Source: an uncultured archaeon (GTDB taxonomy: Archaea > Aenigmatarchaeota > Aenigmatarchaeia > QMZP01 > JACQNV01). Taken from it: a DNA stretch of 64,000 nucleotides. Positions 1-64,000 of this stretch are shown here, in pieces. The stretch spans positions 50,733-114,732 of the forward strand of contig CAYYYJ010000001.1 of NCBI GenBank assembly GCA_964476045.1. Reading direction: 5' to 3'. The stretch's first letter is position 1; each line of letters starts with the position of its first letter. The notes beneath the pieces were generated by a model. It ran no database searches. It had not been told where the DNA came from and saw only the letters and a program-made list of their open reading frames with translations. Position numbers and translations under genes: made by a program.

Positions 1-1210
1 CAGCCAATCGCATATCCGCGAATACTTTGAAATCCCTTGTTTTCCTGATTTCATCAAAAATTGTGTAGTCTGGCCTGACTAACAAAAGTATCTCGGCTGT
101 TTTTTCCCAGTCGCCATCTAAAGGCGCATACTGGGTGACCTCTTTTCCGACCTGAAGGTCTCTTGGCTGCTCGAATGTCTTGACTATTTTGCTTTTGGAG
201 ACGAGCATGTCAGCAACTGAAGCTGCGAAAGTTGACTTGCCAGATCCCGGAGGGCCTGCTATAAGGACGCCGACAGACTGGTCTGCTAACATTTGTTCCA
301 ATTTTTGATGTAACTTATAGTCTGCGAGATTTACCTTTGCGATTGGACGCACGGCTGTGACTTCTACAGCATCTGAGAATGGCGGACGGGCTATAGAAAT
401 TCTAAAGTTCCCAAGCTGTATTATCAAAGATCCGTAAGAACTCATTTCTATAAACGCGTCTTTCTGTGTCCTTGCTTTAAGAGCTATCTGGTCTGTGAGA
501 GCGCGCATTTCCTGTTCTGTCATTGGCTCTTCTCTCAATTTTACCAATTTCATTGCCCCTGGCTTCCCTTTTTTTGCCATCGGGACAACGTCTTCCTTTA
601 GATGGACAGATTGTGTGTCTTCTGTGAAAAAATCTTCTAGCCTTAGTTTCTCTTCTCTTAGGGGGACTGGACTATATTCAACTGAGATGCCCTCGACCTC
701 TGCTATAAGGGCTTGCACGTAATCAGAAGTCATCAAGACTGCTTTCTCTTTTGCAGCTGTATCCCTTATCAAAGCGTCTATCCTGCCTTTTTTGGCTAAC
801 TGGATCTCTTCCATTGTCGGACGCCTGCCTGTGAAAACAATTGTTATGCCCTTTTCTTTTCCAAGTTCTCTTATCCTTTTTATTTCCTGGAGTCCTTCGA
901 AACCGATGTCGCGGCTTCGGCTGGCCTGGGCTTGTAGCTCATCGAGAACCATCACAGGGATCACTATTCTAGTGTCTTTGAACTTCCCTTCTTTGAGAAG
1001 CTTTGATATTTTTCCCTGTATCAAAATAGAAGTATCTGGAACTATTGATCTTGGCTTTTTATCATCTTTCCCCAGACTTTCCTCGACTATCTTTTCTATC
1101 TCTTTCATCTCTTTTTTCAATTTTTGCTGGTCTTCTTTTTTAGAAGCATCGCTTTCGTTTATTTTTATTTTACTTTCTTCTACTGTTTCAGTAGTATTTT
1201 CATTTTTCAT
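1..1210 (-). CDS. PIN-domain ATPase (PilT/PhoH-like archaeal type), 5' end complete, C-terminus runs off window start
   Basis: Reverse-strand translation starts MKNENTTE at 1210; contains PIN-like segment IVPDTSILIQG and Walker A GPPGSGKST; not in ORF track because it is truncated by the window edge. Confidence 0.6.
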   Translation of the reverse strand, partial: MKNENTTETVEESKIKINESDASKKEDQQKLKKEMKEIEKIVEESLGKDDKKPRSIVPDTSILIQGKISKLLKEGKFKDTRIVIPVMVLDELQAQASRSRDIGFEGLQEIKRIRELGKEKGITIVFTGRRPTMEEIQLAKKGRIDALIRDTAAKEKAVLMTSDYVQALIAEVEGISVEYSPVPLREEKLRLEDFFTEDTQSVHLKEDVVPMAKKGKPGAMKLVKLREEPMTEQEMRALTDQIALKARTQKDAFIEMSSYGSLIIQLGNFRISIARPPFSDAVEVTAVRPIAKVNLADYKLHQKLEQMLADQSVGVLIAGPPGSGKSTFAASVADMLVSKSKIVKTFEQPRDLQVGKEVTQYAPLDGDWEKTAEILLLVRPDYTIFDEIRKTRDFKVFADMRLA

Positions 1211-1383
1211 ATTTTTCGTTCCTTTTTTAAAATATAGAGTCTTATTACAGTAAACGAACAGAAGTAGACTGCAGTTCTAATCTGATAACCTTTACTTGAG
1301 CTAACTTGTAGCTTATTATCGATTCTATTTGCGTAGATATAGTAATAACGGATATATAAAGATTGGCTAAAAATATAACAGTG

Positions 1384-1704
1384 TTATTCAGGCAGGTGTT
1401 TTCTCCTATGGGCATCAACAACATCAGATGGGTCCAAAGAACCTATTCTTTCGTATTGTTCACGTAATCCTAGATCAGCAGCTGCATTTTCTAATTCAAA
1501 ACTGTCCAATCTTCCGTTTCTGTCTGAATCGTAGGACCTTAAAATTATCTCAGCTCTCCTTTTAGTGATGCTATTTGTGTTTATGTAGCAGACAGAACCA
1601 AGCATAGCCAAACCTATACCAAGAACAGCAGCGTAAGACCTGTAATTAGTTCGCCTATCTCGCGTAGAAAGGCCTGCCAAAGCATTTGGGTTTACCATAC
1701 ACAA
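1384..1704 (-). CDS. small membrane protein with a canonical EF-hand Ca-binding loop
   Basis: Hydrophobic segment AAVLGIGLAMLGSVCYI followed by DSDRNGRLDSFE (DxDxNGxxDxxE 12-residue EF-hand loop). Confidence 0.45.
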   Translation of the reverse strand: MCMVNPNALAGLSTRDRRTNYRSYAAVLGIGLAMLGSVCYINTNSITKRRAEIILRSYDSDRNGRLDSFELENAAADLGLREQYERIGSLDPSDVVDAHRRKHLPE

Positions 1705-1784
1705 TAAGAAAGCCGGAATTTATAAAGGTTTGTTTTAACCACTTTGAAGAAATTAATTAATGCTTGAATATAACAGTGTTATAT

Positions 1785-2546
1785 CTACTTCTCCACCAGC
1801 TGAAAACTAGCCTCCCCGCCTGACTTGCTGATCTCACCCGTGATGCTCTCTGCCTCAGCTGTCATTTTGCTTTTTAGCTCTTTGTAATTCTTCCCTGTCC
1901 CTACAAGCATGTAATTGGGAGCGGATATGTACTTTACCTCGTAACCTTTAACAGCCGAAAGTGTCTTCTTTATCACCTCGACGCCATTTTCTTTGTAAGA
2001 AATTAATTTCAAAGCCACTCTAAGTTCATGAATTTTCTGGGAAGCGTTTTTCTCGATGAAAACTAGTATTTCTGACTTCCATTTTTCAGGCAGTTCCCTT
2101 TTCCTGAAAATCTCCTGGTTTTCCTCAGCCATTTTAAAGGCTTTTGTCAGCGAACCAAACTCGTTTTGCAAAGTATAGCCTACTTCTGCATAAGCTTGGT
2201 CTAGCGTTTTATTCAAATTCTTTGCTATGAGCTCTAAAACTTTTTCAGATTTCTTTTCCCTCTTAAATTCGTTTAATTTCCTGTCGCCTTCTTCCTTGCT
2301 GAGCCTTTTTGCAGAGAGTATAATTGTATTTGTCCTTCTGTCAACATCCATTACTTTACAAACTATGTATTGCCCTTCTTTCAAGAACTCGCGGATGTCA
2401 CGAACCCACCTTTTGGCTACTTCAGATGCGTGGATGAGCCCGATTGTTTTGTATTCTATAACATCGCAGGAAGCAGAATGCTGGTCGATTTTCGTGACTC
2501 TGCAAATAACCAGATCATGCCTTTTCGGATAATTTCCATCGCTCAT
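1785..2546 (-). CDS. eif2a: translation initiation factor 2 alpha subunit (aIF2-alpha)
   Basis: N-terminal S1 domain (PKRHDLVICRVTKI...GLIHASEV...YIVCKVMDVD) and characteristic aIF2alpha helical/C-terminal domain; sits in the conserved L44e-S27e-aIF2alpha archaeal operon. Confidence 0.9.
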   Translation of the reverse strand: MSDGNYPKRHDLVICRVTKIDQHSASCDVIEYKTIGLIHASEVAKRWVRDIREFLKEGQYIVCKVMDVDRRTNTIILSAKRLSKEEGDRKLNEFKREKKSEKVLELIAKNLNKTLDQAYAEVGYTLQNEFGSLTKAFKMAEENQEIFRKRELPEKWKSEILVFIEKNASQKIHELRVALKLISYKENGVEVIKKTLSAVKGYEVKYISAPNYMLVGTGKNYKELKSKMTAEAESITGEISKSGGEASFQLVEK

Positions 2547-2595
2547 AAGTATGATTTAGAATATGCTTCTTAGTGTGAATGCCTTGATCAGTCTA

Positions 2596-2763
2596 CTAAG
2601 AAACTTTGGCAGATATAATTTCAGCTTTGATATTAGCTTTCGCTGCCCTCGGTTCTGCCAGAACTTCATTGCAAACCAAGCATTTAACAAGAGTGGATGG
2701 CCTACTAAAAATTACCTGTTCGTTCTTGCACTTGCATTTTACTTTTAGGAATTCGTTCGCCAT
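2596..2763 (-). CDS. rps27e: 30S ribosomal protein S27e
   Basis: C4 zinc-ribbon FLKVKCKCKNEQVIFSRPSTLVKCLVCNEVLAEP typical of S27e; start moved to internal MANEF of the 2596..2799 ORF to fit the S27e length. Confidence 0.85.
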   Translation of the reverse strand: MANEFLKVKCKCKNEQVIFSRPSTLVKCLVCNEVLAEPRAAKANIKAEIISAKVS

Positions 2764-2832
2764 CTTAAAACCTCCAGCGGGTTTTAAGGAATCCAGCAAC
2801 CACTGGAAACCTTCTTCTATTTTCTAAAAATC

Positions 2833-3117
2833 TTATTGCAATTCGTATTTCTTTGCTCTAAATCCTTTTCTAAGATGCTGTTTCTTGCAGACACTGCAAA
2901 GATAACTGAGATTCAATTTCTTTGTTGGCTTGCCCTCGCCTTTTGGGTTAGGCCTTGGAAAACCGCCATAACCAGCCATCTTTCTTTCGAACCTTCTTTG
3001 CGACTGGGACTCTGGACGCTTGCTGCTTCTAGCCCTTTTCTTGACTATCTTTACTGTGTGCTCTGTATGCTTCCTGCACTTAGGGCAATAGGTCCTTACT
3101 AGTTTTGGCGCTTTCAT
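2833..3117 (-). CDS. rpl44e: 50S ribosomal protein L44e (eL42)
   Basis: [22 protein letters not shown] ... SVCKK zinc-binding L44e signature, 94 aa. Confidence 0.9.
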
Positions 3118-3153
3118 AATCTGCTTATTCTATTCCCAGATTTAGAATATTAG

Positions 3154-3165
3154 GTTTAAATAAGT
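3154..3165 (-). promoter_or_regulatory. candidate TATA box (TTATTTAAA on minus strand) upstream of the L44e-S27e-aIF2alpha operon
   Basis: AT-rich TATA-like element about 45 nt upstream of the L44e start codon on the coding strand. Confidence 0.3.
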
Positions 3166-3170
3166 CTCTG

Positions 3171-3686
3171 CTACGCTTTAACTGGTTGAGTGCCCTCTAT
3201 CCTCTCAGAAATACCCTTCTTTACTAAAAGTTCAGCTATCGGTTTTGGGACAGTAGCCATATCCCCTGACTTGAACGGCCCATACTTCTTCATATTAGTG
3301 CCAACAAATTCTTCTACATCCTGGAAAAATACCAAAAATTCCTCCTTCTCTTTTATGTCCATCTGCTTCTCAACTTTTTGGCGGAAGGATTTGATGACAT
3401 TCACTAAACTGTTAAAAAGTTCCTGTTCTTCGAGAGTCAGATTATCCAGAGTAACATTAGCCTTCACTGCGTTTATTGCCGAGTTGATTATTTTCTTCTC
3501 CCTGAGGTCTATAATATCCTGCAGCCTTCTTCGCGCAGACTCCAATTTCCATTCCTCCTCTGCAACTTTTGCTTTCTTATCCAGATAATTCAAAGCTTCG
3601 ACAAAAAAATCTTCTGGAATAGCGGTTAGTCTCCCTGTCGCTTTTTCCTCGTCTAAAATTTTTCTGATAGATTCGTAAGTTAGCAT
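3171..3686 (-). CDS. putative GINS subunit (Gins51/Gins15-like)
   Basis: Helical N-terminus MLTYESIRKILDEEKATGRLTAIPEDFFVEALNYL resembles GINS A-domain openings; about 170 aa; located in the same operon as the primase gene, as gins15 is in several archaea. Confidence 0.45.
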   Translation of the reverse strand: MLTYESIRKILDEEKATGRLTAIPEDFFVEALNYLDKKAKVAEEEWKLESARRRLQDIIDLREKKIINSAINAVKANVTLDNLTLEEQELFNSLVNVIKSFRQKVEKQMDIKEKEEFLVFFQDVEEFVGTNMKKYGPFKSGDMATVPKPIAELLVKKGISERIEGTQPVKA

Positions 3687-3694
3687 ATTTTAGA

Positions 3695-4537
3695 TCACCT
3701 TAAACTGAGTAAACTATCTGGTGGGTCACTCAGACCTCTTGATGAAGCTCTCATTACTTGAGATAAAGTTAGTTGACTATCCAGTCTAAATCCGCGAGCA
3801 CTGGTTAAGACCTTCCCCATCTCCCTATCAAATTCTCTAGAACCAGGCTCGTATACTCTAGGGATACAAATTACTCTTTCCTCTGACGAGTCCACAAGAC
3901 CTTTTTTCCGTTGTACCGTCACTTTAATTAATCTACTGTCTATTCCAAAATCCATTTCCCTAGACTCATATGGATGTATTTCGTCTTGAACTGGTTCTAC
4001 GACTATCAATGATGTTGAGCAATACTGATTCGGAACTTTTCCTTTTAGGGGTGTTCGAATAAGAACTTCTACACGTCTCTTTGTTCCGCGTTCTTTTAGA
4101 ATACCGTTATAAGAAAGATCTAGATAAGTTTCCTTCCCCCCATCAGGCCGTTTAGGAGAAATCATATATCTTAAACTGAACTCTTGGCCCAACTTATCAG
4201 TAAAATCTTTTGAGACCACGCTAGTTGGATTTGTATGAGGATTGCCATCCAAATAGGATAAAAAGGCATTCAGAACAAGACCGGAATTGAGTTTTATCCC
4301 CTCTACTCCATGAGGAGCATAAATGCTATTTTCGGCGACAATAACCCCATTCACATTAGATTTTCCAAATCTTTTTCTTATTTCATCGCCATTATCTTTT
4401 CTATGCAATGTTACGTAAACAAGACCACAAGATAACGTATGCTCCCTAAAGAACAAGCGTCTTCCTTCTGAAACAAACTCAACATCCAGATTTCTCTCAG
4501 ATTTGGCTGAATAATCAATAGTTGGACGTAATGCCAT
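3695..4537 (-). CDS. hypothetical protein (no recognisable domain), between primase and GINS-like genes
   Basis: 280-aa ORF with Arg/Gly/Pro/Ser-rich composition unlike its Lys-rich neighbours; tightly packed in the priS-X-gins operon. Confidence 0.5.
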   Translation of the reverse strand: MALRPTIDYSAKSERNLDVEFVSEGRRLFFREHTLSCGLVYVTLHRKDNGDEIRKRFGKSNVNGVIVAENSIYAPHGVEGIKLNSGLVLNAFLSYLDGNPHTNPTSVVSKDFTDKLGQEFSLRYMISPKRPDGGKETYLDLSYNGILKERGTKRRVEVLIRTPLKGKVPNQYCSTSLIVVEPVQDEIHPYESREMDFGIDSRLIKVTVQRKKGLVDSSEERVICIPRVYEPGSREFDREMGKVLTSARGFRLDSQLTLSQVMRASSRGLSDPPDSLLSLR

Positions 4538-4573
4538 ATTCTTCCTGCTATTGATGTAGAAATAACCTTTAAA

Positions 4574-5923
4574 TTATAAACTTCCTCCAGAATTCCAGCT
4601 CTCTATCCTTTCAAATTTCTTTTTGCCTGGTTTTCTGGCCAATCTGGGGGCCTTGGGCTTGTATGAACTCATTATCTTTACAGGATAGTTAATTGGGTTT
4701 TTCAGAAGTATTTTCGGCTGGCCGCAGATTCTGTCAGGCTTGCAGACAGTATCATACCAGCCAACAGATTTCTCTGATGGACAGTTAGGCGGTGGAAGCG
4801 TTTTATCTTTATTCAAATGCCATCTCAGCTGGCTCCTGATATAGGATTCTGGGAGCGGGGGAGAATTTTTCTGGTTCCATTCATTTATGTATTTCTCTAC
4901 ATCTTGCTCTGTCCATTTGGCTGCTTTCAGGAAGTTTATCAGGATAAAGACCCCTCTTTTCCTTCCGTCAGCAACCCCAGCTGAGATGTTCTTTATGCAC
5001 GGAGGGAAGATATCCTGCTTTATCGAGGATGTGATCTCAACTCTCCTGCTCTCCTTTATTTTCTCTGACTTTTCTGTTTTATTATAAAAATCTAATGTCT
5101 CTCCGATAAGGAGGTCTAACTCGCCTTCTTCTCCTGTATCCAAAAACCCTACAGTAGCATCGATTTTTTCTGGCACAGCATCCTCTTGCCTGAACTCCTC
5201 TAAGTCCTCTAGATTAACAGGAAGTGAAACCCAAAATTTTTTCATGTTCAGTGAATACGGCAGCCTGAAAAGATGCCTTGCAGACAACAAGATAGGATCA
5301 ATATCTACAATTTCAAAAGGATTTACCCCATCGCGTGTCATTATTTTTCCGAGAGGCTTTGAAGCCTGCTGTGCTAGTTCCTCAGGACTGTATTTCTTCA
5401 GCAAGGCTTTTTCTAAATCATCTTTAACCCTGGTTTTGAGGAAAGAAGCAACCTTTCTCGCAAGATCTGGGAACTGGTTTACAGTGGATTTATAATCTAT
5501 TTTCTTGGGTAGAGATTTCCAACTCAGACCTAAATGGAATCCAGTTCCCCCTGTAAATTTTATTGAGAGATTATGGACGCCAAATTTTTTCAGCTCTTTA
5601 GCTATTACCAAAGCTGCAATCTTTCCGTGATCGAACAGATCGCAATCCAAATCAAGAACAATATCCCATCCAACTCTGAGATCATTATAATTCCCTTCTT
5701 TTATAGAAGATGGGTTTGACCAGTGCTCTAAAGATCCGTGAAGCTCTATCACGCCAGATTTTGCCATTGTTGTTATATCTGTGGGAAATATGAGCGTGCC
5801 CGGCCTTTTGCTGAAAGCGCCTGTTTCATAAACTCCTGCAACCTCCCTGTTTGCAGAGACCTTGAGAAGCGCCTGCTGGATGTCTGGCCTGGAATAATAA
5901 TCAAGAACCTGCTGCCTGTCCAT
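4574..5923 (-). CDS. priS: DNA primase catalytic subunit PriS fused to a PriL C-terminal-like Fe-S domain
   Basis: AEP catalytic motif GWDIVLDLDCD and FTGGTGFH; C-terminal extension with FPPC plus three further Cys (NCPS, VCKP, ICGQ) resembling the PriL-CTD 4Fe-4S domain; 449 aa versus about 330-350 for a stand-alone PriS. Confidence 0.75.
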   Translation of the reverse strand: MDRQQVLDYYSRPDIQQALLKVSANREVAGVYETGAFSKRPGTLIFPTDITTMAKSGVIELHGSLEHWSNPSSIKEGNYNDLRVGWDIVLDLDCDLFDHGKIAALVIAKELKKFGVHNLSIKFTGGTGFHLGLSWKSLPKKIDYKSTVNQFPDLARKVASFLKTRVKDDLEKALLKKYSPEELAQQASKPLGKIMTRDGVNPFEIVDIDPILLSARHLFRLPYSLNMKKFWVSLPVNLEDLEEFRQEDAVPEKIDATVGFLDTGEEGELDLLIGETLDFYNKTEKSEKIKESRRVEITSSIKQDIFPPCIKNISAGVADGRKRGVFILINFLKAAKWTEQDVEKYINEWNQKNSPPLPESYIRSQLRWHLNKDKTLPPPNCPSEKSVGWYDTVCKPDRICGQPKILLKNPINYPVKIMSSYKPKAPRLARKPGKKKFERIESWNSGGSL

Positions 5924-6045
5924 ATGTTCTCATTTACTCTTAGATTTATAAACAAGAATAAGTTATTGGATCACGTGAGTGTTTCGGCTTCCAGAAAACT
6001 GTTCTTTTTCAATGCACTTTGTTTTTCCTACACAAACTTTCATAA

Positions 6046-8544
6046 TTAGCTATACTTCTCAATTATCTTTAAGCTTCTTTCCAATTCATCTATCGATTCG
6101 AGCATGCTCTCTTTTAGGAGCAATGGCAACTTCTTATTTTTCCCTAGGAACGCTTTACATTTTTTCAAAAATCCTTCTTCAACATAAACAGACGGGAACA
6201 GGTTGTCAAAGAAGTCCTCTGCATATTTCCTGTTCTTCTTTTCGAAAATCTCCAATATTTCTTTGAAAAAAGAATCGGAAAATTTCCTGAGGCCTTCTTT
6301 CTGCTTCCTGGAAAAGAACCTTGACATCCCAGTTCTCAGATAATCCAAAGAATATCCTTCACCTTTCACAAAAAGGTTCCAGTGCTCCTTCTTCTTTTCC
6401 GCTTTTGCAACTTTAGCTGCAAAAGCCTCTTTCTGGCCTTTATCGCTGCTATCTTTTTTTAACTCATTCTCTATCAGTAAATCTGTTTTAGGGTGACCGA
6501 AAACAGCAAGCCTATTTATGGACGCCCATCTCTGCTCTTGGTTAAATGGGAAATCTTTTATTTTCAACTTATTCTCTAAAAGTTCCACTACACGTTCGGG
6601 ATTTTTGCAGCCTCCTATACAAGAAGAAAGCAGATTAAACCAAACGTCTTTTAGCTCCCTGTCCATATTTTTTTGTATATTCTCTAGTGCAAAGCTGTAG
6701 ATTTTTTCGCAGTAAGTGAAGTAGTCTTCATCCTTCAAATAAGAGCCCAGTATCCCAGAAGCTCTGTTGAAAAGGGATTCGAGGATAAAGAGATTTTTTT
6801 CTTCAGGCGCTTTTTCTATAACAAGCTGTAAATATTTTTTCGGATCAAGAAAGGCATCCCTGACGCTCTGCCAAAGCGAACCATAGACCATCTGCCTTGA
6901 AAGGTCGTCCTGTATTTTCTGTATATTTTTTAGGGCATAGTTGACAGAACCTTCGTTGAGCCTTTCCTTCACATAATCATGGTCATTGTAATTCAATAAT
7001 ACAATATCAGGCTTCTCAGTTTTAGGGTCAACTTCTGTTAATACTCCTTTGTACTCGACAGAAAGCTCCTTTTGAACCCTTCCGTCTTTCAGAAAAGCTA
7101 TCTGACACCTATGCTCCCTAAGAAGGTTGTTTTTTAGCGAAGGATTTTGGACTATCCCAAGAGACTCCACTCGATTCCCTTCTGTCCTTATCATATATTC
7201 TATTGTATTCACTCCCGTAGTCTCAAGCCACATCTTTGCCCAGTTATCAAGGGATTTGCCACTCGATTTTTCCATGCACCCAAGAAAATCTTTGAGTGAT
7301 GTATTTGACCACTGGTATTTTTTGAAGTAAATCGAAAGCCCTTTTTTGAAAGCCTCCTCGCCAATAAAAAACATCAGTTGTTTGAGCACAGCAGCGCCTT
7401 TAGAATAGCTGATCCCATCGAAATTGCTGAAAGCCACATCAGTATCAGGCGCGTCAGCTGCTATTGGATGGGTTGTGACCCATTGATCTTCCACATACGC
7501 CCATGCCTTCCTCGCATAAAAGCTCTGCCATCCTTCTTTAAACTCTGTTGCTTGAACCAAGCCCAGGTAAGACAAGAAATCTGCAAAGCTCTCGTTCAAC
7601 CAGAGATCGTCCCACCATTTCATTGTCACAAGGTCGCCAAACCACATGTGCACCATCTCATGCAAAACAACATCGGCGAGAGTCGAACGCTCTGTCCTTC
7701 TTGGCTCATATCTGAACAGAAACCTTTCAGTGAACGTCACAGCGCCTACGTTCTCCATCGCACCGTGGTTGAACTCCGGAACAAATATTTGGTCGTACTT
7801 CTCAAAAGGGTATGGGAAATCAAAAAACTTCTGGTAAAATTCAAGGCCTTGCTTCGTGAAAGTGAACATGTCCTTATCTCTCAGGTATTTCTTCATTGAT
7901 TGCCTGCAAAATAGTCTGAGAGGTATTTTGCCTGATTTGTTCTGGACAGAGTGGAATTCTCCAACACTTAAGTGAAATAGATAAGTACTGAATCTAGGAG
8001 TTTGCTTGAAAAAAGTTGTTTTAAAATCGTTTTTATTCTCTACTTTTTCTTCCAGTGTGTTGGAAATCAAAGTCCATTCTTTTGGGGCCGTGACAGTCAA
8101 TTTGTATGTGGCTTTGATATCCGGCTGGTCAAAGCATGGGAACAGCCTGTGCGCATCGTAAGGCTCAAATTGCGTGTAGATATATTCTCTCTTGTCTTCA
8201 GGGTCTGTGAAATGGTGGAACCCTGTGCCTGTTTTATCGTATTCGTTTTCGTACTCAACTTCAATTTTGTTTTCTCCCTTTTTCAGCTGAGATTTATTTA
8301 TGATTAACGCAAAGCCTTCCTGTTTAAAATCAGATTTTTTATTGTTTACCCTCAGTATTTTGACATTTCCAATAAAATCTATTTTCAAATCGTCTTTAAT
8401 ATTTTTCAAAATAAAGTTGAGCTCGCATTTGCCTGAATAGGCCTTGCTGTTCTTTTTCAGGGAGACCTGTATTTTATAACTGACATCGCTTATCGCGGAT
8501 GTCCTTTTTTCTGCAAACTTTCTTGTCAGGATGTCTTCTGCCAT
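6046..8544 (-). CDS. pepN: aminopeptidase N (M1 family gluzincin)
   Basis: HEMVHMWFGDLVT (HExxH) followed by WLNESFA glutamate motif; 832 aa. Confidence 0.9.
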   Translation of the reverse strand: MAEDILTRKFAEKRTSAISDVSYKIQVSLKKNSKAYSGKCELNFILKNIKDDLKIDFIGNVKILRVNNKKSDFKQEGFALIINKSQLKKGENKIEVEYENEYDKTGTGFHHFTDPEDKREYIYTQFEPYDAHRLFPCFDQPDIKATYKLTVTAPKEWTLISNTLEEKVENKNDFKTTFFKQTPRFSTYLFHLSVGEFHSVQNKSGKIPLRLFCRQSMKKYLRDKDMFTFTKQGLEFYQKFFDFPYPFEKYDQIFVPEFNHGAMENVGAVTFTERFLFRYEPRRTERSTLADVVLHEMVHMWFGDLVTMKWWDDLWLNESFADFLSYLGLVQATEFKEGWQSFYARKAWAYVEDQWVTTHPIAADAPDTDVAFSNFDGISYSKGAAVLKQLMFFIGEEAFKKGLSIYFKKYQWSNTSLKDFLGCMEKSSGKSLDNWAKMWLETTGVNTIEYMIRTEGNRVESLGIVQNPSLKNNLLREHRCQIAFLKDGRVQKELSVEYKGVLTEVDPKTEKPDIVLLNYNDHDYVKERLNEGSVNYALKNIQKIQDDLSRQMVYGSLWQSVRDAFLDPKKYLQLVIEKAPEEKNLFILESLFNRASGILGSYLKDEDYFTYCEKIYSFALENIQKNMDRELKDVWFNLLSSCIGGCKNPERVVELLENKLKIKDFPFNQEQRWASINRLAVFGHPKTDLLIENELKKDSSDKGQKEAFAAKVAKAEKKKEHWNLFVKGEGYSLDYLRTGMSRFFSRKQKEGLRKFSDSFFKEILEIFEKKNRKYAEDFFDNLFPSVYVEEGFLKKCKAFLGKNKKLPLLLKESMLESIDELERSLKIIEKYS

Positions 8545-8551
8545 ATTTACT

Positions 8552-8887
8552 CTAGACCAGCTCGTGCTCCCAGATATTAAGGTTGAGCCTGTGGTTGTTA
8601 GAAATGAAGCCTTTGGTCAGCGGGGTCGAGATATAATCAACAGTAGTTTTTACAAAAATCTTTTTTCTTGCTAAAAAGTTTATCATGCCTAGCGTGTCCC
8701 TGTCAGAGAAAACATGTATCTGGCCGTGTTTTTTTATTATTTTATCTGTTTTTGTTTTTTTATCGAAAACCAAATCGAACTTTATGCCACAACAGTCATC
8801 GGCTTTCTTCAGCCTCAGCCCATAGCCTTTCCTATCAGCGAGCAACTGGGTCACCACGTGCACAGCCTTTTGAGTGAGGTCTATCAT
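8552..8887 (-). CDS. HesB/IscA-like protein (degenerate, lacks the C-terminal Cys pair)
   Basis: MIDLTQKAVHVVTQLL...GYGLRLKKADDCCGIKFDLVFD matches the IscA N-terminal fold and first Cys; no C-terminal CxC. Confidence 0.5.
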   Translation of the reverse strand: MIDLTQKAVHVVTQLLADRKGYGLRLKKADDCCGIKFDLVFDKKTKTDKIIKKHGQIHVFSDRDTLGMINFLARKKIFVKTTVDYISTPLTKGFISNNHRLNLNIWEHELV

Positions 8888-8891
8888 AATA

Positions 8892-9440
8892 TTACTTCTC
8901 CAACTGGTCTAGTATTCCTACAATTTCGTCGAATTTGCTGAACCTGATAACATTGCTTCCCTTGACATTCCTGTTCCAAGGCCTGTCTTTGAGCAGAAGT
9001 ATTTTGTTTCCGTCTAGGCTCTGATGCAAATTCGGATTATCTTCTATATAAATGTCATAATCGAGTTCATGCTTATTCGAATGTATAATAAAATTATTGT
9101 GAGGCACTGTATTTTTCAAAATCCATTTATTCAGGACTTCTGGAACAGCTGTTGCAGTTACTATATCGACAGTATAATCCTGTTTTAATTCCGCGAGAAC
9201 AGATTTTACACTGGAATCAGTAAACTGGACATTCTCCCAGTTTTCTAGCCAGAGGTTATGTACAAGGTCTATGCAAGATTTTGTATCAAGTCCGAGCTCT
9301 CGCGCTTTCCCTTCAAATCCCCATCCTGTTATATCTTCAACTGAAAACTGTGTTCCAAATTTCGCGGAGATATGATCACAGAATATGGAATGTATATCTG
9401 CAATCGTCCCGTCAACATCGACGAGTATCTTTTGCCCCAT
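8892..9440 (-). CDS. HAD-superfamily 5'(3')-deoxyribonucleotidase-like hydrolase
   Basis: N-terminal HAD motif I ILVDVDGTIAD; size and layout like the NT5C family. Confidence 0.55.
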   Translation of the reverse strand: MGQKILVDVDGTIADIHSIFCDHISAKFGTQFSVEDITGWGFEGKARELGLDTKSCIDLVHNLWLENWENVQFTDSSVKSVLAELKQDYTVDIVTATAVPEVLNKWILKNTVPHNNFIIHSNKHELDYDIYIEDNPNLHQSLDGNKILLLKDRPWNRNVKGSNVIRFSKFDEIVGILDQLEK

Positions 9441-9524
9441 AGTTATTTTTTCTTTTCAGGATATAAATTAGCAAAGTGACGTACTCCAAATGAAAAGATA
9501 TTTAAGCATACTTTAAACTAGTAT

Positions 9525-10064
9525 TTGGATATGGCAACCGAAAGCTCGAGACTAGTTTTATTGGGCCAGAAAGATGGCATAAGGGAGCTTGTAGATCGAA
9601 GTCCTCCATACAGGCTACCAAGAGGCGCTGCTTCACTACGCGAAGTATTAGAAAGAAAAGATAGGCCTTATATGTCAGGGAGGCTTCTACTGGTAACAGA
9701 CGATTTTTACGGAAAATCAAGCCGTTTTTGGTACGAGCATCCAGCAGGGTTAATCGAAAGTGGTGTTATAGCTGATAGTGACACAGAGACTCACCGAGAT
9801 ATTCGAAATCCTTTTGATTATGTTCAAGCATTGTTGCTGAAGGCTGAAATAGAAGCTGATATAGAAATTAGAAATGAGGGAAAAGATGTCGTAGGTGTAT
9901 ATCTCTTGAGAAGCAATCCAAAAGACAAACTAACAATAGGTCTTGGTAGAATTATCAGGCCTCAACCCTCAGAAGGCCCGCCAGTTGGTATTGGCTATGT
10001 TCATTTAGAAAGGCCGGCTCCTGTAAAAGCAGGGGGAACACAAGGCGGTTGGGATCTGGATTGA
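9525..10064 (+). CDS. hypothetical protein (orphan ORF in a 660-bp gap)
   Basis: 179-aa ORF with Arg/Gly/Pro-rich composition; only sizeable ORF in the gap between two minus-strand housekeeping genes. Confidence 0.4.
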   Translation: MDMATESSRLVLLGQKDGIRELVDRSPPYRLPRGAASLREVLERKDRPYMSGRLLLVTDDFYGKSSRFWYEHPAGLIESGVIADSDTETHRDIRNPFDYVQALLLKAEIEADIEIRNEGKDVVGVYLLRSNPKDKLTIGLGRIIRPQPSEGPPVGIGYVHLERPAPVKAGGTQGGWDLD

Positions 10065-10104
10065 TTTATAATTTCGTTGTATTTTCTTCTTTAAAAAAAG
10101 GCTA

Positions 10105-10854
10105 TCACTCATCAGACAACGGCGCGAGAATAAAATTTAAATTCACTTTGTCTATTTCCTTGAAAGAAAGCCTGAGCGGATAATCATTCCCAAACTCTAT
10201 AGTCACCTGCTTTGAGATCTTGCATGCCTTTGCCATTTTCTTTAGGTATTCAAGCTGATATCTTGACTTAAGGTTTTCTTTGATATCAAGGCTTAGTAGA
10301 CCTTGCTCACCTTTCTGCATAGTCAATTCCCATAGCGAGGTGTCGCTTTTTGATGAGATTTTAAAGTTATTTGGATCAGCCTCGAAAATAGCAGAGTCGC
10401 CTATTATATTGGCATCCTCTATACTGTCTTCCAGAACAGAAGATTCCAGGTCTATCTTTCCAGGGAAAGCCAGCTGTTCTATAGGAGGCTTATCCCTCTT
10501 AATATCTAAAATAGGGATTTCAAATTTCCTTTTCCCAGACCCCTCTACAAGCATTTCCAACTTATTTTTCGGCATGCTCAAAGTTATTTTCTCGTTTGCT
10601 TTGACTCTCTTAAGTATACTAACTAGATTAGGCAAGTTCAGTCCTATCTTCACCTCTGTATCAACTTTATACTCCTCAAAAGCGGCGGACAATAATCTAA
10701 AATCAACAACAGCGACCATGTTCCTGTCAGGCGAGAGCAAGCTCATCCCGTTAGCATCGAAAGTGAAAACAGCCTCGTCTATGATCTCTGAAATTATTCC
10801 TATAGAATTTTTGAGGACGTCAGCATTGGCAAGTATAACTTTCATAAGAAACAC
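10105..10854 (-). CDS. pcn: DNA polymerase sliding clamp PCNA
   Basis: 249 aa; N-terminus MFLMKVILANADVLKNSIGIISEIIDEAVFTFDANGMSLLSPDRNMVAVVDF typical of archaeal PCNA. Confidence 0.9.
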   Translation of the reverse strand: MFLMKVILANADVLKNSIGIISEIIDEAVFTFDANGMSLLSPDRNMVAVVDFRLLSAAFEEYKVDTEVKIGLNLPNLVSILKRVKANEKITLSMPKNKLEMLVEGSGKRKFEIPILDIKRDKPPIEQLAFPGKIDLESSVLEDSIEDANIIGDSAIFEADPNNFKISSKSDTSLWELTMQKGEQGLLSLDIKENLKSRYQLEYLKKMAKACKISKQVTIEFGNDYPLRLSFKEIDKVNLNFILAPLSDE

Positions 10855-10857
10855 TAA

Positions 10858-11199
10858 TTACTTTATGGACTGAAGCTTTTTAAAAACATCGAGATCCAAT
10901 TTATCCATATTTTGCAAAACTTCTCCCCGAATTTCTATTCCATGCTGAGCTATATCTCCAGAGATAGGCAAATTCCCTTCAGCAGGCATGACTCGCCCTA
11001 TTATTCTAACCAATTTCTGCGGACTAGTATTGATTGGCATCTCAAAAGTAGCTTTTAGTTTTCCTGTACCGTCGTCTAGGATTATAGACTGATCTTGCAC
11101 TTCCAGCACAGTTCCGATAACCCGGATTCTTATATCAGAGTCTTTGATTTCAGAGATTTTCTTCTCGGTTGAGGGATATTTTTTAAATTCTTGTGGCAT
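10858..11199 (-). CDS. single OB-fold nucleic-acid-binding protein (RPA/SSB-like)
   Basis: IRVIGTVLEV...IILDDGTGKLKATF pattern of tRNA_anti-like OB folds; immediately downstream of PCNA. Confidence 0.45.
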   Translation of the reverse strand: MPQEFKKYPSTEKKISEIKDSDIRIRVIGTVLEVQDQSIILDDGTGKLKATFEMPINTSPQKLVRIIGRVMPAEGNLPISGDIAQHGIEIRGEVLQNMDKLDLDVFKKLQSIK

Positions 11200-11515
11200 A
11201 AGAATTCTTGATTTTTATAACGTAGATTATTGTTGTGATTAGGATTATTATAGGGATGTAGAAATCTATTGCAGCTGATATTACAAAAGCCAGAATAAAG
11301 CCTAACCCAAGACCAACTAACGCCAACATTGGATAATCGTTTATTTCCTTGGAAGGCAAAAGATCGTCAAGGATCACGAGAAAACCGTAGATGAGAACAA
11401 CAACTTTTATAATAAGCGATGACTGTAGGATAAAAAAGCCTGCGAAGAGGCTACCTGAAAGAAATCCCTTGAATAGGGCATCCTTATTGACAAGGGGTTT
11501 ATCAGACAAATACAT
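11183..11515 (-). CDS. small integral membrane protein
   Basis: 110 aa, three predicted hydrophobic helices. Confidence 0.4.
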   Translation of the reverse strand: MYLSDKPLVNKDALFKGFLSGSLFAGFFILQSSLIIKVVVLIYGFLVILDDLLPSKEINDYPMLALVGLGLGFILAFVISAAIDFYIPIIILITTIIYVIKIKNSYATRI

Positions 11516-11650
11516 AAGATCACGTTACCATACACACTAGGATTAGAACTGACTGGTATAAATGCTAAGCTGACTCGTATAAGATTTGCAGGAAAGGCAA
11601 ATACACGACTTTATCGGTTTTTCTGGTTGCGAATAACTGTTAAAATTAAT

Positions 11651-11956
11651 TTAGCCTATAACCTCTGGTATCACGCTCTGAATCCCTTTCAAAAACAGGA
11701 AGAACCCGACTAGCACCGGTATCATGTAGTGGATATAAATCCCGCCAGAAGACAGCAGTATTATTATCGCAGCTAAGATGTCTACTATACCGCCGAAAAG
11801 TGATTTCTCGTGTGGAGCGATGCTTATCAGGAATTTTATAATCAATATTATTGATAAGAAAACGCCTATCCCTGACAGTGCTGTTATTTTTCCGATAGAT
11901 AGGAAAACTATAATCGCGCTTATTATGTCGATAATACCGAGAAGAACTATAAACAT
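11651..11956 (-). CDS. small integral membrane protein
   Basis: 101 aa, almost entirely hydrophobic helices. Confidence 0.4.
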   Translation of the reverse strand: MFIVLLGIIDIISAIIVFLSIGKITALSGIGVFLSIILIIKFLISIAPHEKSLFGGIVDILAAIIILLSSGGIYIHYMIPVLVGFFLFLKGIQSVIPEVIG

Positions 11957-11985
11957 ATTTCTTTTAATTAAACCTTTTCCGCAGG

Positions 11986-12228
11986 CTATTCTATTAGTTT
12001 TGAGTGCAAAGCTGTCTCATAGATCCCATAAGCATACACAACAGCTTCAAACGATCTTACAAAATCCGATCTTTTGTAAAAGTGTTTGCAGTCACTGATG
12101 TAAGCTTTGATGTTCTCTATTGCCCACATACCCTTATCGTCAATAAGTTTTATATCCTTTGTTCTTTCCTCTATTTTTCCCAGCCATTTCTCTGTTTCTG
12201 ATTTTAGAATATTTTCTGCTGCGTTCAT
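11986..12228 (-). CDS. hypothetical small cytosolic protein
   Basis: 80-aa ORF in the same-strand gene run; no motif recognised. Confidence 0.3.
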   Translation of the reverse strand: MNAAENILKSETEKWLGKIEERTKDIKLIDDKGMWAIENIKAYISDCKHFYKRSDFVRSFEAVVYAYGIYETALHSKLIE

Positions 12229-12229
12229 A

Positions 12230-12523
12230 TCACTCTATAAGGATCGGCAGGATAGTTGAAATTGAGATAACAAACATCAGGAAGCCTACAGGGATTGAGA
12301 TGTAAACTGGCGTTGTTACCTGGAAAACTGCAAGCAAAAGTATTGCTCCAGTCCCCCCTTGTATTATTGCCCGAATTTTTTTCTGTGAAGCAAAATAAGC
12401 TGTGACTATAAGTATTGCTACCCCAAAGGTCCCTGCGAGCCAGGAGGCTAAGGCAATTTTTACACTGATTAGAACTAGCAGAGCCGACACAAATTCCACA
12501 AAACCTTTGATTAAATTAAACAT
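12230..12523 (-). CDS. small integral membrane protein
   Basis: 97 aa, three hydrophobic helices. Confidence 0.4.
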   Translation of the reverse strand: MFNLIKGFVEFVSALLVLISVKIALASWLAGTFGVAILIVTAYFASQKKIRAIIQGGTGAILLLAVFQVTTPVYISIPVGFLMFVISISTILPILIE

Positions 12524-12534
12524 AATTCCTTTAA

Positions 12535-13623
12535 CTATATCTCCCTTTCAATTAAATAATCTGCAAACGCCTTTAGTTTATTTTTTGCTTCCGATTCTTT
12601 TAAAGCACTGTTGACTTCTTTCCAAGAACCCTTCACTATTTCCTTTGCTCTCACCTTACAATATTCTATTGCCTTGTATTTCCTGAGTATTTCCAAAGCT
12701 TCTGCTATCTTCTTGTGATCTTTTGTATGGCTGTTTAAAATTGAAATCAGTTTTCCCCTGTCTTGCTTGTTTGCTTTTTTTAAAGTTTGTATGACAATCA
12801 AAGTTCTTTTCCCCTCTGTTATATCATCTCCGTATCCTTTCTTCTCCTGGAACTCTTTTCCATTTGCACTGAGGATGTCGTCCTGTATCTGGAAAGCTAT
12901 ACCGATAGATTCTGCAAATTTTCCCATTATTTTTTCTAATTCTTCAGAACCGCCTGAGAGTATCACAGCCAACCTTGCTGAGAGCCTTGCCAAAGTCCCT
13001 GTCTTGTATGCGCACATCTGGAGATATTGGTCTTCAGACACATCATCTGCATTTGCTTTCCCATTGTGCCAAACAATATCCATTCCCTGGCCACAGCTAA
13101 TGTTGATCATTTCCTGGGCATAGGCTTCCCAAGCTCTTACAAGAAGTTTTTCTGAAAACATCTTTTTATTTTTCATTAAAGATAAAAGCGGCAAAAAGTA
13201 TATGAAATTTCCTGCATTTATTCCCACATCAACTCCATATTTAACGTGAACACAAGGCTCCCCTCTCCGCATTTCAGACCTGTCCTCGACGTCATCGACT
13301 ATGAGAGACCCATTATGCACGAGCTCAGAAATCACAACAAAGTCCTTTAGTTTTCCCTTATCCCCGCCGACAGCTTCTGCAATAAGAAGAAGCAACGCAG
13401 GCCTCCATCTTTTGCCTCCCCTTTTCAAGAGATCCCAGACAGGGTCGACAAGAGATCTCTGTATAGCCTCCAGATCGTATGCGTAATTAGGCTTCCCAAA
13501 AATCCACTCCAGTTTCTCTTTATCCAACTTTTCCGGCAAATACTTCTTGATCACTTCATCTATTGTTTTTTTGTTTTGTTCAAGGTGTTTGATGATATCT
13601 TGGTTCATAACAAGAATTGTCAA
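12535..13623 (-). CDS. idsA: geranylgeranyl diphosphate synthase (trans-polyprenyl synthetase)
   Basis: First Asp-rich motif LIVDDVEDRSEMRRG and second FQIQDDILS. Confidence 0.85.
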   Translation of the reverse strand: MTILVMNQDIIKHLEQNKKTIDEVIKKYLPEKLDKEKLEWIFGKPNYAYDLEAIQRSLVDPVWDLLKRGGKRWRPALLLLIAEAVGGDKGKLKDFVVISELVHNGSLIVDDVEDRSEMRRGEPCVHVKYGVDVGINAGNFIYFLPLLSLMKNKKMFSEKLLVRAWEAYAQEMINISCGQGMDIVWHNGKANADDVSEDQYLQMCAYKTGTLARLSARLAVILSGGSEELEKIMGKFAESIGIAFQIQDDILSANGKEFQEKKGYGDDITEGKRTLIVIQTLKKANKQDRGKLISILNSHTKDHKKIAEALEILRKYKAIEYCKVRAKEIVKGSWKEVNSALKESEAKNKLKAFADYLIEREI

Positions 13624-13659
13624 TAAAGCCTTAAATAATTCGTTAATGCCATATATCTT

Positions 13660-14340
13660 ATGCTAAAAATAACCACGCCTCGCCTTCCCGAAGAAAAAAA
13701 ATTTATTTTTACAGCAGGGATAGATTATTTTCAGAGCGGGCGGGATTCCATTTGGGGTGCGGAAGACAAAGACACGTTGCACCTGCTAAAGAAGACGGAG
13801 ATGCGAGGCAGGTGGCTGAACCTTGCTGCTGGAGACGGGAGATATAACCTGGCTCTATTAAAAAAAGTTGATTCGCTTACAGTGGCTGATATCGATGAGA
13901 GCGCTTTAAGCAAATTGTGGCATACAACACCGGTGGAGTATAGATCGAAGTTAGGGATTAATATTTTTGATTTAACTAAAAAATTCCCGTTTGAGAGCAG
14001 TTCCTTCGACGGGATTTTTTCTACAGGGATTCTGCATCTTTTTCCGAAGGAGATTTTCAAAAAAATATTCAAGGAGATTGACAGGATATTGAAGCCCCGT
14101 GGCAGATTAATAATGGATTTTGCCACAGATATGAAGAGGACAGGCCTCGACGGCAAATCGATAACATTCGGGGATGGGCCAAACTATACATTGGAAGAAG
14201 CTGAAGTTTTTTTAAAGGAGGTTTTCAAAGATTACAAAATCAGGGTATACAAATCTGAGGTTCCTCCGCAAAGTGTAAAAGGCAACCCTTCCTATACTTT
14301 TACCTGCAAATTTATTATTTTAGTTGCTGATAAAAAATAA
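13660..14340 (+). CDS. class I SAM-dependent methyltransferase
   Basis: Motif I WLNLAAGDGRYN; post-motif LKPRGRLIMDF. Confidence 0.7.
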   Translation: MLKITTPRLPEEKKFIFTAGIDYFQSGRDSIWGAEDKDTLHLLKKTEMRGRWLNLAAGDGRYNLALLKKVDSLTVADIDESALSKLWHTTPVEYRSKLGINIFDLTKKFPFESSSFDGIFSTGILHLFPKEIFKKIFKEIDRILKPRGRLIMDFATDMKRTGLDGKSITFGDGPNYTLEEAEVFLKEVFKDYKIRVYKSEVPPQSVKGNPSYTFTCKFIILVADKK

Positions 14341-14341
14341 T

Positions 14342-14893
14342 TTAAAGGAGCTGCCTCGTTATCTCGTAAAAAGTAATGTCCCCTTCATTGTCAACTATAG
14401 CCCAGAGCATGGTAGCCCTGATGGAGTGAGCTAACCTGACAGCCCGCGAGAGCTCTTGAAAACTGCAAGAATAATCTTCTGGGACGCAATATACAATCCA
14501 TCTTGTGTGCTCTGATGGGGCTTTTGGCCCCTTCTTAACAAGAACACCTCTTTGGTAAACGCGGAAATCGCAACCGAATTTGAAGCCTGTTTTGACAACT
14601 AAACCCCTTCCTCTGAGATCCCTGTAAACTGCGTATCTCTCGTGGAATCTTTTGTCCAATTCCGAGCAATATTCAAAAAATGCCTTAAAGCTCATCTTAG
14701 TTTTGCCTTTTTTTACAGAGAGTTTTTTCTTCTCAACTAAATAAGCAGCTTCGACCAGAGCGAGCTCGAGCCTGTCATCTATCCTTTTCCCATAGCTTCT
14801 TTGCTCTAGCTCATCAAAGCCTTTTGAGATAAATAACTTGTTTTCTAAAAGGGTCGCTTCTGGAACCTTTCTGATCTCGTTTTCGGTTGCCAT
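14342..14893 (-). CDS. endA: tRNA-splicing endonuclease (short, alpha-type)
   Basis: Catalytic C-terminal domain YAVYRDLRGRGLVVKTGFKFGCDFRVY; 183 aa. Confidence 0.85.
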   Translation of the reverse strand: MATENEIRKVPEATLLENKLFISKGFDELEQRSYGKRIDDRLELALVEAAYLVEKKKLSVKKGKTKMSFKAFFEYCSELDKRFHERYAVYRDLRGRGLVVKTGFKFGCDFRVYQRGVLVKKGPKAPSEHTRWIVYCVPEDYSCSFQELSRAVRLAHSIRATMLWAIVDNEGDITFYEITRQLL

Positions 14894-14902
14894 ATTACAC
14901 TA

Positions 14903-14913
14903 TTAAATATATA
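14903..14913 (+). promoter_or_regulatory. candidate TATA box (TTAAATATATA) for the tRNA-Asn/tRNA-Phe transcription unit
   Basis: AT-rich TATA-like element 32-42 nt upstream of the tRNA-Asn 5' end. Confidence 0.35.
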
Positions 14914-14944
14914 CTATCTAATTCTATAGATAACTTGCTTAAAA

Positions 14945-15264
14945 GCCTCGGTAGCTCAGCCATATACCCTCTTTCTTTCGAGGAAGGTTGGAAGTTGATT
15001 TGAGACCAATTGGAAAACAAATCAACTTCGTCCCTTTAAGAAAGAGCCTTATAACCCAGAAAGAAAGACGTTACAAGTGGATTATAAGTATGGAGCAACA
15101 GGTAGAGCGATCGACTGTTAATCGATAGGTCGGAGGTTCGAGTGTCTAGCCTTTCTTTAGAAAAGAAAGGCTACAGTACCCAAAGAAACTAGAATTCTTT
15201 GGCACTCGTTGAGATTCCAAAACTCAGAACCCAGAACTCAAGACTGATATTCCTCCCCGAGGCG
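14945..15264 (+). tRNA. tRNA-Asn (anticodon GTT) with two large introns at non-canonical positions (D-loop about 138 nt; T-loop about 108 nt)
   Basis: Acceptor GCCTCGG pairs perfectly with CCGAGGC 313 nt downstream. D-arm: GCTC AGCC | intron | GGTAGAGC. Anticodon arm ATCGA-CTGTTAA-TCGAT is contiguous. Variable loop AGGTC. T-stem GGAGG-TTCGAGT | intron | CCTCC. Discriminator G; no encoded CCA. Confidence 0.75.
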
Positions 15265-15274
15265 CTGAAGAGTC

Positions 15275-15313
15275 GAAACTGATTTTAAAGCAATTGCATC
15301 GAAAATCAGTTTC
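15275..15313 (+). repeat. perfect 12-bp inverted repeat hairpin in the tRNA-Asn/tRNA-Phe spacer
   Basis: GAAACTGATTTT ... AAAATCAGTTTC with a 15-nt loop, between the two tRNA genes. Confidence 0.5.
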
Positions 15314-15323
15314 CGTCTTTCAT

Positions 15324-15475
15324 GGGGGTGTAGCTCAGCACCCTTTTCCTAAAAGCGTGCACGGAAAAGGATGAGCATTGGGAGAGCACACGGCTGAAGA
15401 CGCACCTTTCTTTAAAGAAAGCTGCACCAAAGAATAGACACCGTGGTGTCGGGTGTTCGATCCACCCCACCCCCA
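15324..15475 (+). tRNA. tRNA-Phe (anticodon GAA) with two introns (D-loop about 37 nt; canonical 37/38 about 39 nt)
   Basis: Acceptor GGGGGTG/CACCCCC, discriminator A. D-arm: GCTC AGC | intron | ATTGGGAGAGC. Anticodon arm CACGG-CTGAAGA | intron | CCGTG. Variable loop GTGTC. T-arm GGGTG-TTCGATC-CACCC. Confidence 0.8.
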
Positions 15476-15487
15476 CTTTTTATTTTT

Positions 15488-15775
15488 ATGAAAGAGGTTA
15501 AATCGCCTTTACCAGAAAAGCACATTTTCGTGTGCGTGAACGAACGAGATAGTTCAAAAGATCACTGCTCGAAGGTAGGCGGACTCGAGATCTTTCACAA
15601 AATAAAGGCAAATGTAATGTCGAATGGCCTCGCTTCAAGGGTCTGGGTCACCAAGACAAAATGCCTTGGCTTCTGCAATCCTGTTGGGACTACAATTGCT
15701 GTTTACCCAGAACAGAAGATTTTTACGGAAGTAGGGGTTGAGGAAGTTGATAAATTACTGGAAGATATTTTATAG
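15488..15775 (+). CDS. thioredoxin-like [2Fe-2S] ferredoxin
   Basis: Cys pattern FVCVNERDSSKDHC ... TKCLGFC typical of thioredoxin-like Fd/NuoE family; start moved to MKEVKS to avoid overlap with tRNA-Phe. Confidence 0.6.
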   Translation: MKEVKSPLPEKHIFVCVNERDSSKDHCSKVGGLEIFHKIKANVMSNGLASRVWVTKTKCLGFCNPVGTTIAVYPEQKIFTEVGVEEVDKLLEDIL

Positions 15776-15780
15776 CATTT

Positions 15781-16503
15781 ATGAAATTGATTTCTCTGAA
15801 CATCTGGGGAGGCAAGGTTTTTGGTCCACTGGCTTCTTTCTTGAAAGAACAGGCGTCAACAACAGATATTTTTTGTTTTCAGGAAGTTTTTCAAGAAGCA
15901 AATAAAGCTGTCTATGAAGGCGCGAGGCTGAACATCTTTTCTGAAATAAGCCAGATCATACCAGAGTCTAAAGGATATTTTTCTCCGTGCCAGGACAATT
16001 TCGGCTTAGGTTGTTTTGTAAAAAATAGAAAAGCTGAAGTGGAGGATGCTTTTGTTTATGGAGAGTTGAATAGTATGGTCGAGGGCAATACTAGCACTCT
16101 TCCAAGAAATATCCAAAGTATAAGGATACCGGGTCTCGACAAAAAATTTACTGTTTTTAATTACCATGGTATCTGGAGGCCAGGATCAAAAGACGATGAC
16201 GCTGATAGGATAGCAACTTCAGAAAAAATAAAAAGTATCATGAAGAAAAGTTCCGGGGAGAAAATCCTGTGCGGCGACTTTAATTTGCTGCCAGATACAA
16301 AGAGTTTAGGAATTCTCGAAGACGGGATGACGAATTTAATTAAACAATTCAATATAAAATCTACAAGAAGCACGCTCTATACAAAGGAGCACAAATTTGC
16401 AGATTACATGATTGTTTCAAAAGGCGTCAAGGTTAAGGATTACAAGGTTCCGGAAATAACAGTTTCAGACCACTTGCCGATGATATTGGAGTTTGAGTTA
16501 TGA
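15781..16503 (+). CDS. endonuclease/exonuclease/phosphatase (EEP) family protein
   Basis: N-terminal LNIWGG, internal CGDFNLLPD, C-terminal SDHLPMILEF conserved EEP motifs. Confidence 0.7.
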   Translation: MKLISLNIWGGKVFGPLASFLKEQASTTDIFCFQEVFQEANKAVYEGARLNIFSEISQIIPESKGYFSPCQDNFGLGCFVKNRKAEVEDAFVYGELNSMVEGNTSTLPRNIQSIRIPGLDKKFTVFNYHGIWRPGSKDDDADRIATSEKIKSIMKKSSGEKILCGDFNLLPDTKSLGILEDGMTNLIKQFNIKSTRSTLYTKEHKFADYMIVSKGVKVKDYKVPEITVSDHLPMILEFEL

Positions 16504-17012
16504 AAATCGTCCTGTACATGGCAACAACAGTGAATGGGTTTATAGCTAGAGAGAACGATGATACTCCGTGGGCCCAGGAAATATGGGATAGCTATTATAA
16601 GATTGCGAAAAAGTTCAACGCTCTTATTTTAGGCAGAAGGACTTACGAGATAATGAAGGATGCCAATGAGTTCGATAAGATAGGAACTCCTTTTACAATC
16701 GTGATAACAAAACAGAAAAAGAAAAATGATGCAAATTTTGTTTTTGTAAAATCGCCTAAAGAGGCTATAGATTTGTTAAACGGCAAAGGATTTGATGAAG
16801 CCTTGCTTGGGGGAGGCGGGACTACTAATTCTTCTTTTATGAAAGATAATTTAGTTGACGAATTAATTTTAGATATTGAACCCATGATTTTAAGCAGTGG
16901 AATAAAGCTGTTCGAAGGAAATAATTTCGAAGCCAAGCTTTCATTATTAAGAACAGATAAGATTTCTAAAAATGTTGTACAGTTGAGGTATAAGGTTTTG
17001 AGTAAAGTATGA
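16500..17012 (+). CDS. dihydrofolate reductase-like (RibD C-terminal domain) protein
   Basis: MKIVLYMATTVNGFIA ... ILGRRTYE ... LDIEPMILSSGIKLFEG pattern of the RibD_C/DHFR-like family. Confidence 0.7.
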   Translation: MKIVLYMATTVNGFIARENDDTPWAQEIWDSYYKIAKKFNALILGRRTYEIMKDANEFDKIGTPFTIVITKQKKKNDANFVFVKSPKEAIDLLNGKGFDEALLGGGGTTNSSFMKDNLVDELILDIEPMILSSGIKLFEGNNFEAKLSLLRTDKISKNVVQLRYKVLSKV

Positions 17013-17527
17013 AAATCGCAATCGGCTCCAAAAACCCTGTGAAAATCGCGGCAGTGAGAGACGGCCTAATCGAAGCGTTCCCTTACGCTGAATTCGTTGC
17101 AGTCGAAGCCTCGTCTGGAGTCTCAGACCAGCCTATCGGGGATGGAGAGACAACTAAAGGCGCGATTAACAGGGCACAAAATGCGTTGAAAGAATTAAAT
17201 GCGGATCTGGGAGTTGGACTCGAAGGCGGGGTTAAAGAGACAGAACACGGAATGATGGGAACTGTCTGGTGCGCGATTGTTGATAAATATGGTAAAGTAA
17301 GTTTAGGCGGAGGTTTAAATTACCACATACCTTGGGAAGTTGAGCGAATGATCAAGAATGGAATTGAATTAGGGAAAGCAATGGACATTCTGAGCAAACA
17401 AGAAAACACAAAACATAAAGAAGGCTCGATTGGGATACTTACAAAGGGTCTCATAGACAGGAAGAAGGGATATGAAAGTTTGGTGAGATTAGCTGCTGCC
17501 AAGCATGTTAGCCCAGAATTCTATTAG
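17009..17527 (+). CDS. inosine/xanthosine triphosphatase (YjjX/DUF84 family NTPase)
   Basis: MKIAIGSKNPVKIAAVRDGL ... SGVSDQPIGDGETTKGAINRA ... GVGLEGG matches the YjjX family. Confidence 0.75.
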   Translation: MKIAIGSKNPVKIAAVRDGLIEAFPYAEFVAVEASSGVSDQPIGDGETTKGAINRAQNALKELNADLGVGLEGGVKETEHGMMGTVWCAIVDKYGKVSLGGGLNYHIPWEVERMIKNGIELGKAMDILSKQENTKHKEGSIGILTKGLIDRKKGYESLVRLAAAKHVSPEFY

Positions 17528-17606
17528 CAGCTTATAAATATTGCTTATAATATATACAAGAGTCGAAGGGGGGGAACCGGAACAGGTTCGCACCGCAGGT
17601 TTCCAT

Positions 17607-17807
17607 ATGGGCACAGTTAAAACAGCCGCAGTAAAGCATCTTGCAGAAGACCTTATTAGGGAATATGGGGATAGGTTTGGGACAGATTTTGAATCAAACA
17701 AGCAGACTTTAAACGAAATCAAACCAATTAAATCCAAGAAGATAAGAAATTCTTTGGCAGGTTATATAGCTTCTAAAATGCAGCAGATCAAGAAAAGCGG
17801 GATTTAG
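17607..17807 (+). CDS. rps17e: 30S ribosomal protein S17e
   Basis: MGTVKTAAVKHLAEDLIREYGDRFGTDFESNKQTL...SKKIRNSLAGYI matches eS17; start set at the internal in-frame ATG of the 17541..17807 ORF. Confidence 0.8.
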   Translation: MGTVKTAAVKHLAEDLIREYGDRFGTDFESNKQTLNEIKPIKSKKIRNSLAGYIASKMQQIKKSGI

Positions 17808-17861
17808 ATAAAATTAATTCTGGACTCAACTTTATAGCCCAATACTTCCATAGATTATTGT

Positions 17862-19013
17862 ATGGCTCTCATAGACGTCGCTGAAAACCCTCTTGTTTTT
17901 GATGTAAATGACAGGCTGTCCAAAGTCATATCTAAGCTTCAGGAAGAGAAAAAATACGAAGCTTTTGTTTTCAATAGAAAGAATTTTATTGGTATAATTT
18001 CTGCGAAAGACATAGACAGCAAAGGGCTAACAGATCCGGAGACTGTAAAACTAGGCAGTTTAAGCAATCTTATCAGAAATGTAAAAGTGCTGGAATCAGA
18101 TACAGATTTGAAAGAGCTTGTGAACAAGTTTGTGATCAATAATTATAGGTGCGTCCCTATAGATGTTGATGGCGAGATAATGTGCATAACTAAGCTGGGT
18201 TTGCTCAAACTAATATCAACAGACAACTTCAAAGACAGGACAGCTTCTGATGTGATGTTTTTCCCTGAATGCGTGAGCCCTGAAGATCCGGTTTCTGTAG
18301 TAAAATCCTTGTTCAGGAATTGCAACGCTTACAGGATAGCTGTCTTGTCTGAGGGGAATAAGGTCGAGGGCATTGTAGACGAGCTGAATTTGCTGAAAAC
18401 ATTTGTTGAGCACAAAAAAACTTCCAGGGGAGGCAGGTCTGGGGAGAAGATCCATGAAAATAATGTCCCTATAGCTTCGCATTTGTTGATGGAGGAAAAT
18501 AATCCAGTTGTTTATCCAGACACAGAACTAAAATATGTTGTCCAGAAAATGCTGGAAAAGAATAACGATACTGTTCTAGTGAAAGAGGATGAGAAGCTTG
18601 TGGGGATTATAACTCCGAGAGAGCTTCTAAAGCTTGTTGGGTACGATATAGCTGGTATTTATGTAAATCTCTCAGGGATACAGGAGGAGGACACGTTTTT
18701 GCAGAATCTTGTTAATGCTGAAATCAGGAGCTCAATCCGAAAGCTAGCGAAGATAATCCATATCCATTACATGTCATTCAATGTGAAAAGAAGGGTGAAT
18801 CCGACAGAGGGCGCAAAGACCAGAGGCCGTGTAAGCTATAACGTGAAGGGGAAGCTTGTTTCTAACAAAGGCGCTTTTTTTGCAGACGATACATCATGGG
18901 ACCTGACTAAATCGACTCAGTCTATCCTGAAGAAGCTCGAAAGGGAAGCGATGAAGAAAGTCAGTAAAGAAAGGGATCGAAGGACTGAAGTTGTGATGGA
19001 AGAGGATGAATAA
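17862..19013 (+). CDS. CBS-domain protein (tandem CBS pairs) with basic C-terminal tail
   Basis: Repeated CBS-like segments (IGIISAKDI, RIAVLSEGNKVEGIV, LVGIITPRELL); C-terminal Lys/Arg-rich region. Confidence 0.65.
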   Translation: MALIDVAENPLVFDVNDRLSKVISKLQEEKKYEAFVFNRKNFIGIISAKDIDSKGLTDPETVKLGSLSNLIRNVKVLESDTDLKELVNKFVINNYRCVPIDVDGEIMCITKLGLLKLISTDNFKDRTASDVMFFPECVSPEDPVSVVKSLFRNCNAYRIAVLSEGNKVEGIVDELNLLKTFVEHKKTSRGGRSGEKIHENNVPIASHLLMEENNPVVYPDTELKYVVQKMLEKNNDTVLVKEDEKLVGIITPRELLKLVGYDIAGIYVNLSGIQEEDTFLQNLVNAEIRSSIRKLAKIIHIHYMSFNVKRRVNPTEGAKTRGRVSYNVKGKLVSNKGAFFADDTSWDLTKSTQSILKKLEREAMKKVSKERDRRTEVVMEEDE

Positions 19014-19018
19014 AAGAA

Positions 19019-20035
19019 CTATTCCAATTTATCCATCAGCCCATAATAGAACATTTCTTCTGCTAACCATCTAGCCGGTACCTCTGTAAGAAGTCTAAAA
19101 TGGTTTTGATTAAAGGTGTCTAATTTTCTGCCACTAGCCAATCTTTCTGCTCTCTGTATGCGATATTTCCTGATAGCATCTGCAAAAGTCGACGGCACTT
19201 CGGTCAGAACATTGATATCTAAGCTAATTGCTTCTCCTATAACTATTCTCGTTTTTTCAGTGTCTTGACCCAACCTTCTGCCAACTATCATCTCTCTCCC
19301 TGGAAGCTCGTAAACACACATTTGCCCATCGCTGTGGTCTTCTCCACTTATATCGGTTAAAGGTATTTGAGGCTGTCTATCCTTCTCAAATCTCCCAGTT
19401 GCTAAAAGTTCTTCTTGTACAGGCGACTCATAAATTATATTGTTGTTAAATATTTTAGCAGACAAGACCACTTTACCCACATTATCTCTATTTGGTTCTT
19501 GCTCAAAATACATCATGATAAGCTCTTCCCTGGTCATCGGTCTATTCGCGACGCCTATGCTGGAGACATGAACTACGACTTCACCAGTCTGTCTATCTAA
19601 TCTCGCAGTGGCTTGTATATTCTGTGGTCTAGGAGGAAATCTCTGCACATTGATCAGCAACTTAGCTTTTTTATCAGGACCAGAATCTGCTATATAATCT
19701 CCCACATATGTTACACCTTCTGTTGTTTTAACCATTATTGCGTTTTTAATCCCCCGTCTGTATTCTATACGCCTTGGTTTGCACTTTAAAGTAACACTGT
19801 CATTAGATCTAGATTCTTCATACTCAACACAAGCATTGGCCCCCAATTTATACTTGAGCTCTGCTCTTAGTTTTTCTTGAGGAGGTAGACCACCGTTAGG
19901 ATCTGCGGCGTAGCATCTTATAACTACAGGATCCTTAGGATCAATTGGGCCTAAAGAAATAATTCGGTTGCCGTGCATTCTCCTTAGATCTTCATCTGTT
20001 CCGGTTAGACATAAAAATCCTTTATATCTTGGCAT
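19019..20035 (-). CDS. hypothetical protein (no recognisable domain)
   Basis: 338-aa ORF, Arg/Gly/Pro-rich and Lys-poor compared with neighbours; convergent with the CBS gene. Confidence 0.5.
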   Translation of the reverse strand: MPRYKGFLCLTGTDEDLRRMHGNRIISLGPIDPKDPVVIRCYAADPNGGLPPQEKLRAELKYKLGANACVEYEESRSNDSVTLKCKPRRIEYRRGIKNAIMVKTTEGVTYVGDYIADSGPDKKAKLLINVQRFPPRPQNIQATARLDRQTGEVVVHVSSIGVANRPMTREELIMMYFEQEPNRDNVGKVVLSAKIFNNNIIYESPVQEELLATGRFEKDRQPQIPLTDISGEDHSDGQMCVYELPGREMIVGRRLGQDTEKTRIVIGEAISLDINVLTEVPSTFADAIRKYRIQRAERLASGRKLDTFNQNHFRLLTEVPARWLAEEMFYYGLMDKLE

Positions 20036-20082
20036 AAATAATCCTAAATGTTTTATAATTCCAAGTTTTAAAAATAGAACTA

Positions 20083-21579
20083 TTAAACTTTCTCGAGCTC
20101 AACGCCTCGTAAAAATTTCCTCAGGACTTGCGGCAGATCCTTTATCTTCACGCGGATTTGTTTCATTGAGTCCCTGTCTCTTAATGTGACATCATCTTGC
20201 TTTAGCGAGTCGTAATCTATTGTTATCCCTACCGCCACTCCGATCTCGTCTATTCTCCTGTAACGTCTTCCTATTGCGCCACCCTCATCATAAAATACAA
20301 TGAAGCCATGCTCTTCCAGAAGTTTCTGGATTTCCCTTGCTTTTTCTTGCAACCCATCTTTGTTCATCAAAGGGAAAATGCCTGCATCGAAAGGTGAAAG
20401 CAATCGCGGGAATTTTAGAACAGTCCTTTCTTTCTCTTCTGTGTAAGCAAGTTCGAGCAACGAATAAAGGTTCCTGTCCACACCTAAAGACAATTCCAAG
20501 ACATGTGGTATGAATTTTTTCCCGTTAATACTAATTTCCATCGATTGGCTGGAAACTTTCTGGTGGCCAGAGAGGTCGTGGTCCGTACGGTAGTGCACAC
20601 CGCCCACCTCCTTGAAGCCGCCTAAACTTTCCAGATCCAATTCTATGTCCCAGTGGTATTTATTGTAGAAAGCTTTCTCCTCGTCTGAGAGTTGTTTGAA
20701 CCTGAATTTTTCTTTTGGAAGCTTCAGGAGATCCAGATAAAACTGCTGGACTTTTGCAAGGTGGTAGACATAGAACTTTGGGATTTTTAATTTTTCAGCT
20801 GTTTCTTTGCAAGTCAGCTCTTCGATTTTACCGGATTTTCTATTAGCTACTGGGAATAGTCTTAGTTTGATATTCTCGACGTCTTTAAAATTAGGATGTT
20901 CATTAATCGTGTCCTGGTCAAAGAATATTTGGAGCTCTGCTTGCGTCAGCTCCCTCATCCTGATCAGCGCGTTCCTCGGCGCAATCTCATTTCTGAAAGC
21001 TTTTCCAATTACTGCAATACCTAAAGGCAGTTGCTTCCTACAAACTTCAAACATCTGCTTGAAATTTACATAGGCGCCTTGTGCTGTTTCTCCTGTAAGA
21101 TAGCCTGTTTTTTCCTGTTTGCCAACACCCAGCTTTAAAGGAAACATCATATTAAATTGGTTAACTTCTTTTATCTCGCCTTTACATTTGTCACATTTTA
21201 TTCCATGTTTTTTTATGAGTTTGAAGAGATCATCTGGAGACAGCCCCTCGAAAGCCTCTTTTAAGTGAGCTTCAACAATATGGTCAGCCCGCTCGGCGTT
21301 GCCGCATTTTCCGCATTTGGCAAGGGGGTCTGCAAAAGAAGCTAGGTGGCCTGAAGCTTTGAAAACATTTTCATGCATGATCAGGGATGGCTGGATCTCG
21401 TAATAATTTTCGTCCAGGCCCAGGAAATATTTTCTCCACAAGTTTTCCCATCGCCTTTTCAGGAATACTCCGAGATGGGCGTAATCGTAGAAGCCTGCAA
21501 GCCCTCCATAAATCGCGGAACCTTGCCAGAAGAAACCACGACGTTTTGCAATTTCGATCAGTTGGTCAGAGTTTACCAT
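20083..21579 (-). CDS. glyS: glycyl-tRNA synthetase (archaeal/eukaryotic alpha2 type)
   Basis: N-terminus LIEIAKRRGFFWQGSAIYGGLAGFYDYAHLG and class II motifs; 498 aa. Confidence 0.9.
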   Translation of the reverse strand: MVNSDQLIEIAKRRGFFWQGSAIYGGLAGFYDYAHLGVFLKRRWENLWRKYFLGLDENYYEIQPSLIMHENVFKASGHLASFADPLAKCGKCGNAERADHIVEAHLKEAFEGLSPDDLFKLIKKHGIKCDKCKGEIKEVNQFNMMFPLKLGVGKQEKTGYLTGETAQGAYVNFKQMFEVCRKQLPLGIAVIGKAFRNEIAPRNALIRMRELTQAELQIFFDQDTINEHPNFKDVENIKLRLFPVANRKSGKIEELTCKETAEKLKIPKFYVYHLAKVQQFYLDLLKLPKEKFRFKQLSDEEKAFYNKYHWDIELDLESLGGFKEVGGVHYRTDHDLSGHQKVSSQSMEISINGKKFIPHVLELSLGVDRNLYSLLELAYTEEKERTVLKFPRLLSPFDAGIFPLMNKDGLQEKAREIQKLLEEHGFIVFYDEGGAIGRRYRRIDEIGVAVGITIDYDSLKQDDVTLRDRDSMKQIRVKIKDLPQVLRKFLRGVELEKV

Positions 21580-21679
21580 CTATAGAATTAGGAAGCGGAG
21601 ATAAAAATACCACAAAAATAACATTGTTATACATTTTAACTCATATAAGCCCCGGAAATAATTATACTAAAAGATTGCT

Positions 21680-22270
21680 ATGAATTTTCTTGACAAAATA
21701 ATTTCGTCTTTTAATTCTTTCACAATGTTCAGGGAAGGGTTTACTGCTTTAAATTCTAGGGCGAGGGGGCTCAGTCTAATTGAAAACATGATTGAGAAAA
21801 GGAAAAAAATCCTCGAGGTTGGATGCGGCCTTGGATTGAATTGTGAGTATTTCAAAAAAAAAGGCTACTTTGTATATGGGATTGATAACGACAAGGAACT
21901 CGTTGAGCGGACAAGGAGATACTCTTCTGCCAATTTGCGCCCAGGCAGCGCTTTAGACATCCCTTTCCCAGATTCAACTTTCGATGTTGTAATTTACATG
22001 TTTGTTCTTCATCACATAAACCCTAAATACCACAAACAAGTTTTGAACCAAACTTCAAGAGTCCTAAAGAAAGATGGGGTCATGATCTTAATCGAGCCGA
22101 AAATAAATTCGAGAAAGGACCTTCTTTTTGACAGGATCTTTTTCTCAAAATCTTTCTATGGCTATTTTTCAGTTAACGGAAAATATGAACAGGGGATGAA
22201 GGGATCGAGCAGGTTTTTCAAAATAAAAAAGGGTGATATAAGATCATTGAAATTTGAATATAGGAAATGA
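21680..22270 (+). CDS. class I SAM-dependent methyltransferase
   Basis: ILEVGCGLGLN motif I; LKKDGVMILIEP. Confidence 0.7.
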   Translation: MNFLDKIISSFNSFTMFREGFTALNSRARGLSLIENMIEKRKKILEVGCGLGLNCEYFKKKGYFVYGIDNDKELVERTRRYSSANLRPGSALDIPFPDSTFDVVIYMFVLHHINPKYHKQVLNQTSRVLKKDGVMILIEPKINSRKDLLFDRIFFSKSFYGYFSVNGKYEQGMKGSSRFFKIKKGDIRSLKFEYRK

Positions 22271-22393
22271 CATTATTTGGAATAAAATAACCGCGAAACA
22301 GCGACTATAGAAATCAGGGATGTGCTCCACGAGGAAAAATATGCAACATTTCCTGTGATGATGCTTTAAAAACCCCTTGGATACAAATATCGT

Positions 22394-23560
22394 ATGCAAC
22401 TAGAATTAGTTTTCATTTTCCTGAGCGCCTTTGTGACAGCCATGTTCTTGGGCCTTTCTTATAGGGTAGACAGAAAACTGTCCAAGGTGGGCCTCCAAAA
22501 AATAACTGCCTATCCAAAAGTATCAGTAATAATTCCTGTGCACAATAGGGCAACTCTTATCAAAGAGGTTTTGGTTTCTGTAAAGAATTCGGTCTACAAA
22601 AATAAGGATATTATTGTTGTAAACGACTTCTCTACAGATGGGACAGGAGAAATCCTAAATGGGATAAAGGGTATCAAGGTCTTTACGAATAAAAAAAGGC
22701 TGGGAAAAGCCGCCTCCCTTAACGAAGCAGCTAAAAAATGTTCAGGCGACATTATGCTTTTTTTGGATGCAGACACAAAGATTGAAAAAGACACAATCGA
22801 AAGGCTTGTTTCTTCTTACCTGTTTTATCAAAAAAATGGTGAGAAAATTGGTTTTATTGCGCCCAGATACAAGCTTATAAACAAGCGCAGCTTTCTTGCA
22901 AAGATGGTGTATATTGAGCAAACAATCCACCAATTTTTAATAAAAATCCAGATGAGTTTTGGTTCCATCCTTTCCATCAGGGGTTGCTGCCTTCTTGTCG
23001 GCAAGGAAGCATTCTTTAAGTCTGGCGGATTCTCCAACCATATTTTAGAGGATGGCGACTTTTCTGCAAAAATGGCCAAAGCTGGCTACAAAATAAAGTA
23101 TGAGCCTAGGGCAACAGTGGATACAGAAGAACCAGAAACAGTTGAGGATTTCTTCAGGTCAAGAAAACGGTATGGGAAAGGCAGCCTTTTCTGTGTCATA
23201 GACCACACAAAACACTTCTTATTTTCTAAACAAGCCTCGCTGGCTTTTTATCCGTATTTTATCATCTCTGTGGCATTCATTGGTTTTTATTTTTCAGCTC
23301 TCTTTTCACTTAATATCGTTTATCTTTTCTCTCTTGCATCTTCCCTCGCCCTGATTGGCCTCTCCTCAACAATAGGGATGTTTCTCTGCGGGGCAACAAC
23401 AGCAAAAGACAGTTTAGAGAAAACAACAATAGTAGCGTTGTTCCTGCCTTACATTTTCTTGTACATACCTTTTGCAGGAATTGGTTACCTTATAGGGGCT
23501 TTGTCTGGGGTGAAAGATAGGTGGAGAGATCATGGGAAACTGAAGCTGAAGGAGTGGTGA
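22394..23560 (+). CDS. family 2 glycosyltransferase with C-terminal membrane domain
   Basis: VSVIIPVHNRA, VVNDFSTDGT and LFLDADT (DxD) motifs; four or more C-terminal TM helices. Confidence 0.75.
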   Translation: MQLELVFIFLSAFVTAMFLGLSYRVDRKLSKVGLQKITAYPKVSVIIPVHNRATLIKEVLVSVKNSVYKNKDIIVVNDFSTDGTGEILNGIKGIKVFTNKKRLGKAASLNEAAKKCSGDIMLFLDADTKIEKDTIERLVSSYLFYQKNGEKIGFIAPRYKLINKRSFLAKMVYIEQTIHQFLIKIQMSFGSILSIRGCCLLVGKEAFFKSGGFSNHILEDGDFSAKMAKAGYKIKYEPRATVDTEEPETVEDFFRSRKRYGKGSLFCVIDHTKHFLFSKQASLAFYPYFIISVAFIGFYFSALFSLNIVYLFSLASSLALIGLSSTIGMFLCGATTAKDSLEKTTIVALFLPYIFLYIPFAGIGYLIGALSGVKDRWRDHGKLKLKEW

Positions 23561-23657
23561 GTTAATTATCATAATACACAAAGGATCTTCTATCAGTCAT
23601 GCCCATAGTATCGCACTCATCAATATCAAGCTCTAACTCCAACATCAAACCCTATAC

Positions 23658-24272
23658 CTACCCAAGCCTGCTCGCATAGATCATCTTCACTGTTATTTTA
23701 TTTGATTTGAAAACATCTATTACCTTTGCTGCAGAATCCAGATCTACAAATAAAGTGTTTGGTCCGAGCTTAATCGATCCTGTTGTCTCCAGAAGTCCTT
23801 TGTACACGGCTTTTTTTGTCCTGTAACCATAAAGTTTCTTGCTTATAAGGACCCTTTTTGATTCTGGCACTATTTTGTCCCAGTAGAGTATAACAAATTG
23901 CTGGCCTTCTGACTTTTCCTTATATTTTGAGTATAATACTATTCCATCAGAAATTATTGAAATTTTGAGGTCTTTCCATTTTTGTAGATTATCAGTTATG
24001 CAGGAAATAATATTCTGGATTCCGGCCAGCTTCCAGTTTCTGAATGCGGCTGTTTTATAGAAATCCTCTATTATTTTTCCCACTCTTTTTTCTATACTGC
24101 CTGGATGGTAGACATTTACAAATATGTCGACATCGCTGTCTTTTCTGGCATCTCCGCGGGCAACAGAGCCGTATAGTATTATCTCTTTTACATTTCCTCT
24201 TTCCTGCTCCCCTAGTTCTGACATTAAAAAAGATGCAAACGACATTGCATAAGGCACCAAAATCCTGCTCAT
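23658..24272 (-). CDS. nucleotidyltransferase-domain protein (MNT/Pol-beta superfamily)
   Basis: LYGSVARGDARKDSDVDIFV (GS...DxD) signature. Confidence 0.65.
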   Translation of the reverse strand: MSRILVPYAMSFASFLMSELGEQERGNVKEIILYGSVARGDARKDSDVDIFVNVYHPGSIEKRVGKIIEDFYKTAAFRNWKLAGIQNIISCITDNLQKWKDLKISIISDGIVLYSKYKEKSEGQQFVILYWDKIVPESKRVLISKKLYGYRTKKAVYKGLLETTGSIKLGPNTLFVDLDSAAKVIDVFKSNKITVKMIYASRLG

Positions 24273-24766
24273 TCCACTTTGACCCCCATTTTCTCCATTT
24301 TATCTTTTAACCTGTTGAAAATTTCTAAGTACTCTTCCAAGATTTCCCTTGCCTGCTGCCTCCCATAGCACAAAATATTCCTTTTCTTTTCTATTTCTAC
24401 CATAAGTTTGGTTACCTCTGCCTTATTTCTAAATTCAAAATTTAATTTTTCAGAAGCCATGCTTTCTGAGCCAAAATCATTGTGCTTAAGCTGAAATCCC
24501 GGGCTTACTAGGTTTTTTGAGTGCAAATATATTTCGACCATGTCAACAGAAGCAGATGAGCAATGAAAGCCTATTGTTTTCTGCTTGTTTTCGATGCCTC
24601 TTGCTATAGCTGACCTTATCTCTTCAATGCTTTCTTTCAGCCCTTTAAGATGCGATTCTATCCTCATGCTGCCTTTTATAGATACTACTGTGTCTAATAA
24701 TTTTCTACAATTGTATATATAATTAGATACAATTGTATATAAACTAATGGTCGCATTGACACCCAA
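24269..24766 (-). CDS. putative HEPN-domain protein paired with the downstream nucleotidyltransferase
   Basis: All-helical 165-aa ORF overlapping the MNT gene by 4 nt; no clear Rx4-6H motif, so the assignment is by context only. Confidence 0.35.
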   Translation of the reverse strand: MGVNATISLYTIVSNYIYNCRKLLDTVVSIKGSMRIESHLKGLKESIEEIRSAIARGIENKQKTIGFHCSSASVDMVEIYLHSKNLVSPGFQLKHNDFGSESMASEKLNFEFRNKAEVTKLMVEIEKKRNILCYGRQQAREILEEYLEIFNRLKDKMEKMGVKVE

Positions 24767-24775
24767 TGAGGCCCC

Positions 24776-25927
24776 TCACATCAATTTTTTATAAATCCAC
24801 TCTAGCTTAACCGCCACGCTTTCAATTGAATGCTCTTTCACAGAACCGGGACAATTCTTGCTTAATTTTTTCCTCAGGTTTTCGTCTTTTAATAAATTCT
24901 CCGCAAGATCAGCTGCCTTTTCTGGTTTTTCCGGATCAAACAGAAATCCATTTTTCCCGTCCTTTATTGCTTCTGGTATTGCTTCTGCATTTGCGCCTAC
25001 TACAGGGAGGCCGGAAGCTAGGGATTCTAGCAAAACAATCCCTTGTGTTTCAACAGTGGACGCAGTCAAAAAAATGTCGGCAGAGGCGTAATACTCTGGG
25101 AGCTTTTCTTGCGGCATATAACCTCCTGGCATTATTATTTTATCTTGAAGACCGAGCTGTCTAACAATACTTCTTAAATTAATTAAATCAGGCCCATCAC
25201 CTAGAATAAGCAATTTAAATTTTATTTTCTTCTCGAGAATTTTCGTAATCTTAAGCAATTCATAAACCCTTTTCTCTTTCGTAACTCTGCCCACATAAAG
25301 GATAAGCTTTTCTCCGTTAGGACAGATTTTTTTCTTTAAATCAGGATTTGTTTTCTTAGGGTTGTATTTTTCTGTATCTATACCATTGCTCACAACTTGT
25401 ATATTGTCTTTGAAACCCCATTTTAACATTTTCTGCTTTGTTGTTTCAGAAGGGGCTGTAACAGCATCGCACCAACCATAATACTTTTCCATCCATTTTC
25501 TTGCTGCTCCCTCAATAAAATATTTTGTTGGCCAAAGTGAACCAAACAGAGGTATGTAATGGACGTAATCTGTTATTGGAGTATCAAATGTCCCTACAAT
25601 CGGTTTTTCTATTCTCTGCGCAAGCCTTTTTGCAACAACACCTAAAGGCGCAGGTGTTCTTGAATGTATTATATCAAGGCTCTTGCTTTTCATCACATTC
25701 CATGCATAATGATCAGGAAGCATGAACATATATTCCGGGTATGGCTTGAATGGGCGTGCCTTAAACCTGTAAACACTGTAACCATCCATTTTCTCATCGC
25801 CCTTCCCTGTTGTAAACACATTGATTTCGTGCCCTCTTTTCAAGAGAGCTTTGTTTATGTTGCACTGGGAAACAACAACCCCGTTCACCTGCGGCAAGAA
25901 GGTTTCAGTAAAGATTCCTATGTTCAT
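24776..25927 (-). CDS. family 4 glycosyltransferase (GT-B)
   Basis: C-terminal IFLTASTVETQGIVLLESLASGLPVVG (E-x7-E) motif. Confidence 0.8.
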   Translation of the reverse strand: MNIGIFTETFLPQVNGVVVSQCNINKALLKRGHEINVFTTGKGDEKMDGYSVYRFKARPFKPYPEYMFMLPDHYAWNVMKSKSLDIIHSRTPAPLGVVAKRLAQRIEKPIVGTFDTPITDYVHYIPLFGSLWPTKYFIEGAARKWMEKYYGWCDAVTAPSETTKQKMLKWGFKDNIQVVSNGIDTEKYNPKKTNPDLKKKICPNGEKLILYVGRVTKEKRVYELLKITKILEKKIKFKLLILGDGPDLINLRSIVRQLGLQDKIIMPGGYMPQEKLPEYYASADIFLTASTVETQGIVLLESLASGLPVVGANAEAIPEAIKDGKNGFLFDPEKPEKAADLAENLLKDENLRKKLSKNCPGSVKEHSIESVAVKLEWIYKKLM

Positions 25928-25992
25928 ATGACCCTTATTTTACCCAAGCATTTAATAGCTTTATACTAATATATGAATACTTCCAGGATGAT

Positions 25993-27249
25993 ATGTCTAA
26001 ATTAAAACTCACCGAAGAAGGTAAAAAATACCTGAAAGAGGGGCTACCTGAGAAAAAGCTGGCTGAGCTTCTAGAAAAAGGCTCCTTATCAATGGCAGAA
26101 GCCCAAAAGAAAATTGAAAACCTTAGCGTAGCTCTCCAATGGGGAAAGAAAAACAGGTGGGTTGATATTGAGGATGGCAAGCTTGTTCTTGTTAAAAAAC
26201 CTGTAGAAACAGTTGAAAAATATTTAGAAAAAATTGAAAAAAAAGAGCCTATTCCAGAAAACATATTAAAAATTTTATTTCAAAGAAAACTTGCAGTTGA
26301 GGAAAGGGAAAATGAAAGGAAAAAAGCAGAAGCTTTTGTTGGAAAAGAAATTGACAAACTAACCCCCGAATTAATAAAAACAGGCCTGTGGAAGGAAACA
26401 AAATTAAAGCCTTACAATGTGGAGTTTATTGGCAAGAGAATTTATTCTGGAAAAAGGCAGCCTTATAATATATTTCTGGATTCTGTCAGAAGGAAGTTAA
26501 TAGAGCTGGGCTTCATAGAGTGCAGAGGGCAGGCTATAGTCCAGGAATTCTGGAATTTCGACGCGCTCTATCAGCCTCAGGGGCATCCGGCAAGGGACTG
26601 GACAGATGTCTACACTTTAAAATATCCAAAGAAAGGTTCTCTGCCAGATCCAAAATTAGTTGAGCGGGTAAAAGAAACCCATGAAAACGGATGGAAAACA
26701 GGCTCAACTGGCTGGGGTTATGCGTGGAGCCCTGAAAAAGCAGCGCATCTCATGCCGATTGCGCACGATACAGCTGTTTCACCTAAAATTCTTGCTTCTA
26801 AAGATCTTAAAATACCTGGAAAGTACTTCCAGATTGTAAGGTGTTACAGGCCGGATATTTTGGATGCGACCCATTTGATAGAATTTAATCAGGTTGGAGG
26901 GTTTATTGTAGGAGAAGATCTGAATTTCAGGAATTTGCTTGGGGTCTTGAAAATGTTTGCCCATGAAGTTGCTGGTGCTGAGCAAGCCAAGTTCACGGCA
27001 GGATACTTCCCATTCACAGAACCTAGCTGCGAAATCTCAGCTAAACACCCAGAACTCGGATGGATAGAAATAGGCGGCGCAGGGATCTTTAGAGAAGAGT
27101 TAACAAAACCTTTAGGCGTAGATTATCCTGTAATTGCATGGGGGATTGGGATAGATAGGCTGGCCATGTTTAAATTAGGATTAAAGGACGCGAGAAGCCT
27201 GTTTACAAGCGATCTTAAGCTTTTGAGAGAACAAAAAGTATTAATTTAG
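25993..27249 (+). CDS. pheS: phenylalanyl-tRNA synthetase alpha subunit (archaeal type)
   Basis: Class II motifs FNFDALYQPQGHPARD, RCYRPD and GAGIFREELT...GIGIDRLAM. Confidence 0.9.
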   Translation: MSKLKLTEEGKKYLKEGLPEKKLAELLEKGSLSMAEAQKKIENLSVALQWGKKNRWVDIEDGKLVLVKKPVETVEKYLEKIEKKEPIPENILKILFQRKLAVEERENERKKAEAFVGKEIDKLTPELIKTGLWKETKLKPYNVEFIGKRIYSGKRQPYNIFLDSVRRKLIELGFIECRGQAIVQEFWNFDALYQPQGHPARDWTDVYTLKYPKKGSLPDPKLVERVKETHENGWKTGSTGWGYAWSPEKAAHLMPIAHDTAVSPKILASKDLKIPGKYFQIVRCYRPDILDATHLIEFNQVGGFIVGEDLNFRNLLGVLKMFAHEVAGAEQAKFTAGYFPFTEPSCEISAKHPELGWIEIGGAGIFREELTKPLGVDYPVIAWGIGIDRLAMFKLGLKDARSLFTSDLKLLREQKVLI

Positions 27250-27347
27250 TAATTATTTCTGATAAACTTACAGAAAGTTCAAAACCTTAAGACTCACTCA
27301 AGTACAGCCTTATAAACCTAAGTTTACAAGTATAAACTAAAGTAGTT

Positions 27348-27887
27348 ATGTACAAACTAAAGTTTACACGATTGCAGAATGAAATATTCAGGCTATTGTG
27401 CATAAGGTCAGGAGAAAAGAGCAGCCAGAGGCAGATAGCGAACTGCCTGAAAGTATCCCCAACCGCAGTTGGAAAGGCCATAATCCTCATGAAAAAAGAG
27501 GGGGTGATAAAGGTCCATAAAGACAAAATAATGAATTTGAACCTGATAGAACTGAACAGAGATAATACAAAAACCCTCGAAATGAAGAGGGTAGAGAATC
27601 TAAAGCTGATTTTGGAATCCGGATTGTCAGATTTACTAGAAGAAAAATTTCCGGGTTGCACAATAATACTCTTTGGAAGCTATTCGAGAGGCGAGGATAC
27701 AACAAAATCAGATATCGATATAGCTGTTATCGGATCTGAACCAAAAGAGATAGACTTATCTCATATGGAAAAAGGCCTTGGGAGAGAAATAAGAATCCAA
27801 TTCTATGCTTCTTTCAAAGATATTAATAAAGAACTAAAGGAGAATATACTAAATGGCATGGTTATTGCAGGAAGCGTTGAATTATGA
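27348..27887 (+). CDS. winged-HTH plus minimal nucleotidyltransferase (MNT antitoxin-like)
   Basis: N-terminal wHTH (QRQIANCLKVSPTAVGKAI) and ILFGSYSRGEDTTKSDIDIAV signature. Confidence 0.65.
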   Translation: MYKLKFTRLQNEIFRLLCIRSGEKSSQRQIANCLKVSPTAVGKAIILMKKEGVIKVHKDKIMNLNLIELNRDNTKTLEMKRVENLKLILESGLSDLLEEKFPGCTIILFGSYSRGEDTTKSDIDIAVIGSEPKEIDLSHMEKGLGREIRIQFYASFKDINKELKENILNGMVIAGSVEL

Positions 27888-28333
27888 AACCTCTAAGGTT
27901 TTTTAGCGAGTATATTGCTGATGGCATAGTTAAGAAGCAATCTCCAGATATTCCAAGATCAGAATCATTAGTGAAGGAAGCTGAAATCTCATATTCTGTT
28001 TTGATGGAACATGTGGAAAAACTTGGGATATCAGACAGAAATGCAAACCATATAGTTAAAAATTCGTATGACATAATAATGGAATCGGTAAGATCGAAGA
28101 TGTTACTGAATGGGTTTGGTTCTGCAGGAACAGGAGCCCATGAAGCAGAGGTTGCCTATCTGCGAGAACTGGGATTCAATCAAGCAGACATCGAATTTAC
28201 AAATCAACTTAGATATTTTAGAAACGGTATAACATACTATGGCAAATCTTTCGATGCAGAGTATGCGAAGAAAGTGGTGGAGTTTTTAAAAAGGATGTAT
28301 ACGCTTTTGAGGGAGCAAAAAATGGTGTTTTAG
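27884..28333 (+). CDS. putative HEPN-domain protein (partner of the upstream MNT)
   Basis: Start overlaps the MNT stop (ATGA); helical 149 aa with an R...YYG stretch in the usual HEPN motif position. Confidence 0.5.
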   Translation: MKPLRFFSEYIADGIVKKQSPDIPRSESLVKEAEISYSVLMEHVEKLGISDRNANHIVKNSYDIIMESVRSKMLLNGFGSAGTGAHEAEVAYLRELGFNQADIEFTNQLRYFRNGITYYGKSFDAEYAKKVVEFLKRMYTLLREQKMVF

Positions 28334-28334
28334 T

Positions 28335-28742
28335 ATGCCGAAGTCTGGAACAATAAAATCTGATCTGAAGGCGCAAATACCTGAAGAGACCAGAAGAGCA
28401 GCAAAAGAGATATCAGGATTGCCTGGTGTTTTGGCTGTCTATCTTTTTGGCAGCTATGCAAAGGGTACACAGAGGCCTTACTCTGATGTGGATTTGTGTA
28501 TTATGGCTGAAAATCTCGATGCTAAAACAGTTGGCGATATACTCATGCACTCTAGCAAAAGAATAGAAACGCACATTCTGGATGCACTACCGCTGAACAT
28601 CCAGTTCAGGGTCTTTAGCGAAGGCAAACCGCTTTTTGTAAACTCAGGAGAAAAAATATTGGAAAAAAGGCTTGCTGTCATGAGATTGTATCAGGATTTC
28701 AGGCCAAGGCTGGAAAGGTATTGGAGGAATATATTGTCATGA
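28335..28742 (+). CDS. minimal nucleotidyltransferase (MntA-like antitoxin)
   Basis: LFGSYAKGTQRPYSDVDLCI signature. Confidence 0.7.
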   Translation: MPKSGTIKSDLKAQIPEETRRAAKEISGLPGVLAVYLFGSYAKGTQRPYSDVDLCIMAENLDAKTVGDILMHSSKRIETHILDALPLNIQFRVFSEGKPLFVNSGEKILEKRLAVMRLYQDFRPRLERYWRNILS

Positions 28743-29146
28743 CAGATACAGAACGTGTTGCAGGGCTAATGGTGGATATAAAAAAATATACAACTGAGCT
28801 TGAAAGCTATAAAATAAAGTCTGTGGAAGACCTGAAGGACAGCAAGACGTTTTTTGCAAGCTCTATGGTCGCTTTCCGGCTGATAAACAGGGTCTTTGAT
28901 TTGTGCGATGATATCATAAACTCCAGAAATATGGGTGTGCCTGCCATATACAAGGACATTTTCTGGCTTCTGGAAAAAGGGAAAGTAATAGACAAATCAG
29001 CCAGAGAGAAGGTGTGGCCTGTGATGAAGTATAGAAACCTGCTGGCCCACGAATATGGAGAAATTTCAGGCGAAGACATTTTGTTTATAATAAATAATCT
29101 CGAACAAATAAAATGGTTTGTAAAAAAGTTGTCTGGAGGCTCTTAA
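28721..29146 (+). CDS. HEPN/DUF86 toxin-like protein (HepT-like)
   Basis: C-terminal YRNLLAHEY = Rx4HxY HEPN catalytic motif; overlaps the MntA-like gene. Confidence 0.7.
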   Translation: MEEYIVMTDTERVAGLMVDIKKYTTELESYKIKSVEDLKDSKTFFASSMVAFRLINRVFDLCDDIINSRNMGVPAIYKDIFWLLEKGKVIDKSAREKVWPVMKYRNLLAHEYGEISGEDILFIINNLEQIKWFVKKLSGGS

Positions 29147-29147
29147 T

Positions 29148-30854
29148 ATGCCAAAATTTGAAATAAGCAAATCTGATCTGGAGAAGCTGGTTGGAAAAAA
29201 GTTCACAGCAAAAGAATTAGAGGATGCGCTCTTGTTCGCAAAGACAGAATTGGATGGGCAAAACGGCGACACGCTCAAAGTTGATGTGAAGGATACTAAC
29301 AGGCCTGACCTATGGAGCGTAGAAGGTATTGCGCGAGAGCTCAAAGGCCACTTTAGGATAGAAGAAGGCCTCCCGAAATATAATGTGAAAAAATCTGGCC
29401 TGCAGATTTTTGTTGAAGCAGAGGAATATCACGTACATGCAGTCGGAGTTGTTGTAAAAAATTTAAAAATCGATGATAACGTGCTTTCCCAAATGATACA
29501 ACTACAGGAAAAGGTTGCAGGGACTTTTGGAAGGAACAGGAAAGCACTTTCTATTGGAGCATATGATTTGGGGAAAGTAAAGTTCCCTGTCAAATACGTT
29601 GCAAAAAAACCGCAGGATATAAGGTTCGCTCCTCTCGGTTTTAATAAGGAGATGACTGCGAAAGAGATTTTAGCAAACCACGAAAAAGGTAAACAGTACG
29701 GAGAAATCATAAAAAACGCCAAAACATATAATGTCTGGGAAGACGCTAACAAAAAAATACTTGCTTTCGAGCCAATAATTAATTCCAATGGGGCAGGGAA
29801 TGTGACTACACAAGCTAAAGACATATTTTTAGAGTGCACAGGAGATGACCTGAAACAAATTCAGATAGCAATAAATGTTGTCGCAACAGCACTAGCTGAG
29901 CGAGGCGGGCAAATAGAGTCAATCGAAGTTGTCCACAAAAATAGAAAAACAGCCAGTCCAGATTTGACTCCAAAAAAATCTCACTTGGACCCAGAATATT
30001 GCAGAAAGATTTTAGGTTTGGAGATTTCAGATACTGAAATGGTAAAATTATTGAAAGAGGCTAGGCATGATGCAAAACTAGACAAGAAAAAAATCGGCCA
30101 AGGGACGAAACCGGTCAGCGGACCGATTTCAACCATTTCTGTTGAATATCCTGCTTACAGGAATGACATAATGCACCAGCGCGACCTTGTAGAAGACGTT
30201 GCAATCAGTTTTGGTTATAATGATATAGAGCCAGAGACACCGAAAATTGCTACGATAGGGGCTTCTCACAAACTCGAAGACTTCTCAAATATTATAAGAG
30301 AAATATGCGTTGGTTTGGGTTTGCAGGAAGTCCTGACTTTTACTTTGACAAACAAAGACAATATGTTCAAAAAAATGAATCTGTCGGAAAAGGATCTTGT
30401 TGAAATAGAAAATCCAATGAGCTCGAATTGGTCTGCTTTTAGGGATAAAATAATGCCTAACTCGCTTGACTTCCTAGCTTCTAACAAAAACCAGGATTAT
30501 CCACAGGGAATTTTTGAAGTAGGCGACGTCACGCTTTTAGATCCTTCAAATAAAGATACTGGGGTGACTAATCGCAGGAAGTTTTCTGTAGTTCTCACGA
30601 ATACGCAAATAGGTTATGAAGATGCGTCTTCGCTGCTTTCAGCACTAGTGTCCAGTTTAGGCAAAAAACTGGTTTTAAAGAGAAAAGAGATCTCCTCATT
30701 CATCGCTGGAAGGGCGGCAGAGATTTTTCTGGACAACAAATCAATCGGGATAATAGGCGAGATCCATCCTCAGGTCCTAAATAATTGGAATTTGGAGAAG
30801 CCTGTTGTGGGCTTTGAGATAGATATCGAGTCTCTGCTTGAATTGATACAATAG
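29148..30854 (+). CDS. pheT: phenylalanyl-tRNA synthetase beta subunit (archaeal type)
   Basis: N-terminal B3/B4-like domain (LKVDVKDTNRPDLWSVEGIARE) and catalytic-like C-terminal domain, 568 aa. Confidence 0.9.
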   Translation: MPKFEISKSDLEKLVGKKFTAKELEDALLFAKTELDGQNGDTLKVDVKDTNRPDLWSVEGIARELKGHFRIEEGLPKYNVKKSGLQIFVEAEEYHVHAVGVVVKNLKIDDNVLSQMIQLQEKVAGTFGRNRKALSIGAYDLGKVKFPVKYVAKKPQDIRFAPLGFNKEMTAKEILANHEKGKQYGEIIKNAKTYNVWEDANKKILAFEPIINSNGAGNVTTQAKDIFLECTGDDLKQIQIAINVVATALAERGGQIESIEVVHKNRKTASPDLTPKKSHLDPEYCRKILGLEISDTEMVKLLKEARHDAKLDKKKIGQGTKPVSGPISTISVEYPAYRNDIMHQRDLVEDVAISFGYNDIEPETPKIATIGASHKLEDFSNIIREICVGLGLQEVLTFTLTNKDNMFKKMNLSEKDLVEIENPMSSNWSAFRDKIMPNSLDFLASNKNQDYPQGIFEVGDVTLLDPSNKDTGVTNRRKFSVVLTNTQIGYEDASSLLSALVSSLGKKLVLKRKEISSFIAGRAAEIFLDNKSIGIIGEIHPQVLNNWNLEKPVVGFEIDIESLLELIQ

Positions 30855-30855
30855 A

Positions 30856-32091
30856 TTACACGTTCACAGGTATTGCAATTTTTAATTTCTCGACCATATC
30901 TAATTTCTCCCAGCTAAAACTATCTCTTCCGAAATGGCCGTATTTCGCAGTTTCTGCATACACTGGTTTTCCAGGACCTATCAACTTTAGCTTTTCTATT
31001 ATCCTGCCTGGTCTCCATGGGAAAACTTCTTTGACTTTCTCTGCTATCTCATGATCGGGGATCTGTCCTGTTCCAAAAGTATCAACTCTTATAGACAACG
31101 GATCTGGCTTCCCTATAACATAAGAAACCTGTATTTCGCACCTATCGGACAGACCGGAAGCTACAATATTTTTTGCAGCCCATCTGCATGCATAGGTTGC
31201 TGACCTGTCGACTTTTGACGGATCTTTTCCTGAAAAGGCGCCACCGCCATGCCTTCCCATTCCGCCGTATGTGTCCACGATTATTTTTCTTCCAGTTACG
31301 CCACTATCGCCTACTGGACCCCCTATAACAAATCTCCCTGTCCCGTTTATATGAAATTTTGTATCTTTATCCAACATCTCGTGCGGTATAACTTTCCTTA
31401 TAATTTCATCCTCTATCCCTTGTCTAATCTCTGAGTCTGTTGCGGACTCTAGGTGCTGCGCAGCTAAGACGACATGAATCACTTTTATAGGCTTGTTGTT
31501 TTCGTAGAGAACTGTAACTTGGGATTTTGCGTCAGGCCTAAGCCATGGAAGTATGCCATTTTTCCTGCACTGATCCAATTGCATAATAAGTTTGTGGGAT
31601 AAGTCAATCGGCAACGGCATCAAAGACGTTGTCTCATTTGTTGCATATCCGAACATCAGGCCTTGGTCTCCGGCGCCTTGCAAATCAAGGTCGGCTTTAT
31701 TTACGCCTTGCGCAATATCAACTGATTGTTTTCCCAATAGAGACAATACAAAGCAATTGGGGTCAAAACCGTCTCCATCCACATAGCCGATATCTTTTAT
31801 TGTTCTTCTGACTAAGTCTTCTGGATCAAATTCCGCATTAGTGGTGATCTCTCCCAATAAAACAATGGCCCCGTGCTTTTCAATGTGTTTCGCGTTCTCA
31901 ACTCCGAATAGTTTTACCAATGGCGCATATTTTTTATTATCAAAAATGCCTGCTTTAACGCCTGTCTCAACTGCAACTCTTGAATTCACATCGCCTAACA
32001 GGGCTGCATCCACTATTGAATCTGAGACCTGATCACAGACTTTATCTGGGTGTCCAGGAGAAACAGCCTCGGAAGTAAAATATGATTTCAT
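30856..32091 (-). CDS. metK: S-adenosylmethionine synthetase, bacterial/eukaryotic MetK type
   Basis: FTSEAVSPGHPDKVCDQVSDSIVDA and GGGAFSGKDPSKVDRSATYACRWAAKNIVASGL match MetK motifs, not the archaeal MAT family. Confidence 0.85.
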   Translation of the reverse strand: MKSYFTSEAVSPGHPDKVCDQVSDSIVDAALLGDVNSRVAVETGVKAGIFDNKKYAPLVKLFGVENAKHIEKHGAIVLLGEITTNAEFDPEDLVRRTIKDIGYVDGDGFDPNCFVLSLLGKQSVDIAQGVNKADLDLQGAGDQGLMFGYATNETTSLMPLPIDLSHKLIMQLDQCRKNGILPWLRPDAKSQVTVLYENNKPIKVIHVVLAAQHLESATDSEIRQGIEDEIIRKVIPHEMLDKDTKFHINGTGRFVIGGPVGDSGVTGRKIIVDTYGGMGRHGGGAFSGKDPSKVDRSATYACRWAAKNIVASGLSDRCEIQVSYVIGKPDPLSIRVDTFGTGQIPDHEIAEKVKEVFPWRPGRIIEKLKLIGPGKPVYAETAKYGHFGRDSFSWEKLDMVEKLKIAIPVNV

Positions 32092-32185
32092 AGAAAACCA
32101 CCTTCAAAATTAATTGACATTAGATAACTTGTTTGTTGGGTAGTTTTTATTCTTTTCCCCACATTGAGATTAAACAAGTAACAAT

Positions 32186-32944
32186 CTATCTTTTGAGCCA
32201 ACTCAACATATAGACAAATCTCGCCTGGTTTCTTGGCTTTGTTCCTGTTAAAGCAGCTGCAACATTCCTGAATCCAATAGAAGCTTTTGAGCCTGGCTTA
32301 TAGGAGACTAACGGTTTTTTGGCTATCATAGCTTTTCTGAACTCTTTGTCTTCTGGTATAGTGCCTAAGATCTCCATTCCCAAAAACTCTCTAACCTCTT
32401 GAGGATGGATTTCATGCCTATCATTTCTCACCCTATTCAAGACTACACCCAAATTGGTTGTTTCTAGCTTTTCTGTAATTTTCGCGAGTTTCAGAGCATC
32501 TACCATTGCTGGCATCTCTGGGTTTGTAATTGTAATAAGCTCGTCAGCAGCTTCTATTGCTGTGACAGCTTCTTTGCCTAGCCCAGCTGCAGAATCAACT
32601 AGGACAAAATCAAACCCATCTGCTAATTTGTAGAGCACATTGACCAGCTCGCTGGCAGTTGTTTTCGAGAGCCTTGTTATAGACATGTCTGCTGGAAGGA
32701 TTTTTATCCCAGATCTGTCAGCGTAAAGAGCTTCTTTTAGCTTTGCTTCGCCTGATAACACATCCTGAAGAGTTACAGGGTAAAGAGGTATTCCCAGATG
32801 GACCCCGAGATTGGGTGTTGTCAGATTGGCATCAACAGCCACAACTTCCTTTCCTTGCTTTGCAAGGGCAGTTGCGAGGTTGCATACAAAAGTTGTTTTC
32901 CCTGCACCGCCTTTACCAGAAGCAACAGCAATAATTCTTCCCAT
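32186..32944 (-). CDS. minD: MinD/ParA-family P-loop ATPase
   Basis: Deviant Walker A VASGKGGAGKTT; 252 aa. Confidence 0.8.
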   Translation of the reverse strand: MGRIIAVASGKGGAGKTTFVCNLATALAKQGKEVVAVDANLTTPNLGVHLGIPLYPVTLQDVLSGEAKLKEALYADRSGIKILPADMSITRLSKTTASELVNVLYKLADGFDFVLVDSAAGLGKEAVTAIEAADELITITNPEMPAMVDALKLAKITEKLETTNLGVVLNRVRNDRHEIHPQEVREFLGMEILGTIPEDKEFRKAMIAKKPLVSYKPGSKASIGFRNVAAALTGTKPRNQARFVYMLSWLKR

Positions 32945-33136
32945 AAGCCTTTCTTTCTGAAAACTCTGCCCAAAGAAATCCTCAAAGGGACGAAACCGAT
33001 CTTATCCAATTGTTTAGGATCGGTTTCCAACCTTCCCTGGAAAGAAAACATGCAGTGGGTTCCAGATTCACATAATCTAACTATTTCTCCAAGCGGGTTT
33101 ATTAATGTTTGTAAATTTCTATAAAAAAATAAATAA

Positions 33137-33404
33137 CGGACCCGAAGGGATTTCCAGCTAGCCTTCTTTTTTCTAGTGCAGGTCTTTGCATCAGCAAAGA
33201 AGTGCCTTTTCTAAAGAAAAGGCTAGAATTTGAACCCTCGACCTTCAATCCAAAGTTTTCTTCCTTAGGACGGTGCTGCTCTGTCCAAAATGCTCAATTC
33301 TTTCTGGTGCAGCTCTTTCTTTTAAGGGACGAAGCTGATCTTTCAGTGATTGGTCAGGATCAACTTCCTTTCTTCCTCAGAAAGAGGTGCTGAGCTACGG
33401 GCCC
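33137..33404 (-). tRNA. tRNA-Ala-like gene with multiple introns; anticodon arm not resolved by eye (possibly a third intron or a pseudogene)
   Basis: Minus strand: acceptor GGGCCCG-TA-GCTC-AGC at the 5' end pairs with CGGGTCC plus G at the 3' end, including a G3:U70 pair (Ala identity). T-arm GAGGG-TTCAAAT | intron | CCCTT. D-loop and T-loop insertions share modules with the tRNA-Asn introns. Confidence 0.45.
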
Positions 33405-33414
33405 GTAGTGGATG

Positions 33415-33438
33415 GACACTTATCTTCAGATAAGTGTC
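33415..33438 (-). repeat. perfect 9-bp stem hairpin immediately 5' of the tRNA-Ala-like gene
   Basis: GACACTTAT cttcag ATAAGTGTC, 10 nt upstream of the tRNA 5' end on the minus strand. Confidence 0.45.
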
Positions 33439-33476
33439 GACCATACTATTTTTAACTCCTCTTTTTAAATGCTAGT

Positions 33477-34331
33477 ATGCTCAAACTTGCCAGCTTAGGC
33501 GTTCTATTTTTAATCCTCGCAGTTGGGATAAGCATAGGCTACATAACCTCAATTTCTTTGATGAGCGGAAATTCAATATTGGTTCAAAAAGATAGGATAG
33601 ATCCTCAAGAGACTGTTTTATACGAGCGTGTGAAAGAAGCCGAGGTACCAGAATCCAATACCACACCTTCTAAAGAATATGATTGTAAAAATATTTCTTG
33701 TGAAAATTCCAGCACTATTTGCCAAGACGGGGTAAAAAAAGAATGTAAAAACATATGTTCAAAGGGGAAATGCTCGGAGTGTAAACCTGACTGCACAGAA
33801 GAGGGAATTTCTCCTTCACAATCAACGAAAAATATAACTCTTGGAACACCAGGTTCTGATAAAGCCAACTGCGTTTCTAGCTGGTCTTGTACAGATTGGT
33901 CTCTTTGTTCTGGCAATACACAAAATAGAATCTGCACCGATTCAAATAACTGCGGAACTTCACAAAACAGACCATCTGAAATACAAGCATGTTCTGCTGC
34001 TTCAGGGGACAAAACTTTATCGCTATCTATTTCCACCAACAACCAAACCTTAGTCAGGGGCAACGAAGTTATTATAACCTCTAAAGTATCTGATGGGGGA
34101 AAACAGATTGAGAATTCCGGAGTAGAAATCACGCTAACCTATGCAAGCGGTACAGAGCACATAGCATCGGGATTTACAGATTCTTCTGGAACATTCATAT
34201 GGACAAAATTAATTGGAGGGAACTCGAAAGCCGGAACATTCAAAATCCAGGCGAAAGCCAATAAGACAGGTTACTTGGGTGCGTCGAGCACCATATCATT
34301 CGAGGTTATAGCTAAACCAACTAGCAGTTAA
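33477..34331 (+). CDS. secreted/membrane-anchored Cys-rich protein with C-terminal Ig-like (Big/PKD-like) domain
   Basis: N-terminal hydrophobic anchor; about 20 Cys in CxxC-rich repeats (CKNISCENSSTICQDGVKKECKNICSKGKCSECKPDC); C-terminal beta-rich segment reminiscent of bacterial Ig-like domains. Confidence 0.5.
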   Translation: MLKLASLGVLFLILAVGISIGYITSISLMSGNSILVQKDRIDPQETVLYERVKEAEVPESNTTPSKEYDCKNISCENSSTICQDGVKKECKNICSKGKCSECKPDCTEEGISPSQSTKNITLGTPGSDKANCVSSWSCTDWSLCSGNTQNRICTDSNNCGTSQNRPSEIQACSAASGDKTLSLSISTNNQTLVRGNEVIITSKVSDGGKQIENSGVEITLTYASGTEHIASGFTDSSGTFIWTKLIGGNSKAGTFKIQAKANKTGYLGASSTISFEVIAKPTSS

Positions 34332-34405
34332 TTTCTTAGCTATTCGAATAGTTGTAATATTTAAACTATAAAATCAAGTACCCAAAAAAAGAAAACATTT
34401 ACTCT

Positions 34406-34732
34406 ATGAAGATAAATCCAAAGATGCTGGAAAAGGCAATGAAGCAGATGGGGATCAAGTCAGAGGAAATTCTAGCTGAAGAAGTCATAATAAAAACTGG
34501 CGACAAGGAGCTGGTCATACTAAACCCCCAAGTAACCAAAGTAAATATGGGCGGCCAGGAATCCCTGCAAATAACAGGCGAAATAACAGAGCGCTCAAAA
34601 TCCAAATTCTCGGACGAGGATTTGAAAATAATAATGGAACAAACAGGCGTAACAAAAGAACAGGCTGCGAAAGCGCTGGAAGAGGCAGGTGACATCGCGG
34701 AGGCTATTTTGAAACTGAAAGGCGTCACTTAG
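34406..34732 (+). CDS. nac: nascent polypeptide-associated complex alpha subunit
   Basis: NAC domain (VIIKTGDKELVILNPQVTKVNMGGQESLQITGE) and C-terminal UBA (TKEQAAKALEEAGDIAEAIL). Confidence 0.85.
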   Translation: MKINPKMLEKAMKQMGIKSEEILAEEVIIKTGDKELVILNPQVTKVNMGGQESLQITGEITERSKSKFSDEDLKIIMEQTGVTKEQAAKALEEAGDIAEAILKLKGVT

Positions 34733-34745
34733 CCTTAATCCGAAT

Positions 34746-34949
34746 TTGTTGATTAGATCAGTATGCCGAAAATACGAATTGCCGGAGGGATACCCGAAAT
34801 GCCCTTATTGTCAGGATGAACTCGAGGTGATAGAAATTTTATCTGCATTCTTGGAAAATCACGTAATATACCTCTGCCCTAATTGCAAGAAATTGCTTGG
34901 CATAGAGCAGGCCAAAAAGCAAGAACCGGTTGAAAAGACACTATCCTGA
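34746..34949 (+). CDS. small zinc-ribbon protein
   Basis: CPYC ... CPNC pair in a 67-aa ORF. Confidence 0.35.
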   Translation: MLIRSVCRKYELPEGYPKCPYCQDELEVIEILSAFLENHVIYLCPNCKKLLGIEQAKKQEPVEKTLS

Positions 34950-35000
34950 TAAACCAGGATCTAGGTAAATATTTATATTGAAACGAATCAATAAGCAGGA

Positions 35001-36023
35001 ATGGCATATATCTATATTTTAGTATTCCTGGCTGCCTTTGTGACAGCCTTGGTTTTCTATAAATCAATTTCAAAATTCTTGTTCAGAGTGGGGATAAGAG
35101 CTATTGACCAGCAGAAATCGGATAAGCCGCTGATACCCACATCTGCAGGGATAATTGTTTTAATTGGCACTTTGGCTGGAATTTTTTTGTTTATAGGGGT
35201 GGACACGTTCATACTGCAAACAAGCGTTAATCTTTCCTATATTCTTGCTGCAGCCTTCTCTATTTTTATAATAACTTTCATCGGCTTCTTCGACGACATG
35301 AATGTTTCGCCTATTCTGAAAAAGGATAAGGGTTTGGCTGATTACAGGATAGGGCTAAAACAGTGGCAGAAACCGCTCTTAGTCCTGCCTGCTGCAATAC
35401 CTTTGATGGCTGTAAGGGCAGGGGTTACGGAGATGGCGTTGCCTATAATAGGCGCCGTGAATTTCGGCATACTTTATCCTCTTGTTCTCATACCACTCGC
35501 AGTTGTGTTTGTTACCAATGCAACAAACATGTTAGCTGGAATGAATGGGTTGGAAGCCGGCCTGGGCTTTGTAGCAACCTTGTCGATAGGGCTTTACGCA
35601 TTTTTTGTCGGAAGGCCTGAAGCTGCAATAATAGCCTTGTCAGCAGCTGGTGCCCTTGGCGCGATATTGCTTTTCAACTGGTATCCTGCAAAGATTTTGC
35701 CGGGAGACACATTAACATATTTAATAGGGGCTTCGATAATAACCTCTGTGGTTATAGGGAACATAGAAAAATTCGGGATAATAATCTTCTCTCCGTGGAT
35801 AATCGAATTCTTCTTGAAACTGAGATCTAAATTAAATGCCAGAAGTCTAGGGGAACTTCAGAAAGACGGGACCCTGAGATCATCTTATAAAAAGGTCTAC
35901 TCTCTAACTCATGTGTTCATGAGAACAGGAAAAGCAAAGGAACGGAAAATAGCAGTTTCATTGATTTTGTTGGAGATATTAATCTGTTTGGTTGGGTTCT
36001 TCGTTGTGATAAATTATCCTTGA
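35001..36023 (+). CDS. aglH: UDP-GlcNAc:dolichyl-phosphate GlcNAc-1-phosphotransferase (MraY/WecA family; AglH-like)
   Basis: Polytopic membrane protein with GFFDDMN (Asp-rich) and NATNMLAGMNGLEAGLG motifs of the polyprenyl-phosphate sugar-1-P transferase family. Confidence 0.7.
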   Translation: MAYIYILVFLAAFVTALVFYKSISKFLFRVGIRAIDQQKSDKPLIPTSAGIIVLIGTLAGIFLFIGVDTFILQTSVNLSYILAAAFSIFIITFIGFFDDMNVSPILKKDKGLADYRIGLKQWQKPLLVLPAAIPLMAVRAGVTEMALPIIGAVNFGILYPLVLIPLAVVFVTNATNMLAGMNGLEAGLGFVATLSIGLYAFFVGRPEAAIIALSAAGALGAILLFNWYPAKILPGDTLTYLIGASIITSVVIGNIEKFGIIIFSPWIIEFFLKLRSKLNARSLGELQKDGTLRSSYKKVYSLTHVFMRTGKAKERKIAVSLILLEILICLVGFFVVINYP

Positions 36024-36508
36024 TTAGGATTTCTCCTCTCAAGTTCAGTTATTATGGATTTCAAATCACCTGATATCAGAATTAAATTATCGCTTGGAAT
36101 AAGCCCTAAAGATTTGTACCAGGCCAAAGGAAACTTGTGGTTGTTATATGTCACACAATCATAACGAGTAACATTGTATTTATCCAATGCCTTTTTGAAT
36201 AAAGTTTTTGATAATTCAGTTCCAATACCTTTTTTTTGAAAACTAGGGTCCACAAATATTTCACCATCAACTAAATGATTTCCATCCCACCAAGGTTTTA
36301 TGCCAGCAACAAACCCACCAGCAATTTTGCCATTATACTCAGCAACAAAAAACAAGTCCGACTGTTTAGTCAGCCAATAGGCTAGTAATTTTTTTGCAGC
36401 TTCCTTGGTCCAAATCTCATCAATATCGACTTTTGTGTATGCTTTCACATAAATTTCTGAAAGTGTGTCGAGATCAGATTTTTTTGCCTTCCTAATATTT
36501 ATGAGCAT
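36014..36508 (-). CDS. GNAT family N-acetyltransferase
   Basis: Motif A FQKKGIGTEL. Confidence 0.75.
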   Translation of the reverse strand: MLINIRKAKKSDLDTLSEIYVKAYTKVDIDEIWTKEAAKKLLAYWLTKQSDLFFVAEYNGKIAGGFVAGIKPWWDGNHLVDGEIFVDPSFQKKGIGTELSKTLFKKALDKYNVTRYDCVTYNNHKFPLAWYKSLGLIPSDNLILISGDLKSIITELERRNPNQG

Positions 36509-36515
36509 ATGATCT

Positions 36516-36728
36516 TTATTCGCCCTTCAAATCCTTTGCCAGATAAAGCAAAACTAAGATAATAGTAAATACAAAAACGAGGAAGCCGCCATAGATTGCA
36601 ATGACAGACAGGCCGGGACTGAGAGCTGATATTCCCAATCCAGCAGCGAACATGAGTGCGCCTAATAAAATCGCCTTGAAACAAAACCCTTCATACTTCT
36701 TGAATTTGTTTTCATCTAGAGATGCCAT
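36516..36728 (-). CDS. small two-TM membrane protein
   Basis: 70 aa with two hydrophobic helices. Confidence 0.35.
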   Translation of the reverse strand: MASLDENKFKKYEGFCFKAILLGALMFAAGLGISALSPGLSVIAIYGGFLVFVFTIILVLLYLAKDLKGE

Positions 36729-36729
36729 A

Positions 36730-38790
36730 TTATGCTACCAAGTTGCTGACTTTAAAGATCTTGACCTCAGAGTTGTCAAAGACTAGCTTGAAGTTGTTTA
36801 AACCGACCCCATTGAAGAAGAACATCCTTGTAAATACGCTATCCCTTATTGACGGTTCCATGAATATTACGCTTGAAAAGTTTGGGTCAACCCATAGAAG
36901 TCCGTCAACAAATTCTGTATTAGTGGAATTTGCAGCGAAGTTAAGCAATTGGCCCTGGCCATTTTGGAACACTAGCATATTTTTAACTACAGCACTTCTC
37001 CCGTTCTGTGTTACAATGGGGATTAGACGTCCGTCTTTGTTTGAGATTACAATACTGCCGCCTGCATATACCAGTTCATTATTCTGCTGTTTTTCTAAAT
37101 TAAATGTTGCATAATTCTTGCCCTGGCCTGTGCCGAAGAAACTAAGCCAATAATATTTTCCGATGAGATCCGAGCTCGCGATTATATAAAAATCTGAGAC
37201 TGGCTTGCATGCATCTGGCGGAACAATATCCCCGAATGCTGCTCTGACTCGGCTGCATTGGGCAGGTGTGAGTTCCTTATATTTTTTCAGGATATCGAGG
37301 GCTTCAGTCTCGCTGGAAGTCACAAACATCTTGCCTGCATCCTTTATCCTTATGTTATGATTGTAGGGTATGCAATCGGCTGGAGAGCAATGCGCACCAT
37401 CCGCCTGAACTTTCAAACCAGTATATCCCGTGATGATGTGGCCTGGATCCCACCAGGTTGTTACTAAAGAATCTTTATCTGCATTTGTTTTTAGCCAGTC
37501 AAGTGCACTATACCAGTTCTGGCTTATCTGCAAACCGCTGTTTTGGTAGCCTGTGAGGATTGCATCTGAAACGAAAAACAATGAAATCAGGACAATCACA
37601 CCGTACAAGAAAACCTGGTAAGCAATCTGCTGCCTTTTTCTCATAAATGCAATGAGATTTGCCATCACGTAACCTGCTGCAACTGCCGTAGCGATCGAGA
37701 AGAGCAAAGAGAACCTAACGCCCCTTAATATCAAAATATAGCTAATTATCCACCAAGACAATAAGAAAACTTCCACAAAATTGGTTTTTATTTTCTTTTT
37801 TAACTTGTATAATATTATTGCAGGGACACCCAACAAAGAGAAAAGCATGGGGCCGATGCCAACTCTACCGGCTATCGATAAGAAACCTTCTTTTGTCAAA
37901 ATATTTACTGGCTGCAGTTCTGCAACAGAAACATTGACTATAAGCCCTTCGCCGAAAACAAACCCTAGGCTAACCAACATAGAAGCCAGCGGATTGCTCA
38001 ATCCGAAAACTTCCCCGAGGACGCTCGAAACAGCCAAGATTATAACAAGCGGTTTAACTATGTTTTTGAATTCTGGTTTTAGTTCTGCAAAACTCGGCAT
38101 TTTTCTGCTGTGGGCAGTATTTTCTATGAACCTGAAAATTAAAAAGCCTGGAATAAATAGAGTGAAAAGTATGAGCGGGAACCAGCCCCCATTCCAGCTA
38201 AACGCGAAGAAGAGGTTTGCGATTATAGAGAACGCATAATTAGGGACAGTGGGTTTTTTGAGAGTTCTTATTATCAGATAAATTGTTGTGAAAAACAGGA
38301 AGTTGACAGGGGCGTCGGAATCTGCGTAACCCCCCATCGAAACGCCTATGAGGGTTGGGGTCAGAACTGCGAACAGCGCCACCAGGAGACCGGCCCATTT
38401 ATTTTTGATGAGCCTGCCCAAGAGGAATGCAGGGATTATCGCTAGAATGACCATCAGTATCGGAGCGAATTTTACTACATCAGTTAAACTGTAATTCCCA
38501 AATAAGCCGGAGAGTTTGTAGAATACGGCCATTGTGTATGGCCATCCCTGACGAACATCATTTGGCCTTCCAGGAGGATAATAACTGAGTGTGTCCCATT
38601 TCAAAGGCTGGAAATCATTGTTTACAATCTCCTGTGTATGCCTAAAAAACCACCAAGGATCATAATCTAGAACAGTAGGCGAACTCAGCGTACCTGCCCG
38701 CACAAAATAAGCCAGATAGGCGATGAAGATTAGGCCTAAAATTACTGCGACCCTTTCGATCTGCTTTTTATCTTTACTCATCTTAAACAT
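36730..38790 (-). CDS. aglB: archaeal oligosaccharyltransferase AglB (STT3 family)
   Basis: 13 or more TM helices N-terminally, then catalytic WWDPGH (WWDYG-type motif) in TTWWDPGHIITGY; 686 aa. Confidence 0.85.
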   Translation of the reverse strand: MFKMSKDKKQIERVAVILGLIFIAYLAYFVRAGTLSSPTVLDYDPWWFFRHTQEIVNNDFQPLKWDTLSYYPPGRPNDVRQGWPYTMAVFYKLSGLFGNYSLTDVVKFAPILMVILAIIPAFLLGRLIKNKWAGLLVALFAVLTPTLIGVSMGGYADSDAPVNFLFFTTIYLIIRTLKKPTVPNYAFSIIANLFFAFSWNGGWFPLILFTLFIPGFLIFRFIENTAHSRKMPSFAELKPEFKNIVKPLVIILAVSSVLGEVFGLSNPLASMLVSLGFVFGEGLIVNVSVAELQPVNILTKEGFLSIAGRVGIGPMLFSLLGVPAIILYKLKKKIKTNFVEVFLLSWWIISYILILRGVRFSLLFSIATAVAAGYVMANLIAFMRKRQQIAYQVFLYGVIVLISLFFVSDAILTGYQNSGLQISQNWYSALDWLKTNADKDSLVTTWWDPGHIITGYTGLKVQADGAHCSPADCIPYNHNIRIKDAGKMFVTSSETEALDILKKYKELTPAQCSRVRAAFGDIVPPDACKPVSDFYIIASSDLIGKYYWLSFFGTGQGKNYATFNLEKQQNNELVYAGGSIVISNKDGRLIPIVTQNGRSAVVKNMLVFQNGQGQLLNFAANSTNTEFVDGLLWVDPNFSSVIFMEPSIRDSVFTRMFFFNGVGLNNFKLVFDNSEVKIFKVSNLVA

Positions 38791-38914
38791 AATAGTCTAA
38801 TAAGAACCGCGGTTTAATAAATACAGGTTTCAAGTAAATAAGAATTAGTGCCGTTTATAAAGATTCTCCTATATACCCTTTTCTTTTATAACCCAAAAAG
38901 AAGGAGTTACTAAC

Positions 38915-40492
38915 ATGAAACTGAAAATAGACAACTTTGTTATAGCTTTTTTGATAATTTTAATTTTAAATGTCTCTTTACATTTGTACGAATTGGGAAA
39001 ACAGATAACATGGGTCGACGAGCCAATATATGTTGTTGGCGGGGCAAAACTCCTTTTACAGAAGGGCGCGTACGATCCGCTTCTCTGGAATTTTGAGCAT
39101 CCGCCAGCAGGAAAATATCTTATAGGGTTGGCGACTTTGCTTTCTCCAGCTAATTTGAAACCCCTGATAGACTTATCTCCCAATAATTATCTGGGCCTTG
39201 GATATCCTGCAGTAGCGAAAGCCATAGACGAGTCTCTTCCATTTTCTCGTTTATCGCCGGCGCTTTTCGGAATCCTCTTATCAATAATTATCTGCCTATT
39301 TGCAAAAGACCTTTACGGAAAAAAGGCAGGATTGTTAGCTTTCCTTATTTCTACCATATCAATAGATTTGCTCACTTGGAGCAGGCTGGCTTACCTTGAC
39401 ATTTTCCTTGCATTTTTCTTTACAGTGTCATCCTATATTTTCTACAAATTAGTGGCTTTGAGCGATGACGCAACACAAAAAACAAAAAACAGGAAAATAG
39501 CCTATTCTATCTTATTAGGCGTTTTTGTTGGATTGACATTTACAGCAAAAAGCACGCAACCAATGCCCCTCATCGTATCGCTTTTTATCCTTTCACTTTT
39601 CTACAGGAAAAAGGTCTATACAAAAAATACCCTGCCGTTTATAGCGATCCCGCTAGCCATTTCGATTTTCTCGACTATAGGGAACCTCGAACTGTTTTCC
39701 AAAGCAACCTTTGATTATTTTGGCGCAACCAGCAGGCAACTTTCCTTTAACCCGGTGAATAACGCTGTTAGGGTATTTGAAAGGGTCCAACTGCCACTCC
39801 TGGGGCTTTTCTTTGTATCTGTTTACTTTTTGTGGAAAAAGAAAGCGCTTCTGAAAAATAAAATAATACTGATACCTATTTTAATTGCATTCCTTAGCTT
39901 CATATTTTCAGTGAACACCAGCCACAGATATTTCCTGCCAATGATACCATTTTTGATAATACTCAGTTCGTCTATCAACCTTGAAAACAAGAACCTGAAA
40001 TTTTTGTGTTTCATAGCCTTAATACTAGCAACGTATCCTGTAATTGAATCGTTCCCCGAATACACCCTATATACAAACACCTTAGATAAGGCAACAGGCA
40101 ACAACTACTTCTGGGAAGAAGCTGGATTTGCTGGCCTTGACGAAGCAGCGAAATATGTGTCATCGAATACATCACAAAACGGCATAATTTTCATTACACA
40201 GGATGCAATAAGGTACAGAGTGTTCAATAGACCGATTTTAGCATACGAAGGCGGCCAAACCTTGCTCTACTTGCCTGATGGGCAAGTGGGCCAAACAAGC
40301 AACATATTCTGCGATGGCCTTTCAAAATTCCGGGAAAACAATATAACAACATTAATAATACAAAATCCGATGATGCTAGACAAAAGCTATTGTGAAGGGA
40401 TACGACAATTATACAATACAGAAAAGCCAACACAAGTCATAACTAAAAACGGGATGGACGTGATAAAAATATTCTCAATAGAACGGAGTTGA
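38915..40492 (+). CDS. GT-C fold membrane glycosyltransferase (family 39/83-like, PMT/ArnT-type)
   Basis: Polytopic membrane protein with the loop-1 acidic motif VDEPIY near the N-terminus, as in PMT/ArnT-like enzymes. Confidence 0.55.
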   Translation: MKLKIDNFVIAFLIILILNVSLHLYELGKQITWVDEPIYVVGGAKLLLQKGAYDPLLWNFEHPPAGKYLIGLATLLSPANLKPLIDLSPNNYLGLGYPAVAKAIDESLPFSRLSPALFGILLSIIICLFAKDLYGKKAGLLAFLISTISIDLLTWSRLAYLDIFLAFFFTVSSYIFYKLVALSDDATQKTKNRKIAYSILLGVFVGLTFTAKSTQPMPLIVSLFILSLFYRKKVYTKNTLPFIAIPLAISIFSTIGNLELFSKATFDYFGATSRQLSFNPVNNAVRVFERVQLPLLGLFFVSVYFLWKKKALLKNKIILIPILIAFLSFIFSVNTSHRYFLPMIPFLIILSSSINLENKNLKFLCFIALILATYPVIESFPEYTLYTNTLDKATGNNYFWEEAGFAGLDEAAKYVSSNTSQNGIIFITQDAIRYRVFNRPILAYEGGQTLLYLPDGQVGQTSNIFCDGLSKFRENNITTLIIQNPMMLDKSYCEGIRQLYNTEKPTQVITKNGMDVIKIFSIERS

Positions 40493-40508
40493 GTTCTTTA
40501 AACAATTT

Positions 40509-41024
40509 ATGGGATTGATTTCAGGCTTTAGGAGAAGGGGGATAATAAACCTGCTTAAGAAATACGTCAAGCAGGGAGATTATGTTTTAGATTTAGGTTC
40601 TGGGAAAGGCACAATACTAAAATCGCTTGGAGTAAAAGGTGTTGGTGTAGATAAGTTCATAAAGCCTCAGGATACCGATAAAATAAAATTCCTGCAATCT
40701 GACATAACAGCCAAACTCCCCCTCAAAGAAAACACTTTTGACGTCTGCATAATGTCCGCTGTTTTGGAGCACCTTACAGATGCAAAAGTTTTGGAAGAGG
40801 CTAGGCGTGTGCTGAAGCCGAAAGGGAAACTTATTATTCTTACACCAAAACCTTCTGCAGATATACTTCTGTTGGTCATGTGGAAATTGGGTTTGCTCGA
40901 CGAGTTTGAACATTATGTGTATTATACATCGAGAGGTCTAGAGACCATTGCAAAAAATTATGGTTTCAGGGTCCTGGAAAACAGGTCTTTCGGAGTAGTC
41001 AATTTATGCGTCTGCCATAAGTAA
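40509..41024 (+). CDS. class I SAM-dependent methyltransferase
   Basis: VLDLGSGKGT motif I; LKPKGKLIILTP. Confidence 0.7.
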   Translation: MGLISGFRRRGIINLLKKYVKQGDYVLDLGSGKGTILKSLGVKGVGVDKFIKPQDTDKIKFLQSDITAKLPLKENTFDVCIMSAVLEHLTDAKVLEEARRVLKPKGKLIILTPKPSADILLLVMWKLGLLDEFEHYVYYTSRGLETIAKNYGFRVLENRSFGVVNLCVCHK

Positions 41025-41044
41025 AGGTCCAAAAGCATTTTCCT

Positions 41045-42823
41045 ATGATCAATGCGATAAAAAACGAATTAAAGCAAAAACAGTTTAGGGCATTCATAAT
41101 AATCCTGATTGCAGTAACAGCCTTATTCTGGGCAACAAGAACCCATGTGCTAAGCTATGATGAGTACAGGGACCTTTACCTGTCAAAAGCTTTGCTTAAT
41201 GGGGAATATAGCTACTATGGCGATGCATATTACAAACATCCTCCCCTATACATGATCCTGCTGTCTGTCTCGTCCAGAGTTTTCGGTTACGGCGAAGATG
41301 CAGGTTATGTTTTGTCAATAGTTTTCGGCATACTCACAGCTGTTTTAACATATCTTTTTGTCTCAAAATTCGTGGATAAAAAGCTTGCAATACCATCTTG
41401 CTTTATCCTTATACTCAACCCATGGTTTTCAAAATTTGCTAGAGACCTGAGATTTGAAATAGCAACAATGTTTTTCCTATTCCTGACAGTTTACTTTTTC
41501 TATAGCTATATAGAAAACAAAAGAAAAAGGTCGCTTGCCCTAACTGGAGTCTCTTTAGGGCTGGGTTTGCTTACCAAGACATTTGTGTTCCTGATAATCC
41601 CGTCTCTTGCGATATTTTTGCTGTGGCTGGTTTACAAGAAAAAAATGCCTTTCCCAGAAGCTGCTAAATCTTTCATTTCTATAATAATTGTAGCGGGACT
41701 GATCTACTCGCCTTGGCTGATCTATACCCAAATCAATGGGGGCCCTTCCCAGTTTATTGCCCAAAGCGAAGAGTTCACAGGGCAAGTGAGATGGAACCCC
41801 GATTACGTGTCGCCGCCAATTTACTTTTATTTGGCAGAGCTTCAAAATCTCCTTACAATACCGATCTTAATATTATCTGTAATAGGGCTTCTGCTTGTAA
41901 ATAAAAAGGGCCATATGTTCTATCTTATATCAGCTTGGATAATTTTCCACATAGCTTTCGTATCCATAATGGGCTACAAAGAAACCAGGTTCATAATGTA
42001 TCTGGTGCCCATATTTTCAATAGCAGCTGCTGTTGGAGCGAAAAAAATACTTGGAAAACTCAATTTGAATAAAACAGTTTTACTTTATCTGCTTGTTATA
42101 ATCCTAATGATTCCAGGCATAGCTTTGGCGGAAAACCCTGTATGGAAAGAATACCCAACGCCAAAAGACTGGGATTTGTGGGGCCATCTTAAACAAAATA
42201 TCGATAGGAATGAATATGTTTTAGCCGATGACTATGGGATGGTTGAACTCTATTCGAACCCATCTGATGTTGTAATCGGCGACTGGCAGGCAGATGCTGG
42301 AAGGTATCTAACATACGATTCAAAATACGTGCTGCTAGAACCTAAAGTGGCTTATGTAAATGATGTGGATAAACAGGCAATCTTTTCAAAAGTAAAAGAT
42401 TTCTATTACGGCGGGCCTGACAGGAAAATAAACCTAACACTTTACAAGGTGGACACGCAAAAACTGGCTTCAATGCTTTATGGGAACAGCTCAATACAAA
42501 TTAAAGGGAAGCTCACTAACACAATGAATGCCAATCCTATAAACAAGGGGAAAATCCTCGTAGCAACCACAGTTGGCCAGATTATAAACATCTTCTACAC
42601 AAAACCGAATGGAGAATTCGCATTGTATCTGCCAGCGGCAGGGCAGTATTTAGTTAACCCAAAGGCTTTCGGATACGAAGAGAAGACGCTGATTCTCCAG
42701 ACTGATGGAAGCCAGGCGCTAATCTGCGCAAATCCAAACAACTGCTTCCAGAAAAGCAGTGTGGACATCAGCCTCGAATTTAAAGGATTCTTTAACCATG
42801 GATACAAGGATGCGAGATTCTAG
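41045..42823 (+). CDS. GT-C fold membrane glycosyltransferase with C-terminal carboxypeptidase-regulatory-like beta domain
   Basis: N-terminal 10 or more TM helices (YYKHPPLYMILL loop); C-terminal KILVATTVGQIINIFYTKPNGEFALYLPAAGQYLV resembles CarboxypepD_reg-like domains. Confidence 0.5.
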   Translation: MINAIKNELKQKQFRAFIIILIAVTALFWATRTHVLSYDEYRDLYLSKALLNGEYSYYGDAYYKHPPLYMILLSVSSRVFGYGEDAGYVLSIVFGILTAVLTYLFVSKFVDKKLAIPSCFILILNPWFSKFARDLRFEIATMFFLFLTVYFFYSYIENKRKRSLALTGVSLGLGLLTKTFVFLIIPSLAIFLLWLVYKKKMPFPEAAKSFISIIIVAGLIYSPWLIYTQINGGPSQFIAQSEEFTGQVRWNPDYVSPPIYFYLAELQNLLTIPILILSVIGLLLVNKKGHMFYLISAWIIFHIAFVSIMGYKETRFIMYLVPIFSIAAAVGAKKILGKLNLNKTVLLYLLVIILMIPGIALAENPVWKEYPTPKDWDLWGHLKQNIDRNEYVLADDYGMVELYSNPSDVVIGDWQADAGRYLTYDSKYVLLEPKVAYVNDVDKQAIFSKVKDFYYGGPDRKINLTLYKVDTQKLASMLYGNSSIQIKGKLTNTMNANPINKGKILVATTVGQIINIFYTKPNGEFALYLPAAGQYLVNPKAFGYEEKTLILQTDGSQALICANPNNCFQKSSVDISLEFKGFFNHGYKDARF

Positions 42824-42824
42824 T

Positions 42825-44012
42825 TCATGAACTGATTTTCTCTTCAATTAACCTCTCATAAACCTCAATATACTTATTCGCAAGATTCTTCCACAAATAT
42901 TTTTCAACTTCTTTTTTCTGCGATTCTATCATCGTCGCCCTCACGCTCTTGTCTGAAAGGGCAATATTTATTTTTTCTGCGAGATCTTTTGGGTCGCCTG
43001 GATTTGCAAGCAAACCAGAGCCATTCTTTACTATTTCAGGTATCCCGCCCACATTTGTAGAAACAAGGGGCGTCCCGGAAACAAAGCAGTCCAGCAATGC
43101 AACAGGAAAAGGCTCGTATAGGCTTGGCAGGACGTACACATCTGATGCTCTTATATAACTCTGTATTTTTGTATGTTCTATTTTTCCGGCAAACTTCACC
43201 CTGTTTTCCAGGTTAAATTTTTTCGCTATTGATCTCAACTGCGGTTCAAATGGCCCGTTTCCGGCTATAGAGAGCTTCACATCGTTGTCAACATAGCTAA
43301 GGGCTTCAATCAAATATTGCAGCCCTTTCCATGGGACTAATCTGCACGCAGCTGTAATTGTGCGATTTCCTCCAAAACCTTTCTTAAAATCCTCAACATC
43401 ATTTTGATTGACAAGGTTGTCAATCCCGTTATTTAGCAACACCAACTGATCTTTCTTTATCCTTGTTATATCCTCAAGCCATTTCATCTGGTATTCGCTA
43501 TTAGGAGCAATTAGCCCATATCTCTTTCCTATATGCCTTTGCAAGCTTTCAAAGAAGTTTATTCTAAAAGAATTTTTCTTAAAGAGTTTTTCCGGGCTTT
43601 CGTGGCCCCATTTTATGTGCGAAACATATTCCCATGCAAGGTCGCCGCCAAACTGGCAAATGCTGGGCAAATTGAACTTCCTGTTTACCAAGGCCCCTGC
43701 CAAACCTGAGATATTCATGTCACGCGAGTGTAAAACCGAAATTTTATATTTTCTTACTATCTGCGTGCCCAAAAGGCCCATTAAAAGTATTTTCCTTAGA
43801 ACAGAAATCGGGGATTTAAAACCGCTAATATGGCTTGTCCTGTGGACGTAAACATCTTCATCTATTTGCAATGCAGAGGAGCCTTTATATCCTTGTGTAA
43901 GGACATGGACTTCGATCCCTTTTTTAACAAGGTTTTTCGAGAGCTGGGGCACACTGGACGCAGGGCCTCCTAATAGGGGAGGATAATTAGCTGAGACTAT
44001 CAAAATTTTCAT
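42825..44012 (-). CDS. family 4 glycosyltransferase (GT-B)
   Basis: YEPFPVALLDCFVSGTPLVSTNVGGIPE (E-x7-E). Confidence 0.8.
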   Translation of the reverse strand: MKILIVSANYPPLLGGPASSVPQLSKNLVKKGIEVHVLTQGYKGSSALQIDEDVYVHRTSHISGFKSPISVLRKILLMGLLGTQIVRKYKISVLHSRDMNISGLAGALVNRKFNLPSICQFGGDLAWEYVSHIKWGHESPEKLFKKNSFRINFFESLQRHIGKRYGLIAPNSEYQMKWLEDITRIKKDQLVLLNNGIDNLVNQNDVEDFKKGFGGNRTITAACRLVPWKGLQYLIEALSYVDNDVKLSIAGNGPFEPQLRSIAKKFNLENRVKFAGKIEHTKIQSYIRASDVYVLPSLYEPFPVALLDCFVSGTPLVSTNVGGIPEIVKNGSGLLANPGDPKDLAEKINIALSDKSVRATMIESQKKEVEKYLWKNLANKYIEVYERLIEEKISS

Positions 44013-44050
44013 GTTATTTATTTAAGGCATTCATATATTAGACTATTCCT

Positions 44051-45436
44051 ATGTCATTGAACAAACCTGATTATATTGAACAATCTAGAAGGATTTTCGA
44101 TTTCCTTATTTCAATTAAAAAAGACGAATTCTGGAAAGAGCTGGTGGATTTGGATAGCAATCAAAATTATGGCCAAACAATGATAGATGACCTCGGGGAT
44201 ACCATGCCTTTCATGGCTTTCTTCGGTAAAACATCAGGGAAAAAATATCTAGCTGAAGCTGACACAATATCAAAATCCTCTATATTAAAATTCCGGAAAA
44301 ATGGGCTGTTCATAACAACAAACAAAACAGCGCTGAAGTCGCTTTCGTTCTTTGACTCAAACAAAATGTCAGACCTTATACTCGGGATAAATTTGCTTTA
44401 CATGCTGACGAAAGACGAGTTCTATCTCAATGCTTCTAAAGCTTTCTTTGACTCCATGGGTAAGCGCATGATTTCTAAAAAAGGGTTTGTGAACTTCATG
44501 TACATAAACGGGATTAAATTAAAATTCACATCAGGCAGTTTCTCAGGCCTTTACATGGAGGAGCTTTGCAGCTTGTACGAATTCACAAAAGAGAAGAAGT
44601 ATCTGGAGCAGGCTGATAATATTGCAAAATATTGGATAAATTCAGATCACTTCAAAAAAAATAACTTATTCTCTTTTGGGCTGGACCATAATTTTGTAAC
44701 CGGCAAATTCATGAGAAAACTGTTTAAGAAAACAATAGGCTGCGATATAGACAGCGTGATGACAAGCAAAGCTAATACAAATCTTCTTTTCGGGTTATGC
44801 GAATTATATAAACTGACAAAAGATCTTGAAGTTAGAAAATCAATTTTACTATGGAAAACTGCTTTAGTAAAAAAACTCAGATCAGATAAAGGATATTTTT
44901 ACTCACTTCTTGCAGAAAAGGAGAAGAAATACATCTCGCTAGCATATGACCATGCTGTAATAGATGTTTTTCTGGAAATTTACAGAGTCACTGGAGATAA
45001 AGAGAGCCTAGAGCTAGCCAAATCTACAGCAGACAGCTGGATCTCATTACAGGGTAAATCTGGATTGGTTCCTGAGACAATTGAGGGGGAGCAAACCTCA
45101 TTTGTGAAAGAACACAAAGATCTAAGTCACAATGTTTCGCGATTGGACTCTCAGACAGATTTTTCTGTAGTCCTGATGAAGCTTTACGAATTAACTCAGG
45201 ACAAAAAATATATTGTTTCAGCTGACAAAATACTCCGCGGAATAATGGATTATCACAGATACAAAAAAGGGTTTGTAGATATCCTGGACCTGTCTACACT
45301 AAAGCCTCTATCAGGCATCATAGAAGCCAAGTTTTTATTTTTACTGACAAAAACTTTCCTTTTGAGAGCTTATATCTCGACTGGGGGAAAGGTTTATAAA
45401 ACCGATCTAGTAAGAAGTCTTGTGAGGGACAGGTGA
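44051..45436 (+). CDS. hypothetical protein in glycosylation island (possibly helical-repeat/toroid fold)
   Basis: 461-aa soluble ORF with repeated aromatic-rich helical segments; no catalytic motif recognised. Confidence 0.4.
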   Translation: MSLNKPDYIEQSRRIFDFLISIKKDEFWKELVDLDSNQNYGQTMIDDLGDTMPFMAFFGKTSGKKYLAEADTISKSSILKFRKNGLFITTNKTALKSLSFFDSNKMSDLILGINLLYMLTKDEFYLNASKAFFDSMGKRMISKKGFVNFMYINGIKLKFTSGSFSGLYMEELCSLYEFTKEKKYLEQADNIAKYWINSDHFKKNNLFSFGLDHNFVTGKFMRKLFKKTIGCDIDSVMTSKANTNLLFGLCELYKLTKDLEVRKSILLWKTALVKKLRSDKGYFYSLLAEKEKKYISLAYDHAVIDVFLEIYRVTGDKESLELAKSTADSWISLQGKSGLVPETIEGEQTSFVKEHKDLSHNVSRLDSQTDFSVVLMKLYELTQDKKYIVSADKILRGIMDYHRYKKGFVDILDLSTLKPLSGIIEAKFLFLLTKTFLLRAYISTGGKVYKTDLVRSLVRDR

Positions 45437-45445
45437 GCGGATTAC

Positions 45446-46747
45446 TTGTATTTTATGGATGTCTATCATTGTATCAAAACCAGGCGAAGTATAAGAAAAT
45501 ACAAAAATAAAAAAATACCAGAAAACCTTCTAAAAGAAGTTCTCCAGGTAGCTACTTGTGCACCATCTTCTTGCAACCAGCAGATGTACTATTTTATCAA
45601 CGTGGAGGATGAAAAGATAAGAGAGCGGTTAGAGAAGGAGGCTGGCTTTTGGCTGAACAAAAGAATTCCGCATGCAGTATTTGTGATAGCTGACAAAAGG
45701 TTCGGCTCAGAGCTGTTTGCAAATATACAGAGCGCTGCAGCTGGAATAGAAAATATTCTTTTATATGCACATTCAATTGGCTTAGGCGGCTTGTGGATGT
45801 GCGGAGTAGGAGACCGCGGCGTGATTAAAAAAATACTAAACGTCTCTGATAAATATCATTTGGTCGGCTGCATAGGCCTAGGATATCCTGATGAAATACC
45901 TCTAACACCAACTAAAAGGCAAATACAGGAGATATACTTCAAGAATAGCTTCGCAGAACCGAATTCTAGAAAATCCGATCCAGACTATTGGGACTACAGC
46001 CAGATAAATGGCCTGGCTGAGCGCGCTATATTTGCTCATTCTCCTGATGTCGGGTACAAACACCTCTTTAAAATACAATTCCAGAATGAGCTTGAATACA
46101 TATCCAAGCGCCTCGGAAAAGAGAATTTGAGTGTTTACGAGATATCGGGGACTTATTTGTTTGAACTGGCTTTAAGAAATCCAGATAAAAAATTTTACAG
46201 CATTTCCCAGTCAGATCGTGTAGCTGAGTGGTTGGCTCTGAGAGCCAAGTTCTTGGGCCTGGAAAATGTGACCTGCCTAAAAGGCGCCCTGAATCAGATA
46301 AAAAACAGGTCGTTTGATTCTGTCCTTCTTCTCGAGCTTGTCAATAGGATACCGGAGAAGGAGAGGATGAATATACTTAACTCTAGTAAAAATCTCATTA
46401 AATCAGACGGGAAGATAATCCTCTCTATGCTAAACAAAATCTCGCTGTATGGATTTCTTTTCAGGAAAGGGGTAAGCAGGAGATTTGGCCCGGAGATATC
46501 GACTAGCCATCTAGAAATTAAAAAACTTCTGGACAGGTCTAACCTGAAAATAAGGCAGAGGGTCGGCTTCAATCTCATCCCATCCGCTAAAATATTTTTC
46601 AAGATAGGCGTCCCAGGCAAATATACTTTTTTGAACACCTGCTTCAGGAGATTTGCAAAAACAAACATGTTGGAAAATTCAATAAGCTACAGTTTCCTAA
46701 AAAACTTCAGTTCATCAAACATCTACGTAGTGCAAAAATATGGATAA
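45446..46747 (+). CDS. nitroreductase-domain protein fused to a methyltransferase-like C-terminal domain
   Basis: N-terminus YHCIKTRRSIRKYKNKKIPENLLKEVLQVATCAPSSCNQQ (nitroreductase fold) plus C-terminal Rossmann-like segment (SFDSVLLLELVNRIP...IKSDGKIILSM). Confidence 0.55.
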   Translation: MYFMDVYHCIKTRRSIRKYKNKKIPENLLKEVLQVATCAPSSCNQQMYYFINVEDEKIRERLEKEAGFWLNKRIPHAVFVIADKRFGSELFANIQSAAAGIENILLYAHSIGLGGLWMCGVGDRGVIKKILNVSDKYHLVGCIGLGYPDEIPLTPTKRQIQEIYFKNSFAEPNSRKSDPDYWDYSQINGLAERAIFAHSPDVGYKHLFKIQFQNELEYISKRLGKENLSVYEISGTYLFELALRNPDKKFYSISQSDRVAEWLALRAKFLGLENVTCLKGALNQIKNRSFDSVLLLELVNRIPEKERMNILNSSKNLIKSDGKIILSMLNKISLYGFLFRKGVSRRFGPEISTSHLEIKKLLDRSNLKIRQRVGFNLIPSAKIFFKIGVPGKYTFLNTCFRRFAKTNMLENSISYSFLKNFSSSNIYVVQKYG

Positions 46748-47732
46748 GCTAAAGATAGGCATAATGGGGACAGGCAAAAGAGCAGAGAACTTTATTAAAA
46801 TATATTCAAGATTGCCCGATGTCCAGATCTCCGGTATCTTTGGCAGATCAGAAAATAGGGTGAGGGAGATTTCCAAAAAGTATGGGATAGAAGGTTCTAC
46901 ACAGATTCACAAATTTTTCTCTTTGCGTTCAGACAGTGTTTGTATAGCAACACTGCCAGAATTTCATCCAGAATATTCTATAAAGTCGCTTCGAAAAGGT
47001 TTAAATGTACTATGCGAAAAACCAATAGCTTTAGGCCTTTCAAGTGCCAAGAATGTGTTGGATGCCGCCAAAAAGTCAAAAAAAGTTTTTATGGTCGGTT
47101 TTACGCATAGATACCTGGAAAAATTCGTCAAAGCAAAAGAACTTGTTTCTTCGGGGAAATTAGGCAAAATAAAATCCATTTGGTTCAAAGATGGGACCTA
47201 TTATCCTGACAGAAAATGGATGCTCGATGATAAAACAAGCGGCGGAGTAACACTCGAATTTTCAATAAATAAGATAGATCTTATGAGATGGATTGTGGAA
47301 TCTGAAGCCCAATCTGTCTACTGCCAAACAATAAGAGATATATACACTCCAGAAGGGGATCATACAGATATAGGCATAATCAAATTTGAAAATGGGAGCA
47401 TCGGGCAATTTGGAAGTTCTCTCTCGCTGGCAATGCCTAATTATTCTGATTTTGGCATAATCGGTTCTGAAAAATCGTTGGTAATAATGAATGGGAGAAT
47501 TTTCTCCCAAGACCATTATACAAAGCCAACAAAAATTAAAATACTGTCATCCCAACTCCCAAAAATAAGCACAAGTAAAAATAACGCCCTGGAAAACCAG
47601 TTAAAAGCTTTTGTTCTGGCAGCTAAAGGCGAAAACATCGATATGCCTACAATTTATGACTGTTATAAGGCTCTGGAAATATCTGTAGCATGCTTGAAAT
47701 CGGCAAGGCAAAATAAAGTGATAAACGTCTAA
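46740..47732 (+). CDS. Gfo/Idh/MocA-family NAD(P)-dependent sugar oxidoreductase
   Basis: IGIMGTGKRAENF Rossmann motif; CEKPIAL consensus. Confidence 0.75.
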   Translation: MDKLKIGIMGTGKRAENFIKIYSRLPDVQISGIFGRSENRVREISKKYGIEGSTQIHKFFSLRSDSVCIATLPEFHPEYSIKSLRKGLNVLCEKPIALGLSSAKNVLDAAKKSKKVFMVGFTHRYLEKFVKAKELVSSGKLGKIKSIWFKDGTYYPDRKWMLDDKTSGGVTLEFSINKIDLMRWIVESEAQSVYCQTIRDIYTPEGDHTDIGIIKFENGSIGQFGSSLSLAMPNYSDFGIIGSEKSLVIMNGRIFSQDHYTKPTKIKILSSQLPKISTSKNNALENQLKAFVLAAKGENIDMPTIYDCYKALEISVACLKSARQNKVINV

Positions 47733-49201
47733 TTCTCTTTCTTCTTGGCGAACCTTTTTCCGAAGGGCGTTATGCTAATTACATAAGATACGTCATATCT
47801 GGTTAGAACTTTGAGGCCAAACAGAAGTCCAAAATAAATAAATGTTACAGCTATCATAGAAATGAACAAATAAGGATAAGGCGATAGGGGCAAGAAAGCG
47901 AATAGGCCAAAAATAAAAGACGCGCATAATATCTTCAAGGTCATTTTTATAGGGAACTTTATGTCAACTAGTTTTATGCCTTTATAGAAAAGCAATGAAT
48001 ATCCGATACCAATCGCTGTTATATATGATATGGCAGCTCCGCTTGGCCCATAAGTTGGTATAAGCAAAAAGCTTAGTATAGCTAATATGCAAAAGACCAG
48101 AATTTCTGTTTTCATAAAAAGCCTGAATTTACTTTTACTTACAAGAACAGGCGTGACAAGCTTGTAAAATATCAGGAATATGAGGCCAAGATTGAGTATA
48201 GTTAGTATTCCGCTGGCAGCTATGAACTCTGGACCATACACAAGCTTGACAAATTTCTCCATTAGAAAAGGGGTGGAGATTATTATTGGTATGATCAGGA
48301 CGAATGTGTACTTCAAAACACTGTTGAATCCTGACTGAACCCCTTTTTTATTTTTTGTGTTTGTGTATTGGACTAATGTTGGTATCGAGGCTTCTGGTAT
48401 TGAAGTGGCCATTGTGTTAATGACGAAAAGTATACCAACTGCAAGGCTATAGAAACCAACAGCAGCTATACCGAATAAAAATGTGAAATACGTCAACATG
48501 AAAATCGAGGTTTTTTCAGTTGCTGTAGAAAATATTTTTGAAATTCCGTAAGGTGTGCTGATCGAAAGCAATTTTCTATAACCTACTCCAGAATCAAGCT
48601 TTTTAATATTTCTGTAATTTCTGAAGTAAAGATATAACAAAAGAATTAATGTAAAAAAAGTGGCAATAGTATAAGAGAAAATAGCTCCTATTACCCCGAG
48701 AAGCGTAATTAGCGGTATCACTAAAACGACCTGAAATATTTTGGTGGAAAAATACTCAACAGCAAAAACATAAAGCTTTTTTGATGAGTAGAAAAGCATC
48801 GCTATATTAAATGAAATAACTCCGACTAAAATAAACGGTAAACTGATTAAAATTAGATTGGTTTCAGGTATAAAAAATGATATAGGTATAACCAACGCAA
48901 TAGAAGCAAGAGAACCAAATAAACTTATTTTAATTACTTTCCAGAAAAGGTGCTTTATTTTCCCAGTTTCCCCGTTTTTTATAAACTCTGGAACAAACTT
49001 CAAAAGACCGACATTCACTGTGTTATTAAGAATGGAGATCACGAATAGCGGTATACTTATTGCATAAGAGAATATCCCATACGAATCTGGCCCCAACATC
49101 CTGGTCATCAATATAGTAATAAAAAAAGCGGCTATTATTCCGACAAATCTTCCTGCAGCTAAATTTATACCGCCTCTACCTACCAGATGCGACTCGCTCA
49201 T
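47729..49201 (-). CDS. polysaccharide/oligosaccharide flippase (MOP/Wzx-like)
   Basis: 490-aa protein of about 14 TM helices typical of Wzx/MATE-like exporters in glycan clusters. Confidence 0.6.
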   Translation of the reverse strand: MSESHLVGRGGINLAAGRFVGIIAAFFITILMTRMLGPDSYGIFSYAISIPLFVISILNNTVNVGLLKFVPEFIKNGETGKIKHLFWKVIKISLFGSLASIALVIPISFFIPETNLILISLPFILVGVISFNIAMLFYSSKKLYVFAVEYFSTKIFQVVLVIPLITLLGVIGAIFSYTIATFFTLILLLYLYFRNYRNIKKLDSGVGYRKLLSISTPYGISKIFSTATEKTSIFMLTYFTFLFGIAAVGFYSLAVGILFVINTMATSIPEASIPTLVQYTNTKNKKGVQSGFNSVLKYTFVLIIPIIISTPFLMEKFVKLVYGPEFIAASGILTILNLGLIFLIFYKLVTPVLVSKSKFRLFMKTEILVFCILAILSFLLIPTYGPSGAAISYITAIGIGYSLLFYKGIKLVDIKFPIKMTLKILCASFIFGLFAFLPLSPYPYLFISMIAVTFIYFGLLFGLKVLTRYDVSYVISITPFGKRFAKKKEN

Positions 49202-49251
49202 AATATAATCTTTACCCTAGCTGAATTATATAATCTCGGAATAAGGTAGAA

Positions 49252-50796
49252 TTAAGTTTGCGGCCTTAATGCAGAAATTTTTGATGCCTGCCTTAATTTT
49301 GTATATAGAGTTCTCTCGTATCTAAACTTGAAAAAACCTGTTTGCCACCTGAATTTCTGGATTGCTGCATATATTTTTTTGGCTACATTCCTCTGCTCAC
49401 CTAAAGTATAGAATAAAAATGCAGCATTTTGGTTCAGGAAAGATAAAATCTCCTTATCCTCTATCCATGGGAGATTATCAACCGGTGCGAACCCTGTTTC
49501 ATCAAATACATCGAGATCAATCCAGTCCCTTAGCTTTTGGGGTTCCACGAACCCCATCTGTTTTGCTAGTTGATATAATTCAGCTCCTGGATAAGGCCTG
49601 TAGATAAAGGGTCCGTAAAACTTTGAGCTTTTATTTATCTTTTTCAGTTGACCCATCATCGATAATGTTTGCTGCAAATCTTCCCTTGTTTCTGTAGGGA
49701 TCCCTATTATCAGGGAAAATGCCGGCACAATATCATATTTCTTACACACCTCAGCGGCCTTTATAGTCTCTGCAGTTGTTATGCCTTTTTTAATCAGCTC
49801 CAAAATCCTATTTGAACCGCTTTCAGCACCTATGTCCACAAAACTAAATCCTGCTTTTCTTATAGTGTCCATCTGGTCAGGTTGTATGTTTCTTGCAAGA
49901 TATTCAGCTCTGCATGTACTGCCCCACTTTATGTCTATTTTTTCCTTCATTAAAAGCTCTGCTATTTTTTTAACCCTACCAATGTTAGTAAAGCAGTTTT
50001 CATCTCTAAATTCCAGATGCTCTATATTGTATGTGTCTACCAATCTCCTAATTTCACTAACGACTTTTTCAGGGCTTTTTGCCCTCCAGCTTCTATAAAC
50101 TTCTAAAGCAGGGTCTATGCAGAAAGTGCAGTGATAAGGGCACCCTCTCGAAGTTTGTAAAACAGCTGATCGGAAAACCTCATCAAAGTGGGTAGGCTTG
50201 CCCCTCAAATAATACTTATGGATATCCAGTAAATGGTATGCAGGAAAAGGCATCTGATCGAGGTTAACGAAAGGCTGTGGAGGATTTATTCTCGCGCTGC
50301 CTTTCTCATCTTTATATGTCAATCCCTTTATATTTCCAAATTCTTTTTTCTCACCTTTGTTTATTTCCAATTGTCTAGTAAGCTCTGCTGTTGTATACTC
50401 CCCTTCCCCGGTGCATACAAAATCAACTGAAGGGTCTTCACAGGTTTGTTTTGGAAAAAATTCTGGATGCGCTCCGCCGAGAAGAACAGGAACATCTGGA
50501 TTCGCGTTTTTTATAAGAGAACTTATTTCCAATGTCTGCTTAATCGTAGCTGTCATGCAGCCTATTCCTGCAAGAAGAAGCCCATTTTTTGCTTCGTGTT
50601 CTATAACTTTTTTATAGCTTTCATCACCCTCTATAACATATGTCCTTGCATCAATAATCTTGACTTTGTATCCTTTCTCCTCGAGATGAGAAGCCATACA
50701 GACAAGCGCATAAGGTGCACCAATAAATCTGTTTTTAAAAAATCCGGGATTATAAACTTCCTCTATTCTTGGATTAATCAGCAATACATCTGCCAT
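49252..50796 (-). CDS. B12-binding radical SAM enzyme
   Basis: N-terminal cobalamin-binding-like domain, then radical SAM cluster motif SRGCPYHCTFC (CxxxCxxC). Confidence 0.75.
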   Translation of the reverse strand: MADVLLINPRIEEVYNPGFFKNRFIGAPYALVCMASHLEEKGYKVKIIDARTYVIEGDESYKKVIEHEAKNGLLLAGIGCMTATIKQTLEISSLIKNANPDVPVLLGGAHPEFFPKQTCEDPSVDFVCTGEGEYTTAELTRQLEINKGEKKEFGNIKGLTYKDEKGSARINPPQPFVNLDQMPFPAYHLLDIHKYYLRGKPTHFDEVFRSAVLQTSRGCPYHCTFCIDPALEVYRSWRAKSPEKVVSEIRRLVDTYNIEHLEFRDENCFTNIGRVKKIAELLMKEKIDIKWGSTCRAEYLARNIQPDQMDTIRKAGFSFVDIGAESGSNRILELIKKGITTAETIKAAEVCKKYDIVPAFSLIIGIPTETREDLQQTLSMMGQLKKINKSSKFYGPFIYRPYPGAELYQLAKQMGFVEPQKLRDWIDLDVFDETGFAPVDNLPWIEDKEILSFLNQNAAFLFYTLGEQRNVAKKIYAAIQKFRWQTGFFKFRYERTLYTKLRQASKISALRPQT

Positions 50797-50951
50797 ATTG
50801 ATCCCTTAATCCATTTAATATATTTAAAGCTTGCCCCAGCTTACCTGCAAAACTACAGCAGGCGAAAAACGAATTGTCAGGAGACTTGACAAGGCGGGAA
50901 AAATCGCACGCAGAATTATGTTCTAAAAACAATCAGGTTTGCTTGGCAGAA

Positions 50952-52346
50952 TTATAATACCCTATAAACCTCAATAAATGCCGTCTTGCCAATTGCTTCA
51001 ATTTTCGTGTTGTTTTCCAAATAAGGCTTCATTGGTTCAACATAAAGGTAATCTATATTTTTATTTTCTCCTAGAACTTTGTTAAACTCTTCTTCTTTAT
51101 CAGGTAGCTGCAGCCACTTCCTATGCGTATAGACCCAAATCCACGCAGGCGCATTTGTTAAAACAACAGAGGTTTCATTTGTATTATCCTTTATGTAAAG
51201 GGCAGTGTCTTTCCTTACATTATTGGCATCAAAATAACTTTTTCTTGATATGAATTCGGGGAATTTGTCAATTTCCGGTACCGGAGAAATATACTGCATT
51301 ATTGCAATATAGCCTACTAATATATTGAATATAGATAAAATAACGAATAGATTCACAAGTTTTTTCCTCCCGAAATTTAGGAAATAGGCAGATAATATGG
51401 CAAACACAGGGATCACAGGAGCTAAGTATCTTATAGACAATAGCCTATAACCAGTCACCAGGAAAAAAACCAGCAAAAAGAAAAGTAAAAATTTAATAAA
51501 TTCCCTTGAACATAGATTGTCTTGAACAGTATCCATTTTTTTTCTAAAAAATAAATAAATCCCATAAACCATAAATGGCGCTAACAGGCCTGCCGCTGGC
51601 ATAAAAAGGATAAAGTAATGGAATGGAACGAAGCTGGTTGTTCCGGCATACTCAATATTTTTTCCTAATAAGATGATCTGTGGGCTTAGGATTATTCCGA
51701 AAACCGCTAGACCTAAATAAAATTTCCTTGATTTTAAAATCTGAATAAGCAGGCTTCTTTCAAATATAACTAAATACAAAATCATCGAAACAGGGATTGC
51801 AATAAAATTAAACCTAAACATTATAGAAAATCCCAAGGCCAATGAAAGCGGAACAACATTTTTTATTTTATGAGGGCCTTTATCTTTAAGTATTCCGAGG
51901 AAAAAATATATGCTAACAGTGAGAAAGAGTGTGGAAATAATTTCTGTCATTATCCTATGGGAAAAGAAAATGAACATGTAATTTGTTGCTACGAATAGTG
52001 TCGCTAAAAGAGCTTTCTCTTTACCAAAAAGCTTTTTGAACAGGAAATATGAGATTAGTACAGTCAATGCTGAAATCAATGATATGAAAAAAGCGATGAT
52101 AGGATAATTTACTCCAAAAACAGAGAAAATGCCCCCTAATATATACACGAAATATCTTGATCTTGAAGAACAGTCAATGAGATCAAATTCCCTGCCGCCG
52201 ATTTCGCAAAATTTATCCCCTCTATACACGCCTTCGCCCATGCTAAGATAGACAGCCTCGTCCCAGCTATAGGTAGGGTTGATATTAAATGTTAAAAAAT
52301 TCACCAGAACTACAAATAAAATCAGGGATATGACTGCTTTTTCCAT
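50952..52346 (-). CDS. polytopic membrane protein, GT-C/ArnT-like candidate
   Basis: 464 aa with about 12 TM helices and a C-terminal soluble domain; weak resemblance to GT-C glycosyltransferases. Confidence 0.4.
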   Translation of the reverse strand: MEKAVISLILFVVLVNFLTFNINPTYSWDEAVYLSMGEGVYRGDKFCEIGGREFDLIDCSSRSRYFVYILGGIFSVFGVNYPIIAFFISLISALTVLISYFLFKKLFGKEKALLATLFVATNYMFIFFSHRIMTEIISTLFLTVSIYFFLGILKDKGPHKIKNVVPLSLALGFSIMFRFNFIAIPVSMILYLVIFERSLLIQILKSRKFYLGLAVFGIILSPQIILLGKNIEYAGTTSFVPFHYFILFMPAAGLLAPFMVYGIYLFFRKKMDTVQDNLCSREFIKFLLFFLLVFFLVTGYRLLSIRYLAPVIPVFAILSAYFLNFGRKKLVNLFVILSIFNILVGYIAIMQYISPVPEIDKFPEFISRKSYFDANNVRKDTALYIKDNTNETSVVLTNAPAWIWVYTHRKWLQLPDKEEEFNKVLGENKNIDYLYVEPMKPYLENNTKIEAIGKTAFIEVYRVL

Positions 52347-52349
52347 AAA

Positions 52350-52910
52350 TCAGTGGGTGTTTTTCAACTTGAAAGCATAAGCATATGCAAACCAGTTCTT
52401 AAAAACAGGGATTTTTGGCACAAGTTTTATCTGCTCGTCTAAAATTTCAAAATCATTTTCCTGCAAGAATTTTTTAAACTGCGAGTAAGACCAGTACCAA
52501 AGATGCTGTCCCATTTGATAGGCATTATGCCTAGATACATTCCCGCCAAGAATTTTTAATCTGTCTGCCAGCCAGCAGGCATTCGGGGTAGTTATAACAA
52601 TATATTTGCTTTTGCCTCTTAGGTTATTTAACAATTTAACAGGATCTATAACATGTTCAATTACATCTATACAGGTTATGTAATCAAAATTACCTCTGGG
52701 CAACTCTTCTTTTTCAACGTTGCATACAAAAGCCTCTATGCCTTGTTTTGCTTTTTTAACTAACTCAGGATCTATATCGCATCCGATAACCTGACAACCT
52801 CTCCTTTCCAATATTTTAGCAAAGTTCCCATCTCCGCAACCAACATCTAAAACTTTGCCTTTATCTACCAGTTTTTCTGCTAAAACATATCTTATAGTAT
52901 CTTCACCCAT
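52350..52910 (-). CDS. class I SAM-dependent methyltransferase
   Basis: VLDVGCGDGNFA motif I. Confidence 0.7.
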   Translation of the reverse strand: MGEDTIRYVLAEKLVDKGKVLDVGCGDGNFAKILERRGCQVIGCDIDPELVKKAKQGIEAFVCNVEKEELPRGNFDYITCIDVIEHVIDPVKLLNNLRGKSKYIVITTPNACWLADRLKILGGNVSRHNAYQMGQHLWYWSYSQFKKFLQENDFEILDEQIKLVPKIPVFKNWFAYAYAFKLKNTH

Positions 52911-52922
52911 AACATGCGAACT

Positions 52923-54749
52923 CTACCCATCCAATAGCTTCTCAGGATTCTTAGGCATAGAAACTTTCTCAGAGTCTATATAAATCTTTCTCCAAATTTC
53001 AAAAACCAGCAAACTCCAGAGTTTCTGGTTCGAAACCCGTTTATCTGATATTATTTTTTTAACCAAATCCTGATTGTAAGTTCTTTTGTCAAATATTCTT
53101 TCCAGATCAGCCTCTCTCAGCCAATCTCTTTGAGGCACATTAAACCCGTGTTTTTTCCTATTTAAAGCCTCTTTAGGCAAAATATTCTTGACTGCCCTTT
53201 TGAGTAAATATTTTTGTTCCCTCAGTTTGACAGAAACCGGTATACTAAAAGAAAATTCTACGAGGTTCTGGTCAAGATACGGGCATCGTGCTTCTATAGA
53301 ATTTGCCATACACATTTTATCAACCTTCATTAGGAAATCATCTGCAAGCTTCATTTTTGCATCGAGATAAATGATCTTATTTATAAGTCCGCTTTCTTTT
53401 TTTTGCAACCAGAAATTCGGAACTTTGGTAAGATTACTCAGATTTTCTCTCCCTCCCCATTTTATTATGCTATTTCTCTCACTCTCATTAAAAACCTCGA
53501 AATTTCTAACATAAACAAGATCAGGCCTGTTGATAACTTTCATATATTCTGATGCAAGCTTCGCTTTAGAAGAAATTTTTTTAACCCCGGGAATATTCAA
53601 AACAGATCTGAATTTACTGAGGTTCTGTAAGCCAGCAAGTTTTTTATAATACCCATATCCAGCTACAAGTTCATCTCCACCGTCTCCTGTGAGAACAACA
53701 GTAACGTACTTTTTAGTTAATTTAGATATTAGAAAAGTTGGCACAATTGCGGCATCGCCAACTGGTTCATCCATATACCAAACAACTTCTGGCAGAATTT
53801 TAATAGATTCTTTTTTAGCTGTCAGTTCCTTATGGTTTGTTCCGAAATTTTCAGCTACGTATCTAGCATACTTACTCTCATCAAGATCCCTGTCTTCAAA
53901 TCCAACTGTAAATGTGTTCACCTCTCTTTTCAATTCTTTTCTTAAAATACCGACTATGGCGCTTGAATCTATCCCGCCTGATAAATAGACGCCTAGCGGG
54001 ACTTCTGACATGAGCCTTATATCCACAGATTCCTTTAACAAATCGAAAATTTTTTTAATATAATATTCATCGGGCCTTATTTCTTCTTTCAAATCCATAT
54101 CCCAGTATTTTTTTACTGTAAATTTGCCTCTTTCAAAAATACCCATGTGTCCGGGAAGCAGTTTGTAAATTCCTTTAAACATTGTTTCTGGCCCAGGAAC
54201 GTACTTGAATGCAAGATACTGGTAAAACCCATTTTCATTCACTTCTCTTTCTATTCCACTGTACTCTAGAATTGCCTTTATCTCTGAAGAAAAAATAAAC
54301 TTGTCCCCATCCAGATAATAGTAAAGAGGTTTTTTCCCTAGCCTGTCCCTTGCAAGTATGAGCCTTTTTTTCCTTGCGTCCCAAATAGCAAGCGCAAACA
54401 TTCCGCGAAGTTTCTCAACAAATTTGTCCCCATATTTTTCATATAAATGAACAATAGCTTCTGTATCTGTATTCGTATAAAACCTGTGCCCAGATTTCTC
54501 AAGATTTTCCTTCAGCTCTTTGAAATTGTAAATTTCGCCATTGAATGTAATCCATATTGTGTTGTCTTCGTTATGCACTGGTTGGTGCCCGCCCTTGATG
54601 TCTATTATGCTCAATCTCCTGTTTCCAAGAAAAATTCCTTTGTCAGAATAAACCCCGCTATCGTTCGGGCCCCTGTGTTCTATTGCCTTGTTCATCTTTT
54701 TTATTAGGTTTGAATCATCTATATTTACATAACCGTTGATCCCGCACAT
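52923..54749 (-). CDS. asnB: asparagine synthase (glutamine-hydrolysing) family amidotransferase
   Basis: N-terminal MCGI (Cys2 nucleophile) and PP-loop SGGIDSS. Confidence 0.85.
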   Translation of the reverse strand: MCGINGYVNIDDSNLIKKMNKAIEHRGPNDSGVYSDKGIFLGNRRLSIIDIKGGHQPVHNEDNTIWITFNGEIYNFKELKENLEKSGHRFYTNTDTEAIVHLYEKYGDKFVEKLRGMFALAIWDARKKRLILARDRLGKKPLYYYLDGDKFIFSSEIKAILEYSGIEREVNENGFYQYLAFKYVPGPETMFKGIYKLLPGHMGIFERGKFTVKKYWDMDLKEEIRPDEYYIKKIFDLLKESVDIRLMSEVPLGVYLSGGIDSSAIVGILRKELKREVNTFTVGFEDRDLDESKYARYVAENFGTNHKELTAKKESIKILPEVVWYMDEPVGDAAIVPTFLISKLTKKYVTVVLTGDGGDELVAGYGYYKKLAGLQNLSKFRSVLNIPGVKKISSKAKLASEYMKVINRPDLVYVRNFEVFNESERNSIIKWGGRENLSNLTKVPNFWLQKKESGLINKIIYLDAKMKLADDFLMKVDKMCMANSIEARCPYLDQNLVEFSFSIPVSVKLREQKYLLKRAVKNILPKEALNRKKHGFNVPQRDWLREADLERIFDKRTYNQDLVKKIISDKRVSNQKLWSLLVFEIWRKIYIDSEKVSMPKNPEKLLDG

Positions 54750-54761
54750 AAAACATCTTTC

Positions 54762-55883
54762 CTATCCTTTACGTTTTAAAACTTCTTTGTAAAGATCGCT
54801 ATACATCTTTGCTGCAGATTGCCAGCTAAAGCCTTTTGCAATTTCTGTGCTTTTCTTCCCAAAGGATTCTGAAGCCCGCGGATTATCCAGAAGCCAGATT
54901 ATTTTCTCAGCAAGTTTTTTTGGATCCCCTGTTTCAACCAAAAAGCCGTTCACACCCTCTTTTACAGCATCCCTGTGGCCGTCAATGTTTGTTGCGACTA
55001 CAGGCGCTCCGCATGCCATTGCCTCGAGTAAAGTCTTAGGAAGCCCTTCAGCAAAAGATGGCTGGACATAAACAGAGCATCTTCTATAATAGTCCCTGAT
55101 CTCTTTATGGGCCACATGTCTCAATGAAACATTTTTCCCCAGCCCGAGTTCCCTAACCTCTTTTTGGATATTCTGATATTCCTCGTCGCCTTCCTTTCCG
55201 CCTAGAATTACAAGTCCGGCATCAGGATACTTCTTCACAATATCTTTCATGGCCCTCACCAAAAAAACAAGGCCTTTTTTCTTTACGAACCTGCCGGCTG
55301 TGAGGATAAGAACCGCTTTAGGCCTTTTTTCTGGAGGGTTAAAATTGCTCATATCAACCCCGCTAGGTATGTAACAGACTTTGCCTTTCAGACCAAAGCT
55401 TTTTTCTATTTCTCCTACACCGCTTGATGAGACAGAGACAGCGAAATCAGAATTTTTAGCTATCCTCTTTGAAGCCCTGAAAAATTCCCAGTAAGACTTT
55501 AAGCATTTGAATACATTTTGCCTGTAGACCCTGTAAGCCAGAACAGAGTCGTGAATAGTAAAAATAACTGGTTTCTGCAGCCTCCGTGAAAGCGGCAGTA
55601 TTGGATTGTGTATATGTATTATGTCAGGTTTTTCCTTCCGTATTATCTCAGGCAGGTTCTCCAGGATCCTTTTTCCGGTTTTCAACAGGAACGGCCTCTC
55701 CGCTTTAAATTTGTATATCCTAAAACCGTTTGCCGGAAGCTCTTCGTCTTTGTTCCCGCCGCAGATCACAGCTATTTCATTCCCCAGACTTTTTTGCGCA
55801 ACTGAGAGATTGTAAATGTGCGGTTCTAATCCGCCGCCGATGTCTTTTTCCGGAAACGATGGGCATATCCTAAGTATTTTCAT
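54762..55883 (-). CDS. family 4 glycosyltransferase (GT-B)
   Basis: FAEGLPKTLLEAMACGAPVVATNIDG (E-x7-E). Confidence 0.8.
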   Translation of the reverse strand: MKILRICPSFPEKDIGGGLEPHIYNLSVAQKSLGNEIAVICGGNKDEELPANGFRIYKFKAERPFLLKTGKRILENLPEIIRKEKPDIIHIHNPILPLSRRLQKPVIFTIHDSVLAYRVYRQNVFKCLKSYWEFFRASKRIAKNSDFAVSVSSSGVGEIEKSFGLKGKVCYIPSGVDMSNFNPPEKRPKAVLILTAGRFVKKKGLVFLVRAMKDIVKKYPDAGLVILGGKEGDEEYQNIQKEVRELGLGKNVSLRHVAHKEIRDYYRRCSVYVQPSFAEGLPKTLLEAMACGAPVVATNIDGHRDAVKEGVNGFLVETGDPKKLAEKIIWLLDNPRASESFGKKSTEIAKGFSWQSAAKMYSDLYKEVLKRKG

Positions 55884-56844
55884 AAAATCGCGAAAAAGCC
55901 TGCTGATAAAATTCTATAGTAGTTTTAATCCCGTCTTCAAACCTGAAAGATGGCTGCCAACCAAGCCCATAAAGTTTTTTCGGGTCTACAGAATACCTCC
56001 AGTCATGGCCGGGCCTGTCTTTTACAAAATCTATTAGGCCATCTTTTTTCCCCAGAAGTTTCAGTATTGTCTTGGCAACATCAATATTCTTCTTTTCTGT
56101 CTTTGCAGAAATATTATAAACCTCGCCATCTTTTCCATTCCCAATCAAAAAATCCACAGCCCTCGAGTGGTCGTTTACAAATATCCACTCCCTCATGTTT
56201 TCGCCTTTCCCGTAAACGGGGATTTTTTTATTTTTCAAAGCATTTCTGATTATTGTTGGTATGAATTTTTCTGGATTCTGGTAAGGCCCAAAATTATTGC
56301 AGCTTCTGCTTATAACCGTTTTTATTCCATAGGTATTTCTATAAGAATTCACCAGGCATTCTGCGCTTGCCTTGGTAGCTGAGTAGGGGTTTTTTGGATC
56401 AACTTTGCTTTCCTCTGTAAAAGAACCTTGTTTTATGCTACCATAGACCTCATCTGTAGAGATCTGAAAAAACATTTTTCCAGAATATTTCCTGCACGCT
56501 TCCAGTAAAGTATAAACCCCGCAAATATTGCTTCCGATAAAAGGCTTGGGGTCCTTTATAGAGTTATCGACATGCGTCTCAGCAGCAAAATTAACTATTA
56601 TGTCTGAACCTTCAACCAGAGGTTCAACAGCCTTTTTCTCAGCTATGTCACCTTTGACGAATCGATATCTGCTGTCTTTTTCAACAGCCATCAGGGCATC
56701 TTTATTTGCGGCATAAGTTATTTTGTCCAAATTTGTTACTTTTATATTTTTGTATTTGCTGAGAACAAACCTGATAAAATCAGAAGCCATGAAGCCCAAA
56801 CCGCCTGTAACAAGAACAGCCTTATTTTCCATAAAATCAAACAC
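55870..56844 (-). CDS. rfbB: dTDP-glucose 4,6-dehydratase
   Basis: VTGGLGFMASDF Rossmann motif and YSATKASAE (YxxxK); 324 aa. Confidence 0.8.
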   Translation of the reverse strand: MFDFMENKAVLVTGGLGFMASDFIRFVLSKYKNIKVTNLDKITYAANKDALMAVEKDSRYRFVKGDIAEKKAVEPLVEGSDIIVNFAAETHVDNSIKDPKPFIGSNICGVYTLLEACRKYSGKMFFQISTDEVYGSIKQGSFTEESKVDPKNPYSATKASAECLVNSYRNTYGIKTVISRSCNNFGPYQNPEKFIPTIIRNALKNKKIPVYGKGENMREWIFVNDHSRAVDFLIGNGKDGEVYNISAKTEKKNIDVAKTILKLLGKKDGLIDFVKDRPGHDWRYSVDPKKLYGLGWQPSFRFEDGIKTTIEFYQQAFSRFYENT

Positions 56845-57336
56845 TTAAGGAGCAAAATCTATTTTCCCCTCTGATGCTTTTTTCAGCCTCTCAACGGTTT
56901 TCTGGGGCGCCTCTTTTATAGCTCTTGTAGAACTCGTGGTTTCGCTAAATCCGGAATCCCCTGCCCATCTAGGGACAATATGTATGTGCAGATGTTCAAC
57001 TGTCGCGCCAGATGAAGGCCCCATATTAAACCCTACATTGAATGAGTGGACATCATAAACTTTTTCTGTCAGATCCAAAAACTTTTTCATCAGCGAGAAA
57101 AAATCTTTCAGCTCCTCTTTGGTAAGATCCCTTATATCCTTTACATGCCTTTTGGGCATCACCATAAGATGGCCATAATTGTATGGGAACTCATTCGCAA
57201 TGACAAAAGATGATTCAGTTGAGTGTATCAAAAAGCCTCCCCTGTCTTCTCTGCAAAAAATGCATGCGCCGAGCTTATCCCCTGGTTTTTTGCGGTAAGC
57301 TTCCCTGAATTCTGTATGGATATAGGATTTGAACAT
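56845..57336 (-). CDS. HIT-family nucleotide hydrolase/transferase
   Basis: Histidine triad HLHIHIVPR; CIFC zinc-like N-terminal motif. Confidence 0.7.
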   Translation of the reverse strand: MFKSYIHTEFREAYRKKPGDKLGACIFCREDRGGFLIHSTESSFVIANEFPYNYGHLMVMPKRHVKDIRDLTKEELKDFFSLMKKFLDLTEKVYDVHSFNVGFNMGPSSGATVEHLHIHIVPRWAGDSGFSETTSSTRAIKEAPQKTVERLKKASEGKIDFAP

Positions 57337-57471
57337 AATCTTCTAGGTTCTGGGTATAGGTTTATATAGATTTTCCCTATTAAAATCACAAGGGCTGGTA
57401 TCCGGGGAAGTCCACGCGAACGAAGTGATCTGGATTCTTTTGGGTGCTCGGCCCTTTTTTAAAGGGCTGAT

Positions 57472-58539
57472 ATGAGAGGGTTAATACTCGCCGGAGGTCA
57501 CGGAACCAGGTTAAGGCCGCTCACTTTTACAATAGCCAAGCAGCTGCTCCCAATAGCAAACAAACCGATTTTATTTCATGTAATAGAAGACCTCAAAAAC
57601 GCTGGGATAACAGAAATAGGGATAATTGTTGGCCATACAGAAGAGCGTGTAAAAAGCATAAAAGATGCTGTTGGCGACGGCTCCGGTTTCGGTGTAAAAA
57701 TTACATACATCTTCCAGGATGCGCCGAGAGGTTTGGCTCATGCTGTTCTAATAGCAAAAGATTTTCTAGGTTCAGGCCCTTTTGTTGTATATCTGGGAGA
57801 CAATCTGATCAGAGGCGGAATTAAAAAATATGCGGATGAGTTCAAGGCAGGCGATTATGACCTTGGTGAGTTTTTCGTCCACTATAAGAACCCGGAAAAG
57901 TATGGGGTCCCTGTCTTTGATGGAGAGAAGCTTGTCGGTGTAATAGAAAAGCCAAAAACAAAACCAGACACAGACCTTGTGCAAAGCGGGGTCTATTTTT
58001 TCCGGCCTAACGTATTTGATGTCATTAAAACGCTCAAGCCTTCCCAGAGAAATGAACTGGAGATAACAGACGCGATGGATAAGATGATCAAAGGGGGCTA
58101 TAAAGTAAAGTACTGGGTAGCTGAAAACAAGTGGTGGAAAGATACAGGGACTCCCGAAGACATTCTCGAAGCCAATCAGCTGGCACTTGGAGACATTAAA
58201 AAATCGATAACAGGTTATGTAGAAAATACAGTAAAAATAGAAGGTGAGGTCATAGTTTCTGAGGGCACAAAAATACAGGGAAACACGAAAATTATAGGCC
58301 CTGCAATTATAGGCAAAAATTGCATTATCTCAAATTCCGTGATAGGTCCTTATGTCAGCATAGGCGACAACTGTGAGGTCGAAAATTCAAAATTAGAATC
58401 GTCGATATTCATGAAAAATTCTAAAATAAACTGCAGTGAAAAAATAAGCCAAAGTATAATAGGTGAAAACGCGAGAGTTTCCGATAAAAAAGGATCCTCG
58501 AGCCTAATCATCGGTGATGGATGCCAGGTTTCAATATGA
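57472..58539 (+). CDS. sugar-1-phosphate nucleotidyltransferase (glucose-1-phosphate thymidylyltransferase-like, long form with C-terminal left-handed beta-helix)
   Basis: MRGLILAGGHGTRLRPLT...KQLLPIANKPIL signature; C-terminal hexapeptide repeats. Confidence 0.75.
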   Translation: MRGLILAGGHGTRLRPLTFTIAKQLLPIANKPILFHVIEDLKNAGITEIGIIVGHTEERVKSIKDAVGDGSGFGVKITYIFQDAPRGLAHAVLIAKDFLGSGPFVVYLGDNLIRGGIKKYADEFKAGDYDLGEFFVHYKNPEKYGVPVFDGEKLVGVIEKPKTKPDTDLVQSGVYFFRPNVFDVIKTLKPSQRNELEITDAMDKMIKGGYKVKYWVAENKWWKDTGTPEDILEANQLALGDIKKSITGYVENTVKIEGEVIVSEGTKIQGNTKIIGPAIIGKNCIISNSVIGPYVSIGDNCEVENSKLESSIFMKNSKINCSEKISQSIIGENARVSDKKGSSSLIIGDGCQVSI

Positions 58540-59379
58540 CCTGGCAAGAAGCCTTATCCCTTTTTCTAACCCAATTTTCGGGGACCAGCCAAGAACTCTT
58601 TTAGCTAAGCTGTTGTCCCCGCAGGAAAACTTCCTTTTCTCATTGTATTCAGTAAACTCTAGGGCCGCTTTTTTCTTCAAAGTGTTTTCCAATTCCTTTA
58701 CAACATCAAGAGTGGTCAACGCCTTCCCGCTGCAGAGGTTGATTATGCCAGTAACATCTTTTGTGATGGAAAGAAATATGCCTTCAATTATATCATCAAC
58801 ATAAGTCCAGTCCCTTTTTTGCTTTCCGCCGCCCCAGATGCTTAGTGGTCTGCCGTTCTTCAGAGAATCAACAAACTTCGATATCATTGCCCCTCTTGCA
58901 TCTATTTTCTGCCCGGGCCCGTATACATTGAATAACCTGTTTACGACAACAGAAAATTTTTTTGAGTAGCTGAAGCAAAGTATTTCGCCTATTAGCTTGC
59001 TTGCCGAATAAGGCGAGTTTGTAAAATCCGCTGGGTAATCTTCAGTTGCCTTATTCTCTTCGTTTGAATTTTTATAAACTTCAGAAGTGCTTACAAAATG
59101 AAATCTTTTTACCTTGTTCTGCTCAGCTGCCTTAAGCAGATTCAGGGTGCCTAGAATATTAGTCTCAAAGATCTCAGATTCGCCGCCTTTAGAAACAGAA
59201 GCCAGGTGGCTTATCGCATCGCAGCCTTTTGCCTGCTCTAGGCAGCCAGAATACTTCCTGATGTCGCCTTTGAACAAAACAGCTTGGTGCCCTTCTGACT
59301 CCAGCCTTTTTGCCAGATGTGATCCTATGAAGCCTCTAGCCCCTGTTACCAAAACTTTCATACTAAATCTCAAAAGCAA
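58531..59379 (-). CDS. NAD-dependent epimerase/dehydratase family protein (dTDP-4-dehydrorhamnose reductase-like)
   Basis: MKVLVTGARGFIGSHL and YSASKLIGE (YxxxK); 282 aa. Confidence 0.7.
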   Translation of the reverse strand: MLLRFSMKVLVTGARGFIGSHLAKRLESEGHQAVLFKGDIRKYSGCLEQAKGCDAISHLASVSKGGESEIFETNILGTLNLLKAAEQNKVKRFHFVSTSEVYKNSNEENKATEDYPADFTNSPYSASKLIGEILCFSYSKKFSVVVNRLFNVYGPGQKIDARGAMISKFVDSLKNGRPLSIWGGGKQKRDWTYVDDIIEGIFLSITKDVTGIINLCSGKALTTLDVVKELENTLKKKAALEFTEYNEKRKFSCGDNSLAKRVLGWSPKIGLEKGIRLLARSY

Positions 59380-59441
59380 AACAACTTTATAAAACTATCC
59401 CAATCTGGCTTATATCCACAAACAATAATATTATTCTTGTT

Positions 59442-60386
59442 ATGCCCCCCACGGTAATAGCCCTAATACCTGTGTATAACAGCGGGAAATTCATAGAGAA
59501 AAGCCTCAATTTTGTTCTGGGACAATACTATCCTGTGAAAGAAGTGTACGTGATAGACGATGGCGGTAAAGACGACACTGTCCAAATCTCTGAGAAAATA
59601 GCGAAATCCTCCAAGAAAATAAAAGTTCATGTCCTAAAAAAACCGCATACAGGGATGAGGGGAAACATGCTCAACGATGTGATCAAAAAAATAAGGTGCG
59701 ACTTGATATGGATTGTTGAAGCAGATGCCTATCACGACAAAGATTTCCTAAAAAACATGGTTAAAGATTTTGAAGACCCTCAAGTCGGTGGAGTGATAGG
59801 AAGGGAATACCCTATGCACGTAAACACCTTTCTTGACAAGTGCCGTGTGATAGAGTTTGAATACAAGTACAAGAATTACAATCCTTATACAGCATGGGTA
59901 ATCAGGAAAAAGGCCTTGGAAAAAGCTGGCGGATTTTCTGAAAATACGTGGCTTTTTGATGACGTTCTTTTAGGCAATGATCTGAAAAAGGCTGGCTACA
60001 AAATAAAATTCCAGGCAAAGAGCAAAAGACGCCATTTCCAGAAAACCTCGATTAAGGCACTTTTGAGGCAAAGGCGCTTCTGGGGTTATGCCTACTACCT
60101 GACCCTGAAAAACAGGAAGTACATCCCAAAGTACATACCTATATGGACAGCCGGCCTTGTTGCGCTTCCAGTAGCAGCTTTTTATTATCCAACACTAACG
60201 CTGTCAGCTATTGCAGGCCTTTTAGCCCTGCTATTCCTAAATGCCGGGATAAAACTAAAAGGCCACACAAAAAATCCGGCTGCGGTAATCTCCATTGTCC
60301 TGATAAGACTTTTCAGGCAGATAATAACAACGATTTATTTCTGGCTCGGTTTATTATTAAGGGCAGCTGGAAAAAACATCCTATGA
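59442..60386 (+). CDS. family 2 glycosyltransferase with C-terminal TM helices
   Basis: IALIPVYNSGKFI, VIDDGGKDDT and VEADAY (DxD-like) motifs. Confidence 0.75.
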   Translation: MPPTVIALIPVYNSGKFIEKSLNFVLGQYYPVKEVYVIDDGGKDDTVQISEKIAKSSKKIKVHVLKKPHTGMRGNMLNDVIKKIRCDLIWIVEADAYHDKDFLKNMVKDFEDPQVGGVIGREYPMHVNTFLDKCRVIEFEYKYKNYNPYTAWVIRKKALEKAGGFSENTWLFDDVLLGNDLKKAGYKIKFQAKSKRRHFQKTSIKALLRQRRFWGYAYYLTLKNRKYIPKYIPIWTAGLVALPVAAFYYPTLTLSAIAGLLALLFLNAGIKLKGHTKNPAAVISIVLIRLFRQIITTIYFWLGLLLRAAGKNIL

Positions 60387-61090
60387 ATTATAAACAATTC
60401 TATAACGACCTTTTTGAAAGAAGAGGGGCTTATTTCCACAAATGGGTTACCCTGAAAAACAGGACTTATCTGGAGCATGCAAGGCGAATAAACAATTTTA
60501 TTGACAAGACAGGAATTGTGTTGGATTTAGGCTGCGGCGATTGTTACATAACAAACATACTCAGCAAAAAATCAGACGTTTTAGGGACTGACATTTCCCA
60601 GAAAGCTTTGAAACTGGGAAAATCGATCTACCCTAACCTGAAGCTTCTCACAGGCTCTGCAATTGCTATTCCGTTAAAAGGCAATTCAGTTGATTTTGTC
60701 ACGACTAGCAAAATAATAGAGCACCTGACTCCAGAAGATGCAGAGACCATGTTAAAGGAAATAAGACGTGTGCTTAAGCCAGGCGGAAAGCTTGTCCTAA
60801 GCACTTCAAACCCTTTGAACATCTGGGAAAAGATCCTGCACATTTATCTGAGATTCAAATCAGAGGAAGAGGAGCACCTTAAAGAATATCTCACAGAAGA
60901 TCTCAGGCAAACAGTTAACAGGCACCTTTCCGTTGAAAAAATAATTGAAAAGGCAGACCCGCCTTTTTTCAAGCACTTTCCTGGCCTCAGCGCTTTCGTG
61001 ATGTTTTCGCAAAAACTCTTCTTGAAAATTTTCCCAGTATTTACCAAATATTTTAGGAATCAGTTATATGTGGTTGCAGTGAAGAAATAA
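60383..61090 (+). CDS. class I SAM-dependent methyltransferase
   Basis: VLDLGCGDCYITN motif I, LKPGGKLVLST; start set at MNYKQF (ATGA overlap with the GT2 stop) rather than the longer overlapping ORF. Confidence 0.7.
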   Translation: MNYKQFYNDLFERRGAYFHKWVTLKNRTYLEHARRINNFIDKTGIVLDLGCGDCYITNILSKKSDVLGTDISQKALKLGKSIYPNLKLLTGSAIAIPLKGNSVDFVTTSKIIEHLTPEDAETMLKEIRRVLKPGGKLVLSTSNPLNIWEKILHIYLRFKSEEEEHLKEYLTEDLRQTVNRHLSVEKIIEKADPPFFKHFPGLSAFVMFSQKLFLKIFPVFTKYFRNQLYVVAVKK

Positions 61091-61098
61091 TGCGGAGA

Positions 61099-62316
61099 TT
61101 ACTCATTAATTAATTTTTTGTAAATTTCTATATACTTCTCAGCGTTTTTCTCCCAAGTAAATTTTTGGGTTATTTTCTCCCTGCTGTTTTTTTCTAGGAG
61201 AGATTTCATTCTTTTATCCCTTTTTATTTTCAATAGAATGTTTCCGAGGTCGTCAAAATCCTTCGATAAAATACCGTCCTTCCAGTTCCCGATTATTTCC
61301 CTAGTCCATTCCGTGTCTGATGCGACCACAATTTTACTGGCTGCCATATATTCGAAAATCTTTATCGGGGAGAACCCGAAACTCTCAGAACCCCAGGATT
61401 CTGAATAAGGCGCCAATGCAACATCTATAGACGATAGGAATGCGGGGACCTCATCGTTATTTATTTTTCCTGCGAAAGTTATTGTTTCTTCAAGCTTATT
61501 TTTGCTCACGTAATCTTTTAATTCAGAAATATATTTCCTGTATCTTTCATCTCCGCCTGCCAGAACCAGCTTTATCTCAGGGATATCCTTTTTCGATTTT
61601 TCCGCTGACTTTATAATCTGAAGTATATTCTGTCTTGGCCCAAGTTCGCCTATGACAGCAAGAATAAAGTCGTTTTTTTTAAAGCCGAATTTTGTCCTGT
61701 AATCGTTTTTAACTGAGAACCGCTCTGGATCAGCTCCATTGGGTATAGCTTCTATCTTGTTCTGATTTAAGCCGTGTTTTATTAATGAATCCTTTATGGA
61801 ATTTGAGACAGCTCCAACATAATCAGCTGACTTTACTATTTTTTTAATCCACTGTTTTTTAATTGCCTGCAAAATCGGATATAATATCTTGTCTTTCAAA
61901 AAACTCATTTTGATCTCATAAGACAGGAAATTATAGTTTATTTCTGCTACTCTAGGTATTCCTGTCAGTTTAGAGGCAAAAAAGCCGGTTATTTGTCCTG
62001 GATCACAACGATCGTGGATAACATCTATATTGTACTCCTTGCAGATTCGGACAGATTTTCTTATACTAAATAAAGAGCCGAAAAATCGGCCTGGGGGTAT
62101 AGAAGATTTTACAGATTTATGGAAAAGAATGTTTCCTATTGATTTCTCCTCAGAGATGTCAGCAAGAATATGTATTTCAACTCCTTTCTTGCTCATTGCC
62201 TTCGAGAACTCTGTGTGGTGCGTCGCTGCTCCGCCTGTTCCAGGAAGTTTAATATGAGGGCAAATGAGCAATACCTTCAATGGCTTGGCCTTAAGCGAAT
62301 TCTGGGAAATCTTCAT
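61099..62316 (-). CDS. family 4 glycosyltransferase (GT-B)
   Basis: GT4 two-domain layout with C-terminal acidic E-x7-E-like region (FGFSPIKIFEYMAASKIVVAS). Confidence 0.75.
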   Translation of the reverse strand: MKISQNSLKAKPLKVLLICPHIKLPGTGGAATHHTEFSKAMSKKGVEIHILADISEEKSIGNILFHKSVKSSIPPGRFFGSLFSIRKSVRICKEYNIDVIHDRCDPGQITGFFASKLTGIPRVAEINYNFLSYEIKMSFLKDKILYPILQAIKKQWIKKIVKSADYVGAVSNSIKDSLIKHGLNQNKIEAIPNGADPERFSVKNDYRTKFGFKKNDFILAVIGELGPRQNILQIIKSAEKSKKDIPEIKLVLAGGDERYRKYISELKDYVSKNKLEETITFAGKINNDEVPAFLSSIDVALAPYSESWGSESFGFSPIKIFEYMAASKIVVASDTEWTREIIGNWKDGILSKDFDDLGNILLKIKRDKRMKSLLEKNSREKITQKFTWEKNAEKYIEIYKKLINE

Positions 62317-62388
62317 AAGTATGTATATCCTGACTTAGTCAATAATATAGTTACGAAAAACAACTACATATAAGCTTTTGCCGCACAT

Positions 62389-63585
62389 ATGAAAATTCTC
62401 CATTTAGGGAAGTATTATTACCCGCATTCTGGTGGTGTAGAAACGTACACACAAACAATAGCAGAATCGCTTGTTAAGAAGTCTCATGATGTTGAAGTTA
62501 TAGTTAACAATAAAGAGAGGGAATCAAAGATAGACTATGTAAACAAGGTAAAGGTAATAAGACTGTCAAGGCTAACAGATCTTTTCCATGCGCCGTTTTC
62601 AAAGTTCCCTTTCGCCTACATTAAAAAAAGCGGGTTCGATATTATACATCTCCATGTTCCAAATCCCTGGCTCGAATTAAATCTTTTAGCTTATTTTTTA
62701 TTTTTTGGGAAGAAGGAGAGGTTTGTAGTGACGTACCATGCTGACGTTCCCCATTACACAGCCTTTCACAGAATAATGGATTACTTCAGGACGTGTTTTA
62801 CATATCCCCTCTTAAAGATTTATGCAGATTCAATAATACCAACAAGCGAAAACTATATAGATGGATCGTTCTTTCTTAGAAAGCTCAGAAATAAAATAAC
62901 AGTAGCCCCCATAGGGATAGATACTAAATCGTATTTTGTTGACAAAAAAAACCTTGAACAAACCAAACGAAAATATAAAATAGGCAGCGGGAAAGAAAAA
63001 ATTATATTATTCTATGGGAGATTGGTCAAGTATAAAGGAGTTGAATACCTTCTGGAGGCATTCTCAATGTTAAATAAAAAAAACGTAAGGTTATTTATTG
63101 TTGGCGATGGCGACCTCTCCGGGAAATTACGGGCCAAAGCAAAAAATCTGGGGTTAAGCAACATCGTATTTACAGGCCACGTTAACAATGCAACAATGAA
63201 TTCGTTCAGGTTTCTGGCTGATATTTTCGTGCTACCCTCAATAAATAGGGGTGAAGCCTTCGGGATCTCTATAATCGAGGCAATGTATTTCAAAAAACCA
63301 GTGGTTACCACGAACATAAAAAACAGCGGAGTCGCATATGTAAATGACGGGTTAAAAATCAATTCTCTAAATTCTCAGAGCGTTGTTGGGTCTAAAACAG
63401 GTTTAATTGTTGAACCAAAGAATTCTAAAGAGCTTTCTGATGCAATTGACTATCTGCTATCAAATACCAAGATCGCAGAAAAACTTGGGGAAAATGGATA
63501 TAATAGGGCAATTCAAAATTTCACAGAAGAGAAATTCACAGACAGGATAAATAAAATTTACGAAAGCCTGAAAAAGCAAATATGA
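62389..63585 (+). CDS. family 4 glycosyltransferase (GT-B)
   Basis: GEAFGISIIEAMYFKKPVVTTN (E-x7-E). Confidence 0.8.
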   Translation: MKILHLGKYYYPHSGGVETYTQTIAESLVKKSHDVEVIVNNKERESKIDYVNKVKVIRLSRLTDLFHAPFSKFPFAYIKKSGFDIIHLHVPNPWLELNLLAYFLFFGKKERFVVTYHADVPHYTAFHRIMDYFRTCFTYPLLKIYADSIIPTSENYIDGSFFLRKLRNKITVAPIGIDTKSYFVDKKNLEQTKRKYKIGSGKEKIILFYGRLVKYKGVEYLLEAFSMLNKKNVRLFIVGDGDLSGKLRAKAKNLGLSNIVFTGHVNNATMNSFRFLADIFVLPSINRGEAFGISIIEAMYFKKPVVTTNIKNSGVAYVNDGLKINSLNSQSVVGSKTGLIVEPKNSKELSDAIDYLLSNTKIAEKLGENGYNRAIQNFTEEKFTDRINKIYESLKKQI

Positions 63586-64000
63586 AAATACTAATCACAT
63601 CAGATCTGGGATATCCGTACATAGGTGGCGGCGAGAGCTATGTTATTAGTCTCTCGAAAGCACTAATAGGCCTAGGCCATGAAGTCCACTGGGCAACAAG
63701 CAGGATAGGCGAAACAGCTAGAACAGAGGACTACGAAGGCATAAAAATGCACAGAATGAGGATACTCTTTCCAAAAAGCTATCTTTTCCCTGGAAGGCAT
63801 ACGTTCCCTCTAACTTCTTTTATACCGCTGGTGAGGCTTTCAAAAGAATTTGATGTCCTCCAGTTCACAACATTTTTAGCCGGTGTGATTGGCGCAAAAG
63901 TCGGCAAAGTTGCGAAAAAACCGGCGATCCTGTTTTGCCATGAATTTTTTGGCAGACTCTGGAAAACAATAGGGCAAAGCAAACTCGAAAGGAATGTCTT
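63582..64000 (+). CDS. family 4 glycosyltransferase, N-terminal part (runs off window end)
   Basis: Starts MKILITSDLGYPYIGGGESYV in ATGA overlap with the previous stop; GT4 N-domain pattern; absent from ORF track because it is open at the window end. Confidence 0.55.
   Translation, partial: MKILITSDLGYPYIGGGESYVISLSKALIGLGHEVHWATSRIGETARTEDYEGIKMHRMRILFPKSYLFPGRHTFPLTSFIPLVRLSKEFDVLQFTTFLAGVIGAKVGKVAKKPAILFCHEFFGRLWKTIGQSKLERNV

Follow-up and report, generated by a model that had tools for sequence, protein, structure and literature searches.

Composite tRNA introns made of dispersed hairpin families in an aenigmarchaeal genome

The introns of three tRNA genes in a 64-kb stretch of aenigmarchaeal DNA (the whole stretch analysed, referred to here as the window) have a composite make-up, with hairpins from at least three families, H1, H2 and H3, partly nested in one another. 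A preliminary description of this DNA had reported hairpin modules shared among introns of different tRNA genes, and this observation is confirmed. The evidence exceeds that claim, as H1 is not limited to tRNA genes and nested insertion accounts for the modular look of the introns. We consider it probable that the hairpins are mobile elements, and that their persistence in tRNA genes is due to a tRNA-splicing endonuclease (EndA) of broad specificity, which splices them out.

tRNA genes and introns in the window

No tRNA was found in the raw 64-kb window by ARAGORN, used with and without its intron options, and searches with Rfam at the gathering score or E ≤ 10 recovered no tRNA or other RNA family. 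As both tools were blind to the tRNA genes, these were parsed by hand. Seven introns, located in the D-loop, the anticodon arm or the T-loop, are distributed over the genes for tRNA-Asn, tRNA-Phe and tRNA-Arg. Manual removal of the introns restores a canonical cloverleaf for all three, none of which is called by ARAGORN beforehand, and orthologs in relatives that are without particular introns match the predicted mature tRNA sequence.

The tRNA-Asn(GTT) gene (14945-15264, forward strand) is 320 nt long and is split by two introns; once both are cut out by hand, ARAGORN calls tRNA-Asn(gtt). The first, Asn-I1 (14960-15098, forward strand), is a 139-nt D-loop intron at position 15/16. It consists of an outer hairpin frame with a 5' arm at 14962-14979 (ATATACCCTCTTTCTTTC) and a 3' arm at 15037-15077 (TAAGAAAGAGCCTTATAACCCAGAAAGAAAGACGTTACAAG), which is the predicted pairing partner of the 5' arm and is conserved in loci L077 and L046, and of a nested H3 core hairpin at 14980-15036 (GAGGAAGG..GGAAGTTGAT..ATCAACTTCGTCCCTT) that is homologous to 33324-33378. 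The sequence CTTTCTTT is present at 14971 on the forward strand, with its complement at 15060-15067. These strings had been described as an inverted repeat and they are indeed present, but the fold prediction pairs CTCTTTCTT, the 5' arm, with AAGAAAGAG at approximately 15040-15048, and not with GAAAGAAAG at 15059. Two Logan assemblies both have a break within Asn-I1, at position 14992. The second, Asn-I2 (15143-15250, boundaries ±1 nt, forward strand), is a 108-nt T-loop intron at position 59/60, and its removal restores the T arm. It opens with an H2 hairpin, TCTAGCCTTTCTTTAGAAAAGAAAGGCTACAGTACCCAAAGAAAC (15145-15189, forward strand), and includes TAGCCTTTCTTTAGAAAAGAAAGGCTA at 15147-15173.

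The tRNA-Phe(GAA) gene (15324-15475, forward strand) contains two 40-nt introns and is called as tRNA-Phe(gaa) by ARAGORN after splicing. Phe-I1 (15339-15378, forward strand) is a D-loop intron made up of a degenerate H1-type element, the 3' end of which is the mimic GATGAGCAT. It resembles the D-loop introns of tRNA-Asn in L074 (z = 9.1) and L009 (z = 7.5) and of tRNA-Ile in L022 (z = 5.3). R1, our strict covariance model of H1, is blind to the degenerate D-loop introns in L009 and L074, and the kinship of these to H1 is given by pairwise scores. Phe-I2 (15400-15439, forward strand) is an anticodon-loop intron at the canonical position 37/38 and is a miniature H1-type hairpin with the structure GCAC-CTTTCTTT-AAAGAAAG-CTGCACCAAAGAAT, including CTTTCTTTAAAGAAAG at 15406-15421. 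It matches R1 over the whole model length with 12.2 bits (E = 0.03).

The tRNA-Arg(CCT) gene (33137-33404, reverse strand) contains three introns. It has a single cloverleaf solution and a G3:U70 pair, and its spliced sequence is recognised by ARAGORN as tRNA-Arg(cct). Arg-I1 (33290-33389, reverse strand) is a 100-nt D-loop intron with an H1-type frame, CACCTCTTTCT ... AAAGAAAGAGCTGCACCAGAAAGAATTGAGCAT, inside which the H3 core is nested (33324-33378). H1 D-loop introns of tRNA-Tyr in L060 (z = 12.9) and L051 (z = 10.9) are homologs of this frame. Arg-I2 (33248-33262, reverse strand) is 15 nt long and interrupts the anticodon stem on its 3' strand (40/41), and Arg-I3 (33151-33228, reverse strand) is a 78-nt T-loop intron at 59/60 that contains an H2 hairpin. 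A canonical H1 copy (33170-33206), flanked by TAGAAAA repeats, is nested in this hairpin and matches R1 with 53.8 bits (E = 4e-19). H1-type elements in the window thus occupy the D-loop (Arg-I1), position 37/38 (Phe-I2) and the T-loop (Arg-I3). Both Arg-I2 and Arg-I3 are missing from the tRNA-Arg ortholog in L077, the anticodon arm of which is exactly the predicted mature one. The preliminary description had reported a module, GCTGCACCA, common to the Phe anticodon intron and a tRNA-Ala-like gene at 33.3 kb. The module was found in both (15421, forward strand; 33305-33313, reverse strand), but the identity as tRNA-Ala was rejected, based on the sole cloverleaf, ARAGORN and the L077 ortholog.

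Intron junctions and the splicing endonuclease

The junctions of the D-loop introns, Asn-I2, Phe-I2 and Arg-I3 appear to be bulge-helix-bulge (BHB) or relaxed BHB motifs. By inspection, the three D-loop introns (Asn, Phe and Arg) share GCTC-AGC...GAGC-AWY, with an inner helix and no outer helix, i.e. a relaxed BHB. For Asn-I1, GCTC-AGC...TATG-GAGC-AAC forms a 4-bp helix, GCTC/GAGC, with 3-nt bulges on either side. The helix varies with the local exon and is GCTC/GAGC in the window, TCTA/TAGA in L052 and TCAG/CTGA in L077. The central helix is formed by 3 of 4 pairs in both Asn-I2 and Phe-I2. The junction of Arg-I3 is a near-canonical BHB, in which the T stem (GAGGG/CCCTT) is followed by a TTCA/TGGA helix with two 3-nt bulges, AAT and AAT. 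The predicted pre-tRNA folds are more stable than those of shuffled sequences (z = -2.9 to -4.7). The introns of the window are presumably spliced.

A gene for EndA (14342-14893, reverse strand), encoding 183 aa with the Pfam domains tRNA_int_endo_N and tRNA_int_endo, is divergent from tRNA-Asn and separated from it by 51 nt. The arrangement of EndA, tRNA-Asn and tRNA-Phe is retained in six relatives. The conserved Tyr and His of this EndA align with those of solved EndAs. Relative to the Methanocaldococcus jannaschii EndA, it contains an additional Lys-rich insertion of 6 residues between the conserved Tyr and His in the catalytic domain, and the alpha subunit of Nanoarchaeum equitans aligns without gaps at this site. 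The loop reads KKGPKAPS. In DPANN archaea, a loop insertion in EndA has been linked to broad specificity and to disrupted tRNA genes (PMC5829648). The EndA of the window appears to belong to an enzyme class able to cut BHB-type motifs, and is a candidate for the enzyme acting on the introns of the window.

The window has no match to a group I or group II ribozyme core in Rfam at the gathering score or E ≤ 10. As the introns are only 15-139 nt long, an intron-encoded ORF such as that for a homing endonuclease is not possible. Some introns in euryarchaeal tRNA-Trp genes encode a C/D box sRNA, which includes a C box (RUGAUGA), a D box (CUGA) and a K-turn. An intron-borne sRNA of this type, or a K-turn in the H3 core, was considered and rejected, as no C box was seen on inspection and there was no Rfam match to a snoRNA or sRNA.

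Similarity among the introns of the window

Searches with blastn-short returned only marginal, fragmentary matches (E ~1) that were scattered over the window, and gapped Smith-Waterman alignment was therefore needed, with scores for pairs of introns compared to those for 1000 dinucleotide-preserving shuffles. Asn-I1 and Arg-I1 are the most similar (z = 18.4; 0 of 1000 shuffles as high), and the scores for Phe-I2 and Arg-I1 (z = 7.5) and for Asn-I2 and Arg-I3 (z = 7.1) were also not reached in 1000 shuffles. For Asn-I2 and Phe-I2 (z = 6.0), one shuffle of 1000 scored as high. The close inverted repeat CTTTCTTT-N0-30-AAAGAAAG is present twice in the 64 kb, where 0.01 are expected, and none of 100 shuffles reached that number. 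Of the 19 CTTTCTTT octamers found across the 64 kb, seven fall in the approximately 0.74 kb occupied by tRNA genes.

All strings quoted in the preliminary description as shared hairpins were found in the introns named, namely the Asn D-loop, Asn T-loop and Phe anticodon introns. The literal consensus offered there, GCTGCACCARARAAAGAAT, has no match even when 3 mismatches are allowed; the homology behind it is seen in a gapped alignment with two small gaps, in which 28 of 33 columns are identical. The largest common block (14980-15036 and 33324-33378) is a hairpin core of 55-57 nt that the D-loop introns of tRNA-Asn and tRNA-Arg share. We note that this core was missing from the earlier list of modules.

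Chance likeness of AT-rich, polypyrimidine/polypurine low-complexity sequence had been named as the explanation that could undo the observation. The arms are indeed simple CTTTCTTT/AAAGAAAG tracts, and the short blastn matches scattered over the window are what such an explanation would lead one to expect. However, the scores for intron pairs lie at z = 6 to 18 over dinucleotide shuffles, which for five pairs never reach the observed score. The homologous blocks also hold non-repetitive stretches (GGAAGTTGAT, CTTCGTCCCTT and GGCTACAGTACCCAAAG), and the exact H1 pattern described below has 58 matches where fewer than one is expected. The probability that we assign to chance is negligible.

Hairpin families and their distribution

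H1 has the form GCACTTCTTT-hairpin-AAAGACCTGCACTAGAAA. The exact pattern, which corresponds to approximately 24 effective bases, was found at 58 metagenomic loci, compared to fewer than about one expected by our own estimate. GCA, which the pattern does not demand, is found immediately 5' to 66 of 68 exact-pattern copies. With the covariance model, 85 matches were found in 333 kb of fetched loci. The copies are 33-50 nt long, can have either orientation to the genes beside them and in some cases form tandem arrays. The distal stem is variable and covaries, with pair 13-30 present as GC (12 copies), CG (8), UA (6) or AU (3), and none of 500 shuffles reached the covariation score. In the basal helix, GCA/UGC is swapped for CGA/UCG in a few copies, including those in L054.

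On metagenomic contigs, H1 forms D-loop introns in tRNAs for Ile, Thr and Tyr, which were verified with ARAGORN, and introns elsewhere in tRNAs read as Leu, Gly and Val. Outside tRNA genes, copies are found in one gene for 23S rRNA, in frame in an ORF for GluRS, directly behind the 3' ends of tRNA genes, and antisense beside tRNA 5' ends. They are also found in 5' leaders and spacers in both orientations, in at least seven leaders antisense to the neighbouring gene, and, in several genes, with precise placement between Shine-Dalgarno sequence and start codon. Within tRNA genes, all H1 copies are in the sense orientation where this could be judged. This requires either selection for formation of a BHB or a route via RNA. 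The covariance model detected no H1-type sequences in the 64-kb window outside the three tRNA genes, and dispersal to other locations is seen in other genomes only. The H1 pattern had no match in viral contigs. The tandem H1 copies in L029 and L070 were considered as a potential CRISPR array. This was rejected, as the 'spacers' are identical and the copies are hence tandem repeats.

The preliminary description had suggested that the modules might be sought in other tRNA introns, and H1, H2 and H3 each recur in tRNA introns of other genomes. An H2-type intron is shared by the D-loop of tRNA-Asn in L075 and the T-loop of tRNA-Gly in L020 (63 of 73 positions identical, z = 28), and both are related to the H2 hairpin of Asn-I2 (z = 11.9 and 14.6, respectively). 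The H3 core recurs in the T-loop intron of tRNA-Thr in L065 (62 of 76 identical, z = 23). The three H3 copies (Asn-I1, Arg-I1 and L065) form a common hairpin with three helices, 5 pairs of which have changed on both sides and can still form. Among the contigs of GTDB representatives, the H3-core pattern GAGGAAGN{2,5}GGAAGN{20,50}CTTCGTCCCTT has six matches, five in bacteria and one in a haloarchaeon, that look like chance, and the representatives evidently lack the source species or its H3 copies. When the proteins of the window were compared to the metagenomic H1 loci with tblastn, almost no orthologs were found. One contig from the same sample encodes a MinD that is 89 % identical to that of the window, and this is the sole metagenomic contig placed taxonomically.

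Nesting and polymorphism among relatives

The relatives compared encode an EndA that is 74-86 % identical, or a MinD that is 78-89 % identical, to that of the window. The named EndA and MinD homologs are mostly labelled Candidatus Aenigmarchaeota or Aenigmatarchaeota. Whether intron presence is polymorphic among relatives had been raised earlier, and it is strongly so. The 15/16 site of tRNA-Asn has no intron in L012, L015 and L076 and holds introns unrelated to Asn-I1 in L009, L074 and L075; four genomes with a filled site, including the window, have introns that are H1-like or H2, or that bear H3. An intron near-identical to Asn-I2 is present in the L015 ortholog and there is none in L012, L074, L075 and L076. 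The site of Phe-I1 is empty in every tRNA-Phe ortholog examined among the relatives. Overall, the orthologs of the Asn, Phe and Arg genes have different introns, at the same and at other sites.

The frame of Asn-I1 was found in three states, namely empty in L077, with H3 inside in the window and with two H1 copies inside in L046. In L077, the frame without the inner core is the D-loop intron of tRNA-Arg, and in L046 the two H1 copies take the place of the core (z = 12.8). Similarly, the tRNA-Arg ortholog in L079 keeps the frame of Arg-I1 with a different core.

Flanking duplications of 7-28 nt are found at approximately 7 of 58 H1 copies; they are missing from most copies and vary in length. 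Duplications of ≥10 nt that abut the junctions were found at four independent H1 copies, and at 0.9 % of controls with mismatched flanks, an enrichment of about 10-fold. Shorter duplications flank H1 in L071, L049 and L066, and in L065 an H2-type insertion is flanked by a 10-nt duplication. Such variable and mostly missing duplications are unlike the products of a classical transposase.

Origin of the composite introns

The explanation that we favour as probable combines insertion of the hairpins into DNA with removal by EndA. Each intron would fold into a long hairpin that brings its own ends together. At the D-loop site, the 3' end of the intron would supply a copy of the 3' strand of the D stem (GAGC) that pairs with the exon GCTC, creating a 4-bp helix with two 3-nt bulges, and at the T-loop site the T stem and TTCR paired with intron nucleotides would form a near-canonical BHB. 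Both bulges would be cleaved by the neighbouring EndA, which has a DPANN-type loop insertion, and ligation of the exons would be the work of an RNA ligase. The bodies of the introns would be copies of at least three families of dispersed hairpin repeats that insert into DNA. Insertion into one another would generate the nested, modular introns, and insertion would also occur into various tRNA genes and positions and, for H1, into rRNA, leaders, spacers and an ORF. A tRNA gene would keep an insertion only where the element and its flanks form a motif acceptable to EndA, and since they would persist only there, the elements would act as BHB 'introners'. The homology, dispersal, nesting, presence/absence polymorphism, restored cloverleaves, junction geometry and adjacent EndA gene on which this draws were all observed. 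Splicing itself, movement at the level of DNA and the direction of the events, gain or loss, are what we infer from them. The suggestion made earlier, that the introns consist of reusable modules which propagate or recombine between tRNA genes, is supported.

Two other explanations were considered. Spread could occur exclusively at the RNA level, with excised BHB introns re-entering RNAs via reversal of the endonuclease/ligase reaction, or via recombination with cDNA copies, so that the modules move as introns. The uniformly sense orientation of H1 in tRNA genes, wherever judged, and the location of elements where a BHB can form are consistent with this, as is a review by Yoshihisa, in which how introns transpose is described as unknown and BHB is considered as a possible determinant of targets (PMC4090602). 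Movement of this kind was also loosely suggested for the 'intron transposition' of Thermoproteales. However, H1 copies antisense in at least seven leaders and beside tRNA 5' ends, the tandem arrays with identical spacers and the duplication of target DNA around some copies all point to events at the level of DNA, and we regard spread by RNA only as unlikely. Alternatively, the hairpins could be functional RNA modules, acting as scaffolds or protein-binding sites in pre-tRNA folding, splicing, processing or translation control, with their likeness due to selection and gene conversion and not to mobility. Conserved pairing with compensatory changes, the stability of the pre-tRNA folds and the precise location of H1 between Shine-Dalgarno sequence and start codon and exactly at tRNA ends are in line with such a role. 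Against it, orthologous tRNAs work with or without modules, or with different modules at the same site, both orientations are found, the modules match no Rfam family and show neither a C/D-box nor a K-turn signature, and the copy in frame in an ORF and the one in rRNA look like tolerated insertions. The asymmetry between G:U and A:C mismatches in the stems, a measure of selection at the RNA versus the DNA level, is uninformative (15 versus 9); as the two are about equal, no strand-specific selection on RNA is visible. Functional modules that never moved appear improbable to us.

Relationship to known systems

Intron transposition has been described in Thermoproteales (2010, Mol Biol Evol 27:2233; summarised in PMC4090602 and PMC4033280). 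According to the summaries, that system shares with the introns studied here highly similar introns in tRNAs of different identity and at different positions, fast turnover between related species and a requirement for BHB motifs and an endonuclease with relaxed specificity. It differs in that the window is from a DPANN lineage, the Aenigmarchaeota, with about 40 % GC, and in that the introns of the window are much longer (up to 139 nt) than those summarised and are visibly composite and nested. The EndA of the window is probably of a single-subunit type with a DPANN-type loop, unlike the (alpha-beta)2 EndA of crenarchaea. No report of a module family outside tRNA genes with flanking duplications was found for Thermoproteales in the sources consulted. 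As the named homologs mostly carry the label Aenigmarchaeota, the phenomenon is of one kind with that of Thermoproteales but belongs to another phylum.

Disrupted tRNA genes in DPANN archaea, together with alpha4 or epsilon2 EndAs that bear the loop, were reported by Fujishima 2011 (PMC3239211), Hirata 2012 (PMC3488258) and Kaneta 2018 (PMC5829648). The EndA of the window is like these in having an insertion that is missing in M. jannaschii EndA, at a site where N. equitans alpha aligns gap-free, and the failure of standard tools to predict many tRNA genes agrees with the expectation of Kaneta et al. (PMC5829648). These three papers cover the architecture of the enzyme and counts of disrupted genes, and not intron families, modularity or dispersed hairpins.

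Among short repeats, Rickettsia palindromic elements (RPEs) include copies in frame in ORFs and copies in RNA genes, as does H1. Like REP/BIME elements and prokaryotic MITEs (PMC3733652, PMC10969869), H1 is an imperfect palindrome of 35-50 nt with conserved foot sequences, present in many copies, in both orientations, in tandem arrays and mostly in spacers. Unlike these elements, it has a conserved single-stranded 3' tail, ACTAGAAA, and flanking duplications of variable length, and the GTAG/CGTC tag of REPs is missing. It differs from all of the REP, MITE and RPE comparators in being archaeal and in residing inside tRNA genes as introns.

Introners, which are MITE-like, give rise to spliceosomal introns in eukaryotes (PMC12130899, PMC4457414). 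The hairpin elements resemble them in being short, non-coding and multi-copy, in that insertion into a transcribed gene would be tolerated because host splicing removes it, and in bursts of intron gain with presence/absence polymorphism. However, removal would be by a protein endonuclease acting on BHB and not by the spliceosome, and the domain of life and the element sequences differ. The comparison is one of analogy, and not of membership. We tentatively propose, as a possibility that we hold with some reserve, that H1, and with it H2 and H3, could represent an archaeal 'introner', consisting of tiny non-autonomous DNA elements whose insertions in any transcribed gene would be neutralised by EndA and ligase or by the hairpin itself.

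Implications

Overall, the explanation favoured here would extend intron transposition of the type described in Thermoproteales to Aenigmarchaeota and offers a candidate mechanism for it. With regard to how archaeal BHB introns are acquired, the dispersal of H1 points to small mobile DNA as a possible source of new ones. A family defined by its sequence can be traced through spacers, leaders and rRNA as far as tRNA genes, with filled and empty sites, nesting and some duplications, and this makes the gain of BHB introns testable. If the introner interpretation is true, it would supply the long-missing mechanism by which Archaea gain BHB introns, and would account for the build-up of disrupted tRNA genes in lineages with an endonuclease of relaxed specificity. 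As ARAGORN and Rfam see none of the three tRNA genes in the window, tRNA sets in metagenome-assembled genomes of Aenigmarchaeota and other DPANN archaea are likely to be under-called, and judgements of translation capacity or genome completeness that are based on them may be off.

Interrupted tRNA genes

The window contains three interrupted tRNA genes, tRNA-Asn(GTT) (14945-15264, + strand; 320 nt, two introns), tRNA-Phe(GAA) (15324-15475, + strand; two 40-nt introns), which starts 59 nt after tRNA-Asn, and tRNA-Arg(CCT) (33137-33404, - strand; three introns). The region singled out in the preliminary description, 14962-15251, is the interior of tRNA-Asn, and tRNA-Arg is the third gene that it named. 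Despite the presence of these genes, no tRNAs were found in the raw 64-kb window by ARAGORN, nor by Rfam at either the gathering score or E <= 10. Standard annotation would under-count the tRNAs of this lineage. When the inserts were taken out manually, ARAGORN called Asn(gtt) and Phe(gaa). In the third gene, single deletions were searched exhaustively for those that leave a legal anticodon arm. Arg(CCT) was the sole solution; it places a 15-nt intron within the 3' strand of the anticodon stem, and ARAGORN accepted the spliced gene as tRNA-Arg(CCT). Its ortholog in the related contig L077, located via the adjoining MinD gene (89 % identical), lacks the 15-nt intron and has the anticodon arm exactly as predicted. 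The gene had been taken as tRNA-Ala-like on account of a G3:U70 pair, the classical alanine identity element; this identity was rejected. Besides G3:U70, tRNA-Arg(CCT) has G at position 32. L077 keeps the two features, and L079, a further ortholog, retains G3:U70. The S-adenosylmethionine synthetase encoded at 30856-32091 (- strand) has the Pfam S-AdoMet_synt domains N, M and C and belongs to the bacterial/eukaryotic MetK type. Most archaea have a different, archaeal-type enzyme.

Seven introns were found in total (numbered 5' to 3' in each gene, e.g. Asn-I1). Three are in the D-loop at 15/16 (139, 40 and 100 nt), one is in the anticodon loop at 37/38 (40 nt), one is in the anticodon stem at 40/41 (15 nt) and two are in the T-loop at 59/60 (108 and 78 nt). 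We infer splicing from the junction geometry and the established biology of the tRNA-splicing endonuclease, EndA. For T-loop introns, the T stem would play the role of the anticodon stem. In the Arg T-loop junction, GAGGG/CCCTT precedes a TTCA/TGGA helix whose TGGA belongs to the intron, and both 3-nt bulges are AAT; the predicted structure is a canonical bulge-helix-bulge (BHB) with the splice set at 59/60. Three of the four central pairs are present in the Asn T-loop intron. At the D-loop junction, the 3' end of the intron provides a GAGC copy with which exon GCTC pairs, and this helix is flanked by bulges AGC and AWY and an inner intron helix. The outer helix is absent, and D-loop junctions would therefore represent a relaxed motif. 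The D-loop helix tracks the exon, being TCTA/TAGA in the metagenomic locus L052 and TCAG/CTGA in L077, where the insertion is 2 nt further 3'. Of the insertions into tRNA genes, selection would keep only those that EndA can remove.

The EndA gene

The EndA gene (14342-14893, - strand; both Pfam domains) is 51 nt upstream of tRNA-Asn and divergent from it, and adjoins two of the most intron-laden tRNA genes (14945-15475, + strand). Named homologs of EndA and MinD are mostly labelled Candidatus Aenigmarchaeota or Aenigmatarchaeota, which assigns the window to a DPANN archaeon. Relative to the EndA of M. jannaschii, a 6-residue Lys-rich insertion (KKGPKAPS) separates a conserved Tyr from a conserved His in the catalytic domain. 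At this position, the alpha subunit of N. equitans is gapless and the ARMAN-2 EndA has a one-residue gap; the M. kandleri EndA lacks the insertion. DPANN alpha4-type EndAs with an extra loop ('L3') accompany more disrupted tRNA genes and incomplete tRNA predictions (Kaneta et al., PMC5829648), and KKGPKAPS is a candidate equivalent of this loop.

Hairpin modules shared between introns

The introns had been described as built from reusable modules shared between tRNA genes, and the similarity between them is real. The close inverted repeat CTTTCTTT-N0-30-AAAGAAAG occurs twice in the window compared with 0.01 expected, and 7 of the window's 19 copies of the CTTTCTTT octamer fall inside the tRNA genes, which span 0.74 kb. 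Gapped local alignment against 1000 dinucleotide-preserving shuffles gave z scores of 18.4 for Asn-I1 and Arg-I1, 7.5 for Phe-I2 and Arg-I1, 7.1 for Asn-I2 and Arg-I3, 6.0 for Asn-I2 and Phe-I2, and 3.6 for Arg-I1 and Arg-I3. These scores refute low complexity as the explanation. The literal consensus proposed earlier, GCTGCACCARARAAAGAAT, is wrong as written, with no matches at 3 mismatches; the sequences behind it can be aligned once two short gaps are allowed.

At least three hairpin families make up the intron bodies. H1 is a 33-50 nt hairpin composed of GCA-CTTCTTT(T), a variable distal stem and loop, and (A)AAAGACCTGCACTAGAAA. The sole canonical H1 in the window (33170-33206; 53.8 bits with the H1 covariance model, R1) is nested in Arg-I3. 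Phe-I2 matches R1 over the full model length (12.2 bits, E = 0.03) and is a degenerate relative of H1, as are the outer frame of Arg-I1 and, from pairwise similarity to D-loop introns of other genomes, Phe-I1. The R1 search found no H1 copies in the window beyond the three tRNA genes. H2, AGCCTTTCTTT...AAAGAAAGGCTAYAGTACCCAAAGAAA, forms the 5' start of the Asn and Arg T-loop introns. H3 is a 55-57 nt core, GAGGAAG..GGAAGTTGAT..loop..ATCARCTTCGTCCCTT, common to the Asn and Arg D-loop introns; the window copies and a copy in the metagenomic locus L065 are predicted to fold as a three-helix hairpin in which 5 pairs persist despite two-sided changes.

The modular look of the introns arises because these modules are nested in one another. 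Arg-I3 is an H2 hairpin of the Asn-I2 type with H1 inserted between TAGAAAA repeats. The outer frame of Asn-I1, ATATACCCTYTCTYTT ... AAGAGAAAGCCTTATAACCCA, which in the window surrounds the H3 core, holds two H1 copies in tandem in the metagenomic locus L046 (z = 12.8), and without a core it is the D-loop intron of tRNA-Arg in L077. Similarly, the H1-type frame of Arg-I1, which surrounds H3 in the window, has an unrelated core instead in the L079 ortholog.

Intron polymorphism among relatives

Six relatives, with EndA 74-86 % identical, keep the order EndA, tRNA-Asn, tRNA-Phe; between the window and one of these, L009, the block is inverted with respect to its neighbours. At 15/16 of tRNA-Asn, the window has the 139-nt H3-bearing intron, L009 and L074 have H1-like introns of 53 and 52 nt, L075 has an H2 intron of ~100 nt, and L015, L012 and L076 are empty. 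Elsewhere in this gene, the 108-nt T-loop intron of the window has a near-identical counterpart in L015, which also has D-stem and anticodon-stem introns. L009 has a different T-loop intron, L075 and L012 have an anticodon-stem intron, L076 has D-stem and anticodon-stem introns and L074 has none. The window tRNA-Phe has introns in the D-loop and at 37/38. No D-loop introns were found in tRNA-Phe of the relatives. Their introns instead interrupt the anticodon stem, site 37/38 (these are short and unrelated), the site that follows position 43 and, in every relative except L009, the T-arm. Every intron of tRNA-Arg differs between the window and L077.

Directly downstream of tRNA-Phe, L012 contains a 239-aa ORF with a weak LAGLIDADG_3 match (8991-9710) that the window lacks. 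L001 and L002, two Logan assemblies that are independent of each other but come from one population, correspond to window 14894-14992 and both stop at 14992, inside Asn-I1 at the start of the H3 inner stem, and contig L011 starts within an H1 pair upstream of EndA. These contig ends suggest repeat-induced or polymorphism-induced assembly breaks.

Module copies at other sites

When metagenomes were scanned for H1, a pattern of ~24 effective bases recovered 58 loci, with fewer than 1 estimated by chance, bringing the number of H1 copies to 68 when the window and earlier loci are counted; viral contigs gave no matches to the pattern. GCA immediately precedes the pattern in 66 of the 68, though the pattern does not require it. 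R1 gave 85 matches in 333 kb of loci. The distal stem covaries, with a covariation score reached by none of 500 shuffles, and the basal helix changes from GCA/UGC to CGA/UCG in a few divergent copies, including those of L054.

D-loop introns with H1 as their body are present in tRNA-Ile, Thr (CGT) and Tyr (ARAGORN calls after excision) and in two more tRNAs, in L065 and L069, neither called by ARAGORN, and H1 is found in anticodon-arm or T-loop introns of tRNAs read by hand as Leu, Gly and Val. It also lies immediately past tRNA 3' ends, beginning 0-1 nt past the discriminator base of complete tRNAs (L048:5368-5407, with the tRNA at 5408-5482; L016:1651-1691; L018:819-865), and the terminal GCA of such tRNAs is often shared with the first bases of the adjoining H1. 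A hairpin-less GCACTAGAAA tail 3' of tRNA-Leu in L067 may be a deletion footprint between two GCAC repeats. At tRNA 5' ends H1 is antisense, in places as tandem arrays (L029, L033). The arrays (L029:1094-1329, L070:1-123 and L033:207-301) have a period of 52-54 nt and identical spacers, and H1 alternates with a second small hairpin, GGCGTTGTTACGCC or GCGCTATAAGCGC; those in L029 and L033 adjoin the tRNA 5' end in antisense.

Outside tRNA genes, an inverted pair of H1-type hairpins forms a ~88-nt insert in an archaeal 23S rRNA gene (L054:2589-2675), adjoining the conserved segment AAGGUAGCG, with flanking exon bases paired in the predicted fold. A 36-nt H1 (L041:2355-2391) is in frame and stop-free within a GluRS-type ORF, resembling the palindromic elements inside Rickettsia genes; it would add STSLLRQRPALE slightly upstream of the HIGH-motif domain. 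In several protein genes, H1 is exactly between the Shine-Dalgarno sequence (GGAGG-like) and the start codon (L024:544-587, L042:981-1026, L044:403-448, L045:112-157, L019:389-434, L037:253-297 and L009:9946-9982). These copies are mostly antisense to the gene, with one, upstream of EndA in L009, in sense. The predicted fold leaves ~9 nt from hairpin base to AUG, and the hairpin might span the gap from Shine-Dalgarno to start codon, or the element might be removed from the mRNA.

The other families also recur. The tRNA-Asn D-loop intron of L075 and the tRNA-Gly T-loop intron of the metagenomic locus L020 are identical at 63 of 73 positions (z = 28), and the H3-bearing part of Asn-I1 matches a tRNA-Thr T-loop intron in L065 at 62 of 76 (z = 23). 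From these alignments, H2 and H3 appear, like H1, to move.

Origin of the modules

Four features point to insertion of the modules at the DNA level, namely that both orientations occur outside tRNAs, that tandem arrays exist, that an rRNA gene and an ORF carry insertions, and that target sequence is duplicated at the flanks. Direct duplications of 10-28 nt flank H1 at L032:210-242 (15 nt), L064:460-505 (14 nt), L050:6967-7016 (19 nt), L061:2217-2255 (28 nt) and L066:1517-1558, and a 10-nt repeat surrounds an H2-type insertion in L065; repeats of at least 10 nt were found in 0.9 % of mismatched-flank controls. The duplications in L061 and L066 take in the start codon and first codons of the downstream gene, and a TATA-like box is within that of L032 and within a shorter one in L049. 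Spread by an RNA-level route (reverse splicing), or a reading of the hairpins as functional modules, retains some probability because the duplications are variable in length and absent from most H1 copies, no transposase is known to act as their partner, H1 copies within tRNAs are in sense wherever orientation could be judged, and placement at tRNA ends and between Shine-Dalgarno and ATG is suspiciously precise. The mismatch counts in H1 (15 G:U versus 9 A:C) likewise do not separate RNA-level from DNA-level selection.

Relation to known systems

The closest precedent comes from Thermoproteales, in which tRNA introns are inferred to have transposed on a large scale (Fujishima 2010, as summarised in PMC4090602 and PMC4033280) and, as far as these summaries go, the window case is the same kind of thing. 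Both involve similar introns across different tRNAs and positions, rapid turnover and an endonuclease of relaxed specificity. Compared with the Thermoproteales as summarised there, the window case differs in phylum and enzyme type, in the length and the nested, composite build of its introns, and in having an element family with copies beyond tRNA genes as well. The nearest functional analogue of the hairpin modules is the eukaryotic introners (PMC12130899). Literature searches on Aenigmarchaeota/DPANN tRNA introns, on MITEs in combination with tRNA introns, and on BHB together with repeats or target duplications found nothing specific; the only related item was a generic proposal of a transposon origin for introns, based on four archaeal examples (PMC11782384).

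Follow-up and report, generated by a model that had tools for sequence, protein, structure and literature searches.

The window, that is, the whole 64,000-nucleotide (64-kb) stretch of archaeal DNA analyzed here, carries genes for aIF2-alpha, GINS51, PCNA, a tRNA-splicing endonuclease, a 449-aa primase, and S17e, a set that marks it as archaeal, and Rfam and tRNA scans of its full 64 kb gave no match. The subject of this study is a leftward-transcribed open reading frame (ORF) coding for a 338-aa protein, which begins 47 nt downstream of a same-strand glycyl-tRNA synthetase (GlyRS) gene and ends tail to tail with a rightward-transcribed CBS-domain gene, the two stop codons being 5 nt apart (Table 1). 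The initial annotation had described a 338-aa ORF converging on a CBS-domain gene, and the ORF list places it exactly so. The surrounding genes give the locus a translation flavor, with S17e, a HibA-type gene, the ORF, and GlyRS in succession.

Table 1. Features of the GlyRS-HibA locus, with positions numbered from the first nucleotide of the window
Feature	Position	Strand	Basis or remark
HibA-type ribosome hibernation factor (predicted), four CBS domains and C-terminal HPF/RaiA domain	17862..19013	+	Pfam CBS, 4 stretches; phmmer
CDS of the 338-aa protein, stop codon included	19019..20035	-	ORF list, ATG start
Residues 238-285, beta-block (CVYELPGREMIVGRRLGQD..TRIVIGEAISLDI), candidate second or principal Sm-like barrel	19181..19324	-	Most confidently modeled
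Residues 169-210, NVG...KIFNNNIIYE block, candidate Sm2-like motif	19406..19531	-	
Residues 136-168, low-confidence loop insertion	19532..19630	-	pLDDT <50
Residues 94-135, three-strand block (IKNAIMVKTTEGVTYVGD...KLLINVQRF), candidate Sm1-like, barrel 1	19631..19756	-	Putative placement
Intergenic region from GlyRS stop to ORF start, 47 nt, with promoter-like element	20036..20082	-	
TATA-box-like element ATTTTTAAAAC	20065..20075	-	39 nt upstream of ATG
Glycyl-tRNA synthetase (GlyRS), class II	20083..21579	-	Pfam tRNA-synt_2b and HGTP_anticodon; upstream of ORF

The ORF is a genuine protein-coding gene under purifying selection. A close homolog, P0001 (84% identical, 337 aa), is present on two short ENA contigs with matching flanking genes, and a codon-aligned comparison of the two gives a dN/dS of 0.19, with 25, 32, and 83 differences at codon positions 1, 2, and 3, respectively (a third-position excess), and one in-frame codon indel. 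Homologs are recognizable at the protein level down to 22% identity with conserved length, and the N-terminus is kept across the family as M-x-R-(Y/H)-(K/R)-x-F, which validates the ATG start. An open frame of 338 codons is expected by chance at ~3e-10 per start at 40% GC, or ~4e-5 for the whole 64-kb window. That the frame is spurious or non-coding, an alternative to be judged by frame-specific conservation, could be argued from its atypical composition and from its lack of a database family, but with the dN/dS, the codon-position differences, the in-frame indel, the distant homologs, and the low chance expectation all against it, this alternative is rejected and its probability is negligible.

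The TATA-box-like element upstream of the ORF is kept, with no more than one mismatch and 33 to 50 nt before the start, in the window and in four related loci (L001, L003, L004, and L005), and L003 retains it although its upstream gene is not GlyRS. The exact 11-mer occurs once in the window, where TATA-like octamers lie upstream of 13 of the 56 genes against ~2.4 expected, a roughly five-fold enrichment, and mostly at positions -40 to -30. Because the box is conserved, even in L003, and sits at the genome's modal position, the ORF probably has a TATA-type promoter of its own and is not simply co-transcribed with GlyRS.

The convergent neighbor is, as judged from its sequence, a full-length HibA homolog and thus a putative ribosome hibernation factor. 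HibA was described in 2025-2026 as an archaeal ribosome hibernation factor, and the protein in PDB entry 9SR9 is the P. abyssi HibA, which has four CBS domains and a C-terminal HPF/RaiA domain (PMC13324472). In a phmmer search, residues 13-374 of the neighbor's product align with residues 17-379 of 9sr9_H (E 1e-19), an alignment that takes in HibA residues 270-379; Pfam detects the CBS part alone. The product has the organization expected of HibA, with four tandem CBS domains followed by an HPF/RaiA-like domain in a protein of ~390 aa. The end-to-end alignment and the domain architecture belong to this neighbor and not to the ORF, whose product, unlike HibA, has no CBS or HPF/RaiA similarity. 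The ORF protein is also unrelated to ARC-P/ARC-A, dual hibernation factors that are both CBS proteins, and this pair does not apply as a model for a partnership between the ORF and HibA, because both of its partners are CBS proteins.

Neither the window protein nor any of its relatives has a match in Pfam, NCBIfam, PDB sequences, PHROGs, or PADLOC (including no Pfam match at E≤1 for any of six members and no match to PDB sequences at E≤10), so the lack of recognizable motifs noted in the initial annotation holds at the sequence level. Word-indexed homology searches recovered just P0001 and one distant member, and an exhaustive HMMER scan over 1.84 billion representative proteins was therefore needed. 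The scan identified five relatives that are credible: one is a C-terminal fragment with 93% identity, and the other four (P0003, P0005, P0006, and P0007) are 26-32% identical to the window protein. Locus L005 contributes a further member. Another HMMER match, the 624-aa repeat protein P0004, was judged spurious by inspection, its score being summed over 8 stretches. Neither the family profile nor a HibA/CBS profile had a match in genome scans, and a JGI metagenome scan with the ~300-aa subfamily was equally empty. The alignment has 16-19 invariant positions, and the family has ~7 known members, all in one narrow Candidatus Aenigmatarchaeota (DPANN) clade and all in the same chromosomal slot, which supports one of the explanations proposed at the outset, that of a lineage-specific protein.

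Every member with genomic context lies tail to tail with a HibA-like CBS gene, the stop codons being 0-5 nt apart, and GlyRS is directly upstream of the ORF in five of the six distinct contexts. The order is GlyRS(+), ORF(+), CBS(-) for P0007, and GlyRS, ORF, and CBS are likewise together for P0005 (locus L004) and in L005; P0006 is on an 18-kb contig with ~ten genes, from S17e to PheRS, collinear with the window, and P0003 (locus L003) has a different gene upstream with the same CBS partner tail to tail. Between the window and L004, GlyRS is 83% identical, the HibA/CBS protein 60%, and the ORF 27%; between L003 and L004, the HibA/CBS protein is 77% identical and the ORF 40%. Divergence of the ORF thus tracks that of the neighboring genes, yet it is several times faster. 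The P0006 contig (ENA ERZ27297570) also codes for a 363-aa reverse transcriptase (RVT_1; locus 2099-3190) adjoining PheRS-alpha, and the window has no counterpart of this gene between its GT4 gene and PheRS.

Species-representative genomes, queried with GlyRS as the anchor, yielded 79 loci, nearly all labeled Candidatus Aenigmatarchaeota (DPANN), with GlyRS proteins 50-87% identical to that of the window (the closest at 85-87%). In ~30 of the 79, none of which has the ORF, a convergent CBS gene similar in length to HibA comes after GlyRS. The two genes are directly adjacent (gap of <120 bp) in ~16 of these, and the others have a conserved ORF of ~60 aa or assorted unrelated genes between them. 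The slot-filling ORFs of other lineages were considered as hidden homologs of the 338-aa ORF and dismissed, being either unrelated genes or the ~60-aa ORF; from inspection by eye we take the unrelated fillers to include ADH-like, RidA-like, HIT-family, rhomboid-like, and ABC ATPase genes, among others. Since the junction holds nothing, the ~60-aa ORF, or unrelated genes in other Aenigmatarchaeota, the convergent GlyRS-HibA junction is a permissive, variably filled slot and a hotspot of gene turnover. GlyRS followed by a convergent HibA-like gene with S17e beyond it appears to be the ancestral Aenigmatarchaeota arrangement.

Some of the slot contents are of note in their own right. The small ORF (~58-60 aa; MAKVEMLVVKSKV...RRSTVKGRDI) is in the GlyRS-HibA gap of ~ten other Aenigmatarchaeota, on either strand, at L033, L034, L043, L046, L047, L052, L059, L067, and L083 (gap of 230-355 bp) and also at L026 and L029, and has no Pfam match. 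At L006 (4646-9723; GlyRS 86% identical), the slot contains ~5 kb of other genes, among them a 178-aa ORF and, on the opposite strand, ORFs of 1127 and 321 aa, and at L044 it contains a 126-aa ORF that is RidA/YjgF-like by eye.

Phylogenies of the two flanking genes bear on when the ORF was gained. On the GlyRS tree a single clade (200/200 bootstraps) contains the ORF-bearing genomes, and the window is nested with the ORF-less L006, L037, and L044 (187/200), which implies later loss or replacement of the ORF; in the CBS tree all of the ORF-bearers group together (197/200), which implies a single gain. The GlyRS and HibA trees disagree on later ORF loss in L006 and L044, and both would fit one origin of the ORF within a narrow clade.

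The composition of the protein was compared with that of the 51 long ORFs of the 64-kb window. The initial description as Arg/Gly/Pro-rich and Lys-poor stands for the high Arg content (9.2% against 4.4 ± 1.8), the low Lys content (5.6% against 9.9 ± 2.2), and, as a mild excess, Pro (5.9% against 3.7 ± 1.4), but not for Gly, which is average (6.8% against 6.9 ± 1.7). The ORF is host-like in overall GC (z 0.2), in codon adaptation to the window genes (z 0.04), in its Arg codons (87% AGA/AGG, compared to a host mean of 86%), and in tetranucleotide signature (residual z 1.6), and the atypical composition is therefore a feature of the protein and not of the DNA. GC3 is lowish (z -1.6), and GC1 and GC2 are raised by the amino acid content. 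R/(R+K) is 0.48-0.63 across the family, compared to ~0.31 in the host, and nine basic columns are conserved in the family alignment; because both persist family-wide, the Arg bias is a maintained property of the protein. The protein is not basic overall, with family pI values near neutral (6.0-8.7), and the maximum 19-residue hydropathy of 1.14 indicates that it has no transmembrane segment; a soluble cytoplasmic protein would be the best explanation.

Two other R-rich orphan ORFs are present in the window, at 3695-4537 (-, 280 aa) and 9531-10064 (+, 177 aa from the first ATG), and the three had been linked as similar in character and as possible components of an undescribed system. The similarity in character is borne out: in all three, R exceeds K, GC3 is low (z -1.6 to -2.4), and GC1/GC2 are raised. 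The idea of a system is not supported, given the absence of mutual homology (hhalign probability of 0.2% against the 338-aa family) and three different distributions. Locus L084 comes from a close relative (PCNA 90%, primase 82%, and GINS51 87% identical) and has a 59%-identical homolog of the 177-aa ORF (11381-11842, -) but not the 280-aa ORF. The 177-aa ORF, which is next to PCNA, is a real conserved gene with no match in Pfam or NCBIfam, and the pair that it forms with NT5C is inverted between the window and L084. The 280-aa ORF lies between primase and GINS51, which are 54 bp apart in L084, and has low GC3 (z -2.4) and codon adaptation (z -2.0). As it has no homolog in a word-indexed search of 5.8 billion proteins and is absent from L084, this putative gene is a genome-specific insertion in the primase-GINS operon. 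A 307-aa ORF at the edge of L084 was considered as a relative of the 338-aa ORF, and is K-rich and not a family member. The three orphans share a compositional style typical of the genome's lineage-specific genes and have three histories; they are not one system.

The primase next to the 280-aa ORF has an organization worth recording. It is coded by a single 449-aa ORF (4574-5923, -) that matches DNA_primase_S/LigD_Prim-Pol (weakly) and DNA_primase_lrg, which suggests a fusion of the small and large subunits. Fused small-plus-large primases are known in some DPANN or Nanoarchaeota.

A single-sequence AlphaFold model of the 338-aa protein is unusable (pLDDT 38), and a model built with the six-sequence alignment is of medium confidence (pTM 0.59, mean pLDDT 59.5). 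Confidence is highest at residues ~235-335 (pLDDT 80-90), followed by residues ~95-135 (75-80), and is below 50 for the N-terminal 93 residues. A Foldseek search with this predicted model finds archaeal Sm proteins with a probability of 1.00 and a target TM of 0.6-0.7, the matched residues not being reported, and on this comparison the protein would have the Sm fold, in which five antiparallel strands form a strongly bent beta-barrel, in most cases with a helix ahead of it. An Sm-like fold is thus predicted for the family.

The candidate barrels would be formed by residues 94-135 together with 185-205 and by residues 238-275 together with later strands. The 94-135 block has strands at 99-103, 109-118, and 124-133 and invariant G107, G112, L127, and Q131, and it contains the best, although non-significant, hhalign match to the Sm beta1-beta2 region; Y176, G187, and F196 are invariant in the 169-210 block. 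No member other than the window protein and its 84%-identical relative has the intervening residues 136-168, which are a gap in all of the ~300-aa members. Helices at 283-300 and 321-330 follow the 238-285 beta-block in the model, and a comparison of barrel 1 with barrel 2 for internal duplication was not significant (hhalign E 0.15).

Sequence comparisons with Sm proteins are in keeping with this placement but fall below significance. Against PDB-verified archaeal Sm sequences, hhalign gives non-significant E values of 0.06-0.4 (probability <4%), with the best local matches, also non-significant, at the Sm1 position (94-113) and the Sm2 position (178-208) and in the right order. In the comparison with Mth649, the Sm2 region 'GTVLIRGDNIVYIS' is matched by residues 178-208 of the ORF protein at a non-significant E of 0.06-0.12, and the non-significant Sm2-position alignment pairs 'KIFNNNIIYES' with 'IRGDNIVYIS'. 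None of the Pfam profiles for Sm/LSm/Hfq proteins (LSM and related models) recognizes the protein, and the RNA-contacting residues typical of Sm1 and Sm2 (a loop-3 Asp/Asn and the Sm2 Arg-Gly) are not present as a set. The family alignment has the invariant G112 and Asn/Asp at position 129, and the Sm2-equivalent block reads (K/V)-(I/V)-F-(N/G/R)-(N/V)-(N/D/A), with the canonical Arg-Gly replaced by Phe-Asn. Assignment to a known family, which would have countered the orphan status initially given to the ORF, therefore goes as far as fold-level resemblance to Sm-like barrels and does not reach sequence-level membership.

The differences from known Sm proteins are substantial. The ORF product has no significant sequence similarity to SmAP1/2/3 or to Sm/LSm/Hfq proteins generally (Pfam LSM PF01423), and at 338 aa it is far larger than the SmAPs (~75 aa). 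It carries a further domain at the N-terminus, long insertions, and helices at the C-terminus, and a single chain may hold two barrels. It is missing the Sm2 Arg-Gly of the SmAPs, and where SmAPs occur in nearly all archaea, its family is confined to a single small clade; no native SmAP gene for comparison was found in the window or the compared loci. Eukaryotic divergent LSm proteins with extensions (Edc3, Gemin6/7, and Naa38) have no detectable homology to the ORF protein and differ in the position and context of the LSm domain, and the likeness to them is presumably architectural only. For many divergent LSm domains, the binding partner is a protein and not RNA.

We favor the reading, to which we give about an even chance when taken as a package, that the ORF codes for a clade-specific, fast-evolving protein with one or more non-canonical Sm-like barrels and an RNA/RNP-binding or adaptor role. 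The gene would have arisen or been captured once at the permissive GlyRS/HibA convergent junction and been inherited with the locus since, under purifying selection and at a substitution rate far above that of its neighbors. For the conserved core of the protein the prediction is a small Sm-like beta-barrel, or possibly two, flanked by a poorly modeled N-terminal domain and by C-terminal helices. The product would be a non-catalytic RNA/RNP-binding or adaptor protein, with the barrels and the conserved Arg/Lys and aromatic residues as its putative binding surface; RNA or RNP binding is what we infer for it.

Other origins and roles for the gene have to be weighed against this reading. Laterally acquired cargo of a virus, plasmid, or defense island, which the initial annotation had raised in the form of viral or defense-related genes, would account for the atypical amino acid composition and for slot contents that differ between lineages, and an imperfect 25-nt direct repeat (19009-19033 and 20070-20094, with a 9-nt exact core, AGAACTATT) brackets the ORF cassette in the window. 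As a target-site duplication the repeat is marginal against shuffles in the window (P = 0.014), but cross-genome controls score equally and it is absent in the four other members with loci L001, L003, L004, and L005, and we take it to be a chance occurrence. The inserted DNA consists of one gene and 47 nt, without an integrase, a tRNA gene, or other cargo, and no defense genes adjoin it. Viral and defense relatives are likewise missing, with 0 families for six members in both PHROGs and PADLOC, 51 pattern matches but none confirmed in an IMG/VR scan, and, in a BFVD fold search, nothing at E≤0.001 and weak small-barrel-sized matches only. Codon usage and Arg codon choice are host-like, the comparison of codon adaptation and tetranucleotides with the host that had been suggested as a check gives no sign of foreign origin, and divergence is congruent with that of the flanking genes. 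Acquisition as cargo is largely refuted on these grounds and is very unlikely. We regard it as improbable, too, that the ORF is a young gene of marginal function, possibly de novo or captured, in a permissive slot, with the barrel being a generic beta-rich fold that has no particular biochemical role; such a gene would explain the very narrow distribution, the very fast divergence, the low GC3 (suggesting weak codon selection or low expression), and the apparent loss or replacement in the close relatives L006 and L044 on the GlyRS tree, and the two other R-rich orphans of the window are also lineage- or genome-specific.

A different role for the barrels is somewhat unlikely, namely, that they are a protein-protein module, as in the LSm domains of Naa38, Gemin6/7, and Edc3, in a protein that does not itself bind RNA and that may be a clade-specific accessory of translation or hibernation, for example a partner or antagonist of HibA or the ribosome. 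Against this role, convergence says little about whether two genes are functionally linked, and in other lineages ordinary genes with no relation to the ORF fill the slot, in keeping with a permissive site of insertion. A HibA-like gene is present without the ORF at ~30 Aenigmatarchaeota loci, and no comparable partner is described in the HibA and ARC literature consulted. Convergent adjacency in a variably filled slot is thus weak evidence for a functional link between the ORF and HibA. It is a long shot that the ORF codes specifically for an Sm-like accessory factor of ribosome hibernation or translation control that acts with or against HibA; such a factor could bind rRNA, tRNA, or the SD-like RNA seen with HibA or modulate HibA release, and its rapid evolution would then be co-evolution with HibA in host-dependent DPANN cells.

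Hypothetical proteins are numerous in DPANN archaea and the ORF product is one more of them, with no sign of a new kind of system, although it represents an uncatalogued family for which there is no Pfam or NCBIfam model. The gene offers a clear case of taxonomic restriction, having been gained where two genes converge and having since evolved several-fold faster than its neighbors. Its fixed place beside HibA suggests the hypothesis that there are lineage-specific add-ons to archaeal ribosome hibernation. If the structural prediction holds, the family would show how far the Sm-like barrel can diverge and how it can be repackaged into a larger protein in genome-reduced DPANN archaea.

What the first reader, a model, noticed from the sequence alone, without database searches (positions are those of the whole stretch)
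27250..29146. Two tandem MNT-HEPN toxin-antitoxin-like modules inserted between pheS and pheT
Four small overlapping genes sit between the two PheRS subunit genes. The order is a wHTH-nucleotidyltransferase (GSYSRG...DIDIAV), a HEPN-like partner, a second minimal nucleotidyltransferase (GSYAKG...DVDLCI), and a DUF86 HEPN protein with the catalytic RNLLAHEY Rx4HxY motif. The start/stop overlaps (ATGA) are typical of MntA/HepT-type modules. The 100-bp leader upstream (27287-27370) contains short direct repeats (AAGTTTACA twice, AAACTAAAGT twice) that may be operator or insertion scars.
Basis: partly seen in the sequence, partly recalled or inferred. Interest (0 to 1): 0.5.

Follow-up and report, generated by a model that had tools for sequence, protein, structure and literature searches.

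The report
Two nucleotidyltransferase–HEPN cassettes splitting pheS–pheT
Two small two-gene cassettes have landed inside the phenylalanyl-tRNA synthetase operon of a tiny (DPANN) archaeon, each leaving a long duplicated scar; one is an ordinary toxin–antitoxin pair, while the other belongs to an unusually conserved family that carries its own control region and is flanked by long duplications in many genomes.

Summary

pheS and pheT abut in about 65 of 78 relatives, so this is an insertion. The real scars are not the leader repeats. The P2 tail copies the pheS 3' end (27216-27251 / 28300-28335). The MntA head copies the pheT 5' end (28330-28370 / 29143-29183).

MntA-HepT-pheT, with the pheT-like MntA head, is conserved in a small clade. 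The pheS|MntA gap there is a variable hot spot.

The leader repeats belong to three tandem 20-bp palindromic TATA-containing repeats. These are conserved upstream of about 60 homologous cassettes and are probably a promoter/operator.

In 11 of 45 other genomes the pair-1 cassette is flanked by direct duplications with a shared exact word of at least 14 nt (full repeats 14-74 nt), against 1 of 1980 mismatched controls. No recombinase is present.

Verdict: a new variant of a known kind. Its mode of insertion is unexplained.

The parts
25993..27249 (+). pheS (archaeal PheRS alpha subunit, 418 aa)
   Evidence: PF01409 E 1.8e-72; NF003210 E 2.5e-147
27216..27251 (+). DR-A copy 1: last codons of pheS + TAG + TA (left scar of cassette 1)
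   Evidence: 36 nt, 78% identical to 28300-28335. The core is 26/33 and is the best non-self match in the window on both strands. Alignment A4.
27252..27299 (+). Non-conserved filler between the scar and the conserved left end of cassette 1
   Evidence: Information content is zero upstream of about -49 from the NT1 start across 59 loci
27311..27370 (+). Three tandem ~20-bp repeats: R1 27311-27330, R2 27331-27350, R3 27351-27370. Each holds TATAAAC and a TAAAC-N4-GTTTA palindrome. R1 is the probable BRE/TATA promoter. R1 and R3 are the probable operator for the NT1 wHTH. R3 encodes YKLKFT.
Evidence: Conserved in ~60 homologous loci. Position-weight-matrix hits occur only at these three positions of the cassette.
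27348..27887 (+). NT1: MarR-like winged-helix domain fused to a minimal nucleotidyltransferase (G110-S111-X10-D122-x-D124)
   Evidence: PF01909/PF18765. PADLOC PDC-M05A E 1e-13 over the full length. AF2 pLDDT 91. Foldseek matches ZitR/AdcR/MepR in the N-terminal half and MNT antitoxin/MntA/HI0073 in the C-terminal half. Invariant residues in A7.
27884..28333 (+). P2: HEPN-fold partner without the catalytic His (invariant H86, E89, R110, R113, N114, Y118, Y119, G120). The last ~7 codons + stop derive from the duplicated pheS end.
28300..28335 (+). DR-A copy 2: P2 tail, a copy of the ancestral pheS 3' end
   Evidence: It matches the pheS ends of L090 and L032 as well as or better than the window's own pheS end.
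28330..28370 (+). DR-B copy 1: stop-T-ATG + the first 12 codons of MntA, a copy of the pheT 5' end
   Evidence: 41 nt, 78% identical to 29143-29183. The core is 29/37 and is the best non-self match in the window. Alignment A5 with L032.
28335..28742 (+). MntA-type minimal nucleotidyltransferase antitoxin (G39-S40-X10-D51-x-D53) with a chimeric pheT-derived N-terminus (MPKSGTIKSDL)
   Evidence: PF18765 E 6.5e-12; NF047752 59.3 bits against a cut-off of 60. pheT-linked homologues start MPKFEISK..., whereas the free homologue L173 starts MKPQED.
28739..29146 (+). HepT (DUF86) HEPN RNase toxin, R99-x4-H104-x-Y106
   Evidence: PF01934 E 2.5e-16; NF047751 56 bits against a cut-off of 60. The motif is invariant in clade homologues.
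29143..29183 (+). DR-B copy 2: the true pheT 5' end
29148..30854 (+). pheT (archaeal PheRS beta subunit, 568 aa). A GGAGG sequence 8 nt upstream lies inside the HepT 3' end.
   Evidence: TIGR00471 E 2.7e-153; sequence

Best explanation
The 1.9-kb spacer is the product of two separate cassette insertions into the tight pheS-stop/T/ATG-pheT junction of an Aenigmatarchaeota-like DPANN archaeon. Each insertion duplicated the gene end it hit, so both essential genes stayed intact.

Step 1 (older). A promoterless, ORF-precise MntA-HepT module entered after codon ~12 of pheT. MntA now uses a copy of pheT's start and first 12 codons. HepT ends 1 nt before the regenerated pheT start. This MntA-HepT-pheT unit has been inherited vertically in a small clade.

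Inferred from family knowledge: it works as a type VII toxin-antitoxin system. HepT would be an Rx4HxY RNase, and MntA would switch it off by (poly)adenylylating Y106.

Step 2 (later). A 1.05-kb cassette entered at the pheS|MntA junction. It carries its own promoter, NT1 (MarR-like wHTH + minimal nucleotidyltransferase) and P2 (HEPN fold). P2 now terminates in a copy of the pheS tail.

Inferred: NT1 dimers bind the palindromic repeats R1 and R3, which overlap the TATA box and the start of the transcript, and so autoregulate the cassette. The NT1 nucleotidyltransferase domain probably nucleotidylates P2 on the invariant Tyr118/Tyr119. P2 lacks the HEPN His, so it either uses H86/E89/R113 or is not an RNase.

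This cassette family is DPANN-wide, always paired, highly conserved, and lies in unrelated genomic contexts. It is often bracketed by long (14-74 nt) target duplications. It therefore behaves as a mobile, probably addictive or defensive module (a divergent relative of PADLOC candidate PDC-M05).

Inferred: pheT is now transcribed by read-through across the inserts.
For: Gene identities:
-.
- NT1 wHTH + MNT fold.
- Catalytic motifs: A6, A7, A8.

Empty site:
- pheS-pheT are adjacent in ~65 of 78 relatives, including L032, which is 67-71% identical in PheS and 69-70% in PheT by tblastn and global alignment.

Scars:
- DR-A is 26/33 and DR-B is 29/37. Each is the best non-self match in 128 kb, and each is in register with the stop or start codon.
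- The repeat finder recovers both independently.
- The central P2|MntA junction reproduces the L032 pheS|pheT junction.

Clade conservation of MntA-HepT-pheT:
- Close MntA homologues have pheT-like N-termini.
- The free MntA-HepT in L173 lacks that head.
- MntA and HepT divergence (60-71%) tracks PheT divergence (70-76%).

NT1-P2 as a unit:
- Strict linkage in all 80 metagenome loci, with the start of P2 abutting or overlapping the end of NT1 in most of them.
- Diverse neighbours: 141 clusters among 155 flanking ORFs.
- Conserved promoter/operator block.
- Flanking duplications: 11/45 against 1/1980 in controls; examples include 66/66 nt in L098 and 68/72 nt in L159.
Against: - No experiment supports toxicity, AMPylation or DNA binding.
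- P2 lacks the His that defines HEPN RNases, and hhalign does not align it to the window's HepT. The toxin role of pair 1 is therefore the weakest step.
- NT1 has no conserved third carboxylate in the expected strand.
- P2 and NT1 are 55-75% identical across DPANN phyla. That is more conserved than PheS, which is 43-50% identical to Woese-/Nanoarchaeota. Such conservation is unusual for a selfish toxin-antitoxin module and fits a housekeeping role.
- NCBIfam MntA and HepT equivalog scores fall just under their cut-offs (59.3 and 56 against 60).
- Whether the window and the L090/L175 lineage share one NT1-P2 insertion, or had two at the same site, is unresolved.
- No enzyme that could make 14-74-nt duplications is encoded in the cassette, and no relative was found on viral contigs.
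Confidence: 0.72

Rival explanations
1. Pair 1 is not a toxin-antitoxin or defence module. It is a conserved DPANN housekeeping enzyme: a two-subunit nucleotidyltransferase of the HI0073/HI0074 or kanamycin-nucleotidyltransferase type. The His-less HEPN subunit would bind the nucleotide or substrate, and the wHTH would only autoregulate expression.
For: - P2 has no Rx4-6H His.
- Conservation across DPANN phyla is very high.
- The neighbours are mostly housekeeping genes, not defence islands.
- Makarova et al. 2019 (PMC6393860) flagged a DPANN-specific MNT-HEPN cluster (NEQ050) as unusually conserved and lying in a housekeeping context.
Against: - The genomic position varies, with no conserved neighbour.
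- Flanking target duplications, some perfect, indicate recent mobility.
- The cassette carries its own autoregulatory block, as toxin-antitoxin modules do.
- Some contigs hold two copies or adjacent paralogous pairs: L116, L143, L146.
- It resembles the defence candidate PDC-M05A.
Confidence: 0.22
2. The modules are functionally tied to PheRS. They would form a conserved operon in which a HEPN RNase and its adenylyltransferase tune tRNA-Phe or pheT expression, rather than being selfish insertions.
For: - MntA-HepT-pheT linkage and tight stop-T-ATG coupling are retained across a clade whose PheT is 70-76% identical to the window's.
- The HepT active site is invariant there.
- The putative pheT Shine-Dalgarno sequence sits inside hepT.
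Against: - Most relatives, including L032, have no insert.
- A 57-59% identical MntA-HepT sits elsewhere without pheT (L173).
- In L175 HepT has been replaced by an unrelated ORF while pheT persists.
- NT1-P2 occurs next to ~140 different gene families.
- Other relatives carry NUDIX, a LAGLIDADG-like ORF, VapBC or a reverse transcriptase at the same site.
Confidence: 0.08
3. The gene-end and flank duplications are chance similarity or assembly artefacts, and nothing was inserted by a duplication-generating process.
For: - DR-A and DR-B are only 78% identical and AT-rich.
- All the data are metagenome assemblies.
Against: - Each is the top non-self match in the window and is in register with a stop or start codon.
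- The same MntA-head/pheT-head duplication is seen in independent assemblies L177 (82% over 38 nt) and L175.
- Own-flank matches occur in 11/45 loci against 1/1980 mismatched pairs.
- The repeats range from perfect to diverged, as expected for events of different ages.
Confidence: 0.03

Closest known systems
Type VII toxin-antitoxin HepT/MntA (Shewanella SO_3166/SO_3165; Aphanizomenon HEPN/MNT)
   Different: Pair 2 is fused to pheT's start codon and has no promoter of its own. Pair 1 adds a MarR-like wHTH to the MNT. Its HEPN partner has Tyr in place of the catalytic His, and it carries a conserved triple-repeat operator.
PADLOC phage-defence candidate PDC-M05 (nucleotidyltransferase + HEPN; archaeal-enriched; PMC12988326)
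   Same: NT1 matches PDC-M05A over its whole length (E 1e-13), including the N-terminal domain. The architecture is two genes.
   Different: P2 matches PDC-M05B only marginally (E 0.019, 13 bits), so the pair would probably not be called by PADLOC. It is a divergent branch of DPANN origin. An antiviral role is untested even for PDC-M05.
DPANN-specific cluster cls.004259 (NEQ050, 'MNT fused to HEPN'; Makarova, Wolf & Koonin 2019, PMC6393860)
   Same: A DPANN-restricted MNT+HEPN with unusual conservation and non-defence neighbours.
   Different: NEQ050 is described as a fusion, whereas here there are two overlapping genes. I could not obtain the NEQ050 sequence, so identity of the families is not tested.
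HI0073/HI0074 two-protein nucleotidyltransferase, kanamycin nucleotidyltransferase and UPF0332 (AF0298) HEPN proteins
   Different: Those proteins have no wHTH, no known operator, and no reported mobility or flanking duplications.
Insertion sequences that make long, variable target duplications (e.g. IS1634 of Mycoplasma; from my own knowledge)
   Same: Direct duplications of tens of bases, of variable length, flank the inserted DNA.
   Different: The cassette has no transposase and no terminal inverted repeats. The operator motif occurs at the left end only.

Membership tests
HepT/MntA type VII TA (pair 2) | MntA nucleotidyltransferase with GSX10DXD | tested here: met
   G39-S40-X10-D51-V-D53 is invariant in A6; PF18765 and PF01909 score above their cut-offs
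HepT/MntA type VII TA (pair 2) | HepT (DUF86) with Rx4HxY | tested here: met
   R99-NLLA-H104-E-Y106; PF01934 scores 59.9 bits against a cut-off of 23.5; the motif is invariant in A8
HepT/MntA type VII TA (pair 2) | NCBIfam equivalog score cut-offs (NF047752, NF047751) | tested here: not met
   59.3 and 56.0 bits against a cut-off of 60: a narrow miss, so these are divergent members
HepT/MntA type VII TA (pair 2) | Toxicity of HepT and its neutralisation by AMPylation of the motif Tyr | not testable with these tools
   Needs expression and mass spectrometry
MNT-HEPN TA module (pair 1) | Minimal nucleotidyltransferase with GSX10DXD | tested here: met
   G110-S111-X10-D122-I-D124 is invariant in A7; PF01909 E 1e-10
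MNT-HEPN TA module (pair 1) | Partner with HEPN fold | tested here: met
MNT-HEPN TA module (pair 1) | Rx4-6H catalytic motif of HEPN RNases | tested here: not met
   R113-NGIT-Y118-Y119-G; no His at this position in 50 close relatives (A1) or in the 29 representative-cluster relatives aligned in A2, 24-53% identical
PADLOC PDC-M05 | Both the M05A and the M05B profiles matched | tested here: inconclusive
   M05A E 1e-13; M05B E 0.019
Transposon / insertion sequence | Encoded transposase or recombinase, and terminal inverted repeats | tested here: not met
   Only NT1 and P2 are encoded. The position-weight matrix of the repeat motif hits the left end only.
Transposon / insertion sequence | Target-site duplication flanking the element | tested here: met
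   14-74-nt direct repeats; an exact shared word of at least 14 nt in 11/45 loci against 1/1980 control pairs

The most novel reading that the evidence does not exclude
The wHTH-nucleotidyltransferase + Tyr-for-His HEPN cassette is a mobile element of a new kind in DPANN archaea. It would be a 1.05-kb unit that inserts without any known transposase or integrase and generates long (up to ~74 nt), variable target duplications. Either its own two proteins or an undescribed host or helper pathway would carry out the insertion. The same process would also explain the MntA-HepT insertion into pheT.
Probability: 0.1. Interest if true: 0.9.

Novelty: new variant of a known kind. Interest (0 to 1): 0.6.

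Why it matters
MNT-HEPN modules are the most abundant toxin-antitoxin-like genes in archaea, yet almost none from archaea have been characterised.

This locus gives four things:
1. A dated, scar-marked example of such cassettes invading an essential aminoacyl-tRNA synthetase operon and being retained there.
2. A precise description of a DPANN-wide family previously listed only as 'dark matter'. The description covers the MarR-like domain, the His-less HEPN with invariant H86/E89/R113/Y118/Y119, and a conserved 60-bp promoter/operator. Binding, modification and toxicity are now directly testable.
3. Evidence that variable P2 C-termini and MntA N-termini are encoded by duplicated host DNA.
4. 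A reproducible signature, long variable flank duplications, of a DNA insertion process in DPANN archaea with no identified enzyme.

Tried and rejected
- Sequence profiles for P2 (Pfam, NCBIfam, PDB phmmer and hmmsearch) gave nothing significant.
- hhalign of the P2 family against the window's HepT gave no alignment. Against the third HEPN-like ORF (24269-24667) it gave only a weak motif-level match, E 0.017.
- Rfam and tRNA scans of the whole window found nothing, so no tRNA att site or known RNA is involved.
- The sigma-70 promoter and terminator scan was uninformative for an archaeon.
- I looked for a conserved neighbour or functional context of NT1-P2. The flanking ORFs fall into 141 clusters and 104 Pfam families, with none recurrent except paralogous NTases. 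The tRNA/translation-linked context idea (GatD, EF-1alpha, NFACT seen in L003 and L007) is rejected as not general.
- R1/R3 covariation was tested as evidence for co-evolving operators. Within-locus identity is only slightly higher (14.8 against 14.3 of 20). Phylogenetic relatedness is not controlled, so I treat this as suggestive only.
- I looked for terminal inverted repeats or a right-end copy of the operator motif. There is none.
- Near-identical cassettes in different contexts would show recent transfer. Pairs at 98% identity or more share their flanks (same organisms). Only L143/L150 (91%) differ on the left.
- The viral-contig scan for P2 relatives found none.
- Literature searches for this family, for PDC-M05 function, or for toxin-antitoxin cassettes with target duplications found no characterisation.
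- A Campbell-type or att-site integration model is rejected for NT1-P2, because every locus duplicates a different host sequence.
Full report
**What is there.**
Between archaeal pheS (25993-27249) and pheT (29148-30854) lie four + strand ORFs:
- NT1, 27348-27887, 179 aa.
- P2, 27884-28333, 149 aa.
- MntA, 28335-28742, 135 aa.
- HepT, 28739-29146, 135 aa, starting at the ATG.

The two intra-pair junctions are ATGA overlaps. The P2|MntA and HepT|pheT junctions are both stop-T-ATG. PheS is 53-67% identical to Aenigmatarchaeota MAGs and 43-50% identical to Woese-/Nanoarchaeota, so the host is an Aenigmatarchaeota-like DPANN archaeon. G+C content does not change across the insert.

**Pair 2.**
MntA hits PF18765 and PF01909 and carries G39-S40-X10-D51-x-D53. 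HepT hits PF01934 (E 2.5e-16) and carries R99-x4-H104-x-Y106. NCBIfam's MntA and HepT equivalogs score 59.3 and 56 bits, just under the cut-off of 60. From published work on Shewanella and Aphanizomenon systems (my knowledge, plus references cited in PMC12988326), such pairs work by AMPylation of the motif Tyr of the RNase. That mechanism is inferred here, not shown.

**Pair 1.**
NT1 has an invariant GSX10DXD (A7). Its AF2 model (pLDDT 91) is a MarR-type winged helix followed by a minimal nucleotidyltransferase. The Foldseek matches are ZitR, AdcR, MepR and BldR for the first half, and MNT antitoxin 8xeo, MntA 7bxo and HI0073 for the second. It matches PADLOC PDC-M05A over its full length (E 1e-13).

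The family keeps H86, E89, R110, R113, N114, Y118, Y119 and G120 ('SHEA..YL' and 'LRxxRNxxKYYG'). It never has a His in the Rx4-6H position. P2 is therefore HEPN by fold but fails the catalytic-motif test.

**Insertion.**
In 78 pheS loci from reference genomes, pheT follows pheS within 2-15 nt in about 65. These include the closest relative, L032. A dozen loci carry other small inserts at the same junction: NUDIX, an AbrB-like ORF with a LAGLIDADG-like ORF, and small membrane ORFs. The empty site is therefore ancestral, and the junction is a recurrent landing place.

**The real scars.**
- The last ~7 codons and stop of P2 (LLREQKMVF*) copy the pheS 3' end (LLREQKVLI*): 27216-27251 against 28300-28335, 78% over 36 nt.
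- The first 12 codons of MntA (MPKSGTIKSDLK) copy the pheT 5' end (MPKFEISKSDLE): 28330-28370 against 29143-29183, 78% over 41 nt.

These are the two longest direct repeats in the region. Each is the best non-self match of its query anywhere in the window on either strand: 26/33 against a next best of 22, and 29/37 against a next best of 23. The central P2|MntA junction thus reproduces the ancestral pheS-TAG-(N)-ATG-pheT junction seen in L032.

**History of pair 2.**
The MntA family is small, with 13 close relatives. Five of the six closest relatives begin with a pheT-like MPKFE.../MPNIK... head (P0392-P0396; the sixth, P0397, begins MKTKK) (A6). In every contig of these that could be read (relatives P0392, P0395 and P0396), MntA-HepT sits immediately upstream of pheT, and downstream synteny is often the same (metK and/or minD). 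The DNA between pheS and MntA differs:
- a reverse transcriptase plus a TPR gene plus small ORFs;
- a VapBC-like pair plus ORF84 (L170-172);
- ORF93 (L177-179);
- NT1-P2 plus a 2-hydroxyacid dehydrogenase plus ORF125 (L175, the same lineage as L090).

A 57-59% identical 'free' MntA-HepT (L173) lies elsewhere and starts MKPQED, without the pheT head. PheT identities are 70-76% to the window inside this clade and 70% for L032. MntA is 60-62% identical and HepT 68-71%. This fits one old insertion followed by co-divergence.

**The pair-1 cassette family.**
P2 has 506 relatives at 53-76% identity. All of those that carry a source name are labelled as DPANN or unclassified archaea and 'hypothetical'; one is labelled Heimdallarchaeaceae. 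An exhaustive HMM search gives only 587 clusters at 50% identity. In all 80 metagenome loci P2 is preceded by NT1, abutting or overlapping its end in most of them. The flanking genes fall into 141 clusters of 155, with no recurrent partner.

Upstream, about 60 loci share a ~65-bp block that begins abruptly ~49 nt before the NT1 start. It has a BRE-like A-rich stretch followed by three tandem 20-bp repeats: TTTATAAACTnnAGTTTACA / TATAAACTAwAATGGAyATA / TATAAACTnAAGTTwACA. R1 holds the TATA box. In most members the ATG lies in R2, about 30 nt downstream, so a leaderless transcript is inferred. R3 encodes YKLKFT. R1 and R3 are palindromic (TAAAC-N4-GTTTA). A position-weight matrix finds the motif nowhere else in the cassette.

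In the window the three repeats are 27311-27330, 27331-27350 and 27351-27370. The natural reading, which is inferred, is an operator for dimeric NT1 overlapping its own promoter.

**Mobility signature.**
Conservation at the right end stops at P2 codon ~143 (...KLK). The variable C-terminal tails are read-through into flanking DNA. In many loci the cassette is bracketed by direct repeats of host sequence:
- 72 nt in L159 (68/72);
- 66 nt in L098 (66/66);
- 74 nt in L122 (62/74);
- 34, 32, 31, 29, 24, 24, 21, 19, 18 and 18 nt in others.

In L098 I checked by eye that the left copy is the 3' end of a GGDEF gene. The right copy starts 5 nt before the P2 stop and supplies that stop.

As a control, an exact word of at least 14 nt shared between a cassette's own left and right 200-nt flanks occurs in 11 of 45 non-redundant loci. 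It occurs in 1 of 1980 mismatched flank pairs.

L175 also keeps a decayed third copy of the pheT head (ATGCCGAAATTTTAGATAAG) between pheS and NT1. The NT1-P2 duplication there probably spanned the pheS tail plus the MntA head.

Every locus duplicates a different sequence, which excludes an att-site mechanism. No recombinase, no terminal inverted repeats and no viral-contig relatives were found. How the duplications arise is unexplained. In these compact genomes, a long duplication may simply be what allows an insertion at a gene end to survive.

**Context in the literature.**
Makarova, Wolf and Koonin (PMC6393860) listed a DPANN-specific MNT-HEPN cluster (NEQ050) as unusually conserved and lying in housekeeping contexts. 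A 2026 survey (PMC12988326) reports PDC-M05 (nucleotidyltransferase + HEPN) as archaeal-enriched and functionally untested. I found no description of the wHTH operator block, of the His-less motif, or of the flank duplications. Identity with NEQ050 was not tested.

**Verdict.**
Pair 2 is ordinary in kind but notable for its fusion to pheT. Pair 1 is a new variant of the MNT-HEPN theme, with testable regulatory and catalytic features. The long, variable target duplications are the most surprising and least explained element.

Noticed in passing
window 23658-24766 (- strand), with repeats at 24697-24740: A third nucleotidyltransferase pair lies 1.2 kb upstream of pheS. It consists of a ~132-aa ORF (24269-24667) with no Pfam hit and a P2-like 'KKRNILCYG' motif, overlapping by 4 nt a 204-aa NTP_transf_2 protein (23658-24272; PDC-S09-like). 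Two tandem 22-nt repeats upstream hold the palindrome ATACAATTGTAT, an operator-like layout similar to that of pair 1.
   Followed up: partly
L011 7300-8435; L012, L013 and L018 ~7212-7682; the P0392 contig; L170-L172: The pheS-pheT junction holds other cargo in relatives. These are an AbrB-like ORF plus a 331-aa ORF with LAGLIDADG-like motifs (L011), a NUDIX hydrolase (L012/13/18), a reverse transcriptase plus a TPR gene, and a VapBC-like (PIN) pair. The junction is a general hot spot for small selfish or accessory genes.
   Followed up: partly
L175 3215-3589: In the L090/L175 lineage HepT is replaced by an unrelated 124-aa ORF. That ORF also begins with a perfect 17-nt copy of the pheT start (MPKFE...). 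The MntA there has only a GTG/V start. This is another insertion or replacement that re-duplicated the pheT head.
   Followed up: partly
L153 418-947, compared with L154 2851-3381: Two 99.9% identical cassettes differ by a frameshift that splits NT1 in L153, while P2 stays intact. If real rather than an assembly error, loss of NT1 is tolerated, which argues against P2 being a strong toxin.
   Followed up: no
L173 3088-3459: The free MntA-HepT relative has YSNVLAHEY instead of YRNLLAHEY, so the motif Arg is replaced by Ser. Its HepT is also C-terminally shorter.
   Followed up: no
L116 1061-2025 and 5404-6128; L143 5451-6371; L146 1512-2396: Some contigs carry two NT1-P2 cassettes, or an adjacent paralogous pair that is ~30% identical. 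The family has therefore diversified into paralogous sub-families that can sit in tandem.
   Followed up: no
window 14342-14893 (-), 17009-17527 (+), 30856-32944 (-): The housekeeping neighbourhood includes tRNA-splicing endonuclease, a DUF84 NTPase, a RibD_C/DHFR-like protein, SAM synthetase and a MinD/ParA ATPase. No tRNA gene and no Rfam hit occurs anywhere in the 64 kb.
   Followed up: partly
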